Shown piece after piece: positions 1 to 64,000 of a DNA stretch of 64,000 nt. The notes under the pieces are model-generated. The model worked only from the letters and a program-made list of their open reading frames with translations, was not told the DNA's origin and did no database searches. Position numbers and translations under genes: made by a program. Positions within the stretch are counted from its first letter, which is position 1. Each line of letters opens with the position of its first letter. The DNA is from Flavobacteriales bacterium (GTDB lineage Bacteria; Bacteroidota; Bacteroidia; Flavobacteriales; UBA7430): contig CBFIGX010000006.1 of NCBI GenBank assembly GCA_965662265.1, positions 19,050-83,049 of the forward strand. Direction: 5' to 3'.

Positions 1-99
1 TTGAATCTCTAAAGGTATTTGATTGTATAATTGAAGAGCATTAGAGACAATGAAAGCACAAAGGAGATATATGAATATATATATAGACACTATATGAAA

Positions 100-132
100 A
101 AACAAGCGCAGCTATAACAGCTGCGCTTGTTT
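100..132 (-). terminator. Rho-independent terminator downstream of the proteorhodopsin gene
   Basis: Perfect 13-bp inverted repeat aacaagcgcagct (101-113) / agctgcgcttgtt (119-131) with a 5-nt loop. On the minus strand it is followed by a T-run (complement of a97-a102). It starts 7 nt after the stop at 139. Confidence 0.8.
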
Positions 133-138
133 AGAAAT

Positions 139-867
139 TTATTTAGATTCAGAAATTGCAATGTTGTATACAACAAGACCAAATCCAATCTTGTTAATAG
201 CATCTGCAATGTTGTAGAATAAATCAACGTTTTGAGAAGTCCATCCGAACGCTGTGTTCAGCCAACCGCCGTCCATACACATGTAACCAATTGGGTATAT
301 AGCCCAACCTACAAGTACGAACCAAGCTAAGTATCTTACCCCTTTCTTGATAGCTACAGAAGCACTTTTCTCTGCTAACTGTGCTACCTCACCGAACCAG
401 GCAGTATACACCACATAGATGTAACCAAGAGTAGAAATCATACCCCAAGTAACAGAGTGAGAAGTACTACCGCCTTCTGGGTTAAATGCTTCACCAATGT
501 AACCTGCTACAAGCATCCACAACGAAGCAATAATTAGCTTCCATAGTAAACCTCTAGTAGCACCAGCAAGTTTTGTTAATAAATAGAATTCAACACACAT
601 TAATGGAACTGTAAGGATCCAGTCAATATATCTTAGTGCTGTCGGATTTTCTCCAGTTGCTAAATAATAGTCACGCATGTAGTAGTAATGTACTGCAGCA
701 ATACCTGTGATTAATCCTGAGATTAACAATGACATCTGCCATTTTTTGTCTACGGAACTTCTTTCGAAGAAGAAAAATACTGCTGAGGCAAACATTGCCA
801 TGTAGCCTAAGAAAAATGTAAATGCAATTGCATCTGTCTTAGGGATCATTAAAACGTCTAGTAACAT
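139..867 (-). CDS. Proteorhodopsin (light-driven H+ pump, DTE motif, Met at the 105 tuning site)
   Basis: 242 aa, seven hydrophobic helices. RYIDWILTVPLMCVEF gives D/T/E at PR positions 97/101/108 and M at 105. Schiff-base Lys in NIADAINKIGFG. PR-type His in AAVHYYYMRD. GWAIYPIGY helix F motif. Confidence 0.93.
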   Translation of the reverse strand: MLLDVLMIPKTDAIAFTFFLGYMAMFASAVFFFFERSSVDKKWQMSLLISGLITGIAAVHYYYMRDYYLATGENPTALRYIDWILTVPLMCVEFYLLTKLAGATRGLLWKLIIASLWMLVAGYIGEAFNPEGGSTSHSVTWGMISTLGYIYVVYTAWFGEVAQLAEKSASVAIKKGVRYLAWFVLVGWAIYPIGYMCMDGGWLNTAFGWTSQNVDLFYNIADAINKIGFGLVVYNIAISESK

Positions 868-918
868 AATTTAAAGTTTAGTTAGTAATTAAATGGTTTG
901 GTTAATAAAAAGTTGTTG

Positions 919-1425
919 TTATTTCACAAAGAAGTAGCCTCTCATCATGTTGGCATGCCCTGGATAGCTGCAGAAAAATTCGTAGTTATTTTTTTCAGGT
1001 GCTTTAAATTCTAGGATAACAGTTTCTCCAGGTCCAGCCATTGGCGATGCGGCTATAACGTTATCATCTTGTGGAACAAATTCGTATTCAGGGCCTGCTT
1101 CTACAGCTTTTAGTGCCATATCTTTACGAGTTCCATAGTTTACAAAAACAATATTATGAATCATGGCAGGATCAGAGCCTTCGTTAATCAGCTTGATTCT
1201 TACTGAAGCTCCTTCTTTAACTGTGATATTCTTCACAGAAAATGCCATATCCTGCATGGTGTTCCCTGTAGCTCTAATTTCAAATTCCTCCCAAACTTGC
1301 TCAGCTTGTTTTACTTCAATATTTTCTGTAGGAGTTGAAACCTCATCATTTGATTTTGGACTACCACATGAAATAATTGTAGCAATGCCTATACTTACAC
1401 ATATAATTTTTGATATAAACTGCAT
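919..1425 (-). CDS. Azurin/auracyanin-like type-1 (blue) copper lipoprotein
   Basis: 168 aa. Lipoprotein signal ending IISC. Copper ligands MIHNIVF and FFCSYPGHANMMRGYFFVK (Cys, His at +5, Met at +9, as in azurin FFCTFPGHSALMKG). Confidence 0.85.
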   Translation of the reverse strand: MQFISKIICVSIGIATIISCGSPKSNDEVSTPTENIEVKQAEQVWEEFEIRATGNTMQDMAFSVKNITVKEGASVRIKLINEGSDPAMIHNIVFVNYGTRKDMALKAVEAGPEYEFVPQDDNVIAASPMAGPGETVILEFKAPEKNNYEFFCSYPGHANMMRGYFFVK

Positions 1426-1448
1426 AGTTATTTTATAAAAATTCTAGA

Positions 1449-1456
1449 CAAAACTA
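1449..1456 (-). promoter_or_regulatory. Bacteroidota -7 promoter box TAgtTTTG for the cupredoxin-proteorhodopsin unit
   Basis: Plus strand reads caaaacta, so the minus strand reads TAGTTTTG (TAnnTTTG). It lies 24 nt upstream of the ATG at 1425. Confidence 0.5.
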
Positions 1457-1564
1457 TATCAAAAATTATTAACTAGCAATAAATAATTGTAATAAAATGA
1501 ATAATTTGGTTAGGTGTATAGCTCTTTTAAGTGGTTAGTTATCAATGTTTATAATTGTAGTTTG

Positions 1565-1595
1565 TAGGGTTTTAATATGTGTAAAACCCTATTTT
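1565..1595 (+). other. Orphan hairpin followed by TTTT in a non-coding gap
   Basis: tagggtttta (1565-1574) / taaaacccta (1582-1591), 7-nt loop, then tttt. No upstream plus-strand gene for it to terminate. Confidence 0.3.
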
Positions 1596-1661
1596 AAAGG
1601 GCCTACAGAATACACGTAAAAATTACACTTAATAGAGGCGTAATGACTAATAAATAATAGA

Positions 1662-1687
1662 AAAAAGTGATTTTAAATTCACTTTTT
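1662..1687. other. Orphan AT-rich terminator-like hairpin
   Basis: aaaaagtga (1662-1670) / tcacttttt (1679-1687), 8-nt loop, with A-run and T-run flanks on both strands. Only 2 G:C pairs, so it could be chance. Confidence 0.25.
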
Positions 1688-1947
1688 AAACTCAATCCGT
1701 GGGTGTAAATGAGTGAATTTATCTAATTTTAGTCAAATATTTCTCCCAAAAAGTGCTTAAAATGTCCTAATAAAACTATTCAGTTACTAAGAGTATTTTA
1801 TAAAATTTGATGGTTTTTTGTGAAGTGTTAACTCATCAAAATATACTTCAACTAAGTTTAAATACCCAGAAACATCTGTTTAGACGCTCAATTCATCATA
1901 ACCGAAGTTTCCAGTCAGCAATTATTACTAATTTTTTTTTATTTACT

Positions 1948-1955
1948 TACTTTTG
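1948..1955 (+). promoter_or_regulatory. -7 promoter box TActTTTG for the GT9 gene
   Basis: Exact TAnnTTTG match just upstream of the conserved N-terminus of the GT9 ORF. A minus-strand TAatTTTG lies directly adjacent (caaaatta, 1958-1965). Confidence 0.45.
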
Positions 1956-1971
1956 ACCAAAATTAAATATC

Positions 1972-2931
1972 CTGAAAAAATTTTTAGTCATAAGGTTCAG
2001 TTCAATAGGTGATATCGTTTTAACCACACCAGTAATTCGTTGTTTAAAAAAACAGCTTGGCGTGGAATTGCATTATCTCACTAAAAATTCTTTTGCTGGG
2101 CTTCTTGATAACAATCCATATGTTGACAAGGTTCACACGATTGACCATGAGATAGATTCTAATTTGCTAGAAATTTTGAGAGCCGAGAACTATGACTTAA
2201 TTGTAGACTTGCACAACAATCTTCGAACATTTAGGTTGAAAAGAGCTTTGCAAGTAAAGTCTAAATCATTTTCAAAGCTCAATATTCAGAAGTGGTTGTT
2301 GGTAAACTTTAAGTGGAATAGGATGCCGTCTATACATATTGTTGATCGGTATATGCAAACCGTTGAAACTTTAGGTGTAGTAAATGATGGCGCAGGCCTG
2401 GATTATTTTATTCCAACACATTTAGAGGTAGCATTGTCTCGTTTACCATCTCTCCAATCTAATGGATATGTAGCTATTGTTATTGGCGGTCAACACGCCA
2501 CAAAAATGATGACTATTCCTAAGTTAATAGAGCTATGTATGGCGCTCAATGAACCTATTGTTCTTTTAGGAGGACCAGAAGACGAATTGCGTGGTCAACA
2601 CATTCAACAGGCAATCGGAGAGAAGGTATATAACGCTTGTGGGAAGTTTAAGCTCCATGAATCTGCTAGTCTAGTCAAGCAAGCTTCGTGGGTAATTAGT
2701 CATGATACAGGTCTCATGCACATAGCTGCAGCTTTTAAAAAGAAAATTATTTCTGTTTGGGGAAACACAGTTCCTGAGCTTGGGATGTTTCCTTATCTAT
2801 CACATCCAGATTCAGCAATAGTCGAATCCAAAGACTTGTCTTGCAGACCTTGCTCTAAGATAGGATATTCAAAATGTCCTAAAGGTCATTTTAAATGTAT
2901 GGATCACTCTACAGCTGATATTATTCGTTAA
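1972..2931 (+). CDS. Glycosyltransferase family 9 (LPS heptosyltransferase-like); start codon unresolved
   Basis: The track ORF starts at GTG 2062, but the in-frame upstream sequence KKFLVIRFSSIGDIVLTTPVIRCLKKQLG is the typical GT9 N-terminus. An in-frame TGA sits at 1954. Only CTG 1972 or ATC 1969 are available as starts. Confidence 0.75.
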   Translation: MKKFLVIRFSSIGDIVLTTPVIRCLKKQLGVELHYLTKNSFAGLLDNNPYVDKVHTIDHEIDSNLLEILRAENYDLIVDLHNNLRTFRLKRALQVKSKSFSKLNIQKWLLVNFKWNRMPSIHIVDRYMQTVETLGVVNDGAGLDYFIPTHLEVALSRLPSLQSNGYVAIVIGGQHATKMMTIPKLIELCMALNEPIVLLGGPEDELRGQHIQQAIGEKVYNACGKFKLHESASLVKQASWVISHDTGLMHIAAAFKKKIISVWGNTVPELGMFPYLSHPDSAIVESKDLSCRPCSKIGYSKCPKGHFKCMDHSTADIIR

Positions 2932-3019
2932 ATGTATGGATATGGACCTCTCTTGTGATTACAAAAAATAAATATAACTATCAATATGAGTCACGTGTGT
3001 TTTGTGTAAAAAAGGAATA

Positions 3020-3538
3020 TTAATCTGTAAATAAAGCCTTTAGTTCCGTAGCTTCATTGGGATTCATTTTGCCCGATAAAATCAGACTTAATTGTCTTCT
3101 TCTCAAAGCTCCATCATAACGCTTAATCTCTTCTTCAGTTTCTGGAATAATCTCTGGTATTTGAATAGGAGACCCAAGTTGGTCCACAGCAACAAAGGTG
3201 TAAATAGCTTGATTGCAATGAGATTTCTCACCTGAAGAACGGTCTTCCATCCAAACGTCCACAAAGACTTCCATAGAAGAGTTGAAGGCCCTAGAAACTT
3301 TTGCTTCCAAAGTAACTATGCTCCCCATAGGAATTGGGTTGTTAAAAGATACATTGTTTACTGAAGCCGTGACCACAATTCTTTTGCTGTGTCTTTGGGC
3401 AGAAATAGCTGTTGCGATATCCATCCAATGTAATAATCGACCACCCATTAAGTTGTTTAGTGGGTTGGTGTCGTTAGGTAGTACCAATTCTGTAAGCGTT
3501 GTCCTAGATTCTATTGCTGCTTTTGCATTCTTCTTCAT
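3020..3538 (-). CDS. Acyl-CoA thioesterase (hotdog fold, YciA-like)
   Basis: 172 aa. TELVLPNDTNPLNNLMGGRLLHWMDIA motif typical of acyl-CoA thioester hydrolases. Confidence 0.85.
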   Translation of the reverse strand: MKKNAKAAIESRTTLTELVLPNDTNPLNNLMGGRLLHWMDIATAISAQRHSKRIVVTASVNNVSFNNPIPMGSIVTLEAKVSRAFNSSMEVFVDVWMEDRSSGEKSHCNQAIYTFVAVDQLGSPIQIPEIIPETEEEIKRYDGALRRRQLSLILSGKMNPNEATELKALFTD

Positions 3539-3560
3539 CTGCTTCTTCTTTTGTGGACTC

Positions 3561-3568
3561 CAAAGATA
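3561..3568 (-). promoter_or_regulatory. -7 promoter box TAtcTTTG for the thioesterase gene
   Basis: Plus strand caaagata, 23 nt upstream of the ATG at 3538. Confidence 0.45.
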
Positions 3569-3656
3569 TTGATTCGCACCTATTATTCATGCCAGAACTA
3601 GGTTTAAATTAATTATAAGATACAAAGAAGAAATAATGTGGGTAAATTGGGGTCGC

Positions 3657-4646
3657 TTATTGAACCAACAACCATGTAGCTTTGCCTTCAGCCCTTATTA
3701 TATTCATTGCATTAACAGCTTCATCTCTATTGCTGTATGAGTTGAAGGCAACTCTATGTAAACCTTGTACACTTTTACCTATAATAGAAGATTTGTAGCC
3801 CTGATTAAGCAGTTGGTTTACCAATTTATTTGCGTTTTCTGTAGATGAAAAACAGCCAGCTACAAGATGGAAGTTATTGATTTCTATAGTTGCTTTAGGC
3901 TCTACTGCTTTTCTAGATTCAATAATTTTCGGTTCTAAAGCCTCGGATGTGAATTCACTAGAAGTAGATTCTGTAATCTCTTCTTTGGTAGTTTCATAAT
4001 TTGTTCTAGGAACATAAACTGCAGCGGGCTTTTCTTTGAAGGGGTTTAGGTAAGCATAATTTTTATAGACTTCATAGACCCTTTCTTGTTGTAAAGATAC
4101 ATACGTGCTAAGACCAATAAGAGCCAGGATAGAAGCAGCCATTTTCCAATTTATTATTGATTTTTGCTGTTTCATTTGCTTGGCACCTCTACTTAATTGT
4201 TTTTGAATATTTAGAGGCGTTGTTTTACGCAAAATGGCAGGAGACTGAATGGCTTCCAATCCAAAAGAGTCTAAAAGATAATTTGTGTTCAAATCTGGTT
4301 CAAATCGAATTAAACCTTGAGCATCTACAGTAAGCATACCTATCTTTTCAAGGGAAGCTTCTTTTTTATGTTCTAAATCGTTAAGAATGGATTTTACAAA
4401 TTGCTCCATCTTGTTAACAGCCTGAGCAAATGAAATGGATTCACATGATGCGATATAGTTTGCAAGTAGTCCATCGTTGTCCTTAAGCTGTACGTTAAAC
4501 CCAATGCTTTTGCTTGGAGGGCTAAGAGTGTGGCTTACAGGGTGAATTTTCGCAGAACGATAGTTGGTGATAAATCCGCCCAATCCAGGTACAATAACAC
4601 AGTCGTGTCTGTATAAAAGGTCGCTGATGTAAGTTTCCAATTTCAT
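3657..4646 (-). CDS. HU-like N-terminal domain / SPOR domain protein (peptidoglycan-binding, single TM)
   Basis: 329 aa. N-terminus LLYRHDCVIVPGLGGFITNY. Central TM helix WKMAASILALIGLSTYV. C-terminal SPOR-like FHLVAGCFSSTENANKLVNQL...HRVAFNSYSNRDEA. Confidence 0.7.
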   Translation of the reverse strand: MKLETYISDLLYRHDCVIVPGLGGFITNYRSAKIHPVSHTLSPPSKSIGFNVQLKDNDGLLANYIASCESISFAQAVNKMEQFVKSILNDLEHKKEASLEKIGMLTVDAQGLIRFEPDLNTNYLLDSFGLEAIQSPAILRKTTPLNIQKQLSRGAKQMKQQKSIINWKMAASILALIGLSTYVSLQQERVYEVYKNYAYLNPFKEKPAAVYVPRTNYETTKEEITESTSSEFTSEALEPKIIESRKAVEPKATIEINNFHLVAGCFSSTENANKLVNQLLNQGYKSSIIGKSVQGLHRVAFNSYSNRDEAVNAMNIIRAEGKATWLLVQ

Positions 4647-4673
4647 AATGCTAAAGTATAAAAAAGCTCACTT

Positions 4674-5417
4674 CTATGAAAAAAATCTTTCCTCGATTCT
4701 TTTTAAGTCTTCTGGAAGATCCACTGCTATGCATTCAGAGTCTATTTCGGCTGTGTAAATAGTGTAGCCATTCTCTAGCCATCGGAGTTGTTCTAGGCGT
4801 TCTTTTTGCTCTAGTGGTGAAGGCTGTAAGGTAGTAATATTTTCGAGCGCATATTTTTTAAAGGCGTATAATCCTATGTGCTGAAAATAATCATTCTTCC
4901 TGTGCCACTTTTCTTTTGCAATGCCTCGAAGGTGAGGAATAGCTTCTCTTGAAAAATAAAGGGCCTGATCGTTTGTTCCCAACACTACTTTAGGAATATT
5001 AGAATTAAATAAGGTTTCGCTATCCTTGATCTTTTTTATTAGAGTAGCAATTTGTTTGTTTACGCTCGAGAGGCAATGGCATAGTTTGTCAATGTCTTCG
5101 GGATTGATAAAAGGCTCATCGCCTTGAACATTTACGATGATGTCATTATGATCTAGTTGCATGCTCTGTGCGGCTTCTGCAATTCGATCAGTGCCACTTT
5201 TATGGCTTGTAGAAGTCATTACAACTTCGCCTCCAAACTCCTTCACATGCTGGAAGATTCGCTCATCATCTGTAGCAACCAATACCTTGTCTAATTTAGA
5301 TTTTTGACATTGCTCATAAACTCGTTGTACCATACTTTTTCCGTGTATGTTTACTAGTGGTTTGCCCGGAAATCTAGTAGAGGCAAATCGTGCGGGAATG
5401 ATTCCTATATGCTTCAT
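4674..5417 (-). CDS. kdsB: 3-deoxy-manno-octulosonate cytidylyltransferase (CMP-KDO synthetase)
   Basis: 247 aa. MKHIGIIPARFASTRFPGKPL and NVQGDEPFI motifs. Its ATG shares one base with the stop of the upstream receptor gene (TAATG). Confidence 0.93.
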   Translation of the reverse strand: MKHIGIIPARFASTRFPGKPLVNIHGKSMVQRVYEQCQKSKLDKVLVATDDERIFQHVKEFGGEVVMTSTSHKSGTDRIAEAAQSMQLDHNDIIVNVQGDEPFINPEDIDKLCHCLSSVNKQIATLIKKIKDSETLFNSNIPKVVLGTNDQALYFSREAIPHLRGIAKEKWHRKNDYFQHIGLYAFKKYALENITTLQPSPLEQKERLEQLRWLENGYTIYTAEIDSECIAVDLPEDLKRIEERFFS

Positions 5418-7777
5418 TAAAAAGAATGTTTGTAGAGTAATGAGTAGGTTCTTGGTGCTCCTAAAGAGGCCGGTCTTTGCAACTGCTCTACATTAAAAAT
5501 ATTGTCAATATTTACTGCAATTTGACTGTCTGCTGTAATGTTATACCCAAACCGCATATCGGTAATTGTTGTTGGTTTGTTGAGCCTATTCCAAGCTTGT
5601 TCAGTACCTAATAAAAGATCAAAGATTCCGGCATTAAAAACAGCGTCGATATTTTTTATGGCACTTTGGTAATTTATGCCAATCCCTATAGAAGATCTCT
5701 TGAAGCCAACGGTTGCATCAAACTTAGCCATTCTTTCGTATCGGTATTTTAAACTTCCGTTTGTATTAAGGCTGGTATTTAGATAGTTTAATTCATTACC
5801 TTCATTGTCTAGGGCATATACAAAAGTATTATCTTTAATATAGGGTTTTGTGTATGTAAAAGAGCCCATCATGTGAAGTGTAATAGCTCCTAATCTTCCT
5901 TCGCATGCCATAGAAAGTTCTAGCCCTTCTATCACTGTTTGGCCAATATTGATTGATTTGAACCCAATACCTCCAAAAAAACCTTCAGGAGGCCCCCATA
6001 AACCAAAACTGAACTCCATCATATCCTCATAATTCATTTTAAAAGCAGCCAAGTCGATAATACCTTTGAAAGCACCTATTTGGAAGCCTTGTTTTAACCC
6101 AATTTCTGCACTCCAACCGCTTTCTGGTGTTAAATCTGAGTTTGGGTAAATGTACATTGGTCCTGTGTTGTACGTTATAAAACGCTCTAACATGGAAGGA
6201 AATCGTATTCCTTCGCCATAAGACGATCTAAGCCAGGTGGCACGCCCTAATTGATAGTTAACACCTGTTCTTAAGATAGGTTTTGTAATAGTTTTGACGC
6301 CGTTGTAATAATGCTCATAACGTCCACCAATAGATAGATTTAGTTTGTGGTGTTTTAAGTCTAACTGACTGTATATAGATACGTTATTTTCTTTATGAAC
6401 ACCATAGATGTCTGCATCTTGACCTAAACAAAACTTGTTGGTAAGCCCTGAAGTAATGGTTAACGCTTCATGATACAATTTTTGGTATTGATAGTCTATG
6501 TAAAACATTTTAGAAAAGCGTCTTTGCTTGTCCTCATAGTAATTGCTTGTATCTGCATATGCTTCATTATTTTCAGTAGCTTCTACTTGCTCTATATTTA
6601 ATGAATCACCATATCTTGGGTAAATTTCTATGTGTAAGTACCTAGTGTTTAAAGAATGCTTGCTATTTTTTTCTTCATTTATATAGCTTATGTATGGGTC
6701 TATGCTCAGGTAGGCTTGGTCTTTAAATCCTGGATCATTGTCTAAAGGATTGTAAGCCAACGAATCGTGATCCCAGATAATAGCATCACCAATTTCACTG
6801 CGCATCAAATTGGCCTTCACACCATACTTTAGCCCTCGGGTAGTTTCAGAATATTTTGTGTAACCAAAATTTATTCTTGCTCTTTTGCTCGTTACTTTAT
6901 ATTGATAACCACCATCATACATAAGGTTTGCCCCAAGAATAAAGTCTTGGTTGTTTTTCTTTTGGGAATGGAATAAGGAGAGGTTATTGGCAGAGTAATA
7001 CCCGTTTTTATACCAATGCAAGCTTTTACGTTTTGGGGCACCATAGTAACTGTGGGTAAAGCTAATTTTGTTTAGAGGCTCGCTTGATGGATAAGAGGTT
7101 CTAATATTTATGGTTCCATTAAGAGCCGAAGAACCGAACAAAACTGATGAGGCACCTTTAATGATTTCTACTTGTGCTATGTTTTCCATTGGGATGAGTT
7201 GCCATTCGGCTGCACCTTGATCTCCACTCATTATCGGCATACCATCTACCATTACCATTACTCTAGATCCTGCTCCGTAGCTCCAACCACTTCCACTTCT
7301 AATATTTGCTTGCCCGTCTACAATATGAATAGAGGGGGCTTGTTTTAGTGTTTTGTCGATAGAATTGGCGGCTTTATTTTCTATAAAACTCGGTTTAATG
7401 ACATCCATAGAAATGGTAACCTCCTCAATATTTTGCTCATACTTACCTGCAGATACTACTACTGTTGAAAGCAGTTCGCTATCTTCATCAAGCGTAATGG
7501 TTAGTTGTTTTTGTTGGTTTACTTGAAGGCATACTTTTTCACTGTAATTTTTATAACCGATGTATTGAAAGTGAAGTATGTGACAGCCTATGGGAAGGTC
7601 GAGATTGAAATTGCCATCAAAGTCAGTGCTAGAACCCAATAATGTATTCCCTTCAACATAGATGTTTACGCCAACAAGAGTCTGCGCTTGTTCGTCTTTT
7701 ACAGTTCCATTAAGTCTGCATTGTGCAAAACTGTAAAAAGAGTTTAAAAGAAATAGGAGGCTTAAAAATTTATTCAT
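5417..7777 (-). CDS. TonB-dependent receptor with CarboxypepD_reg N-terminal domain
   Basis: 786 aa. Signal peptide, plug motif GSGWSYGAGSRVMVMVDGMP...IKGASSVLFGSSALNG, long beta-barrel, terminal Phe. Confidence 0.88.
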   Translation of the reverse strand: MNKFLSLLFLLNSFYSFAQCRLNGTVKDEQAQTLVGVNIYVEGNTLLGSSTDFDGNFNLDLPIGCHILHFQYIGYKNYSEKVCLQVNQQKQLTITLDEDSELLSTVVVSAGKYEQNIEEVTISMDVIKPSFIENKAANSIDKTLKQAPSIHIVDGQANIRSGSGWSYGAGSRVMVMVDGMPIMSGDQGAAEWQLIPMENIAQVEIIKGASSVLFGSSALNGTINIRTSYPSSEPLNKISFTHSYYGAPKRKSLHWYKNGYYSANNLSLFHSQKKNNQDFILGANLMYDGGYQYKVTSKRARINFGYTKYSETTRGLKYGVKANLMRSEIGDAIIWDHDSLAYNPLDNDPGFKDQAYLSIDPYISYINEEKNSKHSLNTRYLHIEIYPRYGDSLNIEQVEATENNEAYADTSNYYEDKQRRFSKMFYIDYQYQKLYHEALTITSGLTNKFCLGQDADIYGVHKENNVSIYSQLDLKHHKLNLSIGGRYEHYYNGVKTITKPILRTGVNYQLGRATWLRSSYGEGIRFPSMLERFITYNTGPMYIYPNSDLTPESGWSAEIGLKQGFQIGAFKGIIDLAAFKMNYEDMMEFSFGLWGPPEGFFGGIGFKSINIGQTVIEGLELSMACEGRLGAITLHMMGSFTYTKPYIKDNTFVYALDNEGNELNYLNTSLNTNGSLKYRYERMAKFDATVGFKRSSIGIGINYQSAIKNIDAVFNAGIFDLLLGTEQAWNRLNKPTTITDMRFGYNITADSQIAVNIDNIFNVEQLQRPASLGAPRTYSLLYKHSF

Positions 7778-7784
7778 GGCGGGT

Positions 7785-10268
7785 TTAGAATTGTGTAGAA
7801 ATTTTTAAAGAATACATTCTAGGAGGACCCAATGAGCCCGGCCTTATTTGATATTCTCTGTTCAAGGCATTTTCAATGAGTATTTGTAATTGAGCGTTTT
7901 TGTTAAGTTTGTAGCTCAGTCTAAAGTCTGCAATGATATCTCCGTCTTGAAGTTTTTCTCGTGAAGATTTTATTCCCATATCATAGATGTTAGCATCAGC
8001 TAAAGTAAATAAGTCATTAACATCACTATTAAAAACACCACTTTCAAATAATTGATCGATATTCTCCATATAGCTATTGTATTGAATATATGTTCCAAAA
8101 CTGAATGCGCCATATTCTATGTTAAGGTTTAATTTAACCAAATGTTTATAGCGATATTTAAGGATTTCAGACTCTGGGTTTGAGCTAGTTTTATTGAAAG
8201 TAAGAGGACTAAGTTGAGCTTCAGCTACTTGCCTAATAATCGGCGCTAGATCTGCGCTAATTGACCCATCATTAATGAGACTTTGAATCAAGTCATCAAT
8301 TCGATCGTCAAAGTCGTCGTAGACTTCGTCTGGGTTTACAGCTTTGGGTAAACAGTAGGTATAGCTTAGTTGGCTGCTTAAATTCCATAAATTGATTTTA
8401 CCTTCAGCCAGAATTGAAAAGTCAAGCCCACTAATAGTTGTTTCACCCACATTAATAGGTTTAAAACCAATTCCTAATGGATTGAGGCGAGTAGAGTCTC
8501 CCCATAAACCATAACTATACTCTATCATGTTATCAAATTTCATATGAAATGCTGCTATATCAAAATAGGCAGATAATTTTTCTGATGCCAACCATTTATG
8601 TTTGTAACCTATTTCTGCACTATAGCCAGTTTCTGGTTCTAATTTGGGGTTAGAGTAGATAGATATTTCTCCTGCATCTTTATATAAAAATAGTTCATAC
8701 ATGGAAGGGTACCTGTATCCTTGACCCATAGAAGCTCTGAAAAAGTTTCTGTCGTTAAATTGATAATTGAAGCCAATTCGCGTGATAGGTTTACCTTCCT
8801 TATTGTTCCTTAGGTTGTATCTCTCAAAGCGAGTTCCTAAAGTAAATCTTAAAGGGCCTTGGGTATGATCATATTGATAAAAAAAAGCGTAATTGATTCC
8901 TTTTTGATCATCTGAAAAGAAGTCTGAAAGTCCAACATACTGGTTAAGGTTAGCCCCTAATGAGATTCGTCCATTAAGCCAAATCTTTTGAAATAAATAT
9001 TCTGAATAAAGCGCAATATAGTTGTTTGTTTTTTGATCACCAGTAGGGTTGAAGTTAGTCTGTAAATAGCGACCTAAAAATTTGTGTTTAGTGTTGTTTT
9101 TAGTGTTTACGTAGCTAAGGTGCGGACTTAGTGATAGTTGTCCACTTTTAAATACTGAGAAAGAACTTTCGCTAAAAGGGGTGTAACCTAAACTGTCGCT
9201 AAGGTATATGAAGCCATCTGCTTCATCAAAACGAAGATATGTAGTATTGATACCGTAGTCTAGACCTTTTATTTTTCTAGAGCTATATGAGCTGTTAAGA
9301 TAAAGTCTTGTTCTTTGATTTCCTACATGTAAAATATCTGTAATGGTGTCATTGTCATTAAATGTACTATCTATAAGGCCATTATATCCATCACTTTTAT
9401 GAGCCTGAACGCCAAAACTTAAGCTAAGAGATTTTAATTTTCTAGAGTGATTAAGATTAAACCCTTTTTCTTCTAAATTTATGTCTGCATCGTTCCACCA
9501 GTTTAGTGATTCTCGTGTCGCGTTATCAAAGATACCATAGTAAGCAGATACATTTGTTAATGGGATTGTTGTTGGTTTTTTGCTGGTAATATTAATAACT
9601 CCATTGAGTGCTGACGAACCAAAAAGTACGGAAGAAGCACCTTTGATAATTTCTATATTTTCAATGTTTTCGGCAGGGATAAGTTCCCATTGTACTGCTC
9701 CTGTTGTGGCGTTTGTTACTGGTAACCCGTCTAAAAGTACCAAAACTCTAGATCCAGCACCATAACTCCATCCACTTCCCCCTCTAATATTAAGTTGACC
9801 GTCAATAATGTGAACGCCTGGTGCTTGAGATATTTTTTTTTCGACATTATAGTTGTGCTGATTTTCAATAGTTTGCCCCTTTATAATGTCTAATGAGACA
9901 CTTAATTCTTCAATTTTTTGTTCAAACTTACCGGCACTTAACACAATAGTTTCTAGTTGCTCATTTTTTGAGCTTAACTCTATGTTAACAATTTGATTTT
10001 CATATTTTTTTGCATGAATTTCTATAGTTTTAACTTCAAAAGAAAGGTGCTGAAAGTTTATTATGTAATGACCATTAGGGATCTCTAATTCATAAAAACC
10101 ATCTATGTTACTGATGGTGTTATGTCCTTTATTTGTGCTTACATGCACATTTGATATAGGTGATTTACTTTGTTCATTAGAAATGATTCCAGAGATAATT
10201 ATTTGGGCACTAACACTTAAATTTAGTGTTAATACCAATAATAAAAGAGGGAATTTGAATGTGGACAT
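7785..10268 (-). CDS. TonB-dependent receptor, paralog of 5417..7777
   Basis: 827 aa. Same architecture and a near-identical plug motif, GSGWSYGAGSRVLVLLDGLP...IKGASSVLFGSSALNG. Terminal Phe. Confidence 0.88.
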   Translation of the reverse strand: MSTFKFPLLLLVLTLNLSVSAQIIISGIISNEQSKSPISNVHVSTNKGHNTISNIDGFYELEIPNGHYIINFQHLSFEVKTIEIHAKKYENQIVNIELSSKNEQLETIVLSAGKFEQKIEELSVSLDIIKGQTIENQHNYNVEKKISQAPGVHIIDGQLNIRGGSGWSYGAGSRVLVLLDGLPVTNATTGAVQWELIPAENIENIEIIKGASSVLFGSSALNGVINITSKKPTTIPLTNVSAYYGIFDNATRESLNWWNDADINLEEKGFNLNHSRKLKSLSLSFGVQAHKSDGYNGLIDSTFNDNDTITDILHVGNQRTRLYLNSSYSSRKIKGLDYGINTTYLRFDEADGFIYLSDSLGYTPFSESSFSVFKSGQLSLSPHLSYVNTKNNTKHKFLGRYLQTNFNPTGDQKTNNYIALYSEYLFQKIWLNGRISLGANLNQYVGLSDFFSDDQKGINYAFFYQYDHTQGPLRFTLGTRFERYNLRNNKEGKPITRIGFNYQFNDRNFFRASMGQGYRYPSMYELFLYKDAGEISIYSNPKLEPETGYSAEIGYKHKWLASEKLSAYFDIAAFHMKFDNMIEYSYGLWGDSTRLNPLGIGFKPINVGETTISGLDFSILAEGKINLWNLSSQLSYTYCLPKAVNPDEVYDDFDDRIDDLIQSLINDGSISADLAPIIRQVAEAQLSPLTFNKTSSNPESEILKYRYKHLVKLNLNIEYGAFSFGTYIQYNSYMENIDQLFESGVFNSDVNDLFTLADANIYDMGIKSSREKLQDGDIIADFRLSYKLNKNAQLQILIENALNREYQIRPGSLGPPRMYSLKISTQF

Positions 10269-10285
10269 AATAAATAACTTATTTT

Positions 10286-10293
10286 CAAAAATA
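10286..10293 (-). promoter_or_regulatory. -7 promoter box TAttTTTG for the receptor-receptor-kdsB-SPOR string
   Basis: Plus strand caaaaata, 18 nt upstream of the ATG at 10268. Confidence 0.45.
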
Positions 10294-10304
10294 ACTTTAA
10301 TTAA

Positions 10305-11408
10305 TTGAATTCATACAAAATATATCAAATTGCTTTAACGATGTTACCAATGGTTGGGGATGTAGTTGCCAAAAAATTGATAGCTTATTGTGGAAGTGCT
10401 GAAGCCGTATTTAAAGCATCTAAAAAATCATTGATGGCTATTCCTGGAGTTGGAACTCGTATTGCGAACTCAATAGTCTCACAAGATGTGTTGTTGGTAG
10501 CTGAGGGTGAACTTCGTTTTATGGAAAAAAACAATATTCAAGCGATTTATTACTTAGATGAAGCATATTCATTTCGATTGAAACAATGCATTGATGCACC
10601 CGTAATGCTTTACATGAAAGGCGATGTCAATTTGAATGCTAGGCGATTCTTGTCAATTGTAGGTACACGAAATGCATCCGATTATGGTAAGTCTGTTACA
10701 GAGCAGCTTATTGCAGAGCTTAGCCATCTAGAGGGTTTGGTTGTAGTAAGTGGATTGGCCTATGGTATTGATGTGACTGCGCACAAAGTATGTCTTAAGC
10801 ACAATATCCCAACGATAGGAGTTGTTGCTCACGGTCTAGATAGGCTTTACCCAAATGCTCATTCAAAAATAGCTCTTAAAATGATAGAAAACGGAGCTTT
10901 AATGAGTGATTTCATTTCAGGGACAAATCCTGATCGTGAAAATTTTCCAAAGAGAAATCGAATAATAGCAGGATTGTCAGATGCTACTTTGGTGGTGGAA
11001 GCCCGCAAAAAAGGAGGTGCCCTTATTACTGCAGGTATAGCAAATTCTTATGCAAGAGATGTCTTTTCAGTTCCAGGTAGAGTGGGAGATCTAAACTCAG
11101 AGGGGTGTAACAATCTAATTCGAACAAATCAAGCTGCCTTAGTACAAAATGCTAAAGACATCTGTTATCTTATGAGGTGGGATCAAGAAGTCACAAAAAA
11201 GCTCCCAAGGCAACCCCAATTATTTGTTGAATTGACAAAAGATGAAACAGAAATTTTAGAAATTTTATCTCTTAATGATAAACTGCAAATAAACCTCATA
11301 TCATATCAGTCAAAAATGAGTATTTCGAAAATTGTGCAGATTCTGTTGGCCCTAGAAATCAAGGGTTTGGTAAAACCACTCCCTGGCAACCAATATGCAA
11401 AGTCCTAA
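10305..11408 (+). CDS. dprA: DNA-processing protein DprA (Smf)
   Basis: 367 aa. IYQIALTMLPMVGDVVAKKLI N-terminus and a Rossmann core, VVSGLAYGIDVTAH...GGALITA. TTG start directly after an in-frame TAA. Only 36 bp separate it from the divergent receptor gene. Confidence 0.9.
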   Translation: MNSYKIYQIALTMLPMVGDVVAKKLIAYCGSAEAVFKASKKSLMAIPGVGTRIANSIVSQDVLLVAEGELRFMEKNNIQAIYYLDEAYSFRLKQCIDAPVMLYMKGDVNLNARRFLSIVGTRNASDYGKSVTEQLIAELSHLEGLVVVSGLAYGIDVTAHKVCLKHNIPTIGVVAHGLDRLYPNAHSKIALKMIENGALMSDFISGTNPDRENFPKRNRIIAGLSDATLVVEARKKGGALITAGIANSYARDVFSVPGRVGDLNSEGCNNLIRTNQAALVQNAKDICYLMRWDQEVTKKLPRQPQLFVELTKDETEILEILSLNDKLQINLISYQSKMSISKIVQILLALEIKGLVKPLPGNQYAKS

Positions 11409-11445
11409 AAAAATAGTTTTTAGTTGTTAGAAATGAAAAATGTTA

Positions 11446-11453
11446 TAGGTTTG
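11446..11453 (+). promoter_or_regulatory. -7 promoter box TAggTTTG for gdhA
   Basis: Exact TAnnTTTG, 34 nt upstream of the ATG at 11487. Confidence 0.45.
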
Positions 11454-11486
11454 TAGGGTATTTAATCAATTAAATAGCTTTTAAAG

Positions 11487-12833
11487 ATGGAAGCAAAAAT
11501 CAAAACTTTTATCGATCGTGTAAAAGTTAGAAATGGTCACGAGCCAGAATTCATTCAAGCGGTAACAGAAGTTGCCGAAGCAGTTATCCCTTTTGTTGAA
11601 AAAAATCCGAAATACGCTGATGCAAAAATATTAGAACGTATGGTAGAACCAGAGCGCGTAGTGATCTTTCGCGTTCCTTGGTTAGATGATAAAGGAGAGG
11701 TGCAGGTAAACAGAGGTTTTCGCATAGAAATGAACAGCGCCATAGGTCCTTACAAAGGAGGGCTGCGTTTTCACCCTTCTGTAAATTTAGGAATTTTAAA
11801 ATTCCTAGCCTTTGAGCAAGTTTTTAAAAACAGCTTAACGACACTTCCTATGGGAGGCGGTAAAGGTGGTGCCGACTTCGACCCTAAAGGCAAGTCAGAC
11901 AATGAAGTAATGCGTTTTTGTCAAAGTTTTATGACCGAGCTGGCCCGACACATTGGTCCTAACACTGATGTTCCTGCAGGAGACATAGGAGTAGGTGGAC
12001 GTGAAATAGGTTATATGTTTGGTCAATATAAGCGTTTGAAAAACGAATTTACTGGCGTACTTACTGGTAAAGGCGCCAACTGGGGCGGTTCTTTAATTCG
12101 TCCTGAAGCGACAGGGTACGGCTGTGTGTACTTTGCCGATGAGATGCTTAACAAGAGCAATGATAATTTTCAGGGCAAAACAGTAGCCATTTCTGGTTCT
12201 GGAAATGTGGCGCAATTTGCTTTGCAAAAAGTAATTCACCTTGGAGGTAAAGTTGTTACAGTTTCGGATTCTTCGGGCTACTTGTATGCTCCAAACGGCA
12301 TTCATGCCGAAAAGCTCGATTATTTAATGGAGCTGAAAAACGTAAAAAGAGGACGCTTAAAAGAAATGGTAAATGCTTTCGAAGATGTGCAATATTTTGA
12401 AGGTGAAAGAGCTTGGAACGCCCCTTGTAACATTGATGTAGTCCTCCCTTGTGCTACCCAAAACGAGTTGAACGGAGATAATGCTAGGGTTTTGTTAGAC
12501 AAAGGCTTGATGTTGGTTGCCGAAGGAGCTAACATGCCTTCTACACCTGAGGCTATAGAGCTTTTCCACAAGAGTGGTATCTTGTTTGCTCCAGGAAAAG
12601 CTTCCAATGCAGGTGGTGTCGCAGTTTCTGGACTAGAAATGTCACAAAATTCACTTCGCTACAATTGGACTCGCGAAGAAGTAGATGCGAAACTAAAACA
12701 AATAATGAAAGATATTCATAAGGCTTGCGTAAAGTATGGTTCTGAAGGCGATTTTGTAGACTATGTAAAAGGTGCAAATATTGCTGGATTTGTAAAAGTG
12801 GCAGACTCTATGATAGATCAAGGAGTAGTATAA
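11487..12833 (+). CDS. gdhA: NADP-specific glutamate dehydrogenase
   Basis: 448 aa. [39 protein letters not shown] signature. Confidence 0.95.
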
Positions 12834-13066
12834 TGCTCCTATAATCCATATATAAAAGGCTTCTGAAGTCGGAAGCATTTTGTTGTGCAACCGCCTCAAT
12901 ATATATATGTGAATTTTAGACCACCGAAAGCATGTGATTTGCTACATCTGTGTTGTATTTTGACATCAAGGCCTATGCTGATATTTAAACACAACAGTTG
13001 GATGATTTTATACAAATAATAAGTTTTAGATCTTTTCTCTAATTAACCTCAAGTAGTCAAAATTCA

Positions 13067-13074
13067 TATCTTTG
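13067..13074 (+). promoter_or_regulatory. -7 promoter box TAtcTTTG for kbl
   Basis: Exact TAnnTTTG, 28 nt upstream of the GTG start at 13102. Confidence 0.45.
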
Positions 13075-13101
13075 CAAGCCTTAACAAATAAATAAAAAAC
13101 G

Positions 13102-14289
13102 GTGTACGGAGATTATAAATCGCATTTGCAAAGTCAGCTAGAAGATATTAAGGCTTCTGGCTTGTACAAAAAAGAAAGAATCATAATAGGTCCTCAGGGT
13201 GGGGATGTTAAAGTTAGTGATGGCTCGCAAGTCATTAACTTTTGTGCTAACAATTACTTGGGCCTTTCCTCTCATCCCGATGTCATTCAGGCTTCCAAAG
13301 CCACACTAGATTCCCATGGTTTCGGAATGTCTTCAGTACGATTTATTTGTGGCACACAAGATATTCACAAGCAGTTGGAAGATAAAATATCTGCATTTTT
13401 AGGTATGGAAGATACCATACTGTATGCCGCAGCCTTTGATGCTAATGGGGGTGTATTTGAGCCTCTGTTTACTGCAGAAGATGCCATTATTTCCGACGAG
13501 CTAAACCACGCATCTATTATTGACGGAGTTCGCTTGTGTAAGGCCCAACGTTTCCGGTACAAGAATAGCGATATGATCGACTTGGAGGCAAAGCTGCAAG
13601 CGGCCCAATCGGCACGCTACAGAATAATTGTTACCGATGGGGTGTTTTCTATGGATGGCTACATTGCCAAACTAGACAAAATATGCGACTTGGCAGACAA
13701 ATACAATGCTTTGGTTATGGTAGACGATTGTCATGCCACTGGTTTTGTAGGGAAAACAGGTAGAGGTACTCACGAGCATTGCGGTGTAATGGGTAGAGTA
13801 GATATTATTACAGGAACCTTAGGGAAGGCACTGGGAGGAGCCATGGGTGGTTTTACTGCTGCCAAAAAAGAAATTGTAGACATTTTACGTCAACGCTCCC
13901 GCCCTTATTTATTTTCTAATTCATTAGCACCCAACTTAGTGGGTGCCGCAAATACGGTATTGGATTTACTAAGCACCTCTACCTTGTTAAGAGACAAGCT
14001 AGAAGGTAATGCCAAGCAGTTTAGGGCAGGAATGGAGGCTGCAGGTTTTGACTTGCGCCCAGGCGAACACGCCATTATACCCGTTATGTTGTACGATGCA
14101 GAATTGTCGCAACAGTTTGCAGATAAATTGTTGGAAGAAGGAATTTATGTGATTGGCTTCTTTTATCCGGTGGTACCCAAAGATTTGGCGCGAATACGCG
14201 TTCAGATATCGGCGGCCCACGAGTCGCATCATATACAAAAAGCCATTGCTGCTTTTACCAAAGTAGGGAAAGAGCTGGGCGTAATATAA
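13102..14289 (+). CDS. kbl: Glycine C-acetyltransferase (2-amino-3-ketobutyrate CoA ligase)
   Basis: 395 aa. GTG start. PLP-lysine region [22 protein letters not shown] motif. Confidence 0.92.
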
Positions 14290-14491
14290 TAGGGGTTATG
14301 CACTGCTAGGGTGTATTAAAAAAGAGCTTAAATTTGAACGCTGCTCTCCAATTAAATCTCTATTTGTGAATAAGTATACGCATCCGCGCCTTAAACTATT
14401 TTACTGTCAGTAGGTAAGCCTTAAAAAAGCTTAAAATTTAAGATTGGATAAAGATAATGGGGGTAGGGTGGTTAATTGTAAAAAAAATAAC

Positions 14492-14499
14492 TACCTTTG
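14492..14499 (+). promoter_or_regulatory. -7 promoter box TAccTTTG for rplM-rpsI
   Basis: Exact TAnnTTTG, 68 nt upstream of the GTG start. The leader contains the hairpin atgggca/tgtccat (14512-14530). Confidence 0.45.
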
Positions 14500-14566
14500 C
14501 CCTCCGTTTTTATGGGCATGTTGTGTCCATTTGTAAAGGAAATTAACTAACCTAAATCAGTAAAAG

Positions 14567-15022
14567 GTGAATACATTAAGCTACAAAACTGTATCAGCAA
14601 ATGCGCAAACCGTTCAGAAAGAATGGTTGTTGGTAGATGCTGATGGACAGACGTTGGGGCGTATGGCTTCTAAGGTTGCAAAACTGATCCGTGGTAAGCA
14701 CAAACCAAGTTTTACCCCACATGTAGACTGTGGAGATAATGTGATTGTGATTAACGCTGACAAGATTGTTTTAACAGGCGACAAATGGGAAGCTAAAGAG
14801 TACATTAGCCATACAGGTTATCCTGGTGGTCAGCGTAACGCCACAGCAAGAGAAGTATTTGAGAAGGATCCTACGCGTTTGGTAACAAAAGCGGTTTATG
14901 GAATGCTTCCAAAAAACAAATTAGGAGCTGCTTTGAATAGAAATTTACGTGTCTTCGTTGGCGATGCACACGGGATGGAAGCTCAGAAGCCAAAACAAAT
15001 CAACTTAAAAGATATCAAATAA
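14567..15022 (+). CDS. rplM: 50S ribosomal protein L13
   Basis: 151 aa. GTG start. [23 protein letters not shown]-terminus. Confidence 0.97.
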
Positions 15023-15023
15023 G

Positions 15024-15410
15024 ATGGAAGTTGTTCACACAATCGGTAGAAGAAAAAAAGCGGTAGCCCGTGTATACCTTACAGAAGGTAAAGGTGCTAT
15101 TGTGGTAAATGGTAAAGATGTAAAAGACTACTTTACTACTGCTACGCTACAATACAAACTTGAGCAAGCTCAAGCTTTGGCCGGTGTCGAGGGTCAATAC
15201 GATATTAAAGTAAACGTAGACGGTGGTGGTATCACTGGTCAAGCTGAGGCGATTCGTCTTGGCATATCGCGTGCTTTAGTACAAGTAGATCCTGATCACC
15301 GTGCAGCCTTGAAACCAGAAGGATTGCTAACTCGTGACCCTAGAATGGTAGAGCGTAAGAAACCAGGACAGAAGAAAGCTCGTAAGAAATTCCAGTTCTC
15401 TAAACGTTAA
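15024..15410 (+). CDS. rpsI: 30S ribosomal protein S9
   Basis: 128 aa. [19 protein letters not shown] and C-terminal KKFQFSKR. Confidence 0.97.
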
Positions 15411-15501
15411 AATTGGTTTAGTATCTAAATTATTGAGACTGCTAAAAGCATTACTTGATAATTGCGTAATAATCGAAAAAAGAAAGTAAACAGACAATAA
15501 A

Positions 15502-16308
15502 ATGGCTGATATCAAAGAACTATTAGACGCAGGTGTACACTTTGGTCACCTTACGCGTAAGTGGAATCCAAATATGGCACCATACATCTTTATGGAGCGC
15601 AACGGGATTCATATTATCGATCTGAACAAAACTGCAGTAAAGCTTGATGAAGCTGCTGAAGCCTTGAAAAAGATTGCTCGATCGGGAAGAAAAATTATGT
15701 ATGTGGCAACCAAGAAACAAGCCAAAGAGTTGGTTTCTAATGCCGCACAAGAAGTAAACATGCCATACATTACTGAGCGTTGGCCAGGTGGTATGTTAAC
15801 CAATTTTGTGACCATTCGTAAAGCAGTTAAAAAAATGTCTTCTATTGATAAAATGAAGGCCGATGGTACCTTTATGGTTCTTTCTAAAAGAGAGCGCTTA
15901 CAAATTGATCGTCAAAGAGCCAAGCTTGAAAAAAACTTAGGTTCTATTGCTGATATGACCCGATTGCCAGCGGCTATATTTATTGTAGACGTCAAGCGTG
16001 AAGCGATTGCTATTGCAGAAGCAAAAAAGTTAGGAATTCCTACTTTTGCAATGGTAGATACAAATGCTGATCCTGAATTGGTAGATTTCGCTATTCCCTC
16101 TAACGATGATGCTTCAAAATCCATTACAACCATCTTAAATGCAGTAAATGCAGGTGTGAAAGAAGGATTAGCAGAGCGCAAAAAAGAAAAAGAAGTTCAG
16201 GCGGCTGCTAAAAAAGACGAAGCTGAAGCAAAGGCCAAGGCAGAATCTAAAGCGAAAGAGCAAAAAGCAGACGCTAAGGAAGAAGTGAAAGCTGAAAAAG
16301 CGAATTAA
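15502..16308 (+). CDS. rpsB: 30S ribosomal protein S2 (with a Lys/Ala/Glu-rich C-terminal tail)
   Basis: 268 aa. LLDAGVHFGHLTRKWNPNM N-terminus. Confidence 0.97.
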   Translation: MADIKELLDAGVHFGHLTRKWNPNMAPYIFMERNGIHIIDLNKTAVKLDEAAEALKKIARSGRKIMYVATKKQAKELVSNAAQEVNMPYITERWPGGMLTNFVTIRKAVKKMSSIDKMKADGTFMVLSKRERLQIDRQRAKLEKNLGSIADMTRLPAAIFIVDVKREAIAIAEAKKLGIPTFAMVDTNADPELVDFAIPSNDDASKSITTILNAVNAGVKEGLAERKKEKEVQAAAKKDEAEAKAKAESKAKEQKADAKEEVKAEKAN

Positions 16309-16328
16309 TTCTTAAATAATAAAGCATT

Positions 16329-17291
16329 ATGAAAATTACTGCTGCAGAAGTAAATAAATTAAGAAAGCAAACAGGTGCCGGAATGATGGACTGCAAGAAA
16401 GCTCTTGTGGAAGCTGAGGGCGACTTTGATGCTGCGGTTGATATCCTTCGTAAAAAAGGTCAGAAAATTGCTGCGAAGCGTGCCGATAGAGACGCCTCTG
16501 AAGGAGTGGCTATTACTAAAATTAATGACGACAAAACGATAGGAGTTGCTATGGTTTTGGCTTGTGAAACAGACTTTGTTGCAATTAACGATTCTTTTAA
16601 AGCACTAGCAACTGAGTTTGCTGACAGAGCCTTAGGTTTTGCCAATAAAGAAGAATTTTTAGCATCAGACTTTGACGGTATGACAGTGACTGAAAAACTT
16701 ACAGAGCAATCTGGAGTCATTGGTGAGAAAATTGAAATCAAAGGTTTTGAACGAGTAGAAGCAAAATTCGTTGGATCATATACTCATGGTACTAAAATTG
16801 CCGTCGTGGTAGGACTTGACAATGCCGTTGATAAAGCCGACCAGTTGGCTAAAGACTTGTCCATGCAAGTAGCCTCTATGGGTGCTACTACTTTGTCTTA
16901 CAAAGATTTTGATACCGCTTTTGTGGCTTCTGAAACCGAAGCAAGAATTGCTGTAATCGAAAAAGAGAACGAAGAGCTTGCGCGTTTAGGCAAAACACTT
17001 AAAAATGTACCTCAGTACATTTCTATGTCTCAACTCACAGATGAGGTTATGGCTAAAGCAAAAAGTGAAATCGAAGCTCAATTGGCTGCTGAAGGGAAGC
17101 CAGAGAAAATTTGGGATAAAATAGTACCTGGTAAAGTAGATCGTTTTATTGCTGACAATACAACGCTAGATCAAGAAATGTGTCTTTTAGATCAAGATTT
17201 TATTAAAGACGAAAAGAAGAACGTGGCAGAATACATAGCTACTTATGGTGATGTAAATGTTTCAGGATTCAAAAGAGTTTCTTTAGGATAA
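16329..17291 (+). CDS. tsf: Translation elongation factor Ts
   Basis: 320 aa. ITAAEVNKLRKQTGAGMMDCKKAL UBA-like N-terminus. Confidence 0.96.
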   Translation: MKITAAEVNKLRKQTGAGMMDCKKALVEAEGDFDAAVDILRKKGQKIAAKRADRDASEGVAITKINDDKTIGVAMVLACETDFVAINDSFKALATEFADRALGFANKEEFLASDFDGMTVTEKLTEQSGVIGEKIEIKGFERVEAKFVGSYTHGTKIAVVVGLDNAVDKADQLAKDLSMQVASMGATTLSYKDFDTAFVASETEARIAVIEKENEELARLGKTLKNVPQYISMSQLTDEVMAKAKSEIEAQLAAEGKPEKIWDKIVPGKVDRFIADNTTLDQEMCLLDQDFIKDEKKNVAEYIATYGDVNVSGFKRVSLG

Positions 17292-17310
17292 TCAAAATAC
17301 ACATAAAAAA

Positions 17311-17336
17311 ACCACTCTGAGAAGAGTGGTTTTTTT
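17311..17336 (+). terminator. Rho-independent terminator after tsf
   Basis: accactct (17311-17318) / agagtggt (17323-17330), loop gaga, then T6. An A-run precedes it. Confidence 0.8.
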
Positions 17337-17383
17337 GTGCCTAAAATTTTCGAAAAGAGAATTTTTACTTTGCGGGTTTTAGC

Positions 17384-17391
17384 TATCTTTG
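17384..17391 (+). promoter_or_regulatory. -7 promoter box TAtcTTTG for pyrH-frr
   Basis: Exact TAnnTTTG, 20 nt upstream of the ATG at 17411. Confidence 0.45.
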
Positions 17392-17410
17392 AAAAACTAT
17401 AATTTCACCT

Positions 17411-18127
17411 ATGAAATACAAAAGAATACTTCTGAAGCTAAGTGGAGAAGCCTTGATGGGGGAAGGTCAGTATGGCATATCTCCGGATAAAATTGCCGAA
17501 TATGCCAAAGAAATCCAATCTATCGTTAATTTAGGTTGTGAAGTAGCTATTGTAATTGGTGGAGGAAACATATTTAGAGGTATTCAGGCGGCTAATAGCG
17601 GTATGGATCGTGTTCAAGGAGATTATATGGGAATGCTAGCCACCGTAATTAACGGATTAGCACTACAATCATCATTAGAACACATACAAGTAAATACCCG
17701 TCTGATGACGGCTATCAAAATGGATGAAGTTGCCGAGCCTTTTATTAGAAGACGGGCAGTAAGACATCTGGAGAAGGGGAGAGTCGTAATTTTTTCTGCT
17801 GGAACGGGAAATCCTTATTTTACAACTGATACAGCGGCTACACTTAGAGCTATAGAAGTAGAAGCCGACGTTATTCTCAAAGGAACTCGTGTAGATGGAA
17901 TTTATACGGCAGATCCTGAAAAGGATCCCACTGCAACAAAGTACGATACCATTACCTTTGATGAGGTGTATCAAAAAGGACTTAATGTAATGGATATGAC
18001 CGCCTTTACCTTGTGCAATGAAAATAAACTACCCATCATGGTATTTAATATGAATACAACAGGTAATTTATTAAACGCAGTAAAAGGAGCTGAAGTGGGT
18101 ACTTTGGTATCCTTTGAATCGAATTAA
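17411..18127 (+). CDS. pyrH: UMP kinase
   Basis: 238 aa. [12 protein letters not shown] and [10 protein letters not shown] motifs. Confidence 0.96.
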
Positions 18128-18138
18128 ACTAATCAGTC

Positions 18139-18702
18139 ATGACAGAAGAAGTACAGTTTTGTATAGATAGCGCAAAAGAGAGTATGAACAAATCTATTGC
18201 GCATTACGAATCCGAATTACTAAAGATTAGAGCCGGTAGAGCAAATCCTCAGATGCTTTCCGGAGTCATGGTTGATTATTATGGAACCATGACTGCTTTG
18301 CCACAGGTAGCAAATGTTGGTGCGCCAGATGCTAGAACTCTTACCGTACAGCCTTGGGAGAAAAATATGCTCGTAGAGCTTAATAAGGCTATCATTAATG
18401 CCAACTTAGGTTTTAGCCCTATGGACAACGGTGAAATGCTTATCATCAATATCCCACCTTTAACAGAAGAGCGCCGTAGAGATCTTGTGAAAAGAGCAAA
18501 GTCTGAGGCTGAAAATTGTAAAGTGTCTATTCGCTCTGCCAGAAAAGATGCTAACGACGAAATAAAACAACTCGGGAAAGATGGACTGCCTGAAGATTCT
18601 GTTAAAGACGCTGAAGTTTCTATTCAAAAACTTACCGATTCTTATATCGCAAAAATTGACGCAATCCTCAAAGTAAAGGATGCTGAAATAATGAAAGTAT
18701 AA
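18139..18702 (+). CDS. frr: Ribosome recycling factor
   Basis: 187 aa. LLKIRAGRANPQML and PPLTEERRRDLVK motifs. Confidence 0.96.
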   Translation: MTEEVQFCIDSAKESMNKSIAHYESELLKIRAGRANPQMLSGVMVDYYGTMTALPQVANVGAPDARTLTVQPWEKNMLVELNKAIINANLGFSPMDNGEMLIINIPPLTEERRRDLVKRAKSEAENCKVSIRSARKDANDEIKQLGKDGLPEDSVKDAEVSIQKLTDSYIAKIDAILKVKDAEIMKV

Positions 18703-18748
18703 TCAAAGCAAGCCCTGGGGCTTTATTCTAGCAAATATTTAAAGCCGC

Positions 18749-21136
18749 ATGTGGGCATTTATTTCTCGTTTAATACTTCGCAATAAAATATTGCTAGTGT
18801 CGCTATTAGCGATTGCCACCTTTTTTATGGCCAAACAGGCCTCTAAGGTTACATTTTCTTACGAGTTTGCCTCTTTGCTTCCTCACACCGACTCTACCTA
18901 TTTAGAGTACCAACAATTTCTTGCCGACTTTGGACAAGAGTCTAATGCCATGGTGGTAGGCTTTCAATCTGATAGCTTATACAGTTTAGCCAATTACAAA
19001 ACTCTTTTGTCTCTATGTGAGCGTTTAACATCTATAGAAGGGGTAGAAAGTGTTAGCTCTATTTTGCAAGCTTATAAAATGGAGAAAAATGAGCAGAATA
19101 AGTCTTTTGACTTTGTTCCTGTGTTTTCTCAAGAGCCTCAAACCCAGCAAGACTTGAATCGTTTGGCTATTGAGCTTGACAATCTGCCTTTCTACAAAAG
19201 TAGATTTTACAACGCGGAGTCAAAAGCTTATTTAATGGTATTGGGTCTAAACAAAGAAATGCTAATGTCAGAGGTTCGCGTAGGTCTGATTGAGCAAATA
19301 GAGTCTATGGTTGAGCCTAGTATAGAGAATATTGGAAGTAAAGCCCACTATTCCGGACTACCTTATATAAGAACAAAGAGTACAGTTAAAACCAAAAAAG
19401 AGGTGAACATGTTCATCTTCTTAGCTATGGGAGTAACCGCAATAATTATGTTGCTCTTCTTCCGTTCTTTTTCAGCAATGTTCTACTCCATGTTGGTGGT
19501 AGGAGCAGGTGTAATTTGGGCTTTGGGTACCATACACTTGTTGGGCTTTAAAATCACCATACTAACGGCCTTAATTCCCCCGCTTATTATTGTGATAGGG
19601 ATACCTAACTGTATATTCCTCTTAAATAAGTATCACAACGAGTACAAGTCGCATGGTAACAAAATCAAGGCCTTGTCTAGAGTAATTCAAAAGGTAGGAA
19701 ATGCTACTTTTATGACCAACGCAACAACCGCAGCTGGTTTTGCTACTTTTATAATAACTCAAACCGATATGCTGGTGGAGTTTGGAATTGTAGCTTCGCT
19801 CAATATACTTTTTGTATTTATCATTTCGCTCATTATTATTCCATCTGTCTTTAGTTTTTTACCTGCGCCCAAGGAAAGACACTTATTGCATCTGGAACGT
19901 AGATGGATGAATGGTTTAACTCATTGGATGGAGCAAGTGGTTCTAGATCATAGGACCCTAGTTTACATAACTACAGTAGTATTGGTGGTACTCTCAATTA
20001 TTGGTGTATCTAAAATTCAGACCACTGGAAATATCGTAGATGATATACCCAAGGATGACCCTATATACACAGATTTGACATTTTTTGAAGAGCACTTCGC
20101 TGGGGTAATGCCTTTTGAGATTCGAGTAGACACAAAAAAGAAAAACGGAGTAAGTAAGTCATCAACATTGAAAAGGATGGATAAACTCGACAAGCTTTTG
20201 CTCGAGTATCCACAGATTTCTAGTGCTGTATCGGTAGTAGATTTGGCTAAATTTTCTAAACAAGCTTATTACAATGGAAATCCCAACTATTATTCTTTGC
20301 CTACTGCTCAAGAGAAGAATTTCATCATGAAATATGCAAATAATATGGAGAGTAAACAGAGCTCTCTGTTTGATAGTTTTATCGATTCTACAAGATCTGT
20401 AGCTCGTATCTCTGCTAGAATGAAAGACATTGGCACAAAAGAAATGAGGTGGATAAAAGATTCTATTCAGCCTAAGATTAACGAAATTTTTAGTCCTGAC
20501 AAATATGACATTTCTATTACTGGAACTAGTGTTTTGTTTTTAGAAGGAACAAGTTATTTGGTAAAGAATCTATTTACAAGCTTGTTGCTTGCAATTGGTT
20601 TAATTGCCATACTGATGGCTTGGATGTTTTCATCCTCGCGTATGGTAATTGTATCCTTGCTACCCAACTTAATTCCATTAGTGCTTACAGGTGCATTAAT
20701 GGGCTATTTTGGCGTTTCTGTTAAGCCGTCTACCATATTAGTGTTTAGTATAGCCTTTGGTATATCTATTGACGACACCATCCATTTTTTGGCAAAATAC
20801 AGACAAGAGTTAAAGTCTAATAATTGGAATATAAAGCCAGCAGTGTTAAGCGCACTTAAAGAAACAGGAGTAAGTATGTTCTATACTTCGATTGTTCTCT
20901 TCTTTGGTTTTTCTATATTTATAGCTTCAGAGTTTGGTGGTACAATAGCCTTAGGATTATTAGTGTCTGTAACACTGTTGTTTGCTATGATGGCAAACCT
21001 ACTTTTATTGCCTTCTCTGTTGTTATCTCTAGAGCGTCTAATTACCACACAATCCTTTAAGGAGCCGCTTATTGATATTTTAGATGAAGAAGAAGATATA
21101 GAGTTAGAAGCATTAACCATTCGTAAAGAAAAGTAA
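18749..21136 (+). CDS. MMPL/RND-superfamily exporter (two 6-TM SSD-like bundles)
   Basis: 795 aa. Two repeated halves, each with a large periplasmic loop followed by a cluster of TM helices. Confidence 0.75.
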
Positions 21137-21137
21137 T

Positions 21138-21998
21138 ATGAAAGGGATTATCTTGGCAGGAGGGTCTGGAACACGATTACACCCTCTAACATTATCTGTA
21201 AGCAAGCAACTAATGCCTGTGTTTGATAAGCCTATGATTTATTATCCTTTGTCTACCTTATTGGAGGCTGGGATTTCTGAAATTCTTATTATTTCTACCC
21301 CACACGATATGTCAAATTTCAAAAAGCTATTAGGAGATGGCTCCTCTTTGGGTTGTAGGTTTGAATATGCCATACAAGAAGTTCCCAATGGGCTGGCACA
21401 AGCATTTGTGATAGGCGAAGATTTTATAGGCGGTGATTCTGTTGCGCTTATCTTGGGGGATAATATTTTTTATGGTGCAAGCATGCCTAAATTGCTTAAG
21501 GAAAATATCAGCCCACAAGGAGGGGTGATATTCGCTTACCACGTTTCAGATCCTGAGCGTTATGGAGTGGTTGAGTTTGACGATAATTTTAAGGCACTTT
21601 CTATAGAAGAAAAACCCATACAGCCCAAATCTAATTATGCTGTGCCAGGCTTGTATTTTTATGATAATAGTGTGGTGGAAATTGCGAAGTCATTAAAGCC
21701 ATCTGCTCGAGGTGAATATGAAATTACTGATGTAAATAAGGAGTACCTTCGAAGAGATAGCCTAAAGGTAGGAATACTAGATAGAGGAACTGCTTGGCTA
21801 GATACAGGTACTTTTGCTACACTTATGCAAGCTGGACAGTTTGTTCAGGTCTTGGAAGAACGACAAGGTCTCAAGGTAGGTTGTATTGAAGAGAGTGCAT
21901 TTAGGGCAGGTCTCATTAGTTCTCGTGAGTTAAAAGAATTAGCAAAGCCACTATTAAAAAGTGGCTATGGAAAATATTTGATGCATTTGAATGACTAA
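21138..21998 (+). CDS. rfbA: Glucose-1-phosphate thymidylyltransferase
   Basis: 286 aa. [24 protein letters not shown] and EITD motifs. Confidence 0.94.
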
Positions 21999-22974
21999 TT
22001 TAAAAAGCATTGCAGAACTACAAAAGTTACTGCAAAATTCACTCGTAAAATTATCTCTTGAGTCAGAGCCCACTGAACTTTATCAGCCTATTAGATATAT
22101 CATAGACCTAGGTGGAAAACGATTAAGGCCCGCATTAGTTTTAATGGCAGCTGATATGTTTGGTTCTGATGTGAATAAGGCATTACCTCAAGCTATGGGA
22201 ATAGAGTTGTTTCATAACTTTACACTCCTACACGACGATATAATGGATCAGGCACCACTACGACGCGGAAAGACTACTGTTCATGAAAAGTGGAATACTA
22301 ATATCGCAATTCTTTCCGGAGATGCATTGTTTGTAAAAGCCTATCAATCTCTTGTTCAAGCAGAACCTAATATTTTACCCGATTTGATGTGCTTGTTTAA
22401 CGCCACTGCATTACAGGTGTGTGAAGGGCAACAGTATGATATGAATTTTGAGGAGATGGACTCAGTTTCTATGTCGGAGTACCTAAAAATGATTAAGTAT
22501 AAAACTGCAGTACTGCTAGGTTGTGCGCTGAAAATTGGTGCAATAGTTGCAAAAGCTTCAAAAGAAGATCAAAAGCAGATATACGATTTTGGAATTCATA
22601 TAGGTTTGGCTTTTCAATTGATGGACGACATCCTTGATGTTTATGCCGATAAAGCCAATTTCGGCAAACAGATGGCTGGCGATATTTTATCCAATAAAAA
22701 AACCTGTCTCTATATCAAGGCATACGAAAAAGCCAATTCTATAGAAAAGGAAGTATTGGATTATTATTTTGCACATCAAGACTTTAATCCAAAAGAGAAA
22801 ATTAATAAAGTGATGGAGGTGTACAATGGTCTAAATGTTCGTCAGGACTGTATGCAGATGATGGAAGATCACTACATTTTAGCTCTAAAGTGTATGGGAA
22901 ATTTATCAGTAGATAATACCAAAAAACAAGTACTGAAACAGTTTGTAGACCTATTAATGGTACGTGTAAAATAA
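21991..22974 (+). CDS. Polyprenyl diphosphate synthase (trans-IPPS; product length not determined)
   Basis: 327 aa. First Asp-rich motif LLHDDIMD, second MDDILD, GKRLRP motif. Overlaps rfbA by 8 nt. Confidence 0.88.
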
Positions 22975-23369
22975 TGAATTTAGGCCTTCAGAACATCGAA
23001 GATTATACGAAAGATTTGCATTGGATGCTCCAAGCCACTATGCAATTAGAAAAAGAATTTTATCAGCAAGGTTGGATTTTTGATAAACCTATTCAAGCAG
23101 ACAATGCTTTTGAGTTTATAGAGCAACAACTGCTTCCCAAATTGTCTAATGAGATGGCTCAAAAAGGCAATTCTTATTCCAAGCAATTACTTTATAAGAT
23201 AGATATAGAAGAGTCTCAAATAGCTAGAGCAGCTATAGAAAGTCAAGGTAGCTCTTTCCTAGAAATACTTACAAAGCTTATCATTATGCGCTGCTTGCAA
23301 AAAGTATTGATAAGAAACTATTATAAACACAATGAAAAAGACGCGATAGACAAGCTATTAGAAGAATAA
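22974..23369 (+). CDS. Hypothetical protein, 131 aa, predicted soluble and helical
   Basis: The ORF start overlaps the synthase stop by 1 nt. I recognise no motif. Confidence 0.55.
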   Translation: MNLGLQNIEDYTKDLHWMLQATMQLEKEFYQQGWIFDKPIQADNAFEFIEQQLLPKLSNEMAQKGNSYSKQLLYKIDIEESQIARAAIESQGSSFLEILTKLIIMRCLQKVLIRNYYKHNEKDAIDKLLEE

Positions 23370-23411
23370 ATTATTATATTTTTGCTAGGAATTTTTGCGT
23401 TTAAGAAAACG

Positions 23412-26135
23412 ATGGATAATTATTCATTTTTAGGAGCAGCCAATACTGCTTTTTTTGAAGAGATCTACGAACAGTATCTCAAAGAGCCCGATTCGGTAGA
23501 AGCCAGTTGGAGATCTTTCTTTCAAGGCTATGACTTTGCCAATGAGAACTATTCCGAAGAGGAACTGGAAGCCGCTTTGCCTGATTCTTTTAAAAAAGAA
23601 TTTAAGGTAATTAACTTGATTAATGCATACCGAGATCGTGGGCATTTATTCACTAAAACAAATCCCGTAAGAGAGCGAAGGATTTATAGTCCTAAATTAG
23701 AGTTGGATAATTTTGAATTGTCTGATTCGGATTTAGATACAGTTTTTCAGGCTGGAACACAATGTGGAATTGGCGCGGCTAGTCTCAAACAAATTATTAC
23801 ACACCTAAAGAAGGTATATTGTCAGTCTACAGGAATAGAATATACATATATCCGAGATTCTAAAGAGAGAAATTGGATAAAAAACTATATTCATGAGAAT
23901 AGTAATCAGCCTAAGTTTAGCCCAGAGCAGAAAAAGCAAATTCTGAAAAAATTGAACGAAGCGGTAGCTTTTGAGAGTTTCTTGCATACAAAGTATGTAG
24001 GGCAAAAACGATTTTCATTAGAAGGTGGGGAGTCTTTAATACCCGCGCTAGACGCTGTGGTAGAATATGGCTCTACCATTAATATCAAAGAATTTGTTAT
24101 CGGTATGGCTCATCGAGGTCGACTGAGTGTGTTGGCAAATATTTTTAAGAAACCCTACAAGCAGGTTTTTAAAGAATTTGAAGGTAAAGGTTATGAGGAT
24201 GAAGAGTTTGATGGCGATGTGAAGTATCACTTAGGGTATTCCTATGACGTGACTACGGATGCAGGTAAGAATGTGAGCATGAGTTTAGTTCCTAACCCAT
24301 CTCATTTAGAGACAGTAGGATCAGTAATGCTAGGAATCTCTCGAGCTAAAATAGATCATAAATATCAAGGAGATAATTCTAAATTACTACCAATCATTAT
24401 TCATGGTGATGCAGCAATCGCAGGTCAAGGATTGGTGTATGAGCTTATTCAGATGGCGCAACTTCCAGCATACAAAACAGGAGGTAGCATGCATATCGTT
24501 ATCAATAATCAGGTAGGATTTACAACCAACTATCTAGACGGCCGTTCTTCTACTTATTGTACCGACATTGCAAAAACAACACTTTGCCCAGTACTCCATG
24601 TAAATGGAGATGATGTAGAGGCTGTAGTTCATGCTATGAATTTTGCTGCTGCCTACCGACAAGAATTTAAAAAAGATGTATTTATCGACTTATTATGTTA
24701 CCGTCGTTATGGTCATAATGAAGGTGATGAGCCTCGATTTACACAGCCCAAATTATATCAATCTATAGCAAAACACCCTAATCCAAGAGAAATTTACAAT
24801 CAGAAGTTGATGACTCAAGGTGTGGTTGAAGCAAATATAGTGAAGGAGATGGCCGCTCAGTTTAAAGGTTTGCTAGAGTTAGATCTAGATCAGGCACGGA
24901 AAGAAGAAACTACGAGCATCACTCGATTTATGGAGAAAGAATGGGCACATATAAAGAAGGCTCAGGCCATTGATTTTGAAAGCTCTCCTGAAACAGGTGT
25001 CTCTCAGGAGCGTTTGTCAAAAATTGCGAAAGCTTTATATACGCCTCCCAACGGGCATCAATTTTATAAGAAAGCACTGCGCCTGCTTAAAGAACGAGGT
25101 AAAATGTTTAACGAAACCAATCGTTTGGATTGGGGAATGGCAGAGTTGCTTGCTTACGGATCTATCCTTACTGAAGGAAAAGAAGTAAGAATGACAGGTC
25201 AGGATGTAGAACGAGGTACTTTCTCTCATAGACATGCTATATTGAGAAATGTAGACTCAGAAGAGCGTGTTAATCTACTAAATCATATAGATACATCGCA
25301 ACAAAAGTTTGAGATATACAATTCATTCCTGTCAGAGTACGGGGTATTAGGTTTTGATTATGGCTATGCGATGGCCTCTCCTGATGCCCTTACTATTTGG
25401 GAAGCTCAGTTTGGAGATTTCTCTAATGGGGCACAAATATTAATTGACCAATATCTTTCTGCAGCAGAAGATAAATGGGAAATATACAATGGTTTAGTAC
25501 TATTGCTCCCACACGGATATGAAGGACAAGGTGCAGAGCATTCTAGTGCAAGACTAGAGCGTTACTTACAACTCTGTGCTCAGTATAATATGCAAGTTGC
25601 CAATGCTACTACTCCTGCCAATTTTTTCCATTTAATGCGTAGACAGCTACATAGAGACTTTAGGAAACCTTTGGTCATAATGAGTCCTAAGAGTTTGTTA
25701 AGACATCCACAATGTGTGTCCGGTGTAGAAGATTTAGTTAAAGGTCGATTCCAAGAAGTAATCGATGACCATCAGGCAGATGCTTCTCAGGTAAAAAAGC
25801 TAGTGTTCTGTTCTGGTAAATTATACTACGAACTGTTAGAAGAAAAACAAAAACAAAATGCCAATAGTGTGGCTATAGTTAGGTTGGAGCAATTATATCC
25901 ATTCCCTATTTCTCAACTAGAGGCAATTGTGAATAAATATCAGAAAACTCAGAAATTTGTTTGGGCTCAAGAAGAACCTGAAAATATGGGTGCTTGGGGT
26001 TTTATTCTCCGTCATTGGAGAACTATGCCTTTAGAACTTATTGCTAGATCTGCGAGTGCTACTCCAGCCTCAGGATCGTCTAAAAGATCGGCAAAAAGAC
26101 AAGCTGATGTTATTAAACGTGTATTTGAATTGTAA
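23412..26135 (+). CDS. sucA: 2-oxoglutarate dehydrogenase E1 component
   Basis: 907 aa from ATG 23412 (MDNYSFLGAANTAFFEEIYEQY). The track's TTG extension at 23382 is unnecessary. Confidence 0.95.
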   Translation: MDNYSFLGAANTAFFEEIYEQYLKEPDSVEASWRSFFQGYDFANENYSEEELEAALPDSFKKEFKVINLINAYRDRGHLFTKTNPVRERRIYSPKLELDNFELSDSDLDTVFQAGTQCGIGAASLKQIITHLKKVYCQSTGIEYTYIRDSKERNWIKNYIHENSNQPKFSPEQKKQILKKLNEAVAFESFLHTKYVGQKRFSLEGGESLIPALDAVVEYGSTINIKEFVIGMAHRGRLSVLANIFKKPYKQVFKEFEGKGYEDEEFDGDVKYHLGYSYDVTTDAGKNVSMSLVPNPSHLETVGSVMLGISRAKIDHKYQGDNSKLLPIIIHGDAAIAGQGLVYELIQMAQLPAYKTGGSMHIVINNQVGFTTNYLDGRSSTYCTDIAKTTLCPVLHVNGDDVEAVVHAMNFAAAYRQEFKKDVFIDLLCYRRYGHNEGDEPRFTQPKLYQSIAKHPNPREIYNQKLMTQGVVEANIVKEMAAQFKGLLELDLDQARKEETTSITRFMEKEWAHIKKAQAIDFESSPETGVSQERLSKIAKALYTPPNGHQFYKKALRLLKERGKMFNETNRLDWGMAELLAYGSILTEGKEVRMTGQDVERGTFSHRHAILRNVDSEERVNLLNHIDTSQQKFEIYNSFLSEYGVLGFDYGYAMASPDALTIWEAQFGDFSNGAQILIDQYLSAAEDKWEIYNGLVLLLPHGYEGQGAEHSSARLERYLQLCAQYNMQVANATTPANFFHLMRRQLHRDFRKPLVIMSPKSLLRHPQCVSGVEDLVKGRFQEVIDDHQADASQVKKLVFCSGKLYYELLEEKQKQNANSVAIVRLEQLYPFPISQLEAIVNKYQKTQKFVWAQEEPENMGAWGFILRHWRTMPLELIARSASATPASGSSKRSAKRQADVIKRVFEL

Positions 26136-26168
26136 AAAGAAAATTAAGAAGGCAAAATATATATAGCT

Positions 26169-27377
26169 ATGATCGTTGAAATGAATGTTCCATCACCTGG
26201 TGAATCTATCTCGGAAGTAGAGATAGCATCTTGGTTAGTTGCCGACGGAGAGTACGTTGAAAAAGATCAGGAGATCTGTGAAATAGACTCAGACAAGGCC
26301 ACACTTACTTTGGCTGCCGAAGAAAGTGGTGCGATTTCTATAAAAGTAGAAGAAGGAGAAACTGTAGCCATTGGCGATTTAGTATGCACAATAGATACCG
26401 AAGCAGAAGGAACGGCTTCTTCATCAGCAACTAAAACAAATGCAACTCAACTTGAGTCAACACCAGCAACTACTTCTAGTGTTAACCCTACGCAAACCAA
26501 CTATGCTACAGGATCACCATCTCCTGCTGCTCGTAAGATGATGACTGAGCAAGGTGTGCAGTTGGATCGTGGAACAGGTAAAGGAGGTCGAATTACAAAA
26601 GAAGATGTAGTAAAAGCCAAAACAGCGATGGGTAATGGCCCTGGGCCAAGAGGTAGCGAACGCAAGAAAATGTCAACCTTAAGAAGAAAGGTTGCTGAAC
26701 GTTTGGTTTCAGTGAAAAACGAAACAGCAATGCTTACAACTTTTAATGAGGTTGATATGAAGCCAATAATGGATCTACGAAAAGTGTATAAGGAAGACTT
26801 TAAAGAGAAGCATGGGGTTGGTTTAGGTTTTATGTCCTTCTTTACGAAAGCAGTTACCAGAGCACTGAAGCTTTTCCCTGATGTGAATGCTATGATTGAT
26901 GGTAAAGAAGTTGTCTACTTCGACTATGCTGATATTTCTATAGCTGTAAGCTCGCCTAAAGGGCTTATGGTACCCGTGGTACGTAATGCTGAATTACTAG
27001 ATTTTGCCGGAGTAGAATCAGAAATAAAGCGTTTAGCAATTAAGGCAAGAGATGGAAAAATAAGTATGGATGACATGCTGGGTGGTACATTCACTATTAC
27101 CAACGGAGGAGTGTTTGGTTCTATGTTGTCTACACCTATTATTAACCCGCCGCAGTCAGCTATATTAGGAATGCACAATATTGTAGAACGCCCTGTGGTA
27201 GTAGATGGTAAGGTAGTTGTTAGGCCAGTTATGTATGTGGCACTTTCATACGATCACCGTATCATAGACGGAAAAGAATCTGTTGGGTTCTTGTGTGCTG
27301 TCAAAGAAGCTTTAGAAAATCCAGTAGAGATTTTATTAGGTGGTAATGATGAAATAAAACAAAATTTAGGTCTTTAA
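26169..27377 (+). CDS. sucB: Dihydrolipoyllysine-residue succinyltransferase, E2 of 2-oxoglutarate dehydrogenase
   Basis: 402 aa. Lipoyl-Lys motif EIDSDKATL, Ala/Ser/Thr-rich linker, PSBD, catalytic SYDHRIIDG. Confidence 0.95.
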
Positions 27378-27399
27378 CTCAATTAGAATAACACTTTGT

Positions 27400-27427
27400 A
27401 AACCCCGGCTATGAGTCGGGGTTTTTT
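27400..27427 (+). terminator. Rho-independent terminator after sucB
   Basis: aaaccccg (27400-27407) / cggggttt (27417-27424), then T-run gttttttg. Confidence 0.8.
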
Positions 27428-27560
27428 GTGCTCAATACATATTTTTAAAATATGTGTTCCACTAACTTATAATTTAATAACATGAATATCATAAACTTAC
27501 ATATTGGTTGTTAACAATCAATTAACAAAGTTGAAGGTGATTTTTTCACGCATTAAACCC

Positions 27561-27568
27561 TAAATTTG
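27561..27568 (+). promoter_or_regulatory. -7 promoter box TAaaTTTG for the desaturase gene
   Basis: Exact TAnnTTTG, 26 nt upstream of the ATG at 27594. Confidence 0.45.
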
Positions 27569-27593
27569 TGGCATCTATTTATAAAATACATTT

Positions 27594-28688
27594 ATGTTAA
27601 AAAGAGTTCGTTTTCAAAATAAGGAGCAGGCACCTTTTGTAAAGGTGCTTCGCCAAAGAGTAAATGCTTATTTTAAAGAAAATAATATATCTAGAAATGC
27701 GAACGCGCACATGGTAATCAAAACCATATCTATGTTTTTGATTTATCTAATTCCTTACGCTTTAGTGTATACAAACCTGCTTACAGGACCTTGGGCATTG
27801 CTTTTAGCTATATTTATGGGACTAGGTATGGCTGGTATAGGGATGTCTATTATGCACGATGCAAATCATGGTGCTTATTCATCAAATGCTAAAGTGAATA
27901 AGCTATTGGGTGTTTGTATATATCTTATAGGTGGTGATGTGTATAATTGGAAGGTTCAGCACAATATACTTCATCATACATATACAAATATTGATGGTTT
28001 AGATGGAGATATAGATCAAGACCCGCTCCTTCGCTTGTCTTCTGAGCAAAAATGGGGTAAAGGACATAAATTTCAACATATTTACGCTTTTTTCCTTTAT
28101 AGTTTAGGGACCCTATTATGGGCTTTTATGGATTTTGTTCAGCACAGAAGGTTTACTAAAATGGGTTTGAGTCCAGACGGTAAATTGAATAAAGCGAAGC
28201 AATTGAGAAAACTTTTAACCTATAAAACTTTTTATTGGAGTTTTATTTTTGCTCTTCCAATGATCTTCTCTCCTTTTACTTGGTGGCAAATAATTTTAGG
28301 TTGGTTGATAATGAATATAGTTGCTGGTTTTATATTAACTGTTACATTCCAATTGGCTCATGTTGTTGAGGGTGTTTCATTTCCAGTTCCTTCAAAAGAA
28401 GGAAACGTTGAGAACGAGTGGATGATTCATCAGTTAAAAACAACCGCTAATTTTGCTAAAAACTCCAAACTTGTTACCTGGTACGTCGGAGGCTTAAACT
28501 TTCAGATAGAGCATCACTTATTTCCAAATATTTGTCATGTACATTATGAAAAATTGTCAGACATTGTTAAGCAAACTGCTGAGGAATATGGTATTATCTA
28601 TAACTACAAAGAAACATATTTTGATGCTGTTAAATCGCACTATAAGATGTTGAAAGAGCTAGGTGCTAAGCCAGTTTTAGCTCGTTAA
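27594..28688 (+). CDS. Membrane fatty-acid desaturase, front-end (delta-6-like) type, no cytochrome b5 domain
   Basis: 364 aa. His boxes HDANH, HNILHH and QIEHH (Gln in the third box). Confidence 0.85.
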   Translation: MLKRVRFQNKEQAPFVKVLRQRVNAYFKENNISRNANAHMVIKTISMFLIYLIPYALVYTNLLTGPWALLLAIFMGLGMAGIGMSIMHDANHGAYSSNAKVNKLLGVCIYLIGGDVYNWKVQHNILHHTYTNIDGLDGDIDQDPLLRLSSEQKWGKGHKFQHIYAFFLYSLGTLLWAFMDFVQHRRFTKMGLSPDGKLNKAKQLRKLLTYKTFYWSFIFALPMIFSPFTWWQIILGWLIMNIVAGFILTVTFQLAHVVEGVSFPVPSKEGNVENEWMIHQLKTTANFAKNSKLVTWYVGGLNFQIEHHLFPNICHVHYEKLSDIVKQTAEEYGIIYNYKETYFDAVKSHYKMLKELGAKPVLAR

Positions 28689-28705
28689 GTTCATTTTAAA
28701 TTGTT

Positions 28706-28736
28706 AATGCCACTACATAAAGTGGCATTTTTTTTT
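28706..28736 (+). terminator. Rho-independent terminator after the desaturase gene
   Basis: aatgccact (28706-28714) / agtggcatt (28721-28729), 6-nt loop, T9 run. Confidence 0.85.
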
Positions 28737-28853
28737 GACTTATAGCTTCCAATATAGCTCCATGATAAAAGTCAACGTAGCATGAGTAAATAATTTCTTA
28801 AAATTTAAAGATACTAGTAAAGTTTCAAACTGATTGTTAGGCTTTTATTTTAA

Positions 28854-31800
28854 TTATATTGGAATACTTTCCTTCATCTTTGACATATAATGGAGTGCGA
28901 CATCAATTTCTTGAATGTCCTCAAACACTATACTCAACTTGTTGTTTCTTTCTTTTATTTGACAAGTTTTAGGGTTTCTTTGAATAAACAATAGTATTTT
29001 TTGAAAATCATCAGACTCATAGAATTCTGCTTGAGGGTTAGCAATAAAATACGCAATCATCTTTTTAGATTTGAGTACTATTTTTTCGAAACCTAAGTCT
29101 TTAGCCATCCACCTTAGTTTTAGTGAGTTTAGAAGCTTTTCTACAGAAGATGGTGTGGGACCAAATCGGTCTATCAATTGCCGTTCATACATTTGTAATT
29201 CTTCTTCTGAAGTTAAATTATTCAGGTTCTTGTAGAGTTGTAGCCTTTCAGAAATAGAGTTTACATAATTGTCAGGGATAAGTATTTCCATGTCGGTATC
29301 TATTTGACATTCTTCTACAAAAAAGTTGTCGGAATATTCGTTTTTGTATAGATCTTTAAATTCATTCTCCTTGAGTTCTTTTACTGCTTCGTTAAGAATT
29401 TTTTGATACATATCGAATCCAATATCTGAAATAAACCCTGACTGCTCTGCGCCTAAAAGGTCTCCTGCGCCTCGAATTTCTAGATCTCGCATCGCAATAT
29501 TAAATCCAGATCCAAGATCGGCATGTTGTTCTAAGGCTTGAATTCTTTTTCTACCTTCTTCGCTCATGCTAATTTTAGGCGGAGTGATAAGGTAGCAAAA
29601 GGCTTTTTTATTTGACCTTCCTACGCGTCCTCTCATTTGATGTAGATCACTAAGTCCAAAATTTTGTGCGTTATTTATTATAATTGTATTGGCGTTAGGT
29701 ATATCTAAACCACTTTCGATAATAGATGTAGACACTAATACATCAAATTCTCCCTCAATGAAGTCGAGCATAAGACTTTCAAGTTTTGGACCATCCATCT
29801 GTCCATGTCCTATACCTACTTTTACATCTGGACATAAACGATTTATCATTCCAGCCACTTCTTTTATATTTTCGATTCGATTGTGAATAAAGAATACTTG
29901 TCCACCTCTTGAAACCTCGTATTGTACAGCATCTCGAACAGTTTCTTCATTAAATCCAATATTTTTAGTTTGCACAGGAAGTCTATTAGGAGGCGCAGTT
30001 TTTATAGTAGACAAATCTCTAGCAGCCATTAAAGAGAATTGTAAAGTTCTCGGGATAGGAGTTGCCGAAAGAGTTAAGGTATCCACATTTGCTTTGATAG
30101 TTTTTAATTTATCCTTTACTCCAACACCAAACTTCTGTTCTTCATCTACAATCAATAGTCCTAAGTCTAAAAAATGTACATCTTTTCCTGCTAGTCTGTG
30201 GGTTCCTATAATTATATCTATTTTACCATCTGCAAGATTTTTTAGCGTCTCTCTTTGTTGTTTCTGAGTTTTAAATCGATTGATATAGTCTATACTAACA
30301 GGGAATTCTTTGAGTCTTTTCTTAAAGGTTTTATAGTGCTGTAGTGCTAATATTGTAGTAGGTACAAGCACGGCAACTTGTTTGCTGTCGCAAACAGCTT
30401 TAAAAGCGGCACGGATGGCAATTTCAGTTTTCCCGAAACCAACATCACCACAGACGAGTCTATCCATTGGTGTAATGGATTCCATATCTTTTTTAATAGC
30501 CTGTGTAGTATGAAGCTGATCTGGAGTGTCTTCATACAAAAAGCTAGCTTCTAATTCATGTTGTAAGTAACTGTCTGGGCTATACCTGTATCCTTTTATA
30601 GATTTTCTTTTTGCATAGAGCTCAATAAGGTCATATGCAATTGTTTTAATCTTAGTTTTGGTTTTAGATTTTGTTTTTGCCCATTGTCCTGATCCGAGCT
30701 GATGTATTTTAGGAGCCTTGCCTTCTTTGCTATTAAACTTACTTATTTTGTGTAATGCATGTATACTAACATATAGTAGGTCGTTATTTCGATAAACTAA
30801 TTTAATAGCTTCTTGCTTTTTACCATTAATATCAATCTTCTGAAGTCCTCCAAACTTCCCTATTCCATGATCTATATGAGTTACAAAATCTCCGATTTCA
30901 AGATTGGTAATTTCATCTATTGTTATTGTTTTTTTGTATTGTTGTGTCGTTTTAAGTTTGAATTTATGATAACGCTCAAAAAGCTGATGATCAGTGTAAC
31001 AGAGGATTTTATTATGATGGTCAATAAACCCTTCATGGACAGGAAGTAGTAGTGTGTTGTAGCGAACCTCTTTTTCTTCTTCTTCTTGCTTTTCAACGAT
31101 ACTCCTAAAGCGTTCCTCTTGTTTTTGTGAACTGCAAAGAATAAGGTTTTCATATCCCTGTTCGCTCATTTCTTTAAAGTGGTCTATAATTAACTTAAAT
31201 TGTTTGTTAAAGCTAGGCTGTAATGCTGTGTTGAAGTTTATTCCTTCTTTGTCTATAGTCTTGTCAGTAAAAGATACATTTGTATATTGGCTAATGGCTA
31301 TTGATAATGACTTCCCGTTAATAAAAAGTTCTTCAGGTTTTAGATGGTTTATTTCACCATTCATTTTTTGATAGGCTTCGCAGGCTTTTAGGTAAAGCTT
31401 GTTTAGTTTTGCGCTGCAATAGTCGAGGTCTTTTATCCATATACAAGCTTCAGAACTTAAATAATTTAAAAACGACACTCTTTGTTCTAACATTTCCTTA
31501 TTTTCTACATTAGGAATGATAGATAGCTTCTTTAACTCTTTTATTGAAAGCTGTGTATTTATGTTAAATTTCCGAATACTTTCTACCTCATCTCCAAAAA
31601 ATTCTATTCTAAATGGGTGTTCGTCTGAAAATGAAAAAACATCTACTATGCCTCCTCTAACTGAGAATTGACCTGGTTCAACAACGAAATCGGCATATTG
31701 AAAGTTGTATTCAAAGAGTGTTTCTGTGATAAAGTCTATACCAATTTCATCTCCAATAGATAATTTTAAGGTGTTTTTATGAAGTTCTTTTTTTGTGATT

Positions 31801-32198
31801 ACTCTTTCGAATAATGCTTCTGGGTAAGTAACAACACAAGAAGGTTTTCGAGTAGAGCTAAGTCTTGTGAGTACTTCGGCTCGCATCAACACATTTGCAT
31901 TGTCAGTTTCTTCAATTTGATATGGTCTTCTGTAAGATCCTGGATAGAATAGGAGATTCTTATCCATGATTAAATGCTCTAAATCATTATAGAAATAGGC
32001 GGCCTCTTCTTTGTCGTTTAGAAGTATGAGAAATGGCTTTTCGAGCTGATTAAAACAAATGGAAGCAACAATACTCGCCGCAGATCCTTTTAAACCTTGT
32101 AGTCCAAGATTGTCATTATTTTCAAGAGATTCTAGAATCTCAAAGTCTTTTATTTGTTTTAAGTAGCCATTTAAGAGCTCGCTTTTTTTCATACTCAC
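28854..32198 (-). CDS. mfd: Transcription-repair coupling factor
   Basis: 1114 aa. Walker A GDVGFGKTE, DEEQKFG box, helicase motif VI QMRGRVGRS. Confidence 0.96.
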   Translation of the reverse strand: MSMKKSELLNGYLKQIKDFEILESLENNDNLGLQGLKGSAASIVASICFNQLEKPFLILLNDKEEAAYFYNDLEHLIMDKNLLFYPGSYRRPYQIEETDNANVLMRAEVLTRLSSTRKPSCVVTYPEALFERVITKKELHKNTLKLSIGDEIGIDFITETLFEYNFQYADFVVEPGQFSVRGGIVDVFSFSDEHPFRIEFFGDEVESIRKFNINTQLSIKELKKLSIIPNVENKEMLEQRVSFLNYLSSEACIWIKDLDYCSAKLNKLYLKACEAYQKMNGEINHLKPEELFINGKSLSIAISQYTNVSFTDKTIDKEGINFNTALQPSFNKQFKLIIDHFKEMSEQGYENLILCSSQKQEERFRSIVEKQEEEEKEVRYNTLLLPVHEGFIDHHNKILCYTDHQLFERYHKFKLKTTQQYKKTITIDEITNLEIGDFVTHIDHGIGKFGGLQKIDINGKKQEAIKLVYRNNDLLYVSIHALHKISKFNSKEGKAPKIHQLGSGQWAKTKSKTKTKIKTIAYDLIELYAKRKSIKGYRYSPDSYLQHELEASFLYEDTPDQLHTTQAIKKDMESITPMDRLVCGDVGFGKTEIAIRAAFKAVCDSKQVAVLVPTTILALQHYKTFKKRLKEFPVSIDYINRFKTQKQQRETLKNLADGKIDIIIGTHRLAGKDVHFLDLGLLIVDEEQKFGVGVKDKLKTIKANVDTLTLSATPIPRTLQFSLMAARDLSTIKTAPPNRLPVQTKNIGFNEETVRDAVQYEVSRGGQVFFIHNRIENIKEVAGMINRLCPDVKVGIGHGQMDGPKLESLMLDFIEGEFDVLVSTSIIESGLDIPNANTIIINNAQNFGLSDLHQMRGRVGRSNKKAFCYLITPPKISMSEEGRKRIQALEQHADLGSGFNIAMRDLEIRGAGDLLGAEQSGFISDIGFDMYQKILNEAVKELKENEFKDLYKNEYSDNFFVEECQIDTDMEILIPDNYVNSISERLQLYKNLNNLTSEEELQMYERQLIDRFGPTPSSVEKLLNSLKLRWMAKDLGFEKIVLKSKKMIAYFIANPQAEFYESDDFQKILLFIQRNPKTCQIKERNNKLSIVFEDIQEIDVALHYMSKMKESIPI

Positions 32199-32210
32199 TT
32201 AATCGTTTAA

Positions 32211-32234
32211 CCCCAATCATTTCAATGATTGGGG
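32211..32234 (-). other. 10-bp stem-loop between fbp and mfd
   Basis: ccccaatcat / atgattgggg with a 4-nt loop, 13 nt upstream of the mfd ATG. No clear U-tract on the transcribed strand. Confidence 0.4.
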
Positions 32235-32263
32235 TGTAAGTGTTTTCATAAATTCAGAAGTTA

Positions 32264-33256
32264 TTATGCTTCTGAAATAAAGGACAATGCTTTGTCCATC
32301 ATATTTTTTGAGCCTGTAAAGAATGGTGTTCTTTGGTGAAGCTCACTAACTTTAATATCTAATAATCGTTTACTTCCACATGTTGCTCGACCTCCTGATT
32401 GTTCTGCCAGTAGTGCTATGGGATTACATTCGTATAACAAGCGTAACCTGCCTAGTGGTGCATCAGCGGTTGCAGGATATATAAAAATACCTCCTTTTAT
32501 CATATTTCTATGAAAATCTGCCACTAACGAGCCCATAAAACGTGCAGTATGCGTTCTATTTCCATTATCGTTAAGTTTTTTGCAGTAATCTATATATTTT
32601 AATACGGATAAATCTAATGAGTTGTAATTGCCTTCATTTATGGAGTAAATTGCCCCATTATGTGGTGTTTCAACATATTTATTTACTAGTATAAAACATT
32701 TACGTTCTGGGTCGTAAGTAAAAATATGAACACCCGATTTACAAGTGTAAACAAGTTGTGTAGATGTTCCGTACAAAATATAACCAGCTAATACTTGTTC
32801 ATTTCCATATCTGTAAAATTCATCTGACGTGGGCTCTCCCTTTTTGACTCTTTTAAAAACAGAAAAAATAGTCCCAACAGATATATTTACATCAATATTT
32901 GAAGACCCATCTAGAGGATCAGTGGCAAATAAATAGTCGCCGGATGCGTTAATGGGAATAATATCTTCATTTTCTTCACTAGCTACTGCAGCTATTAGAC
33001 CACAATTTTTTAGGCTTTTAATAATTTGATCATTCGCATATAAGTCGAGTTTCTGAACTTGTTCTCCCTGAATATTTTCACTTCCAACAGCCCCTAAAAT
33101 GTCATTTAAGCCTGCTCTATTGATAGCCTTGTTAATATTTTCTGTGGCATTTTCAATTGCCGACAAAATACCTAACATCGATGATGGATCATCTCCGTGT
33201 AGTTTTTTATTTTGTTCTATAAAGTGCTGTAATGACAATGAGCTTTTAGAGTTCAT
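32264..33256 (-). CDS. fbp: Fructose-1,6-bisphosphatase class 1
   Basis: 330 aa from ATG 33256 (MNSKSSLSLQHF). ATDPLDGSSNIDVNISVGTIFS motif. The track start at 33271 is a TTG extension. Confidence 0.93.
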   Translation of the reverse strand: MNSKSSLSLQHFIEQNKKLHGDDPSSMLGILSAIENATENINKAINRAGLNDILGAVGSENIQGEQVQKLDLYANDQIIKSLKNCGLIAAVASEENEDIIPINASGDYLFATDPLDGSSNIDVNISVGTIFSVFKRVKKGEPTSDEFYRYGNEQVLAGYILYGTSTQLVYTCKSGVHIFTYDPERKCFILVNKYVETPHNGAIYSINEGNYNSLDLSVLKYIDYCKKLNDNGNRTHTARFMGSLVADFHRNMIKGGIFIYPATADAPLGRLRLLYECNPIALLAEQSGGRATCGSKRLLDIKVSELHQRTPFFTGSKNMMDKALSFISEA

Positions 33257-33263
33257 AATGCGT

Positions 33264-33944
33264 TTAATCAAAATTTATTATTATACCTATTTTGCTGAAA
33301 AGATAAGCGTCATTATTTGCATTACTTATTTGGAGGTCAATATCATCTATGAAAAATAAATGGTGGTCAATACCTGCAACAAGACCTATCGTGTTTGTAA
33401 TATAGTAATAGCATTCTATAGTGGAAACCATATATGGTGCCGTTATTCTTTTTTTGATTGGTGTATAATTATGTGCTTCTTCTTGAAATAAATGCACGTC
33501 AGAAACGTGATAGCCCAATCCGATTCCAATGTGAGATTGAAAATTTGATGGTTGATTTTTTTTCTTGTCGATGATTATACGTCTTTGAGCAGAAAAGCTA
33601 TAGGATTGAAAATCACTGGTAAAAGTATCTGGATTATCTTCCTCATTTTGGCCATTTAAGTGCCCATAACTAGCGTTAAATAATAAATTGTATTTGCTGT
33701 GAATTCTTTTTTTAGCAAAAAAGGTATAGGCTAGATTGTTTTTATTTGCATTCTTGTATCCTTGATCTAGGTCAGTCAATGAAATGCTAGAATTCATTGT
33801 AAAACCAATGCTTATAGCGTTTTTATATACTCCACTCTTGCTAAGGCCAAATTCTTTGTCTATGGTGTTGTATTTTGGTCTTACCTGTGCTATACTAAAT
33901 TGGCTTAGGCAAATTGTTGCAAAAAGAAATATAAAGATCCTCAT
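33264..33944 (-). CDS. Predicted outer-membrane beta-barrel protein, paralog 3 of 3 (uncharacterised family)
   Basis: 226 aa. Signal peptide ending SIAQ, alternating beta-strand pattern, C-terminal IIINFD. Shares GDL/TDL, GLGY and DxxDL blocks with its two neighbours. Confidence 0.65.
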   Translation of the reverse strand: MRIFIFLFATICLSQFSIAQVRPKYNTIDKEFGLSKSGVYKNAISIGFTMNSSISLTDLDQGYKNANKNNLAYTFFAKKRIHSKYNLLFNASYGHLNGQNEEDNPDTFTSDFQSYSFSAQRRIIIDKKKNQPSNFQSHIGIGLGYHVSDVHLFQEEAHNYTPIKKRITAPYMVSTIECYYYITNTIGLVAGIDHHLFFIDDIDLQISNANNDAYLFSKIGIIINFD

Positions 33945-33946
33945 AA

Positions 33947-34762
33947 CTAGTTTATTTTAAAGAACACTCCTGTTTTGAAATTTGTTAAGTAATCAAGTTC
34001 TGATTGGCTAGAATTCATAAGGTCCATATTTTCATTTGCAATTAAGTAATAGTCATAGGCTATTTGTATACCTAGGTTACCCTTAATCATATAGGATGTT
34101 TCAAATCCAATAGGAAAAACCAAACTTTGTATATATCTGCTTATTTTAATGCTATAGTCAGTTTTTTTTCTCAACAAAACACTTGAAGACATATATCCTA
34201 AGCCAATATTAAAAAACACACCAAATTTTTTCTCATTATTGATGTTCTTTAGTTTGGTAAAGCCAATTTTTGTGCGCGAGGTAAAACCTATAAGTGCATA
34301 TTTTCCGGTAACTTCGCTATTGAAAAAGTCATTTGCATTATATGTTGTATTCAGCCCGTCTGTATATGGCTGAGGGTTGTCGTTAATTCCGATATCGGCA
34401 TAGTTACCTAATGACATAAATAATTTCCCAGAAGACCTTGGTGTCCACCTCTTGTTAATAGCAATATTTATATTGGACTGATTGGGCACATCAGTTTGGT
34501 AGCCTTGTAAATCTCCATAAAAGGTAATTAATCCATAGCTAATATCGCAGCTAAAAGCTGTTTTGTATTGTTTGTGATAGCGATTAAGTCCTCTTGATTG
34601 TCGAGAGTTTATTTCATTAACTTGTTCACTCCAATTGTAGTCTGTATTATTTGAATTCTGATTAATTTGAATACTATTATTAATAGGAGAGGTGGCTCTA
34701 TATTGAGCAAAGCCATCAGTACATATAATAAGTGTTATAAGTATAAATTTATAATAGCGCAT
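33947..34762 (-). CDS. Predicted outer-membrane beta-barrel protein, paralog 2 of 3
   Basis: 271 aa from ATG 34762 (MRYYKFILITLIICTDGFAQ signal peptide). FYGDLQG, NIGLGYMSS and FPIGFETSY blocks. C-terminal FFKIN. Confidence 0.65.
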   Translation of the reverse strand: MRYYKFILITLIICTDGFAQYRATSPINNSIQINQNSNNTDYNWSEQVNEINSRQSRGLNRYHKQYKTAFSCDISYGLITFYGDLQGYQTDVPNQSNINIAINKRWTPRSSGKLFMSLGNYADIGINDNPQPYTDGLNTTYNANDFFNSEVTGKYALIGFTSRTKIGFTKLKNINNEKKFGVFFNIGLGYMSSSVLLRKKTDYSIKISRYIQSLVFPIGFETSYMIKGNLGIQIAYDYYLIANENMDLMNSSQSELDYLTNFKTGVFFKIN

Positions 34763-34766
34763 GTGT

Positions 34767-35492
34767 TTAATCAAATTTGTAGCACAAACCAAAGTTCAAA
34801 TTGATTTGATTATCGTAACCATTAATTTTTGATTCGTATAAATCAATAGTATCATTAAGAAAGAAACTATTGGTCATAGAAATAAAAATACCCCAATTTT
34901 TCGGAGTATAATAAGTGGCCTCTATACCTATTGGAATAGCGAATGCCCAAACATCATCTTCAATTTCTCTGATATCTTTTTGTCCAGACAATACCTCTTC
35001 TCCTTCTGGTGTGTATGTGTAAATATCGATGTATTCTGTTAAAATGGCATCTGCATAATAGTATCCTAGACCTGTAATTAAGTGAAGCTGAACCGCAGAT
35101 TCTCGATTAGATCGGTCAAAACTATTCGTTAAAGATCTTCTGTAAGCCATATGAGTGCTAACATATTTACTTCTAAAAACTTTGGTTGGCAGATAGCCGC
35201 TGTGGTCATTCTCACCACTATTTTGACCAGTGTTTAAGGCAATTTGAAGAGAATGACGGTCATTATATTCTTTGTTAAATCGGGTTGAAAGAGAGACGTT
35301 GCTAAGGTATTTTTCTGAAGAAATCTGATGAAGATCTCCAACAAAAAAAGTGCTACCAAAACTTAAGCTACCTGTCCAGTTAATTTCTTGAGTGCTAAGA
35401 GTCTTATCAAATGTGTTAAATCTTGTTTTTTTTTGTGCAAAAACAGAGCTGCTTATTAAGAGAGCAATCGAAAGGAGTAAGCTATGTTTCAT
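34767..35492 (-). CDS. Predicted outer-membrane beta-barrel protein, paralog 1 of 3
   Basis: 241 aa. Signal peptide ending VFAQ. FFVGDLHQ, ITGLGYYYA and IPIGIEATYY blocks. C-terminal LCYKFD. Confidence 0.65.
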   Translation of the reverse strand: MKHSLLLSIALLISSSVFAQKKTRFNTFDKTLSTQEINWTGSLSFGSTFFVGDLHQISSEKYLSNVSLSTRFNKEYNDRHSLQIALNTGQNSGENDHSGYLPTKVFRSKYVSTHMAYRRSLTNSFDRSNRESAVQLHLITGLGYYYADAILTEYIDIYTYTPEGEEVLSGQKDIREIEDDVWAFAIPIGIEATYYTPKNWGIFISMTNSFFLNDTIDLYESKINGYDNQINLNFGLCYKFD

Positions 35493-35520
35493 GATTTTTG
35501 ATCCTAGAAAATTAATTCAA

Positions 35521-35528
35521 CAAAGATA
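35521..35528 (-). promoter_or_regulatory. -7 promoter box TAtcTTTG for the beta-barrel paralog array
   Basis: Plus strand caaagata, 29 nt upstream of the ATG at 35492. Confidence 0.45.
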
Positions 35529-35644
35529 AGTTTTATGATTAGTTGACAAAATCATAACATAGCTAACTTGACAGATCTAGATTGTCATTAATAGCTTTAT
35601 ATATACAAAGAGAAATAAATATCATAGTTGCCGTAAAAAATGTG

Positions 35645-35652
35645 TATATTTG
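35645..35652 (+). promoter_or_regulatory. -7 promoter box TAtaTTTG for tig
   Basis: Exact TAnnTTTG, 70 nt upstream of ATG 35722. The leader holds an A/U-rich hairpin, gagattttt/aaaaatctc. Confidence 0.45.
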
Positions 35653-35721
35653 CGCCCGATTTCCGAGATTTTTTATTTTTAAAAATCTCATTTGCAGGGT
35701 TTAACCATCAAAAAATTATTA

Positions 35722-37068
35722 ATGAACATTTCTAAAGAAAATATAGATTCATTAAATGCTGTTTTGAAAATAGAGCTTACAGCTGCTGATTATCAAGAAC
35801 GCGTAGACAAGGTATTGTCTGATTATCGAAAAAATGCTGACATGCCTGGTTTCCGAAAAGGAAAAGTTCCTATGGGCGTAATAAAAAAACGTTATGGTAT
35901 TCCTGTTAAAGTAGAAGAAATTAATAAGTTGCTTTCCGATTCTGTTTCTAAGTATATCATGGATGAGAAGTTGGACATTTTAGGAAATCCACTCCCAAAA
36001 GAAAGCTCACCTATTGATTGGGACAATCAAGAAAAGTTTGCTTTTGAATACGAATTGGGACTGGCACCTGATTTTGAAGTGAAAATTACCAAGAGAAACA
36101 AAATACCATTTTATGTAGTTAAGGCAGATGACGCAATGATTGATAGATACGCTGAGGATATAGCTAAGCGTTATGGAAAAATGTCGAGCCCAGAAAAAGT
36201 GGAAGATAAAGATCTTGTTTACGGAACTTTCCATGAACTAGATGCCCAGGGCAATGCTTTAGAAGGTGGAATTACCAATCAAGCTTCTGTGTCTGTCGAT
36301 ACTATAAAAACTAAAAAATTAAAGAATGAATTTTTAGGTTCTAAAAAAGGTGCTGTTTTTACTTTAGACCCCAAGAAAAGCTTTCAAAATGATACAGATG
36401 CTGCGGCAATGCTCAATATAGATAAGGAGGCCTATTCCTCCCTAAACGCTAAATTTTCGTTTGCTTTAGAGAATATAAGCAGAATGGAGCCTGCAACTCT
36501 TGATGTGGAGCTTTTTGATAAAGTTTATGGAGTTGGTGTTGTGAAAAATGTGAAAGAATTCCGTGCAAAGATTGCTGCTGAGGCAGAGAATATGTTTGTA
36601 GCAGAATCGGATCGTAAGTTCCAAAATGATGCGGTAGAGTTTCTGTTAGACAAAATCTCTTTTGAATTACCTGAAGAATTTTTAAAGCGTTGGATGCAAT
36701 CCGTTTCCGAAAAACCCATTACACTCGCAGAAATTGAATCAGAATTTGAAGGATATAAGAAGTCTCTCAAGTGGCAGATTATAGAGAATAAAATTGCTAA
36801 GGAGAATAATCTAAGCGTAAATCGTGAAGAAGCGATAGCGCAGACCAAAAAGTTAATTGCTGCTCAAATGGCACAATACGGTCAAATGGCACCTGAAGAA
36901 GAGCAGTTGGAGCAATATGCACAGCAAGTTCTGGCCAACAAAGAGGAAGAAAAGAATGTTTACGATAGAGTATTTGCATCAAAGATGACGGCCTTTTTTA
37001 AAGAAGCATTCAAGTTAGAGGAAAAAGAGATTTCATATGATGACTTTACCAAGATGATGCAAGCTTAA
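35722..37068 (+). CDS. tig: Trigger factor
   Basis: 448 aa from ATG 35722 (MNISKENIDSLNAVLKIEL). GFRKGKVP ribosome-binding motif. Confidence 0.94.
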   Translation: MNISKENIDSLNAVLKIELTAADYQERVDKVLSDYRKNADMPGFRKGKVPMGVIKKRYGIPVKVEEINKLLSDSVSKYIMDEKLDILGNPLPKESSPIDWDNQEKFAFEYELGLAPDFEVKITKRNKIPFYVVKADDAMIDRYAEDIAKRYGKMSSPEKVEDKDLVYGTFHELDAQGNALEGGITNQASVSVDTIKTKKLKNEFLGSKKGAVFTLDPKKSFQNDTDAAAMLNIDKEAYSSLNAKFSFALENISRMEPATLDVELFDKVYGVGVVKNVKEFRAKIAAEAENMFVAESDRKFQNDAVEFLLDKISFELPEEFLKRWMQSVSEKPITLAEIESEFEGYKKSLKWQIIENKIAKENNLSVNREEAIAQTKKLIAAQMAQYGQMAPEEEQLEQYAQQVLANKEEEKNVYDRVFASKMTAFFKEAFKLEEKEISYDDFTKMMQA

Positions 37069-37088
37069 TTGTTTACAGATTATTTTTT

Positions 37089-37118
37089 AAAAGGCTAGTG
37101 TTTCATTAGCCTTTTTTT
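37089..37118 (+). terminator. Rho-independent terminator after tig
   Basis: aaaaggcta (37089-37097) / tagcctttt (37107-37115), 9-nt loop, T7 run. Confidence 0.7.
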
Positions 37119-37147
37119 ATTTTAGCTACTACAAAAATTGATATATT

Positions 37148-37822
37148 ATGTTTTCACAAGAAGAGTTCAGAAAATACGCCATAAATCACAAAGGGATAAG
37201 TAGTACAACTGTTGATTCTTATACCTCAATGATGAATAATTACATTTCGCCAACTATTATTGAAGAGCGTCAAATGAATGTAGCGTCTATGGATGTTTTT
37301 TCCAGATTAATGATGGACAGAATCATTTTTTTAGGTGTGCCCATTAATGATTACGTGGCTAATATTATTCAGGCACAACTTTTGTTTTTAGAATCAGTAG
37401 ATTCAAAAAAAGATATTCAAATTTATTTAAATTCTCCTGGTGGTGGCGTTTATGCTGGTTTAGGCATATATGATACCATGCAGTATATATCTCCTGATGT
37501 TGCTACGATTTGTACCGGTATGGCTGCTAGTATGGGAGCTGTATTATTGTGTGCTGGTGCGAAAGGTAAGCGAACAGCTTTAAGACATTCAAGAGTAATG
37601 ATTCATCAACCTCTTGGAGGCGCACAAGGCCAAGCCTCAGATATAGAAATTACCGCTAGAGAGATTCAAAAATTAAAGAAAGAGTTATATACTATTATTT
37701 CAGAACATTCTGGGAAATCTTATGATGAGGTTTGGAAAGACGGTGATAGAGATTATTGGATGACTTCTGCGGAAGCTAATGATTATGGAATGATTGATGA
37801 GGTTCTCATAAGAACCAAGTAA
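37148..37822 (+). CDS. clpP: ATP-dependent Clp protease proteolytic subunit
   Basis: 224 aa. Catalytic Ser in GMAASMGA, His in MIHQPLGG. Confidence 0.96.
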   Translation: MFSQEEFRKYAINHKGISSTTVDSYTSMMNNYISPTIIEERQMNVASMDVFSRLMMDRIIFLGVPINDYVANIIQAQLLFLESVDSKKDIQIYLNSPGGGVYAGLGIYDTMQYISPDVATICTGMAASMGAVLLCAGAKGKRTALRHSRVMIHQPLGGAQGQASDIEITAREIQKLKKELYTIISEHSGKSYDEVWKDGDRDYWMTSAEANDYGMIDEVLIRTK

Positions 37823-37856
37823 ATTTTTTTTATTTTAAATTCATAAAATGTAGATT

Positions 37857-38318
37857 ATGAAGTATAAGGCTTCAAATCCTGAAGAATATATCGCTCAAGT
37901 TCCTGAGGATAGAGTGGATGCTATGCTCAAAATTCGCACCCTTATAAAAGAGAATTTACCTGCGGGATTTCAAGAGCAAATGAGTTATGGTATGATTGGT
38001 TATGTTGTACCTCACGCTATATATCCATCTGGATATCATTGTTCACCAGATTTACCTTTACCTTTTCTAAGTTTTGCTTCTCAAAAAAACTTTATTGGGA
38101 TTTACCATATGGGAATTTATGCCGACCCCAAGCTTATGAATTGGTTCGTTACTCAGTATCCTATGCACTGTAAAAGAAAATTAGATATAGGTAAAAGTTG
38201 CATTAGATTTAAAAAGATGGATGATATTCCCTATGAGTTACTCGCTCAACTAGTTCAAAAAATGACAGTAGAACAATGGGTTAATCTTTATGAATCAAAG
38301 ATTAAAACGAAAAAATAA
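37857..38318 (+). CDS. DUF1801 (YdhG-like) domain protein
   Basis: 153 aa. N-terminus PEEYIAQVPEDRVDAMLKIRTLIKENLP and FASQKNFIGIYHMG resemble the DUF1801 family. Confidence 0.6.
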   Translation: MKYKASNPEEYIAQVPEDRVDAMLKIRTLIKENLPAGFQEQMSYGMIGYVVPHAIYPSGYHCSPDLPLPFLSFASQKNFIGIYHMGIYADPKLMNWFVTQYPMHCKRKLDIGKSCIRFKKMDDIPYELLAQLVQKMTVEQWVNLYESKIKTKK

Positions 38319-38323
38319 TTTCT

Positions 38324-38353
38324 AAAAAAGCCATTATTGAGAATGGCTTTTTT
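38324..38353. terminator. Bidirectional rho-independent terminator between convergent genes
   Basis: Perfect 12-bp arms aaaaaagccatt (38324-38335) / aatggctttttt (38342-38353), 6-nt loop. It abuts both stop codons. Confidence 0.8.
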
Positions 38354-38607
38354 TATTCATCGTCGATAGCTTCGTATCTGTCAATTTCTCTTTGATAAAA
38401 TTCATCAGCTTTAGCTAATAGTTCATCAATAGCTGTAGTCAACTCCGCTTCATTATCAGTGCCAAGAATTTCAGGTAAATCGTCATCTAGCCACTTCACG
38501 TCATCGTTGTCGAGGTTTAAAATAAACTTAGGTGCTTGTGTGTGTATAATAAATACAGCATCAGGACATTCTGTATTGTCTCCAACTAAAAATTTAGGTA
38601 TTTCCAT
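38353..38607 (-). CDS. Small, very acidic hypothetical protein (84 aa)
   Basis: Rich in D/E (LDNDDVKWLDDDLPEILGTDNEAEL...YEAIDDE). Starts 2 nt after the stop of the sigma-54 activator gene. Confidence 0.6.
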   Translation of the reverse strand: MEIPKFLVGDNTECPDAVFIIHTQAPKFILNLDNDDVKWLDDDLPEILGTDNEAELTTAIDELLAKADEFYQREIDRYEAIDDE

Positions 38608-38609
38608 GA

Positions 38610-39776
38610 TTATTGTTTTCCAGCAAATGATTCTACATCTTTTTTATTTACAGTTTCACTACATAATATAATTAATCGCTCAATTACATTTCGAAACTCC
38701 CTTATATTTCCTGACCATGAGTAGCTCATCAGTTTTTCAAGAGCATCTTTTTCAAAAATTTTCTCTGCGATTCCATGTTCTTCACAAATTTCCTTGTTAA
38801 AATGTTTTGTGAGAAGTGGAATATCTTCTTTCCTTTCGCTTAGTGTTGGGTTGTTGATTAAAATAACTCCTAACCTGTGGTAAAGGTCTTCTCTAAAGGT
38901 GCCTTTTTCAATCTCCTTTTTAAGATCTTTATTGGTAGCAGCTAAAACACGAACATTAACTGTAATTGTTTTGTCGCTTCCCACTCTAGTAATTTTGTGT
39001 TCTTGAAGAGCTCTCAATACTTTTGCCTGAGCTTTTAAGCTCATATCGCCAACCTCATCTAAGAACAATGTTCCGCCATCAGCAGTTTCAAATTTTCCTT
39101 TCCTTTGTTTGATTGCAGATGTAAAGGCGCCTTTTTCATGTCCGAATAATTCAGATTCTATGAGTTCTGAAGGAATGGCAGCACAATTGACTTCTATCAT
39201 TGGGGCTCCAGATCGATTGCTTTTTTCGTGTATAGCGTGCGCAATAAGTTCTTTTCCTGTTCCATTTTGACCTGTAATTAAAACTCGAGCATCAGTAGGA
39301 GCAACTCGGTCAATCATTTGATGGATTTTTTTTAAAGCTGCAGAGCTACCAATCATCTGATATTTTTTACTTACTTTTTTCTTCAGGACTTTGTTTTGAA
39401 CCACTAATTGTTTTCTATCTAGCCCATTTCTTACCGTATTTAGTAAACGATTTAAATCTGGTGGTTTAGATATATAGTCAAATGCACCCTTCTTAATGCA
39501 TTCAACTGCAGTATCAATATCACCATGGCCCGAAATCATAATCATAGCAATATCTGGGTGTGTTTCTAAGGCTTTTCCAAGGAGTTCAAAGCCATCCATT
39601 TTTGGCATTTTAATATCGCAAAGTACTAGGTCATAATTGCCTTTGATAATCATTTCCAGGCCTAAATGACCATTTTCTGCTAAATCTACCTCGTAATTTT
39701 TATTTTCCTCCTTAATTATATTAGAGAGTACATTACGAATTGCTTTTTCATCTTCTATAATGAGGATTTTTGCCAT
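38610..39776 (-). CDS. Sigma-54-dependent response regulator (REC + AAA+ domains) lacking a C-terminal HTH
   Basis: 388 aa. REC domain with D9, D54 (VLCDIKMP), S82, K104. AAA+ domain with Walker A GQNGTGKE, GAFTSA loop, Walker B LFLDEVGD. The protein ends about 20 aa after GNIREFRNVIERL. Confidence 0.9.
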   Translation of the reverse strand: MAKILIIEDEKAIRNVLSNIIKEENKNYEVDLAENGHLGLEMIIKGNYDLVLCDIKMPKMDGFELLGKALETHPDIAMIMISGHGDIDTAVECIKKGAFDYISKPPDLNRLLNTVRNGLDRKQLVVQNKVLKKKVSKKYQMIGSSAALKKIHQMIDRVAPTDARVLITGQNGTGKELIAHAIHEKSNRSGAPMIEVNCAAIPSELIESELFGHEKGAFTSAIKQRKGKFETADGGTLFLDEVGDMSLKAQAKVLRALQEHKITRVGSDKTITVNVRVLAATNKDLKKEIEKGTFREDLYHRLGVILINNPTLSERKEDIPLLTKHFNKEICEEHGIAEKIFEKDALEKLMSYSWSGNIREFRNVIERLIILCSETVNKKDVESFAGKQ

Positions 39777-40708
39777 GAGTGTGGTTTTGTAAGTAAAGTA
39801 TGTATTAAGCCTTCTTTTAAAGCATATCTAGATAGCATTAAGTCGTGTATAGTTAAGGTGTTTAATATGTAGTTTATCAAGACCACAGAAATGACAATCA
39901 TATCAGCTCTCATAGGAATAAGTCCCTTCATTTTTAATCGCTCCTTGAGGGTAGATTGTATTAAATTACGTTGTACATAATTATAATCATGCATGTTAAA
40001 TTGAAAGTAGTTTTTGTTTTTCCAATCTCTGCAGTTTCCAATTTTGCAGGAGATAATTTCGGCTAACGAGTCAAAGGAGCCAGATGAACCTATCATACAA
40101 TCTACATCATAAGCTTTTACCATCTCGATAAGCTCATCAAGCTCATCCTCTAGATGTTGATCAATTTTGTCAACTTCCTCTAATGTTATGGGGTCCGATG
40201 GTTGGATCATTTCTAGCAAACGAGAAGCTCCTAACTTGTAACTTTTTTTCCAGAACACTTCTGTTTTATTTGCAATAATAAATTCTGTACTTCCACCCCC
40301 TATATCCATGATTAGCTTCGGTGTATCTTCAAGATCTATGGCTTGTTTTACACCAGCAAATATTAGTTCGGCTTCTTCAAGTCCATCAATTATGTTGATG
40401 CTAAGGTTTAAAGTCGATTTAACTATCTCAGCAAACTCAGTACCATTGGAGGCACTCCTAATGGCAGACGTTGCCAAGGCGTAACATTCATTTACTTGAT
40501 ACATTCTTAAAGTATCTCGATGCTTTTCAAGAGCTTTTAAACCACGTTGAAATGCCTGGTCAGTGATAAAACCTTTTGTGATTCCTCCTTCGCCAAGTTT
40601 AACAGCAATTTTATTTTTATGGATGATTTTATGGTTCATCCCATCTACTTCTGAGATGAGCAGATTGAATGTATTTGTTCCCAAATCAATAATACCTATC
40701 TTTTTCAT
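39755..40708 (-). CDS. Ppx/GppA-family phosphatase (short, two-domain form)
   Basis: 317 aa. ASKHA motifs IIDLGTNTFNLL and MDIGGGSTEF. The 3' end overlaps the regulator gene by 22 nt. Confidence 0.85.
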   Translation of the reverse strand: MKKIGIIDLGTNTFNLLISEVDGMNHKIIHKNKIAVKLGEGGITKGFITDQAFQRGLKALEKHRDTLRMYQVNECYALATSAIRSASNGTEFAEIVKSTLNLSINIIDGLEEAELIFAGVKQAIDLEDTPKLIMDIGGGSTEFIIANKTEVFWKKSYKLGASRLLEMIQPSDPITLEEVDKIDQHLEDELDELIEMVKAYDVDCMIGSSGSFDSLAEIISCKIGNCRDWKNKNYFQFNMHDYNYVQRNLIQSTLKERLKMKGLIPMRADMIVISVVLINYILNTLTIHDLMLSRYALKEGLIHTLLTKPHSWQKSSL

Positions 40709-40709
40709 T

Positions 40710-42020
40710 TTAGCTTTGTCTGATCCATTTCCATAGGGTTTTATAGTTTACCTTTTGGCCATACATTAGTATACCAACTCTATAAATCCTTCCTGCTACC
40801 CATGAAGTAAATATAAAACCAATTATTAATAATACCATTGATAAAATTATTTCCCAAAGAGGAGGCTCAAATGGCAATCTACCCATCATTACTATAGGAG
40901 ACGTGAATGGTATAATTGAACACCAAAATGCCAAAGAGCTGTCGGGGTTTTCTAAAATAGTTTGTAGTGCAATAAAAGAGAATATAAGAGGTAAAGTAAT
41001 AGGCATCATAAATTGCTGAGTGTCAGTTTCAGAATCTACAGCAGCACCCACCGCTGCAAATAATGACCCATACATTAAGTAACCTCCAACAAAGTAAAAG
41101 AGAAACATAATAAGTAAACGAGGGATATTCATGTCCATAAGTTGATTTAAAACGGATTGTATTCCGCTTGAACTTTGTGTGTTAACAAACTCTGCACTTT
41201 GTTGCACACTTTCTAAATCTAGCTCTGTGCCGTTAATAAATAAGCTGCTCGCTGCGGTAGTTATTAAGAAGGTAAATAAAATCCATAACGCAAATTGAGT
41301 GAAGCCTACCAAAGCAACACCTACAATTTTACCCATCATAAGCTGCAATGGTTTTACAGATGAGATTATTACTTCGATGATTCTACTTGTTTTTTCTTCC
41401 ATGACACCTCTCATGACCATTGCACCATATAGAAAAATGAATATATAAATTAGGAAGCCACCCGCCATGCTTAAGCCAGAGGTAATTTCTGTTGACCCAG
41501 AAGTTTCTGTACCACTATCATCCAGTATAATGCTTTGAAGGTAAATTTGACTTTGGGTGCTGTCAATTTGTGCTTTACTAATTCCAAGCTGCTTTAACTT
41601 AATTGTTTCGACACAATTTTCGATATCAGAACTTAGCATTTGTTGATACGAGAAACTTAGTGGCTTATGAGTGAAAACTAATACTTCTTTCTCTAAGAGA
41701 TCAATATTACTACTGTCAATATTAGGAATGTGGACTAAAGCCATAGCTTCAGAATTATGGAAATTTTGCTTAAGTTCATCGAGTGAACCATCCATGGATG
41801 AAAATTTTATCTCATCGGTATTTTTGTAATAATCAGTGAAAAGTTCACTTTGGTCATGAATCCATATTTCTTTTTGCTCATCATCGGAAGTGTCCATAAG
41901 TAAGGGAGCTGTGATGAGGGCACCCATAAGTATAGGTGCTATAAGTGTCATTATTATAAATGATTTTTTTCGAACTCTAGAGAGATATTCTCTTTTTATG
42001 ATTAAGGCAATTTTATTCAT
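40710..42020 (-). CDS. ABC-2 type transporter permease (NatB-like)
   Basis: 436 aa. N-terminal TM helix, large extracytoplasmic loop, then five C-terminal TM helices. Confidence 0.8.
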   Translation of the reverse strand: MNKIALIIKREYLSRVRKKSFIIMTLIAPILMGALITAPLLMDTSDDEQKEIWIHDQSELFTDYYKNTDEIKFSSMDGSLDELKQNFHNSEAMALVHIPNIDSSNIDLLEKEVLVFTHKPLSFSYQQMLSSDIENCVETIKLKQLGISKAQIDSTQSQIYLQSIILDDSGTETSGSTEITSGLSMAGGFLIYIFIFLYGAMVMRGVMEEKTSRIIEVIISSVKPLQLMMGKIVGVALVGFTQFALWILFTFLITTAASSLFINGTELDLESVQQSAEFVNTQSSSGIQSVLNQLMDMNIPRLLIMFLFYFVGGYLMYGSLFAAVGAAVDSETDTQQFMMPITLPLIFSFIALQTILENPDSSLAFWCSIIPFTSPIVMMGRLPFEPPLWEIILSMVLLIIGFIFTSWVAGRIYRVGILMYGQKVNYKTLWKWIRQS

Positions 42021-42925
42021 ACTTTTTCTTCCTGAACCGTTTTTATAAATATTTCATTGATACTAGGGATTTTCTCCTCAAATGCCTTAATGTCGGCCTG
42101 TTCTAAAAGTGTCCTTAGTAGGTGAGAGGCAGAGTATTCATTTAGTATTTGAATTTCTGCTCGGTTCCCATTTGATGAATGTAGCCTGTAATGATCTGGT
42201 AGTTTCTTTAGAAAGTCAAGTTCGTTATTGTTAAAGCAAATTTTGAATAACTTTTCTTTGTATTGATTTTTAATTTCTTGTACAGGGCCATCTAATATTT
42301 TTTCTGACTTGTTAATTAAAGCAATATGATCACATAGCAATTCTACAGATTCCATTCTATGTGTAGAAAAAATAATAGATGTTCCTTCTTTTTTAAGTTG
42401 AAGAATTTCATCTTTAATAATATTAGCATTTATTGGGTCGAATCCAGAAAACGGTTCATCGAATATTAAAAGTTTAGGTTTGTGAAGCACGGTGGTTATG
42501 AACTGTATTTTTTGAGCCATCCCTTTTGACAGTTCTTCAACTTTCTTGTCCCACCAGGGGCTAATGTCGAATTTGTCGAACCAAATTTTTAGAGCCTTTT
42601 TTGCCTCATGTGAAGAAAGACCTTTAAGCTGTGCAAGATAAAGTGCTTGCTCGCCAACTTTCATCTTCTTGTATAAGCCTCTCTCTTCCGGAAGATACCC
42701 AATCTTGGCTATGTGTTGTTGAGAAAGCTTTTCTCCATCAAAAAGGACTTCACCACTATCAGGCATAGTAATTTGATTGATAATTCTAATTAGGCTAGTT
42801 TTTCCTGCGCCATTTGGTCCCAAAAGACCGAAAATTTGACCTTTAGTTATAGAAAGACTAATGTTTTTTAAAGCTATATGGTTGCTATAGCTTTTGTTTA
42901 CAGATTGTACTTCAAGTACTTTCAT
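42017..42925 (-). CDS. ABC transporter ATP-binding protein (NatA-like)
   Basis: 302 aa. Walker A GPNGAGKTS, signature LSKGMAQK, Walker B LLIFDEP. 4-nt ATGA overlap with the permease gene. Confidence 0.9.
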   Translation of the reverse strand: MKVLEVQSVNKSYSNHIALKNISLSITKGQIFGLLGPNGAGKTSLIRIINQITMPDSGEVLFDGEKLSQQHIAKIGYLPEERGLYKKMKVGEQALYLAQLKGLSSHEAKKALKIWFDKFDISPWWDKKVEELSKGMAQKIQFITTVLHKPKLLIFDEPFSGFDPINANIIKDEILQLKKEGTSIIFSTHRMESVELLCDHIALINKSEKILDGPVQEIKNQYKEKLFKICFNNNELDFLKKLPDHYRLHSSNGNRAEIQILNEYSASHLLRTLLEQADIKAFEEKIPSINEIFIKTVQEEKV

Positions 42926-42992
42926 AGAAGTTAAAAGTATAAATATAAATCTTAAATATAGCTATTAGAAATTGATTGTGTTATTTTAAAAC

Positions 42993-43020
42993 AAAAAAAA
43001 CCCTAACAATTGTTAGGGTT
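42993..43020 (-). terminator. Rho-independent terminator after dnaJ
   Basis: aaccctaac (42999-43007) / gttagggtt (43012-43020), loop aatt. On the minus strand a T8 run follows. Confidence 0.85.
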
Positions 43021-43025
43021 ATATT

Positions 43026-44171
43026 TTATTGGAACATTTCTTTGACTTTATCAAAGAATGATTTGTTGTTTTCATCTGGGTCAGGCTTAAAGTTGTTTTT
43101 CTCCAGGCAAGATTCAAAGAATTTTTTTTGTTCTTTATCTAATTCTTGTGGTGTCCAAACATTCACGTGTATAAGTAGATCTCCAGTACCATATCGTTCT
43201 ACGCTAGGTAAACCTTTACCCCTAAGTCTTAAAATTTTACCCGATTGAATTCCTTCTTCTAATTTTATTTTAACTTTTGAGTTGATGGTTTGAATTTCTG
43301 GATTACAGCCTAATACAGCTTGCGCAAAACTTATGAATAGATCATAGTGTAAATTCTTTCCATCTCGTTTTAAAAATTCATGAGGAGTTTCTTCAATAAC
43401 AACAATAAGGTCGCCAGGTATGCCACCTTTAAGAGCTGCATTTCCTTTTCCTGATACAGAGAGTTGCATGCCATCTTCTACACCAGCAGGTATATTTATA
43501 CTTACTTCGTCAGACTTTTTAATAACACCTTGGCCCGAACAAGTTCCACACGCGCTGGTGGCTTTTTCACCTTGACCGTTACAAGCATTGCAGGTCGTAG
43601 AGGTTTGCATTCTGCCTAGTGGAGTGTTTACTATTTGAACCATTTGACCTGAGCCATTACATTGCTGACATGTACTTAAGTTTCCATTTTCAGCACCAGT
43701 AGCATTGCAGTCGTCACAGCCAACGTTCTTTTTTAACTTAATTTTTTTCTCTACTCCGTTTGCAATCTCATCAAGCGTTAGCTTAACACGCACTCTTAAG
43801 TTAGATCCTCTTGATCTTCGTCTGCCACCTCTGGCACCACCGAAGCCTCCTCCAAAAGCTGACCCAAAAATATCGCCAAATTGACTAAATATATCGTCCA
43901 TATTCATGCCGCCTCCTCCGAAGCCGCCTCCTCCGAAGCCGCCTCCTTCTAGACCTGCATGCCCGTATTGATCGTAGCGAGCTCTTTTGTCAGCGTTACT
44001 TAATACCTCATATGCTTCTGCAGCTTCTTTAAATTTAGTCTCTGCACTTTTGTCATCAGGGTTTTTATCAGGATGAAACTTGATGGCAAGTTTGCGATAC
44101 GCCTTTTTTAAATCCTTATCGTTTGCACTTTTTGCAACGCCTAATACCTCGTAATAATCTCTTTTAGCCAT
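43026..44171 (-). CDS. dnaJ: Molecular chaperone DnaJ
   Basis: 381 aa. J-domain HPDKNP, G/F region, four CxxCxGxG zinc motifs. Confidence 0.97.
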
Positions 44172-44180
44172 TAGTGCTGG

Positions 44181-44732
44181 TTATTTTCCGACAACCACCT
44201 TAGTGTATCGTATTACTTTATCGTTTAGCAAATACCCTTTTTCTGTTTCGTCGATAATTTTACCTTTCATATCTTCTGTAGGAGCTGGTATTTGAGTGAT
44301 TGCTTCGTGAAGGTCAGTATCAAAGTGATTTCCGATAGATGACTCCATAGCTTTTAAACCTTTTAGTTCTAATATACCTACAATCTTATTGTGTATTAGT
44401 TCCATTCCTTTACGAATATCTTCATCGCTAGAGCTCTCAGCATGTTTAGATGCTCTGTCAAAGTCGTCTAAAACAGGCAGCATAGCTTCGCAGAATTCAA
44501 TGCTCGCATTCTTGAATAAATCAATTCTCTCTTTGGCGGTTCGTTTTTTGAAATTTTCAAATTCAGCAAAAAGACGAATTTGCTTGTCTTTAAGTTCTGC
44601 AACTTCCTTCTCTAATTGATCTTCCCTAGATAATTCCTCTTTTGGTTGCTCAGCACTTTCTTTTTTATTTTGTTCTTGCTGATCTGTTGTTTCTTCTAAT
44701 TCTGAATCCGTAATTGTCTTTTCTTCTGACAT
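44181..44732 (-). CDS. grpE: Nucleotide exchange factor GrpE
   Basis: 183 aa. Acidic N-terminus, RLFAEFENFKKRTAKE motif. Confidence 0.95.
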   Translation of the reverse strand: MSEEKTITDSELEETTDQQEQNKKESAEQPKEELSREDQLEKEVAELKDKQIRLFAEFENFKKRTAKERIDLFKNASIEFCEAMLPVLDDFDRASKHAESSSDEDIRKGMELIHNKIVGILELKGLKAMESSIGNHFDTDLHEAITQIPAPTEDMKGKIIDETEKGYLLNDKVIRYTKVVVGK

Positions 44733-44766
44733 TTCAAATATATTTTATAAATATGCGATGGTTTAT

Positions 44767-44783
44767 TGGCAATATGTTTGCCA
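44767..44783 (-). promoter_or_regulatory. Perfect inverted repeat TGGCAA-N5-TTGCCA upstream of grpE (operator or sigma-54 -24/-12 element)
   Basis: The minus strand reads TGGCAAACATATTGCCA, giving GG-N10-GC spacing identical to TGGCAC-N5-TTGCW. It lies 35-51 nt upstream of the grpE ATG. Confidence 0.45.
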
Positions 44784-44808
44784 TATCATAAATTGTGACA
44801 GATTGGCG

Positions 44809-44816
44809 CAAAAGTA
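44809..44816 (-). promoter_or_regulatory. -7 promoter box TActTTTG, alternative grpE-dnaJ promoter
   Basis: Plus strand caaaagta, 77 nt upstream of the grpE ATG. If used, the palindrome falls in the 5' UTR. Confidence 0.4.
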
Positions 44817-44903
44817 GTTAAAATAAGGTAGTTTTGTCTTGTTTTATGACGTGTTATTGTATGGTGATGTGTTTGTTGTAAAAACTATTACATTGAGTGT
44901 GTA

Positions 44904-44933
44904 ACATCTTTTTTGTGTAGAGCAAAAAGATGT
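44904..44933 (-). terminator. Stem-loop terminator candidate after the thioredoxin-like gene
   Basis: acatcttttt (44904-44913) / aaaaagatgt (44924-44933), 10-nt loop, 26 nt downstream of the stop at 44959. Confidence 0.55.
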
Positions 44934-44958
44934 CATTATTAGGTGTTGCTTGCTTTTT

Positions 44959-45513
44959 TTATTCAGTCAGTTTCTTCAAAGTTGCAAACAATGCAGGACC
45001 TTTAATGTCCTTTGCTATTATGAGACCATTTTCGTCTATTAAATAATTACTTGGGATGCTATTAATATGGTACTCGTTTATAACTTCACCGGACCAGCCA
45101 TTTAATTCGCTTAGTTGTGCTTCCCAGCTTAAATTATCTTCCTCTATTGCCCTAATCCATTCATTTTTTGCATTTGCTTGTTTTGGATTACCTCTTCTAT
45201 CTTTTATACCATCTAATGAAATTCCTATAATCTCAAAGCCCTCTGCCGATTTAAATGACGCTTGATTAAATTTACTATAAATGGATACAAGATTTGGATT
45301 GTCTTTTCTGCATGGGCCACACCATGAAGCCCAAAAATCAATGAGTACAATTTTACCTTTATAGTCTGAAAGTTTAATGGATTTACCTTTGTGATTAGTT
45401 AATTCAAACTCTGGAGCTTTATCTCCACGATTTAAGCCTATTTCTTGAGATTGAACAGAAAAGCTAACTAGACATAGTAAGGCTAAGTAAATTTTTTTAA
45501 TATGATGTTTCAT
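44959..45513 (-). CDS. TlpA/ResA-like periplasmic thiol:disulfide oxidoreductase
   Basis: 184 aa. Signal peptide. Thioredoxin active site FWASWCGPC. Confidence 0.88.
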   Translation of the reverse strand: MKHHIKKIYLALLCLVSFSVQSQEIGLNRGDKAPEFELTNHKGKSIKLSDYKGKIVLIDFWASWCGPCRKDNPNLVSIYSKFNQASFKSAEGFEIIGISLDGIKDRRGNPKQANAKNEWIRAIEEDNLSWEAQLSELNGWSGEVINEYHINSIPSNYLIDENGLIIAKDIKGPALFATLKKLTE

Positions 45514-45523
45514 ATTTCTACGT

Positions 45524-46831
45524 TTAATTTATTCGCTTAATATCTGCGCCTATTGCTTTTAGTCTGGCTTCGATGTTTTCGTAGCCCCTATCAATTTGCT
45601 CAATGTTATGGATTATACTTTCACCATCAGCAGATAAAGCTGCAATTAAGAGTGATATTCCTGCTCTGATGTCGGGTGATGTCATTGTTGTAGATTTTAG
45701 ATTACTTTTTCTATCTAAACCAATTACTGTTGCTCTGTGAGGATCACAAAGTATTATTTGAGCTCCCATATCTATTAGTTTGTCAGTGAAAAATAAACGA
45801 CTTTCAAACATTTTTTGATGTATTAAAACAGATCCCCTTGCTTGAGTTGCAACTACGAGTATAATGCTTAATAAATCAGGGGTGAAGCCTGGCCATGGTG
45901 CATCAGAAATACTCATAATAGAACCGTCTATAAAGCTTTCAATCTCGTAATGATCTTGTGATGGAACAAATATATCATCTCTTCTTCTTTCTAGTTTTAT
46001 TCCTAACTTTTTGAACGTGGATGGAATGACTCCTAATTCATCAAATGCGACATTTTTTATTGTTAGTTCGGATTTGGTCATGGCTGCGAGACCAATCCAA
46101 GAGCCAATTTCAATCATGTCTGGCAGGACATTATGAGTGCAGCCATGCAGTTTTTCTACACCCTCTATAACTAATAGGTTAGAGCCTATACCAGATATAC
46201 GCCCTCCCATAGAGTTAATCATTTTGCACAATTGTTGTAAGTAAGGCTCACAGGCTGCATTATAAATAGTTGTTTTTCCTTCTGCAAGACATGATGCCAT
46301 TACAATGTTTGCGGTTCCTGTTACAGAAGCTTCTTCCAAAAGCATGTAAGTGCCTTTGAGTGTATTTCCTCTGATATTGAAAAACCCATCTTTATGGTTG
46401 TATTCAAATTTAGCACCGAGTTTTTCAAAGCCGATAAAATGAGTGTCAAGACGTCGTCTACCTATTTTATCGCCTCCAGGTCTGGGAATAGCTGCTAATC
46501 CAAAACGGGCTAGTAAAGGGCCTACAATCATGATTGAACCTCTTAGTCGTCCGCCTTTATCTTTGAATATATCGCTTTTTAAATATTCAAGATCTAATTC
46601 ATCTGCTGTGAAACTATATGAACCATTCGCTAATTTTTTGACTTTAACACCTAAGTCTACCAGTATGTCTATTAGTTTGTTGACATCAACAATATCAGGA
46701 ATGTTGTTGATGATTACTTGCTTTGGCGTAAGTAAAACTGCGCTTATTATTTGGAGTGCTTCGTTTTTTGCACCTTGAGGGGTAATCTCTCCATGTAGCG
46801 GCTTGCCTCCTTTGATTATAAATGAAGCCAT
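45524..46831 (-). CDS. murA: UDP-N-acetylglucosamine 1-carboxyvinyltransferase (Asp in place of the fosfomycin-target Cys)
   Basis: 435 aa. GAKNEAL motif. Active-site loop PRPGGDKIGRRRLD. Confidence 0.95.
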   Translation of the reverse strand: MASFIIKGGKPLHGEITPQGAKNEALQIISAVLLTPKQVIINNIPDIVDVNKLIDILVDLGVKVKKLANGSYSFTADELDLEYLKSDIFKDKGGRLRGSIMIVGPLLARFGLAAIPRPGGDKIGRRRLDTHFIGFEKLGAKFEYNHKDGFFNIRGNTLKGTYMLLEEASVTGTANIVMASCLAEGKTTIYNAACEPYLQQLCKMINSMGGRISGIGSNLLVIEGVEKLHGCTHNVLPDMIEIGSWIGLAAMTKSELTIKNVAFDELGVIPSTFKKLGIKLERRRDDIFVPSQDHYEIESFIDGSIMSISDAPWPGFTPDLLSIILVVATQARGSVLIHQKMFESRLFFTDKLIDMGAQIILCDPHRATVIGLDRKSNLKSTTMTSPDIRAGISLLIAALSADGESIIHNIEQIDRGYENIEARLKAIGADIKRIN

Positions 46832-46837
46832 AAGTTT

Positions 46838-47446
46838 TTATTTTCTTTTACCATGGTGTCTGCCACGATTGTTATTTTTCTTATTTGGCTTGTTTGTTTT
46901 CACATCTATAAATGAGGAAAGTTTGAAGTGTTCTTTCATCACTAGTTTTCCTTCTGAAAGTAATTCTAGGTGTTTTAATATAACCTCATCTTCTACAGAA
47001 GATTTATTCCACATTAGATAGCATTTTTTCATGTGATTCGCTATCGAGTATACAAGTAAATCTTTGTAATCACCTTCTTCTAAACTAACAGCACGGGTAA
47101 TGATTGTCGGTAAAATTTTCCCATAATGTCTGAGTTTAATATTATTTTCAGAATAATTAAGTGGTTCAGGTTTAGCCTCTAAAGATTCTCTAGAAGGTTT
47201 TTCGTAAGGTGCTTCAACATCCAAAAGAAAATCAGACATTATAAATAAGTGATCCCAGAGTTTGTGTTTAAAGTCCGGTACATCTCTTAGATGAGGATTT
47301 AAATTACCCATGACTTCAATGATTGCTTTTGCCTGGTGATTTCTTTTTTCTTGATCTTCGATGTTGATTATCGAGTGAACCATCTTTTGAATATTTCTTC
47401 CGTATTCGGGGATGATTAGTCTTGGTTGACTAGTGTTGTATTCCAT
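46838..47446 (-). CDS. DUF4290-like protein with a strongly basic C-terminal tail
   Basis: 202 aa. N-terminus LIIPEYGRNIQKMV. Tail KTNKPNKKNNNRGRHHGKRK. Lies 6 nt upstream of murA. Confidence 0.65.
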   Translation of the reverse strand: MEYNTSQPRLIIPEYGRNIQKMVHSIINIEDQEKRNHQAKAIIEVMGNLNPHLRDVPDFKHKLWDHLFIMSDFLLDVEAPYEKPSRESLEAKPEPLNYSENNIKLRHYGKILPTIITRAVSLEEGDYKDLLVYSIANHMKKCYLMWNKSSVEDEVILKHLELLSEGKLVMKEHFKLSSFIDVKTNKPNKKNNNRGRHHGKRK

Positions 47447-47454
47447 TCAAATGA

Positions 47455-49785
47455 TTATTTGAGAATTGTGAGTTTTGCAAATTTTGCGAGGAGTGTCTTT
47501 TCTCCAACATCTGTAAAGTTAACGCTAATTTTTTTATTAGCGCCCGTACCTTCTAGTTTACATATTATTCCTATACCAAAACGAATATGCTCTACCTTCA
47601 TTCCTGTAGTATATTTTTGTTCAGTGTAATTTCTTGATTGAATATTAGGGTTTAGTTTTTTTAGGTTATTTGGTATAAAGTCCGATTTAGTTGATGGGTT
47701 TTCTTTTTGTTTAACCGCCCGGTTAAATCTCGATGGGACATTAGTTTTATAGTTTGATGGAGGGCCAAATGTGGCTCTTGTTTTTTTTTGTGATTCATAT
47801 TTTGCAATATTATAATCTAAATAGTCATCACTAATTTCTTCGATAAATCTACTCGGCTCACAATCAATTAAATTCCCCCACCTGTATCTACTCAAAGCAT
47901 AACTAAGCGTAACTCGTTTTTCGGCTCTTGTTAGCGCTACATAAAATAACCGACGTTCTTCTTCAAGATCTGCACGGGTGCTCATAGACATCTGAGATGG
48001 AAATAGATTTTCTTCCAAGCCTACAATATATACATAAGGATATTCAAGACCTTTAGACTGATGAATAGTCATTAGAGAAACGTGATCTCCATTATCATCA
48101 TCTTTCTTGTCTGCGTTTGTTAATAGGGAAATATTTTCAAGATAGGAAGCTAGACTTGTGTTCCTCTCTTCTTCTGCCTTTTCGTTTTCTTGATCTACAA
48201 AGTCTTTTATACCATTAAGTAATTCTTGTAAATTGTCAAATCTAGTAATTCCTTCTGGCGTTTTGTCGTTTTGCATTTCCCTTATTATACCAGATTGTTT
48301 TGCGATGTAAACAGCTACATCATAGGCGTTTTGTTCTATTGCTAAAGCTTGAAAACTTTTAATGAGAACAGCGAAATTATCTACTTTGACTTTGCTTCCC
48401 GAGTTGAGGCCAGTGTTTTCTAATTTAATGTTTTCAATTATCGACCACATCGTTTTTTGCTGTTCTTTTGAGCTTAATGTAATGCGATCAATTGAGCTAT
48501 TACCTATCCCTCTTTTTGGATAATTAATGATACGCCTTAATGCTTCTTCGTCTTTGTTGTTTGTTACTAGACGAAGGTATCCGATTATATCCTTTATTTC
48601 TTTTCTTTGGTAGAAAGATAAACCACCGTATATTCGATATGGGATAGCTCTTTTTCTCAAGGCTTCTTCCATGCTCCTTGATTGTGCATTAGTACGATAT
48701 AAAATGGCAAAATCACAATTGTTGGCGTGCGCTCTGCTTTTTGTTTCTTGTATATTTGAGGCTACTAAAGAGGCTTCATCGTTGTCGCTCATACCTCTGT
48801 TAACCTTTATTTTTTCACCCTGATCATTAGAAGTCCATACTTTTTTATCTAGTTGATCTTTGTTGTTTTTAATTAAGCTATTTGCGGCGTTAACAATATG
48901 TTTAGTAGAGCGATAGTTCTGTTCGAGTTTGATAATTTTTGCGTCGTTATAGTCTTTTTTGAAATTTAAAATGTTTCTAATATTGGCTCCTCGAAAGGCA
49001 TAAATACTTTGGGCATCATCACCTACAACGCAAATATTTTCAAATCGTGACGCTAGAGCTTTAACAATAAGATATTGCGAATGATTGGTATCTTGATATT
49101 CGTCTACTAGAATGTATCTAAAACGATTTTGATATTTGTGCAACACATCAGGATTCTTAAATAATAGTTCATTTGTTTTGAGTAACAAATCATCAAAATC
49201 CATTGCACCTGATTTAAAGCACTCTTTAACGTAGCGCTCATAAATGTCTCCCATTAGTGGTCTATGTGCTGAATCATCTTGTGTTTTAAGCTCAGTGTTG
49301 TTGTGATAGGCTTTAACGGTAATCAGGTTGTTTTTGAAAGATGAAATCCTAGATTGAATGATGCTAACCTTATAAATATCAGTGTCAAGATTCATTTCTT
49401 TAATAATTCTTCGCAAAAGAGTTTTGGAGTCATCGGTGTCATAAATTGTAAAGTTAGAGGGATACCCTAGTTTATCAGCTTCAAACCTTAGGATTTTCGC
49501 AAAAACTGAGTGGAATGTACCCATCCATAAATTTTTTGATTCTTGTCCAACAATAGCTCCTATTCGCTCTTGCATTTCTTTAGCCGCTTTGTTAGTGAAA
49601 GTTAAAGAAAGGATGTTAAAGGGGTCTACCCCTTTGTTCAGTAGGTGTGCTATTCGGTATGTTAGAACACGAGTTTTTCCTGCTCCCGCTCCCGCTATAA
49701 CCATTACGGGTCCTTCGGTTTGCTCTACAGCAGAAAGCTGTGATGAATTTAAATGGGTTAAATAATCACGCATTAAATTTGCCAA
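47455..49785 (-). CDS. ATP-dependent DNA helicase, UvrD/PcrA/Rep family
   Basis: 776 aa. Walker A AGAGAGKT, motif II VDEYQDTN, motif VI-type VALTRAEK, C-terminal Tudor-like extension. Confidence 0.93.
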   Translation of the reverse strand: MANLMRDYLTHLNSSQLSAVEQTEGPVMVIAGAGAGKTRVLTYRIAHLLNKGVDPFNILSLTFTNKAAKEMQERIGAIVGQESKNLWMGTFHSVFAKILRFEADKLGYPSNFTIYDTDDSKTLLRRIIKEMNLDTDIYKVSIIQSRISSFKNNLITVKAYHNNTELKTQDDSAHRPLMGDIYERYVKECFKSGAMDFDDLLLKTNELLFKNPDVLHKYQNRFRYILVDEYQDTNHSQYLIVKALASRFENICVVGDDAQSIYAFRGANIRNILNFKKDYNDAKIIKLEQNYRSTKHIVNAANSLIKNNKDQLDKKVWTSNDQGEKIKVNRGMSDNDEASLVASNIQETKSRAHANNCDFAILYRTNAQSRSMEEALRKRAIPYRIYGGLSFYQRKEIKDIIGYLRLVTNNKDEEALRRIINYPKRGIGNSSIDRITLSSKEQQKTMWSIIENIKLENTGLNSGSKVKVDNFAVLIKSFQALAIEQNAYDVAVYIAKQSGIIREMQNDKTPEGITRFDNLQELLNGIKDFVDQENEKAEEERNTSLASYLENISLLTNADKKDDDNGDHVSLMTIHQSKGLEYPYVYIVGLEENLFPSQMSMSTRADLEEERRLFYVALTRAEKRVTLSYALSRYRWGNLIDCEPSRFIEEISDDYLDYNIAKYESQKKTRATFGPPSNYKTNVPSRFNRAVKQKENPSTKSDFIPNNLKKLNPNIQSRNYTEQKYTTGMKVEHIRFGIGIICKLEGTGANKKISVNFTDVGEKTLLAKFAKLTILK

Positions 49786-49821
49786 ATATGTTTAAATGTA
49801 AAATCAATTATAAGTAGGTAT

Positions 49822-49829
49822 CAAAGTTA
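49822..49829 (-). promoter_or_regulatory. -7 promoter box TAacTTTG for the helicase-DUF4290-murA string
   Basis: Plus strand caaagtta, 37 nt upstream of the ATG at 49785. Confidence 0.45.
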
Positions 49830-50058
49830 TATTTTATGTGCTACCTATAAAAGCTTGTTTTGAAAAAAAACATGCTATTTATTAAAAGGGCTGAAATTAG
49901 TAGAGTACAATACTATAAATATGACAATTTCAATCAATTATTATTTTTTGACACTACTTTTTGTCTGTTCATAAGTTGAATAAAGCTTTATTTTCTCTCA
50001 ATTATAGCATATCAATAAATAAAAGTAGAGAGCTATTTGTAAAACAAAGTAAAAGTTA

Positions 50059-50066
50059 TACATTTG
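50059..50066 (+). promoter_or_regulatory. -7 promoter box TAcaTTTG for the rpsL-led ribosomal cluster
   Basis: Exact TAnnTTTG, 58 nt upstream of the rpsL ATG, followed by the hairpin ccctaaaaattaggg (50071-50085). Confidence 0.5.
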
Positions 50067-50123
50067 CAATCCCTAAAAATTAGGGAAGTTGTATAGAAAC
50101 AAATTATAAATCAAAATAGCATT

Positions 50124-50498
50124 ATGCCTACTATTCAGCAGTTGGTACGAAAAGGTCGGGAAAAGTTTACTAAGAAAAGTAAGTCGGCCGCACTAGATGC
50201 TTGTCCTCAAAGAAGAGGTGTTTGCACCCGTGTGTATACGACCACTCCTAAGAAACCAAACTCAGCAATGCGTAAAGTAGCAAGGGTTAGGTTGACTAAT
50301 GGAAACGAAGTCAATGCATATATTCCGGGAGAAGGACACAACTTACAAGAGCACTCAATCGTTTTGGTTCGTGGAGGAAGGGTAAAAGATCTTCCTGGTG
50401 TGCGTTACCATATCGTTCGTGGTGCTTTGGATACAGCGGGTGTTGACGGACGTACGCAAAGACGTTCTAAGTACGGAGCTAAAAAACCTAAAAAGTAA
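50124..50498 (+). CDS. rpsL: 30S ribosomal protein S12
   Basis: 124 aa. [11 protein letters not shown] and [13 protein letters not shown] motifs. Confidence 0.98.
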
Positions 50499-50525
50499 TC
50501 AGAGTAATCTGAAGAACAAAGTAAA

Positions 50526-50999
50526 ATGAGAAAAGCAAGAGCTAAAAAAAGAGTCTTATTACCAGATCCAAAGTTTAATGATACGATTGTAACTCGTTTC
50601 GTTAACAACTTGATGTTGGATGGTAAAAAGAGTACTGCGTTCAGAATATTTTATGATGCAATGGACATTGTAGGAGATAAGAACGGGGACGAAGAGTCAG
50701 CATTGGAAACATTTAAGCAGGCGTTGCAAAACGCTACACCACATGTAGAAGTACGTAGTAGAAGAGTGGGTGGTGCTACATTCCAAATTCCAATGCAAAT
50801 TCGTCCTGACAGGAAGATGTCTTTAGGCATGAAGTGGATGATTTCTGTTGCGCGTAATCGCAACGAAAAGACCATGGCATTAAGATTGGCTAATGAGATT
50901 CTAGCGGCCTCTAAGGAAGAGGGTGCTACAGTAAAGAAGAGAACCGATGTTCACCGTATGGCGGAAGCAAACAAAGCATTCTCTCACTTTAGATTTTAA
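50526..50999 (+). CDS. rpsG: 30S ribosomal protein S7
   Basis: 157 aa. [24 protein letters not shown]. Confidence 0.98.
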
Positions 51000-51018
51000 C
51001 TATTAAAGAATCGTAAAA

Positions 51019-53133
51019 ATGGCTAAAAGAGATCTAAAATTTACACGTAACATTGGTATCATGGCGCATATTGATGCTGGTAAAACAACAACTACCGAGC
51101 GTGTTTTGTACTATACAGGTGTGTCACACAAAATTGGTGAGGTTCATGATGGTGCAGCTACTATGGACTGGATGGAGCAAGAGCAGGAAAGAGGTATTAC
51201 TATTACTTCTGCTGCTACAACTTGTTTTTGGAATTACCGAGAGAAGGAATATCAAATGAATATTATTGATACTCCAGGTCACGTAGATTTTACCGTTGAA
51301 GTTGAGCGTTCGTTACGTGTTTTAGATGGTGCGGTGGCATTGTTCTGTGCAGTAGGTGGTGTTGAACCTCAGTCTGAGACTGTATGGCGTCAAGCTGATA
51401 AATATTCTGTTCCTCGTATTGGTTTCGTTAATAAAATGGACCGTGCAGGAGCTGACTTCTTTAACGTGGTTGCTCAAGTTAAAGATCGTTTAGGGGCGCA
51501 CCCTGTTCCTCTACAAGTACCAATTGGTGCGGAGGATACATTTAAAGGTGTTGTAGACCTTATTTCCAATAAGGCAATTGTATGGAATGATGATACTCAA
51601 GGAATGACTTATGATGAGATAGAAATTCCTGAGGATCTAGTAAATACTGTTGCTGAGTGGAGAGAAAAGTTGATTGAGTCTATCGCTGAGTACGATGACA
51701 ATTTGATGGAGAAATTCTTCGATAACCCAGATTCAATTACTCAAGACGAAATAGAATCTGCTATCAAAGCAGCGGTGCACGATATGAAAATTACTCCTAT
51801 GTTTTGTGGCTCTGCCTTCAAGAACAAAGGTGTGCAAGCTGTGCTAGATGCAGTAATGGAGTTTTTACCTTCTCCAGTAGATGTTGATTCTATTGTAGGT
51901 ACAAACCCAAGAACAGAAGAAGAAGAAGAGCGTAAGCCTGACGTGACTGAGCCATTTGCAGCTTTGGCATTTAAGATTGCTACCGACCCATTTGTAGGTC
52001 GACTATGTTTCTTCAGAGTTTATTCTGGTAATTTAGATGCAGGTTCATATATCTGGAACTCAAGAACTGGAAAAAAAGAGCGCATCTCACGTATATTCCA
52101 AATGCACTCGAATAAGCAGAATGCGATTGATAATATAGGTGCAGGTGATATAGGTGCAGGTGTTGGATTTAAAGACATTCGTACTGGTGATACATTACAT
52201 TCTGAAAAAGAGCCTATCGTATTAGAGTCAATGTCTTTCCCCGAGCCAGTAATTGGTATTGCAGTCGAGCCTAAAACAAAGGCGGATGTTGATAAGATGG
52301 GTATGGCTTTGGCAAAGTTAGCCGAAGAAGACCCTACATTCCGTGTTGCTACCAACGAGGAAACAGGTCAAACAGTGATTTCTGGTATGGGTGAACTTCA
52401 CTTAGATATCCTTATTGATCGTATGCGTCGAGAATTTAAGGTAGAGTGTAACCAAGGTGCTCCTCAAGTACAATATAAAGAAGCTATACGTGGAACATTC
52501 GAGCACAGACAAACTTATAAAAAGCAATCTGGTGGTAAAGGTAAATTTGCTGATATTCAGTTTAGAATTGAACCTGTAGTTGCTCCTGAAGGTGAAGAGG
52601 TGAAAGAAGGCTTGGAGTTTGTAGACCAAATTAAAGGTGGTTCTATTCCAAGAGAATTTATTCCTTCTGTTCAAAAAGGATTTACGCAAGCTATGACAAC
52701 TGGACCTTTAGCTGGGTATCCAATGGATAGTTTAAAAGTTACCTTGTTTGATGGTTCTTTCCACGCGGTGGATTCGGATGCCTTGTCATTCGAATTAGCT
52801 GCCAAGATGGGTTATAAAGAAGCTTGTAAGCAAGCACAACCCGCATTAATGGAGCCAGTAATGAAGTTGGAAGTTGTTACTCCAGAAGATTATATGGGAG
52901 ATGTAGTAGCTGACTTGAATCGAAGAAGAGGTCAAGTAGCTGGAATGGATTCACGTAATGGAGCTCAGGTAATTAAAGCAAATGTTCCTCTCTCAGAGAT
53001 GTTTGGATATGTTACAGCACTTCGTACTGTAACTTCAGGTAGAGCTACTTCAACTATGGAGTTCTCTCATTACGATGATTGTCCAAAGAATATTGCCGAG
53101 GAGGTAATATCAAAAGTTAACGGTAAAGCATAA
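51019..53133 (+). CDS. fusA: Translation elongation factor G
   Basis: 704 aa. G1 [10 protein letters not shown]3 DTPGHVDF, G4 NKMD. Confidence 0.98.
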
Positions 53134-53144
53134 TTCAGCAAACT

Positions 53145-53450
53145 ATGAGTCAAAAGATTAGAATAAAGTTAAAGTCTTACGACCACAATTTAGTGGATAA
53201 ATCTGCTGAGAAAATTGTGAAAACTGTTAAGACAACAGGTGCAGTAGTTAATGGTCCAATTCCATTACCAACTCACAAAAAAATATACACAGTGCTTCGT
53301 TCTCCTCACGTCAATAAGAAAGCTCGTGAACAATTCGAGTTAAGTTCTTACAAACGTTTGTTAGACATCTATAGTTCTTCTTCAAAAACTGTTGATGCTT
53401 TGATGAGGTTAGAATTACCTAGTGGTGTAGAAGTAGAGATTAAAGTTTAA
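53145..53450 (+). CDS. rpsJ: 30S ribosomal protein S10
   Basis: 101 aa. [14 protein letters not shown] and [14 protein letters not shown]. Confidence 0.98.
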
Positions 53451-53475
53451 TAAGTTATCCATTAAATAAACAAAA

Positions 53476-54093
53476 ATGCCAGGTTTAATTGGAAAAAAAG
53501 TAGGAATGACAAGCATCTTTAATGACCAAGGGAAAAATGTTCCTTGTACAGTTTTAGAAGTTGGTCCTTGTGTAGTAACACAAGTTAGAACCCTCGAAGC
53601 AGACGGTTACGAGGCTATTCAGCTTGGTTATGGCGAAAAGAAGGCAAAAAATGTAGGTAAGGCACTTACAGGTCATTTTGCTAAAGCTAAAACTACTCCG
53701 AAAGTTAAAGTTCAAGAATTTAACGGATTCGAAAATGAACTTAATTTAGGGGATGTAGTTGATGTAGAGCTTTTCGTCGAAGGTGAATATGTTGATGTAA
53801 CTGGTGTATCAAAGGGTAAAGGTTTTCAAGGAGTTGTTAAGCGACACGGTTTCCGAGGTGTAGGTGATGCTACTCACGGACAGCACAACCGTTTACGTGC
53901 TCCAGGTTCTATTGGTGCGGCTTCTTACCCTGCACGTGTATTCAAAGGAATGCGCATGGCAGGTCGTATGGGAGGTGATCAGGTAACTGTCGCCAATCTT
54001 GAAGTCTTAAAAGTGATCAAGGACAAAAACTTATTAGTTGTAAAAGGTTCTGTGCCAGGGCCGAAAAACTCACTCTTAACGATCGAGAAATAA
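53476..54093 (+). CDS. rplC: 50S ribosomal protein L3
   Basis: 205 aa. [10 protein letters not shown] and [13 protein letters not shown]. Confidence 0.98.
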
Positions 54094-54719
54094 TGGAAGC
54101 AGTAGTATTAGATATTAAGGGTAAAGATACAGGTAGAAAAGTGTCTTTAAACGATGCAATCTATGCCATCGAGCCAAACGATCACGCTATATATTTAGAC
54201 GTAAAGCACTACTTGGCTAACCAACGCCAAGGTACCCACAAGTCTAAAGAAAGAGCAGAGATTACAGGATCTACAAGAAAAATTAAGAAGCAAAAAGGAA
54301 CCGGTACCGCTCGTGCAGGTAGTATAAAATCTCCTGTGTTTAGAGGTGGTGGTCGTATTTTTGGACCTCGTCCAAGAAATTATTCTTTCAAGCTCAATAA
54401 AAAACTAAAAGTTTTAGCTCGTAAATCAGCGTTCACTATGAAAGCTAAAGACGAGACGATTCTTGTTTTAGAGAACTTTTCGTTTGAGACGCCCAAGACG
54501 GCTTCTTACACAGAAATTTTAACTAACCTAGGGCTTTCAGGTAAAAAAACCCTATTGGTGCTAGGAGATTCAAATAAAAATGTATATTTGTCGTCGCGAA
54601 ATTTACAGCGCACAGAGGTTGTAACCACCTCTGAATTAAGTACTTATAAGATACTTAATGCTGGAACCTTATTATTGACAGAGGACGCGGTAGAGAAAAT
54701 AGATAACATTTTAAGCTAA
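54093..54719 (+). CDS. rplD: 50S ribosomal protein L4
   Basis: 208 aa. [22 protein letters not shown]. Confidence 0.97.
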
Positions 54720-54726
54720 ACAGACT

Positions 54727-55017
54727 ATGGATATTCTTATTAAACCGGTTATTACCGAGAAGATGACAGATGAAAGTGAAAAGTATAATCGCTTTGGTTT
54801 TGTTGTTGATAGGAGAGCTAATAAGCTTGAAATCAAAGACGCTGTGGAAAAAACCTACGGTGTGTCTGTACAAAAAGTAAGAACTATGATTTATCCAGGA
54901 AAAGCCAAATCTCGTAATACGAAAGGTGGCGTAATTAGTGGAAGAACAAATTCTTACAAGAAAGCTATTGTAGAAATAGCTGAAGGTGATAGTATTGATT
55001 TTTATAGCAATATTTAA
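54727..55017 (+). CDS. rplW: 50S ribosomal protein L23
   Basis: 96 aa. ILIKPVITEK and KLEIKDAVEKTYGV. Confidence 0.97.
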   Translation: MDILIKPVITEKMTDESEKYNRFGFVVDRRANKLEIKDAVEKTYGVSVQKVRTMIYPGKAKSRNTKGGVISGRTNSYKKAIVEIAEGDSIDFYSNI

Positions 55018-55024
55018 ATAGATT

Positions 55025-55849
<825 letters not shown>

Positions 55850-55854
55850 TAGAT

Positions 55855-56133
55855 ATGGCGCGTTCACTAAAAAAAGGACCTTACGTACACTATAAGCTAG
55901 AAAAGAAAGTTCTTGCTAATGCTGAGTCTAGTAAAAAAACGGTAATCAAAACTTGGTCTAGAGCCTCGATGATTACGCCTGATTTTGTTGGTCAAACTAT
56001 AGCAGTACATAATGGTCGGCAGTTTATTCCTGTTTTTGTAACAGAAAACATGGTAGGTCATAAGTTGGGCGAATTTGCCCTTACCCGTACCTATAGAGGT
56101 CATGGTGGTAAAAAAGATAAGGGTAGAAGATAA
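55855..56133 (+). CDS. rpsS: 30S ribosomal protein S19
   Basis: 92 aa. [10 protein letters not shown] and [16 protein letters not shown]. Confidence 0.98.
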
Positions 56134-56151
56134 CAGTATTAAGCCTTAATC

Positions 56152-56556
56152 ATGGGAAAAAGAAAACATAATACGGCAGTAGCAATAAAGGAAGCACGTG
56201 CTAACGTTGCTTTTGCAAAGCTAAATAATTGCCCTACTTCCCCAAGAAAAATGCGTCTTGTGGCTGATTTGGTACGTGGAGTTGAAGTAAATAAGGCTCT
56301 ACAAATTTTGAAGTTTAACACTAAGGAGGCATCTAACCGTTTAGAGAAGTTACTTCTTTCTGCTATTGCTAATTGGCAAGCAAAGAATGAAGATGCTCGT
56401 ATGGAAGATAGTGGTCTGTTCGTCAAGGAAATTCAAGTAGATTCTGCTCGAGTTTTGAAGCGATTACGACCAGCCCCTCAAGGTAGAGCTCACAGAATTA
56501 GAAAGCGTTCAAATCATGTAACAGTCGTGATAGGAAGTAAATCAGAAAAAGAATAA
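56152..56556 (+). CDS. rplV: 50S ribosomal protein L22
   Basis: 134 aa. [14 protein letters not shown] and [16 protein letters not shown]. Confidence 0.97.
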
Positions 56557-56562
56557 CCTGAT

Positions 56563-57282
56563 ATGGGACAAAAGACTAATCCAATAGGTAACCGTTTGGG
56601 AATCATCAGAGGATGGGATTCGGCATGGTATGGCGGAAAAAACTTCGGTGACAAAATAGCAGAAGACAGCAAAATACGAAAGTATATTGATGCTCGTTTG
56701 TCTAAGGCAAGTGTTTCTAAAGTAATCATCGAACGTACATTAAAACTCGTTACAATTACAATTTGCACTGCTAGACCTGGTATTATTATCGGTAAAGGTG
56801 GTTCAGAGGTAGATCGATTGAAAGAAGAGTTAAAAAAATTAACTCAGAAAGATGTTCAGGTGAATATCTACGAAATTAAAAGACCAGAGATTGATGCGAA
56901 ACTAGTTGGTGCAAGTATAGCTCGCCAGATAGAAGGACGTATTTCATATCGTCGTGCCGTTAAAATGGCCATTGCTTCTGCAATGCGAATGGGTGCTGAA
57001 GGAATCAAAATCCAAGTATCTGGTAGACTAAATGGCGCCGAGATGGCTCGTTCAGAAATGTATAAAGATGGTAGAACACCATTGCATACTTTCCGAGCGG
57101 ATATTGATTATGCCCTTGTAGAGTCGCATACCACATATGGAGTACTTGGAGTTAAAGTTTGGATATGTAAAGGTGAGTTATACGGAAAGCGTGACTTAAC
57201 TCCTATTGAAACTTTATCGAAAGGTCCTAAGAAACAAGGTCGTGGTTCCCGAGGTGGTTCACAACGTAGAAAAAGAAAGTAG
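56563..57282 (+). CDS. rpsC: 30S ribosomal protein S3
   Basis: 239 aa. [15 protein letters not shown]-domain motif GIIIGKGG. Confidence 0.98.
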
Positions 57283-57310
57283 TAATAAGCTCTACTAAAA
57301 CGTAAGAAAG

Positions 57311-57733
57311 ATGTTACAACCAAAAAGAACGAAGTTCCGTAAGATGCAAAAAGGCCGCATGAAGGGTAATGCCGGGCGTGGTAATCAAATTGCATTCGGA
57401 TCTTTCGCTATCAAAGCTTTGGAAGAATGTTGGATTACTTCACGTCAAATTGAAGCAGCTCGTATCGCGGCAACCCGTTATATGAAACGTGAAGGTCAGA
57501 TGTGGATTCGTATTTTTCCAGACAAACCTATTACTAAAAAACCTGCCGAAGTTCGAATGGGTAAAGGTAAAGGTGCACCAGAATATTGGGCTGCAGTTGT
57601 TAAACCAGGACGTGTTATGTTCGAACTAGATGGAGTTTCTAGAGAGGTCGCTCAAGAAGCCCTGCGTTTATCAGCTCAAAAACTGCCAATAACAACTAAG
57701 TTCGTAGTTAGAAGAGACTACGTTGAAGCTTAA
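57311..57733 (+). CDS. rplP: 50S ribosomal protein L16
   Basis: 140 aa. [11 protein letters not shown] and [12 protein letters not shown]. Confidence 0.98.
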
Positions 57734-57750
57734 TCGATAAATTTTTAGCG

Positions 57751-57945
57751 ATGAAACAAGCTGTAATTATTGAAATGACAACTGAGGAGTTGATAGGTAA
57801 ACTTGAACAGGAAAGAGCTACACTTGCTAAACTAAATTTAGCACATGCAGTATCTCCTTTAGAGAACCCTTTACAAATTCGTCAAACAAAGAAAACAGTT
57901 GCACGAATTCTAACAGAAGTTAGAAGAAGAGAAATACAAGCATAA
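57751..57945 (+). CDS. rpmC: 50S ribosomal protein L29
   Basis: 64 aa. Position and the LENPLQIRQTKKTVARILT motif. Confidence 0.95.
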   Translation: MKQAVIIEMTTEELIGKLEQERATLAKLNLAHAVSPLENPLQIRQTKKTVARILTEVRRREIQA

Positions 57946-57951
57946 AACAAG

Positions 57952-58209
57952 ATGGAAACTAGAAATCTTAGAAAAGAACGTGTAGGGGTTGTAAAGAGCA
58001 ACAAAATGCACAAATCTGTTACCGTGTCTATCCAACGTAAAGAAAGACATGCTATGTACGGAAAGTTCGTGAAGAAATCTTCTACTTTTGTTGCTCATGA
58101 TGAGAAAAATGATTGCAATATCGGAGATACGGTGCGCATCATGGAAACACGTCCACTGAGTAAAACAAAGAATTGGAGAGTAGTAGAAATCCTAGAAAGA
58201 GCTAAGTAA
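57952..58209 (+). CDS. rpsQ: 30S ribosomal protein S17
   Basis: 85 aa. [16 protein letters not shown] and [13 protein letters not shown]. Confidence 0.97.
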
Positions 58210-58210
58210 G

Positions 58211-58579
58211 ATGGTACAACAGGAAAGTCGATTAAAAGTAGCCGACAACACGGGTGCCAAAGAAGTACTTTGTATTCGTGTATTAGGTGGTACTCGCAGA
58301 AGATACGCCTCATTAGGAGATAAGATTGTTGTTACTGTTAAGTCTGCAATACCTGCAGGAACAGTAAAAAAAGGTCAAGTGTCTACGGCAGTAGTTGTTC
58401 GTACAAAAAAAGAAGTACGTCGTCAAGATGGATCGTATATTCGATTTGATGACAATGCTTGTGTTTTGTTAAGTACTACTGGAGAAATGAGAGGTACACG
58501 TGTATTCGGGCCAGTAGCCCGAGAACTACGTGACAAGCAGTACATGAAAATAGTTTCACTAGCACCAGAGGTGTTATAA
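58211..58579 (+). CDS. rplN: 50S ribosomal protein L14
   Basis: 122 aa. [18 protein letters not shown]. Confidence 0.98.
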
Positions 58580-58590
58580 AAACAATTAGG

Positions 58591-58905
58591 ATGTCTAAAA
58601 TACACATAAAAAAAGGAGATACAGTAAAAGTATTGTCAGGTGCCGACAACGGTAAAACTGGCAAGGTAGTTTCTGTCGATCTTCAAAAATCAAGAGCCTT
58701 CGTAGAAGGCGTAAACATGGTGTCGAAACATACAAAGCCAAGTGCTACTAGCCCTCAAGGAGGGATTATCAAAAGCGAGGCTTCTGTTCATATTTCTAAC
58801 CTTATGGTCGTTGATTCGAAAGGTCAAGCTAGCCGTATAGGAAGAAAGCTTAATGATGCAGGTAAGTTAGTTAGATACTCCAAAAAATCAGGGGAGGTTT
58901 TATAA
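58591..58905 (+). CDS. rplX: 50S ribosomal protein L24
   Basis: 104 aa. [22 protein letters not shown] (KOW motif). Confidence 0.97.
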
Positions 58906-59453
58906 TGTCGTATACTCCAAGACTACAAGAGAAATATCGCAACGAGATTGTTGCGGCTCTCACGGAGCGCATGGGTTACAAAAATATCATGCAAGTGCCC
59001 AAGTTAGAGAAGATTTGTTTGAATCAAGGGATTGGTGAAGCTACTACAGATAAGAAATTAGTTGAAGTAGCAGCTGATGAGATGACTCGTATCTGCGGTC
59101 AGAAAGCCGTAGGAACTCTTTCAAAGAAAGATATCTCCAACTTTAAACTAAGAAAGGGAATGCCAGTAGGTGTTCGTGTTACATTACGTGGAGAACGTAT
59201 GTATGAATTCTTAGATCGTTTAGTTTCTACTGCTCTTCCTGCGGTACGTGACTTCCACGGGATTAATCCAAAAGGATTTGACGGTAGAGGTAACTACAAT
59301 TTAGGAATTAAAGAGCAGATCATATTCCCTGAGATCTTCATTGATCAAGTGAATAAGATTACCGGTATGGATATTACATTTGTAACATCTGCAAATACTG
59401 ATAAAGAAGCTTTTGAGTTGTTAAAAGAATTTGGTTTACCATTTAAAAAATAA
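58905..59453 (+). CDS. rplE: 50S ribosomal protein L5
   Basis: 182 aa. [16 protein letters not shown] and [13 protein letters not shown]. Confidence 0.98.
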
Positions 59454-59458
59454 GTAGG

Positions 59459-59728
59459 ATGGCAAAAGAATCAATGAAAGCCAGAGAGCTTAAAAGACAA
59501 AAACTGGTAGAAAAATACGCTGAAAAGCGCGCGGCTTTAAAAGCAGCTGGGGACTATGTAGGTTTGCAAAAACTTCCAAAAGACGCCTCACCTGTTCGTT
59601 TACACAACCGTTGTAAATTAACTGGTAGACCGAAAGGTTACATGCGTCAGTTTGGAATCTCTCGTGTTACATTCCGTGAGATGGCAAATTTCGGATTGAT
59701 TCCAGGTGTTAAAAAAGCCAGTTGGTAA
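59459..59728 (+). CDS. rpsN: 30S ribosomal protein S14 (long form, no zinc-binding cysteines)
   Basis: 89 aa. [19 protein letters not shown] and C-terminal KASW. Confidence 0.97.
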
Positions 59729-59747
59729 ACTGATAAACTTACAAATT

Positions 59748-60146
59748 ATGTATACAGATCCAATAGCAGATTACTTAACGCGTCTTCGTAACGCCATAAT
59801 GGCGAACCACAGAGTCGTTGAAGTGCCTGCGTCAAACCTAAAAAAAGAAATAACAAAGATCTTAAAAGATCAAGGTTATATCTTGAACTATAAGTTCGAA
59901 AATAACAACGCACAAGGTAGCATCAAAATTGCTTTGAAATACAATGCTATTACAAAGCTACCTGCTATTACTTCACTAAAAAGAGCTTCTAAACCAGGCT
60001 TACGTAAATATTCTTCGGCATCAAATATGCCAAGAGTATTAAATGGTTTAGGTGTTGCAATCGTATCTACCTCAAAAGGTGTTATGACCGATAAGGAAGC
60101 ACGTACATTAAATGTAGGTGGCGAAGTAATATGTTACGTTTATTAA
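59748..60146 (+). CDS. rpsH: 30S ribosomal protein S8
   Basis: 132 aa from ATG 59748 ([16 protein letters not shown]). The track start at 59706 would overlap rpsN. Confidence 0.96.
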
Positions 60147-60166
60147 TTAACGGAAAACATTAAGAA

Positions 60167-60718
60167 ATGTCAAGAATAGGTAAACAACCAGTCTTAATTC
60201 CTTCAGGAACTACCGTTACAGTCTCTTCATCAAATGAAGTTTCTGTTAAGGGTAAGCTAGGGGAATTATCTATGCAGGTTACAGAGCCAATCGTGGTAAA
60301 AGTAGAGGAATCTGTCGTTACTGTCGAAAGACCAAATGATCAAAAAGATGTTCGAGCAAAGCACGGTTTATATCGAGCTTTGATTCAAAATATGGTTGAT
60401 GGTGTTACAACAGGTTATACTAAGGAACTTGAACTTGTTGGAGTAGGTTATCGTGCTTCAAACAAAGGTCAGTTGCTGGAATTAAGTTTAGGATACTCTC
60501 ACAATATTGTGATTGAAGTGTGTCCTGAGGTTAAAGTGGAAACAGTATCAGAAAAGGGTAAAAACCCAATTGTCAAATTAACTTCAAATGATAAGCAACT
60601 TATAGGAATGGTAGCGGCTAAAATTCGCTCTATGAGAAAGCCTGAGCCATACAAAGGTAAAGGTATTAAGTTTGTTGGTGAACAAATTAGAAGAAAAGCA
60701 GGTAAAACTGCAGGCTAA
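60167..60718 (+). CDS. rplF: 50S ribosomal protein L6
   Basis: 183 aa. MSRIGKQPV and [10 protein letters not shown]. Confidence 0.98.
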
Positions 60719-60728
60719 AATAGAAGCT

Positions 60729-61082
60729 ATGGCATTGTCAAAAGAATATAGAAGAAAGCGTATCAAAATGCGTGTTCGTAAGAACATCAATGGTACAGCT
60801 ACAACTCCAAGACTTTCAGTTTTTAGAAGTAACAAGTCGATTTACGCTCAGTTAATCGATGATTTAGCAGGTAAGACAATTGTCGCTGTTGGATCTACAG
60901 ATAAAGTTGTTAAAGCAGAGGGAACTAAGAGCGAACAAGCCAACCTAGTTGGTAAGGCCCTTGCCGAAAAAGCTGTTGCTGCTGGAATCACGGAATGTGT
61001 TTTCGATAGAAACGGCTATTTATATCACGGAAGAGTAAAATCTTTAGCCGAAGGTGCTAGAGAAGGTGGACTTAAATTCTAA
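60729..61082 (+). CDS. rplR: 50S ribosomal protein L18
   Basis: 117 aa from ATG 60729 ([13 protein letters not shown]). [18 protein letters not shown] and [13 protein letters not shown]. The track start at 60672 lies inside rplF. Confidence 0.96.
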
Positions 61083-61088
61083 GAAATT

Positions 61089-61616
61089 ATGGCTAGTAAA
61101 TACTATAACCTAGAAAAAGTTAAGCCTTCAGGCTTAGAGCTAAAAGAGCGCTTAGTAGGTATTCAACGTGTAACCAAAGTTACCAAGGGTGGTAGAACAT
61201 TTAGTTTTTCTGCCATTATGGTAGTTGGTAACGAAGAAGGAGTTGTGGGACATGGAATGGGTAAGGCTCAAGAAGTTGTTTCGGCAATTACTAAAGGCAC
61301 TGAAGATGCTAAGAAAAATTTATACCGAATTCCCGTTGTAAATGGAACCATACCTCACGAGCAAAATGGAAAATTTGGTGGATCTCGAATTTTTATGCGT
61401 CCTGCCTCACATGGTACCGGAGTTATTGCTGGAGGTGCAATGCGTGCCGTAGTAGAATCTGTTGGTATTCACGATATTTTGGCAAAATCTAAAGGTTCAT
61501 CGAATCCTCACAATGTTGTTAAAGCAACCATGGATGCTTTACTTCAATTAAGAGATGCTCATTCTGTAGCTTCTCAAAGAGGTATTTCTATGAGCAAAGT
61601 CTTTAACGGTAAATAA
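61089..61616 (+). CDS. rpsE: 30S ribosomal protein S5
   Basis: 175 aa. [14 protein letters not shown] and HGTGVIAGG. Confidence 0.98.
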
Positions 61617-61624
61617 AGAACAAG

Positions 61625-61807
61625 ATGTCCAAAATTAAAATTAAGCAAGTTCGTAGTAAGATCGATAGACCTGAGCGTCAAAAAAGAACGCTTGAGGCAT
61701 TAGGTCTTAAGAAAATCAATCAAGTTGTAGAGCAAGAGGCTACTCCTCAAATTTTAGGAATGGTTAATGCTGTTAAGCACTTAGTTGAAGTAGAAGAAGT
61801 TAAATAA
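61625..61807 (+). CDS. rpmD: 50S ribosomal protein L30
   Basis: 60 aa. IKIKQVRSKIDRPERQKRTLEALGL. Confidence 0.96.
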   Translation: MSKIKIKQVRSKIDRPERQKRTLEALGLKKINQVVEQEATPQILGMVNAVKHLVEVEEVK

Positions 61808-61829
61808 GAACCATTTAAGTAATCGTTAG

Positions 61830-62279
61830 ATGAATTTAAGTAATTTGAAACCGGCTGCTGGCTCGGTAAAAAATAAAAAGCGTATTGCACGTGGACAGGG
61901 TTCTGGTCATGGTGGTACCGCCACACGTGGTCATAAAGGACAAAAATCCCGCTCTGGTTACTCAAGGAAAATTGGTTTCGAAGGTGGTCAAATGCCACTA
62001 CAACGACGCGTGCCAAAATTTGGGTTCAAGAATATTAATCGTATAGAATACAAGGGAATTAATCTTGACACACTTCAGACTCTAGTTGACAATAAGAAAA
62101 TTAAGGACGAAGTAAATATCGAAGTATTAATTGCGAATGGATTAATGCGCAAAAATGATCTAGTAAAGATTTTGGGGAGGGGTGCCTTAAAAGCTAAACT
62201 AAACATTAGTGCTCATAAATTTACTGCTACTGCCAAAGCAGCAATAGAAGCTGTAGATGGTACTGCTACTACCCTTTAA
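61830..62279 (+). CDS. rplO: 50S ribosomal protein L15
   Basis: 149 aa. RGQGSGHGGTATRGHKGQKSRSG. Confidence 0.97.
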   Translation: MNLSNLKPAAGSVKNKKRIARGQGSGHGGTATRGHKGQKSRSGYSRKIGFEGGQMPLQRRVPKFGFKNINRIEYKGINLDTLQTLVDNKKIKDEVNIEVLIANGLMRKNDLVKILGRGALKAKLNISAHKFTATAKAAIEAVDGTATTL

Positions 62280-62294
62280 TAAGCCCCCATACTT

Positions 62295-63605
62295 ATGAAG
62301 AAATTAATTGATACAATAAAAAATATTTGGAAGATAGAAGAGTTAAGAAACAGAATCTTAACAACCTTAGGTTTCTTATTAATCTATCGTCTAGGTTCTT
62401 TTGTAGCCCTTCCTGGCATAGACCCTCAACAGTTAGATGCACTTCAAAATCAAACAGCTGATGGGTTACTAGGACTCCTCAACATGTTTACGGGTGGTGC
62501 ATTCTCACAGGCCTCTATTATGGCTCTAGGTATTATGCCTTACATTTCAGCTTCTATCGTTATCCAATTAATGACTATGGCTGTTCCATATCTACAAAAG
62601 TTGCAGAAGGATGGTGAAAGTGGTAGAACTAAAATTTCTCAAATAACCCGATATTTAACCGTTTTGATTACTTGCTTCCAAGCACCTGGATACATTGCTA
62701 ATCTTAAAGCTACATTACCTGCAGAAGCATTTTTATTATCGAGTGGTTCATTTTGGTTTTCGAGCATTATAATACTTGTAACAGGTACCATGTTCGCAAT
62801 GTGGTTAGGTGAAAAGATAACAGATAGAGGTATCGGTAATGGTATTTCACTATTGATTATGGTTGGTATTATTGCAACCTTGCCACAATCATTTATTTTT
62901 GAAGTAGGTAGAGCAAAGCCATTGATTATCTTAGTTGAGTTAGTAATTATGTTAGCTGTAATTTTAGCTTCAGTTTTACTTGTTCAAGGTGTTCGTCGAA
63001 TACCTATTCAATACGCCAAAAGAGGTGCTTCGGGTCAGGTTGCTGCGTCTGCGCGTCAGTATCTGCCTCTCAAAGTTAATGCCTCAGGAGTAATGCCAAT
63101 TATCTTTGCTCAGGCCATCATGTTTATACCAATTACATTTGCTGGCTTATCTGACTCTGAAGGTGTGCAAAATTTTGTAGCCATATTCTCTGATTTTTCT
63201 GGATTCTGGTATAATTTTGTATTTGCAATATTAATCATACTATTTACTTATTTCTACACTGCTATTACAGTTAATACCAACCAAATGGCAGATGATTTAA
63301 AGCGAAATGGTGGTTTCGTACCAGGTGTTAAGCCAGGAAAGGATACTGCTACTTTTTTGGATAGTGTGATGTCTAGAATTGTGTTTCCTGGTTCGGTGTT
63401 CTTAGCAATCTTGGCTATTTTGCCCGCTTTTGCAATGAATGCAGGTGTGAATCAGTCGTTCGCACAATTTTTTGGAGGTACTTCTCTGTTAATTATGGTA
63501 GGTGTTGTTTTAGATACACTTCAACAAATTGAGGGATACCTATTAAATCGTCATTATGATGGTTTAATGAAGTCTGGTCGTTTGACTGGAAAGTCAGGAA
63601 TGTAG
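62295..63605 (+). CDS. secY: Preprotein translocase subunit SecY
   Basis: 436 aa. Ten TM helices. LGIMPYISASIVIQL motif. Confidence 0.97.
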   Translation: MKKLIDTIKNIWKIEELRNRILTTLGFLLIYRLGSFVALPGIDPQQLDALQNQTADGLLGLLNMFTGGAFSQASIMALGIMPYISASIVIQLMTMAVPYLQKLQKDGESGRTKISQITRYLTVLITCFQAPGYIANLKATLPAEAFLLSSGSFWFSSIIILVTGTMFAMWLGEKITDRGIGNGISLLIMVGIIATLPQSFIFEVGRAKPLIILVELVIMLAVILASVLLVQGVRRIPIQYAKRGASGQVAASARQYLPLKVNASGVMPIIFAQAIMFIPITFAGLSDSEGVQNFVAIFSDFSGFWYNFVFAILIILFTYFYTAITVNTNQMADDLKRNGGFVPGVKPGKDTATFLDSVMSRIVFPGSVFLAILAILPAFAMNAGVNQSFAQFFGGTSLLIMVGVVLDTLQQIEGYLLNRHYDGLMKSGRLTGKSGM

Positions 63606-63614
63606 AAGATAATT

Positions 63615-64000
63615 ATGATCTATTACAAGACTGAAGAAGAAATTGAATTAATAAGAGAGAGTTCTTTACTTGTTGCAAAAACGCACGCTGAAGTTGCGAA
63701 AATTATCAAACCTGGTGTTACAACCAATGAGTTAGATAAAATCGCAGAGGAGTTCATCAGAGACCATGATGCTATTCCAGCTTTTAAAGGTTATAGTGGT
63801 TTTCCCAATACATTATGTGCATCCCCGGATGAACAAGTTGTCCACGGAATACCCAATAACCAACCATTAGAATCAGGTTCGATTTTATCATTGGACTGTG
63901 GTGTTAAAAAAAATGGCTTCTATGGAGATTCTGCTTTCACCTATGAAATAGGAGAAGTGGATCAAGAAGTAAAAGATTTACTTAGAGTTACGAGAGAGTC
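63615..64000 (+). CDS. map: Methionine aminopeptidase type I (5' partial, runs off the window)
   Basis: ATG at 63615. Own translation: MIYYKTEEEIELIRESSLLVAKTHAEVAKIIKPGVTTNELDKIAEEFIRDHDAIPAFKGY..., open to the window end. Confidence 0.9.
   Translation, partial: MIYYKTEEEIELIRESSLLVAKTHAEVAKIIKPGVTTNELDKIAEEFIRDHDAIPAFKGYSGFPNTLCASPDEQVVHGIPNNQPLESGSILSLDCGVKKNGFYGDSAFTYEIGEVDQEVKDLLRVTRE

What the first reader, a model, noticed from the sequence alone, without database searches (positions are those of the whole stretch)
139..1456. Azurin-like blue-copper lipoprotein apparently co-transcribed with proteorhodopsin
Seen in the sequence: 919..1425(-) encodes a lipoprotein (lipobox IISC) with a complete type-1 copper site in azurin spacing (MIHNIVF ... 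FFCSYPGHANMMRGYFFVK). It lies 51 bp upstream of the proteorhodopsin gene on the same strand. The 868..918 spacer has no GC-containing hairpin and no exact TAnnTTTG box. An exact -7 box (TAgtTTTG, 1456..1449) precedes the cupredoxin gene. The only strong terminator (100..132) follows the rhodopsin. Inference: one transcription unit encodes a periplasmic one-electron carrier and a light-driven proton pump. Proteorhodopsin genes are normally discussed alongside retinal genes (blh/crt), which are absent from this window. I know of no described PR-cupredoxin module. This may be fortuitous synteny, or it may link light-generated proton-motive force to a copper-dependent respiratory branch.
Basis: partly seen in the sequence, partly recalled or inferred. 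Interest (0 to 1): 0.55.

Follow-up and report, generated by a model that had tools for sequence, protein, structure and literature searches.

The report
Copper protein inside proteorhodopsin light operon
A small membrane-anchored blue-copper electron carrier sits in front of the proteorhodopsin and retinal-synthesis genes behind one promoter, and that promoter carries a 30-bp control site that across marine Flavobacteriales precedes this copper protein, proteorhodopsin, photolyase-type genes and a B12-type light-sensor regulator, so the copper protein probably belongs to the cell's light response.

Summary
919..1425(-) encodes a lipoprotein cupredoxin with conserved type-1 copper ligands. It lies 51 bp upstream of a DTE proteorhodopsin (139..867). 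The only exact -7 box is at 1456..1449 and the only terminator at 132..100. One correction: retinal genes are not absent. blh starts at GTG 90..88 and runs off the window edge.

The adjacency is not fortuitous, but adjacency is not the conserved feature. From the proteorhodopsin side, 1 of 65 informative related loci has the cupredoxin upstream. From the cupredoxin side, 7 of 35 marine species have proteorhodopsin within 2 kb, in three different arrangements.

What is conserved is a 30-bp dyad, TGTATAAC-N14-GTTATACA, overlapping the -7 box. A matrix trained only on proteorhodopsin promoters finds it upstream of 27 of 36 cupredoxin genes, against 10 of 326 other genes (p=6e-25). Most of these loci have no proteorhodopsin within 6 kb.

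In the window the only hit in 64 kb is 1421..1450, at the cupredoxin promoter. The same dyad precedes CarH-like (MerR/B12) regulator operons.

Best reading: cupredoxin, proteorhodopsin and blh form one, probably light-derepressed, operon. The cupredoxin is closest to auracyanin and azurin. Its physiological partner is unknown. Nothing has been tested experimentally.

The parts
1..90 (-). 5' end of blh (beta-carotene 15,15'-dioxygenase, Brp/Blh family). The start codon is GTG at 90..88, and the gene runs off the window edge.
   Evidence: The translation is VSIYIFIYLLCAFIVSNALQLYNQIPLEIQ. It aligns with Blh N-termini of L015 and L002. A PF15461 gene follows proteorhodopsin in the identical contigs L068-L071 and in L067.
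100..132 (-). Intrinsic-terminator-like hairpin between proteorhodopsin and blh, followed by a T-run. The blh start lies 10 nt after the stem, so blh probably depends on read-through.
   Evidence: It is the only terminator-like site in 1..2200. RNAfold gives dG -23.1 kcal/mol.
139..867 (-). Proteorhodopsin, 242 aa, proton-pump type (DTE motif, Met at the spectral-tuning position, Schiff-base Lys226).
   Evidence: Pfam Bac_rhodopsin 2.5e-44. D82, T86, M90, E93 and K226 are invariant. The protein is identical in L067.
868..918 (-). Cupredoxin-proteorhodopsin spacer. It has no promoter box, no hairpin and no dyad. Its last ~25 nt (892..868, TTAATTACTAACTAAACTTTAAATT) resemble the leader just before the proteorhodopsin ATG in many other loci.
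   Evidence: compare L085-L092, L099, L106-L108, L015, L100.
919..1425 (-). Lipoprotein cupredoxin, 168 aa. It has a signal peptide with lipobox IISC, a disordered linker (residues 21-44) and a type-1 copper domain with ligands His90, Cys152, His157 and Met161.
   Evidence: The AlphaFold2 model has pLDDT above 90 for the domain. The best fold match is auracyanin A, 2AAN, TM 0.89. The profile against PDB sequences gives 2AAN at E 3.5e-21.
1421..1450 (.). 30-bp dyad TGTCTAGAATTTTTATAAAATAACTATGCA (minus strand). It is a diverged copy of the TGTATAAC-N14-GTTATACA operator and overlaps both the -7 box and the cupredoxin ATG.
   Evidence: It scores 17.3 bits and is the only hit in the 64-kb window; the next best is 7.4 bits. 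There were no hits above 12 bits in 20 shuffles. It is conserved in L067 at 20.4 bits.
1449..1456 (-). Bacteroidetes-type -7 promoter box TAGTTTTG.
   Evidence: It is the only exact TAnnTTTG on this strand in 1..1600. It and its surroundings are identical in L067.
1477..1479 (-). Possible -33 element TTG, 20 nt upstream of the -7 box.
   Evidence: Read from the sequence and conserved in L067. The spacing rule comes from my knowledge of Bacteroidetes promoters and was not tested here.

Best explanation
The cupredoxin, proteorhodopsin and blh genes form one transcription unit.
- It starts at a Bacteroidetes promoter with its -7 box at 1456..1449.
- That promoter is overlapped by a 30-bp dyad operator at 1450..1421.
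- A terminator after proteorhodopsin (132..100) probably lets only part of the transcripts reach blh.

The operator belongs to a class (TGTATAAC-N14-GTTATACA) found across uncultured marine Flavobacteriales. There it precedes proteorhodopsin-blh, photolyase/cryptochrome-family genes, pterin-synthesis genes, an operon containing a CarH/LitR-like MerR-B12 regulator, and the orthologues of this cupredoxin whether or not they are near proteorhodopsin.

The likely mechanism is inferred, not shown. The CarH-like protein would bind the dyad over the promoter in the dark and be released by light, so that the copper protein and the proton pump are made together.

The cupredoxin is exported and lipid-anchored. 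It carries one type-1 copper on a flexible tether and should act as a one-electron shuttle at the periplasmic face of the membrane. It is structurally closest to auracyanin and azurin.

Its partner is not identified. The two best candidates are:
- alternative complex III to terminal oxidase, as for auracyanin;
- a periplasmic peroxide or oxidative-damage defence enzyme, as for lipid-modified azurin.
For: Shown by the sequence:
- Gene order, the 51-bp spacer without promoter or hairpin, the single -7 box and the single terminator.
- The blh start 10 nt after the terminator stem.

Shown by comparison:
- A matrix was built only from proteorhodopsin-upstream sites of 80 metagenome loci. It scores above 15 bits upstream of 27 of 36 cupredoxin genes, against 10 of 326 other genes in the same loci (Fisher p=6e-25).
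- Eight of those 10 other genes share a divergent intergenic region with the cupredoxin or proteorhodopsin gene.
- Cupredoxin loci with no proteorhodopsin within 6 kb also have the dyad: L013/14, L017/23, L022/25/26/28, L029/32/33/34, L004-6, L024/30/31/35, L001/12 and L018.
- Controls: 0 of 29 distant Bacteroidota homologues have it, and there are 0 hits in 288 kb of their loci.
- In the window the only hit is at the cupredoxin promoter. The same holds in the other tandem loci.
- In L002, L003 and L011 the cupredoxin is the third gene of a PTPS-FolE2-cupredoxin operon. That operon is divergent from proteorhodopsin, with the dyad in the shared intergenic region.

Contigs chosen only for a CarH-like gene:
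- In L157 a dyad lies before each of these units: the cupredoxin (57% identical to the window protein), PAS-UbiA, the SDR-x-CarH operon and proteorhodopsin-blh-photolyase.
- L154-L156 have a dyad between the CarH gene and a cupredoxin-fasciclin fusion gene.
- The CarH-like proteins keep the Wx9EH and ExHxxG motifs. A review states that these motifs define CarH homologues (PMC8156234).

Other support:
- In Dokdonia MED134 the light-induced genes are proteorhodopsin, crtBI, a MerR regulator, photolyases/cryptochromes and a methionine sulfoxide reductase (bioRxiv 10.1101/2023.12.25.573297). This matches the genes found around the dyads.
- Structure: auracyanin A is the top match by sequence profile and by fold.
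Against: - The window's own dyad is a diverged copy, with 6 of 16 half-site positions off the simple consensus. It scores 17.3 bits, against 20-31 bits for typical sites.
- No CarH-like, photolyase or cryptochrome gene lies in the 64-kb window, so it is unknown whether this genome has the regulator.
- There are no expression data. An unrecognised promoter inside the cupredoxin coding region cannot be excluded.
- The dyad is inverted with 22 bp centre to centre, whereas characterised CarH operators are three or four tandem 11-bp direct repeats. The C-terminal part of the classic B12 motif (the GG) is not evident in the flavobacterial proteins.
- The cupredoxin is not reported among light-induced genes of Dokdonia MED134. 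That strain may simply lack the gene.
- Adjacency is rare from the proteorhodopsin side (1 of 65 informative loci). At least one lineage deleted the cupredoxin from the tandem and left a ~35-nt remnant. Proteorhodopsin therefore does not need this protein.
Confidence: 0.6

Rival explanations
1. The shared dyad is real but belongs to a regulator that does not sense light, for example a metal (Cu, Zn, Fe), redox or oxidative-stress sensor. The cupredoxin and proteorhodopsin would be co-regulated for a reason other than illumination.
For: - The dyad-controlled units include FolE2, the zinc-independent GTP cyclohydrolase that is often under zinc control in other bacteria (my knowledge). They also include glutathione peroxidase, MsrB, Fpg, a NUDIX protein and a SOUL haem-binding protein.
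- The inverted-repeat architecture differs from characterised CarH operators.
Against: - The only DNA-binding regulator that recurs beside the dyads is the MerR-B12 protein with the CarH signature motifs. Its own operon carries the dyad in five independent contigs.
- The gene set matches the experimentally light-induced set of Dokdonia MED134.
Confidence: 0.15
2. The synteny is fortuitous in this genome. The cupredoxin has its own promoter, and proteorhodopsin is transcribed from an unrecognised promoter within the cupredoxin 3' end or the spacer. The two proteins would have no functional relation.
For: - Adjacency is rare among proteorhodopsin loci (1 of 65).
- Gene order around both genes is highly fluid.
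- Bacteroidetes promoters can deviate from the consensus.
- The last 25 nt of the spacer look like the usual proteorhodopsin leader.
Against: - There is no -7 box, even with one mismatch, in 860..1120, and no terminator after the cupredoxin gene.
- Proteorhodopsin genes elsewhere have their dyad plus -7 box directly upstream. In all four tandem loci that unit sits before the cupredoxin gene instead.
- Unlinked cupredoxin orthologues share the operator.
Confidence: 0.12
3. The cupredoxin couples directly to the retinal or proteorhodopsin machinery. For example, it could keep the iron centre of the membrane enzyme Blh reduced, or pass electrons to the flavin-reductase-like proteins that often share its operon.
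For: - The cupredoxin, blh, an uncharacterised ~140-aa protein (c10) and one or two Flavin_Reduct genes recur together in several arrangements.
Against: - Most proteorhodopsin-blh loci lack the cupredoxin, and one lineage deleted it.
- The flavin-reductase-like proteins show no signal peptide, whereas the cupredoxin is exported (read from the sequences).
- No precedent is known to me.
Confidence: 0.05

Closest known systems
Auracyanin A/B of Chloroflexus and Roseiflexus (membrane-tethered type-1 copper proteins, electron acceptors of alternative complex III)
   Same: - It is the best match by sequence profile (2AAN, E 3.5e-21) and by fold (2AAN TM 0.89, 32% identity; 6KOL 35% identity).
- Both have an N-terminal membrane anchor, a flexible linker and a single cupredoxin domain.
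- Both have His/Cys/His/Met ligands.
- Flavobacteria also use alternative complex III (PMC8552683).
   Different: - The host is a Bacteroidota heterotroph with a rhodopsin, not a reaction centre.
- No alternative complex III gene is nearby.
- The redox partner is untested.
- The gene is under a proteorhodopsin-type operator.
Azurin, including lipid-modified azurin (Laz) of Neisseria
   Same: - The fold is azurin-like and the copper loop has the C-x4-H-x3-M spacing.
- It has a lipoprotein anchor like Laz (PDB 2N0M and 3AY2 are among the hits).
   Different: - It scores below the NCBIfam azurin equivalog cut-off (68.6 against 105.1 bits).
- The azurin disulfide cysteines are absent: the only cysteines are Cys20 and Cys152.
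Flavobacterial proteorhodopsin-blh gene pair
   Same: - Proteorhodopsin is followed directly by blh, as in nearly all of the 80 related loci where downstream sequence is available.
   Different: - Here, and in L067, L015 and L100, a cupredoxin gene lies between the regulated promoter and proteorhodopsin.
CarH/LitR B12-dependent light repressor systems (Thermus, Myxococcus, Bacillus, Streptomyces)
   Same: - The regulator has a MerR DNA-binding domain plus a B12-binding domain with Wx9EH and ExHxxG.
- The operator overlaps the promoter.
- The regulator's own operon carries the operator.
- The half-site AAGTTATACA fits the 11-bp repeat nAnnTnnACAn.
   Different: - The operator has two inverted half-sites 22 bp apart, not three or four tandem direct repeats.
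- The targets include a rhodopsin and a cupredoxin rather than only carotenoid genes.
- The promoter is of the Bacteroidetes -33/-7 type.
- Nothing has been tested biochemically.

Membership tests
Type-1 (blue) copper cupredoxin | Cupredoxin fold with His, Cys, His, Met copper ligands | tested here: met
   Pfam Copper-bind 3.8e-13. H90, C152, H157 and M161 are invariant in 22 sequences. The model has pLDDT above 90 over the domain and TM 0.82-0.89 to azurin and auracyanin.
Azurin (TIGR02695 equivalog) | Score above the curated equivalog cut-off | tested here: not met
   68.6 bits against a cut-off of 105.1.
Azurin (TIGR02695 equivalog) | Conserved disulfide (Cys3-Cys26 in Pseudomonas azurin; my knowledge) | tested here: not met
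   The mature protein has a single cysteine besides the lipobox Cys20, namely the copper ligand Cys152.
Auracyanin-like tethered cupredoxin | N-terminal membrane anchor plus flexible linker before the copper domain | tested here: met
   Lipobox IISC with invariant Cys20. Residues 24-39 have pLDDT below 50.
Auracyanin-like tethered cupredoxin | Accepts electrons from alternative complex III | not testable with these tools
   No alternative complex III or oxidase genes lie next to the gene in 66 loci or in the annotated parts of the window.
Proteorhodopsin (proton-pumping, DTE type) | Seven-helix rhodopsin with Schiff-base Lys and Asp/Thr/Glu at the positions of D97/T101/E108 | tested here: met
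   Bac_rhodopsin 2.5e-44. RYIDWILTVPLMCVEF and NKIGFG are present, and D82, T86, E93 and K226 are invariant. The numbering correspondence is from my knowledge.
Proteorhodopsin-blh operon | blh (PF15461) immediately downstream on the same strand | tested here: met
   The same holds in L067, L015 and most of L072-L151.
CarH/LitR light regulon | Regulator with both the Wx9EH and ExHxxG(...)SxV/T(...)GG motifs | tested here: inconclusive
   Wx9EH and ExHxxG are present in all 9 flavobacterial proteins inspected. The distal GG is not evident. No such gene lies in the window itself.
CarH/LitR light regulon | Operator overlapping the promoter of target genes and of the regulator's own operon | tested here: met
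   The dyad overlaps or abuts the -7 box at cupredoxin and proteorhodopsin promoters. It precedes the CarH-containing operons in L017, L023 and L152-L157.
CarH/LitR light regulon | Operator made of tandem 11-bp direct repeats nAnnTnnACAn | tested here: inconclusive
   Each half-site fits the 11-bp consensus and the centres are 22 bp apart. However, the two are inverted, not direct.
CarH/LitR light regulon | Light-dependent and adenosylcobalamin-dependent release from DNA | not testable with these tools
   The only support is indirect: the gene set matches the light-induced genes of Dokdonia MED134.

The most novel reading that the evidence does not exclude
Light switches on a copper-based branch of periplasmic electron transfer together with the proton pump. 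In abundant uncultured marine Flavobacteriales, a B12 photoreceptor would derepress an auracyanin-like carrier at dawn, along with related cupredoxin-fasciclin proteins. Electrons from alternative complex III would then flow through copper rather than haem carriers while proteorhodopsin supplies proton-motive force. This would tie rhodopsin phototrophy to respiration and to copper and vitamin B12 supply.
Probability: 0.2. Interest if true: 0.8.

Novelty: new variant of a known kind. Interest (0 to 1): 0.62.

Why it matters
Proteorhodopsin is among the most abundant light-harvesting proteins in the sea. How flavobacteria integrate it with respiration and with light stress is still unclear, and no regulator of its light induction is established.

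- If the reading is right, a simple 30-bp site predicts the light regulon directly from metagenome-assembled genomes of uncultured Flavobacteriales.
- It names a B12-dependent photoreceptor as the likely switch. Proteorhodopsin expression would then depend on vitamin B12.
- It adds a copper electron carrier to the light response.
- These points give concrete, testable links between light, copper, B12 and energy metabolism.

I found no paper describing a proteorhodopsin-cupredoxin link or a CarH-proteorhodopsin link in the searchable library. That library omits most subscription journals.

Tried and rejected
- **First dyad candidate.** A site at 1515..1545 (3 mismatches, 15-nt spacer) was dropped. 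Its right half is not conserved in the 85% relative L067, and the matrix does not score it. The real site is 1421..1450.
- **Fixed respiratory partner.** None was found beside the cupredoxin. Marine loci have clade-specific neighbours. Distant Bacteroidota homologues sit between histidine kinases, an AsmA-like protein, LpoB and a TPR protein.
- **Regulator and photolyase genes in the window.** A search for CarH-like and photolyase genes found none.
- **Rest of the window.** Pfam annotation of 10-64 kb found only housekeeping genes.
- **Cupredoxin pseudogene remnants.** tblastn upstream of proteorhodopsin found nothing significant. A nucleotide alignment did show a ~35-nt remnant in L094 and L101.
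- **Structured RNAs.** Rfam on 1..2300 gave only sub-threshold hits on the terminator hairpin and no riboswitch.
- **Sigma-70 promoter scan.** It found 14 sites against 10 expected, which is uninformative for a Bacteroidetes genome.
- **Cupredoxin tree.** The neighbour-joining tree is too poorly resolved over 160 columns to count independent gains of adjacency.
Full report
**1. What is in the window**

On the minus strand, 919..1425 encodes a 168-aa protein.
- It has a signal peptide ending in the lipobox IISC.
- Residues 21-44 form a low-complexity stretch that the AlphaFold2 model leaves disordered.
- The cupredoxin domain is modelled with pLDDT above 90.
- It matches Pfam Copper-bind at 3.8e-13.
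- Across 22 homologues, Cys20, His90, Cys152, His157 and Met161 are invariant. This gives a complete type-1 copper site with azurin loop spacing.

After a 51-nt spacer, 139..867 encodes a 242-aa rhodopsin.
- It matches Bac_rhodopsin at 2.5e-44.
- It has the proton-pump residues D82/T86/E93, Met at the tuning position, and the Schiff-base Lys226.

- The spacer is 19.6% GC and has no stable hairpin.
- It has no TAnnTTTG box, not even a one-mismatch version that keeps TTTG, between 860 and 1120.
- TAGTTTTG at 1456..1449 is the only exact -7 box on this strand in 1..1600.
- The hairpin at 132..100 (dG -23.1 kcal/mol) is the only terminator-like site.

**2. One correction: blh is present**

Contigs identical to the window show a BCD/blh gene immediately after proteorhodopsin (L068-L071). 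So does the 85%-identical relative L067. Two convergent DNA-repair-type genes follow: a 2OG-Fe(II) oxygenase and a GIY-YIG/UvrC-like gene.

Window 90..1(-) translates to VSIYIFIYLLCAFIVSNALQLYNQIPLEIQ. This aligns with the N-termini of Blh proteins of other loci.
- blh therefore begins at GTG 90..88, 10 nt after the terminator stem, and runs off the window.
- The reported absence of retinal genes is an edge artefact.
- There is no room for a separate blh promoter. blh is most simply expressed by read-through of the terminator (inference).

**3. Is the adjacency conserved?**

*From the cupredoxin side.* A genome scan returned 66 loci. Proteorhodopsin lies within 6 kb in 7 of them, all among the 35 marine Flavobacteriales loci with 49-62% identity. 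There are three arrangements:
- tandem, as in the window (L015);
- divergent and adjacent (L010, L019);
- divergent with a PTPS-FolE2 pair in between, so that the cupredoxin is the third gene of that operon (L002, L003, L011).

Other neighbours of the cupredoxin are clade-specific. None is a respiratory enzyme.

*From the proteorhodopsin side.* I took the 80 metagenome loci most similar to the window's proteorhodopsin (73-87% identity).
- blh follows proteorhodopsin in nearly all of them where downstream sequence is available.
- Only L100 has the cupredoxin upstream, out of 65 loci with at least 700 nt of upstream sequence.
- L094 and L101 retain about 35 nt of the cupredoxin 3' end in front of proteorhodopsin. 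The gene was therefore deleted from an ancestral tandem there.

Adjacency is recurrent but labile. Proteorhodopsin can do without this protein.

**4. The conserved feature is a shared operator**

Most proteorhodopsin genes are preceded by a dyad, TGTATAAC-N14-GTTATACA. It overlaps or abuts an exact -7 box.

I built a position matrix from 41 distinct proteorhodopsin-upstream sites of the metagenome loci only. I then tested it on the independent genome loci.
- 27 of 36 cupredoxin genes have a site above 15 bits within 150 nt upstream.
- Only 10 of 326 other genes do (Fisher p=6e-25).
- Eight of those ten share a divergent intergenic region with the cupredoxin or proteorhodopsin gene.
- The other two are a PAS-UbiA gene and the first gene of an SDR-GPx-SRPBCC-MerR/B12 operon.

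Most cupredoxin genes with the dyad have no proteorhodopsin within 6 kb. In L002, L003 and L011 the dyad lies before the operon that contains the cupredoxin.

Controls support specificity.
- None of 29 distant Bacteroidota homologues has the site.
- There is no hit above 15 bits in 288 kb of their loci.

**5. The window itself**

The matrix gives exactly one hit in 64 kb, at 1421..1450 with 17.3 bits.
- The next best position scores 7.4 bits.
- Twenty shuffles gave no hit above 12 bits.

The site overlaps the -7 box and the cupredoxin start codon. It is conserved in L067 at 20.4 bits.

It is a diverged copy, with 6 of 16 half-site positions off the simple consensus. That is the main weakness of the case for this particular genome.

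In all four tandem loci the only dyad lies in front of the cupredoxin gene. In close relatives without the cupredoxin it lies in front of proteorhodopsin (L072, L080). Those loci also have 175-900 bp of intergenic sequence before proteorhodopsin, against 51-60 bp in the tandems.

The last 25 nt of the window's spacer resemble the usual proteorhodopsin leader. The simplest reading is that the cupredoxin gene sits between the regulated proteorhodopsin-type promoter and the proteorhodopsin leader, and that the three genes are transcribed together.

**6. Which regulator?**

The MerR/B12 protein next to the cupredoxin in L017 and L023 has Pfam MerR_1 and B12-binding_2 domains.

It has many homologues in marine Flavobacteriales. 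All those inspected keep Wx9EH and ExHxxG. A review states that these two signatures define CarH homologues (PMC8156234). The distal GG of the classic B12 motif is not evident.

I then looked at contigs chosen only because they encode this regulator. The picture repeats.
- L157 carries five dyads of 18-28 bits.
  - One lies between the cupredoxin gene and a YceI-cupredoxin/fasciclin-PTPS-GTP cyclohydrolase unit. This cupredoxin is 57% identical to the window's (E 3e-67) and heads an operon with a zinc-ribbon gene and two Flavin_Reduct genes.
  - One lies before PAS-UbiA.
  - One lies before SDR-x-CarH.
  - One lies in the convergent gap between CarH and the photolyase-related (DPRP) gene; in the related loci L087, L092 and L129 the dyad at that position precedes a conserved ORF of about 55 aa.
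  - One lies before proteorhodopsin-blh-photolyase-like-DUF2805-DPRP.
- L154-L156 carry dyads at three places:
  - between the CarH gene and a cupredoxin-fasciclin fusion followed by GPx, SOUL, Fpg and NUDIX;
  - between PTPS and an SDR gene;
  - before a c10-like/Flavin_Reduct/DPRP unit.

Co-localisation plus a site before the regulator's own operon is the usual comparative criterion for assigning a motif to a regulator.

The gene set also matches the light-induced genes measured in Dokdonia MED134. These are proteorhodopsin, crtBI, a MerR regulator, photolyases and cryptochromes, and a methionine sulfoxide reductase (bioRxiv 10.1101/2023.12.25.573297).

Characterised CarH proteins bind as B12-loaded tetramers over the promoter in the dark and fall off in light. 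The flavobacterial half-site AAGTTATACA fits the CarH 11-bp unit nAnnTnnACAn, and the centres are 22 bp apart. However, the two units are inverted rather than tandem. Repression by a CarH-like protein is therefore an inference. A MerR-style activating mode is not excluded.

**7. What the copper protein does**

By sequence profile and by fold, the closest solved structures are:
- auracyanin A (2AAN; E 3.5e-21; TM 0.89);
- Roseiflexus auracyanin (6KOL);
- azurins, including lipid-modified azurin.

It fails the curated azurin equivalog cut-off (68.6 against 105.1 bits). It also lacks the azurin disulfide. I file it as an auracyanin/azurin-like tethered cupredoxin, not as azurin.

Auracyanin accepts electrons from alternative complex III (PMC8552683), and flavobacteria use that complex. 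A role between that complex and a terminal oxidase is therefore plausible.

The company it keeps in the regulon points elsewhere: peroxidase, methionine sulfoxide reductase, DNA-damage repair genes and photolyases. From my own knowledge, Neisseria lipid-modified azurin protects against peroxide. Together these make a role in periplasmic oxidative-damage defence about equally plausible.

Neither role is testable here. No partner gene is adjacent.

**8. Verdict**

- Co-transcription is likely.
- The functional link is best described as shared regulation, probably by light. It is not shown to be coupling of the pump to a copper respiratory branch.
- I found no description of a proteorhodopsin-cupredoxin or CarH-proteorhodopsin link in the searchable literature. 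That library is incomplete.
- I rate it a new variant of known kinds: the proteorhodopsin-blh operon and a CarH-type regulon.
- Interest is moderate to high, because the prediction is sharp and cheap to test.

Noticed in passing
L087:5887-6066(-), L092:10080-10298(-), L129:5640-5912(-): A conserved small ORF of about 55 aa (MGRKRKLTANEIIDSINNTAPK...FPKGKVRYC) lies just downstream of the CarH-like gene. It is preceded by a high-scoring dyad. It has no annotation.
   Followed up: partly
L015:8241-8666, L002:2133-2555(-), L072:6719-7126; related family at L034:6584-7003: An uncharacterised protein of about 140 aa (clusters c10 and c66) has no Pfam match. It follows blh in many proteorhodopsin loci, and in L029, L032 and L034 it follows the cupredoxin directly. 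It may be another member of the same module.
   Followed up: partly
L152:938-1843, L157:2135-3907, L154:5957-7702(-): Larger proteins fuse a Copper-bind (cupredoxin) domain to one or two fasciclin domains. They lie beside the CarH-like gene with a dyad in between. Stand-alone fasciclin proteins (cluster k11 in L075, L080, L081 and L084) also carry dyads upstream (two in L080, L081 and L084; one weaker site in L075).
   Followed up: partly
window 139..867 against L067:6550-7278: The proteorhodopsin protein is 100% identical between the window and L067. The adjacent cupredoxin is only 85% identical, and Blh is clearly diverged. This suggests unusually strong constraint on, or recent exchange of, the rhodopsin gene.
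   Followed up: no
window 1957..2061(+): The divergent GT9 heptosyltransferase ORF is listed from GTG 2062. The reading frame stays open back to 1957 and encodes a typical family N-terminus (ILKKFLVIRFSSIGDIVLTTPVIRCLKKQLG) with no ATG, GTG or TTG in it. The gene probably starts near 1969-1972 on a non-canonical codon. The intergenic region before the cupredoxin gene would then be about 545 nt, not 636 nt.
   Followed up: partly
window 1426..1968: The long intergenic region upstream of the cupredoxin promoter contains several blocks conserved with L067, for example TTTTACGTGTATTCTG and CATTGATAACTA. Their function is unknown. Rfam finds nothing there.
   Followed up: partly
L068:10267-11689(-), beyond the window's left edge; L080:~3800-4650: A GIY-YIG/UvrC-like gene lies convergent to blh in the window's lineage, together with an AlkB-like 2OG-Fe(II) oxygenase gene. 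The same GIY-YIG family lies directly upstream of proteorhodopsin in L080-L084. DNA-repair genes therefore recur around the proteorhodopsin cassette.
   Followed up: no
window 33264..35492(-): Three consecutive ORFs of 226, 281 and 241 aa have no Pfam match at E<=1e-5. They lie between the fructose-1,6-bisphosphatase and trigger factor genes.
   Followed up: no
L094:4700-4973, L101:450-728: In these loci the cupredoxin was deleted and only a ~35-nt remnant is left. Proteorhodopsin is then left without a recognisable dyad or exact -7 box within 130 nt. How it is transcribed there is unclear.
   Followed up: partly
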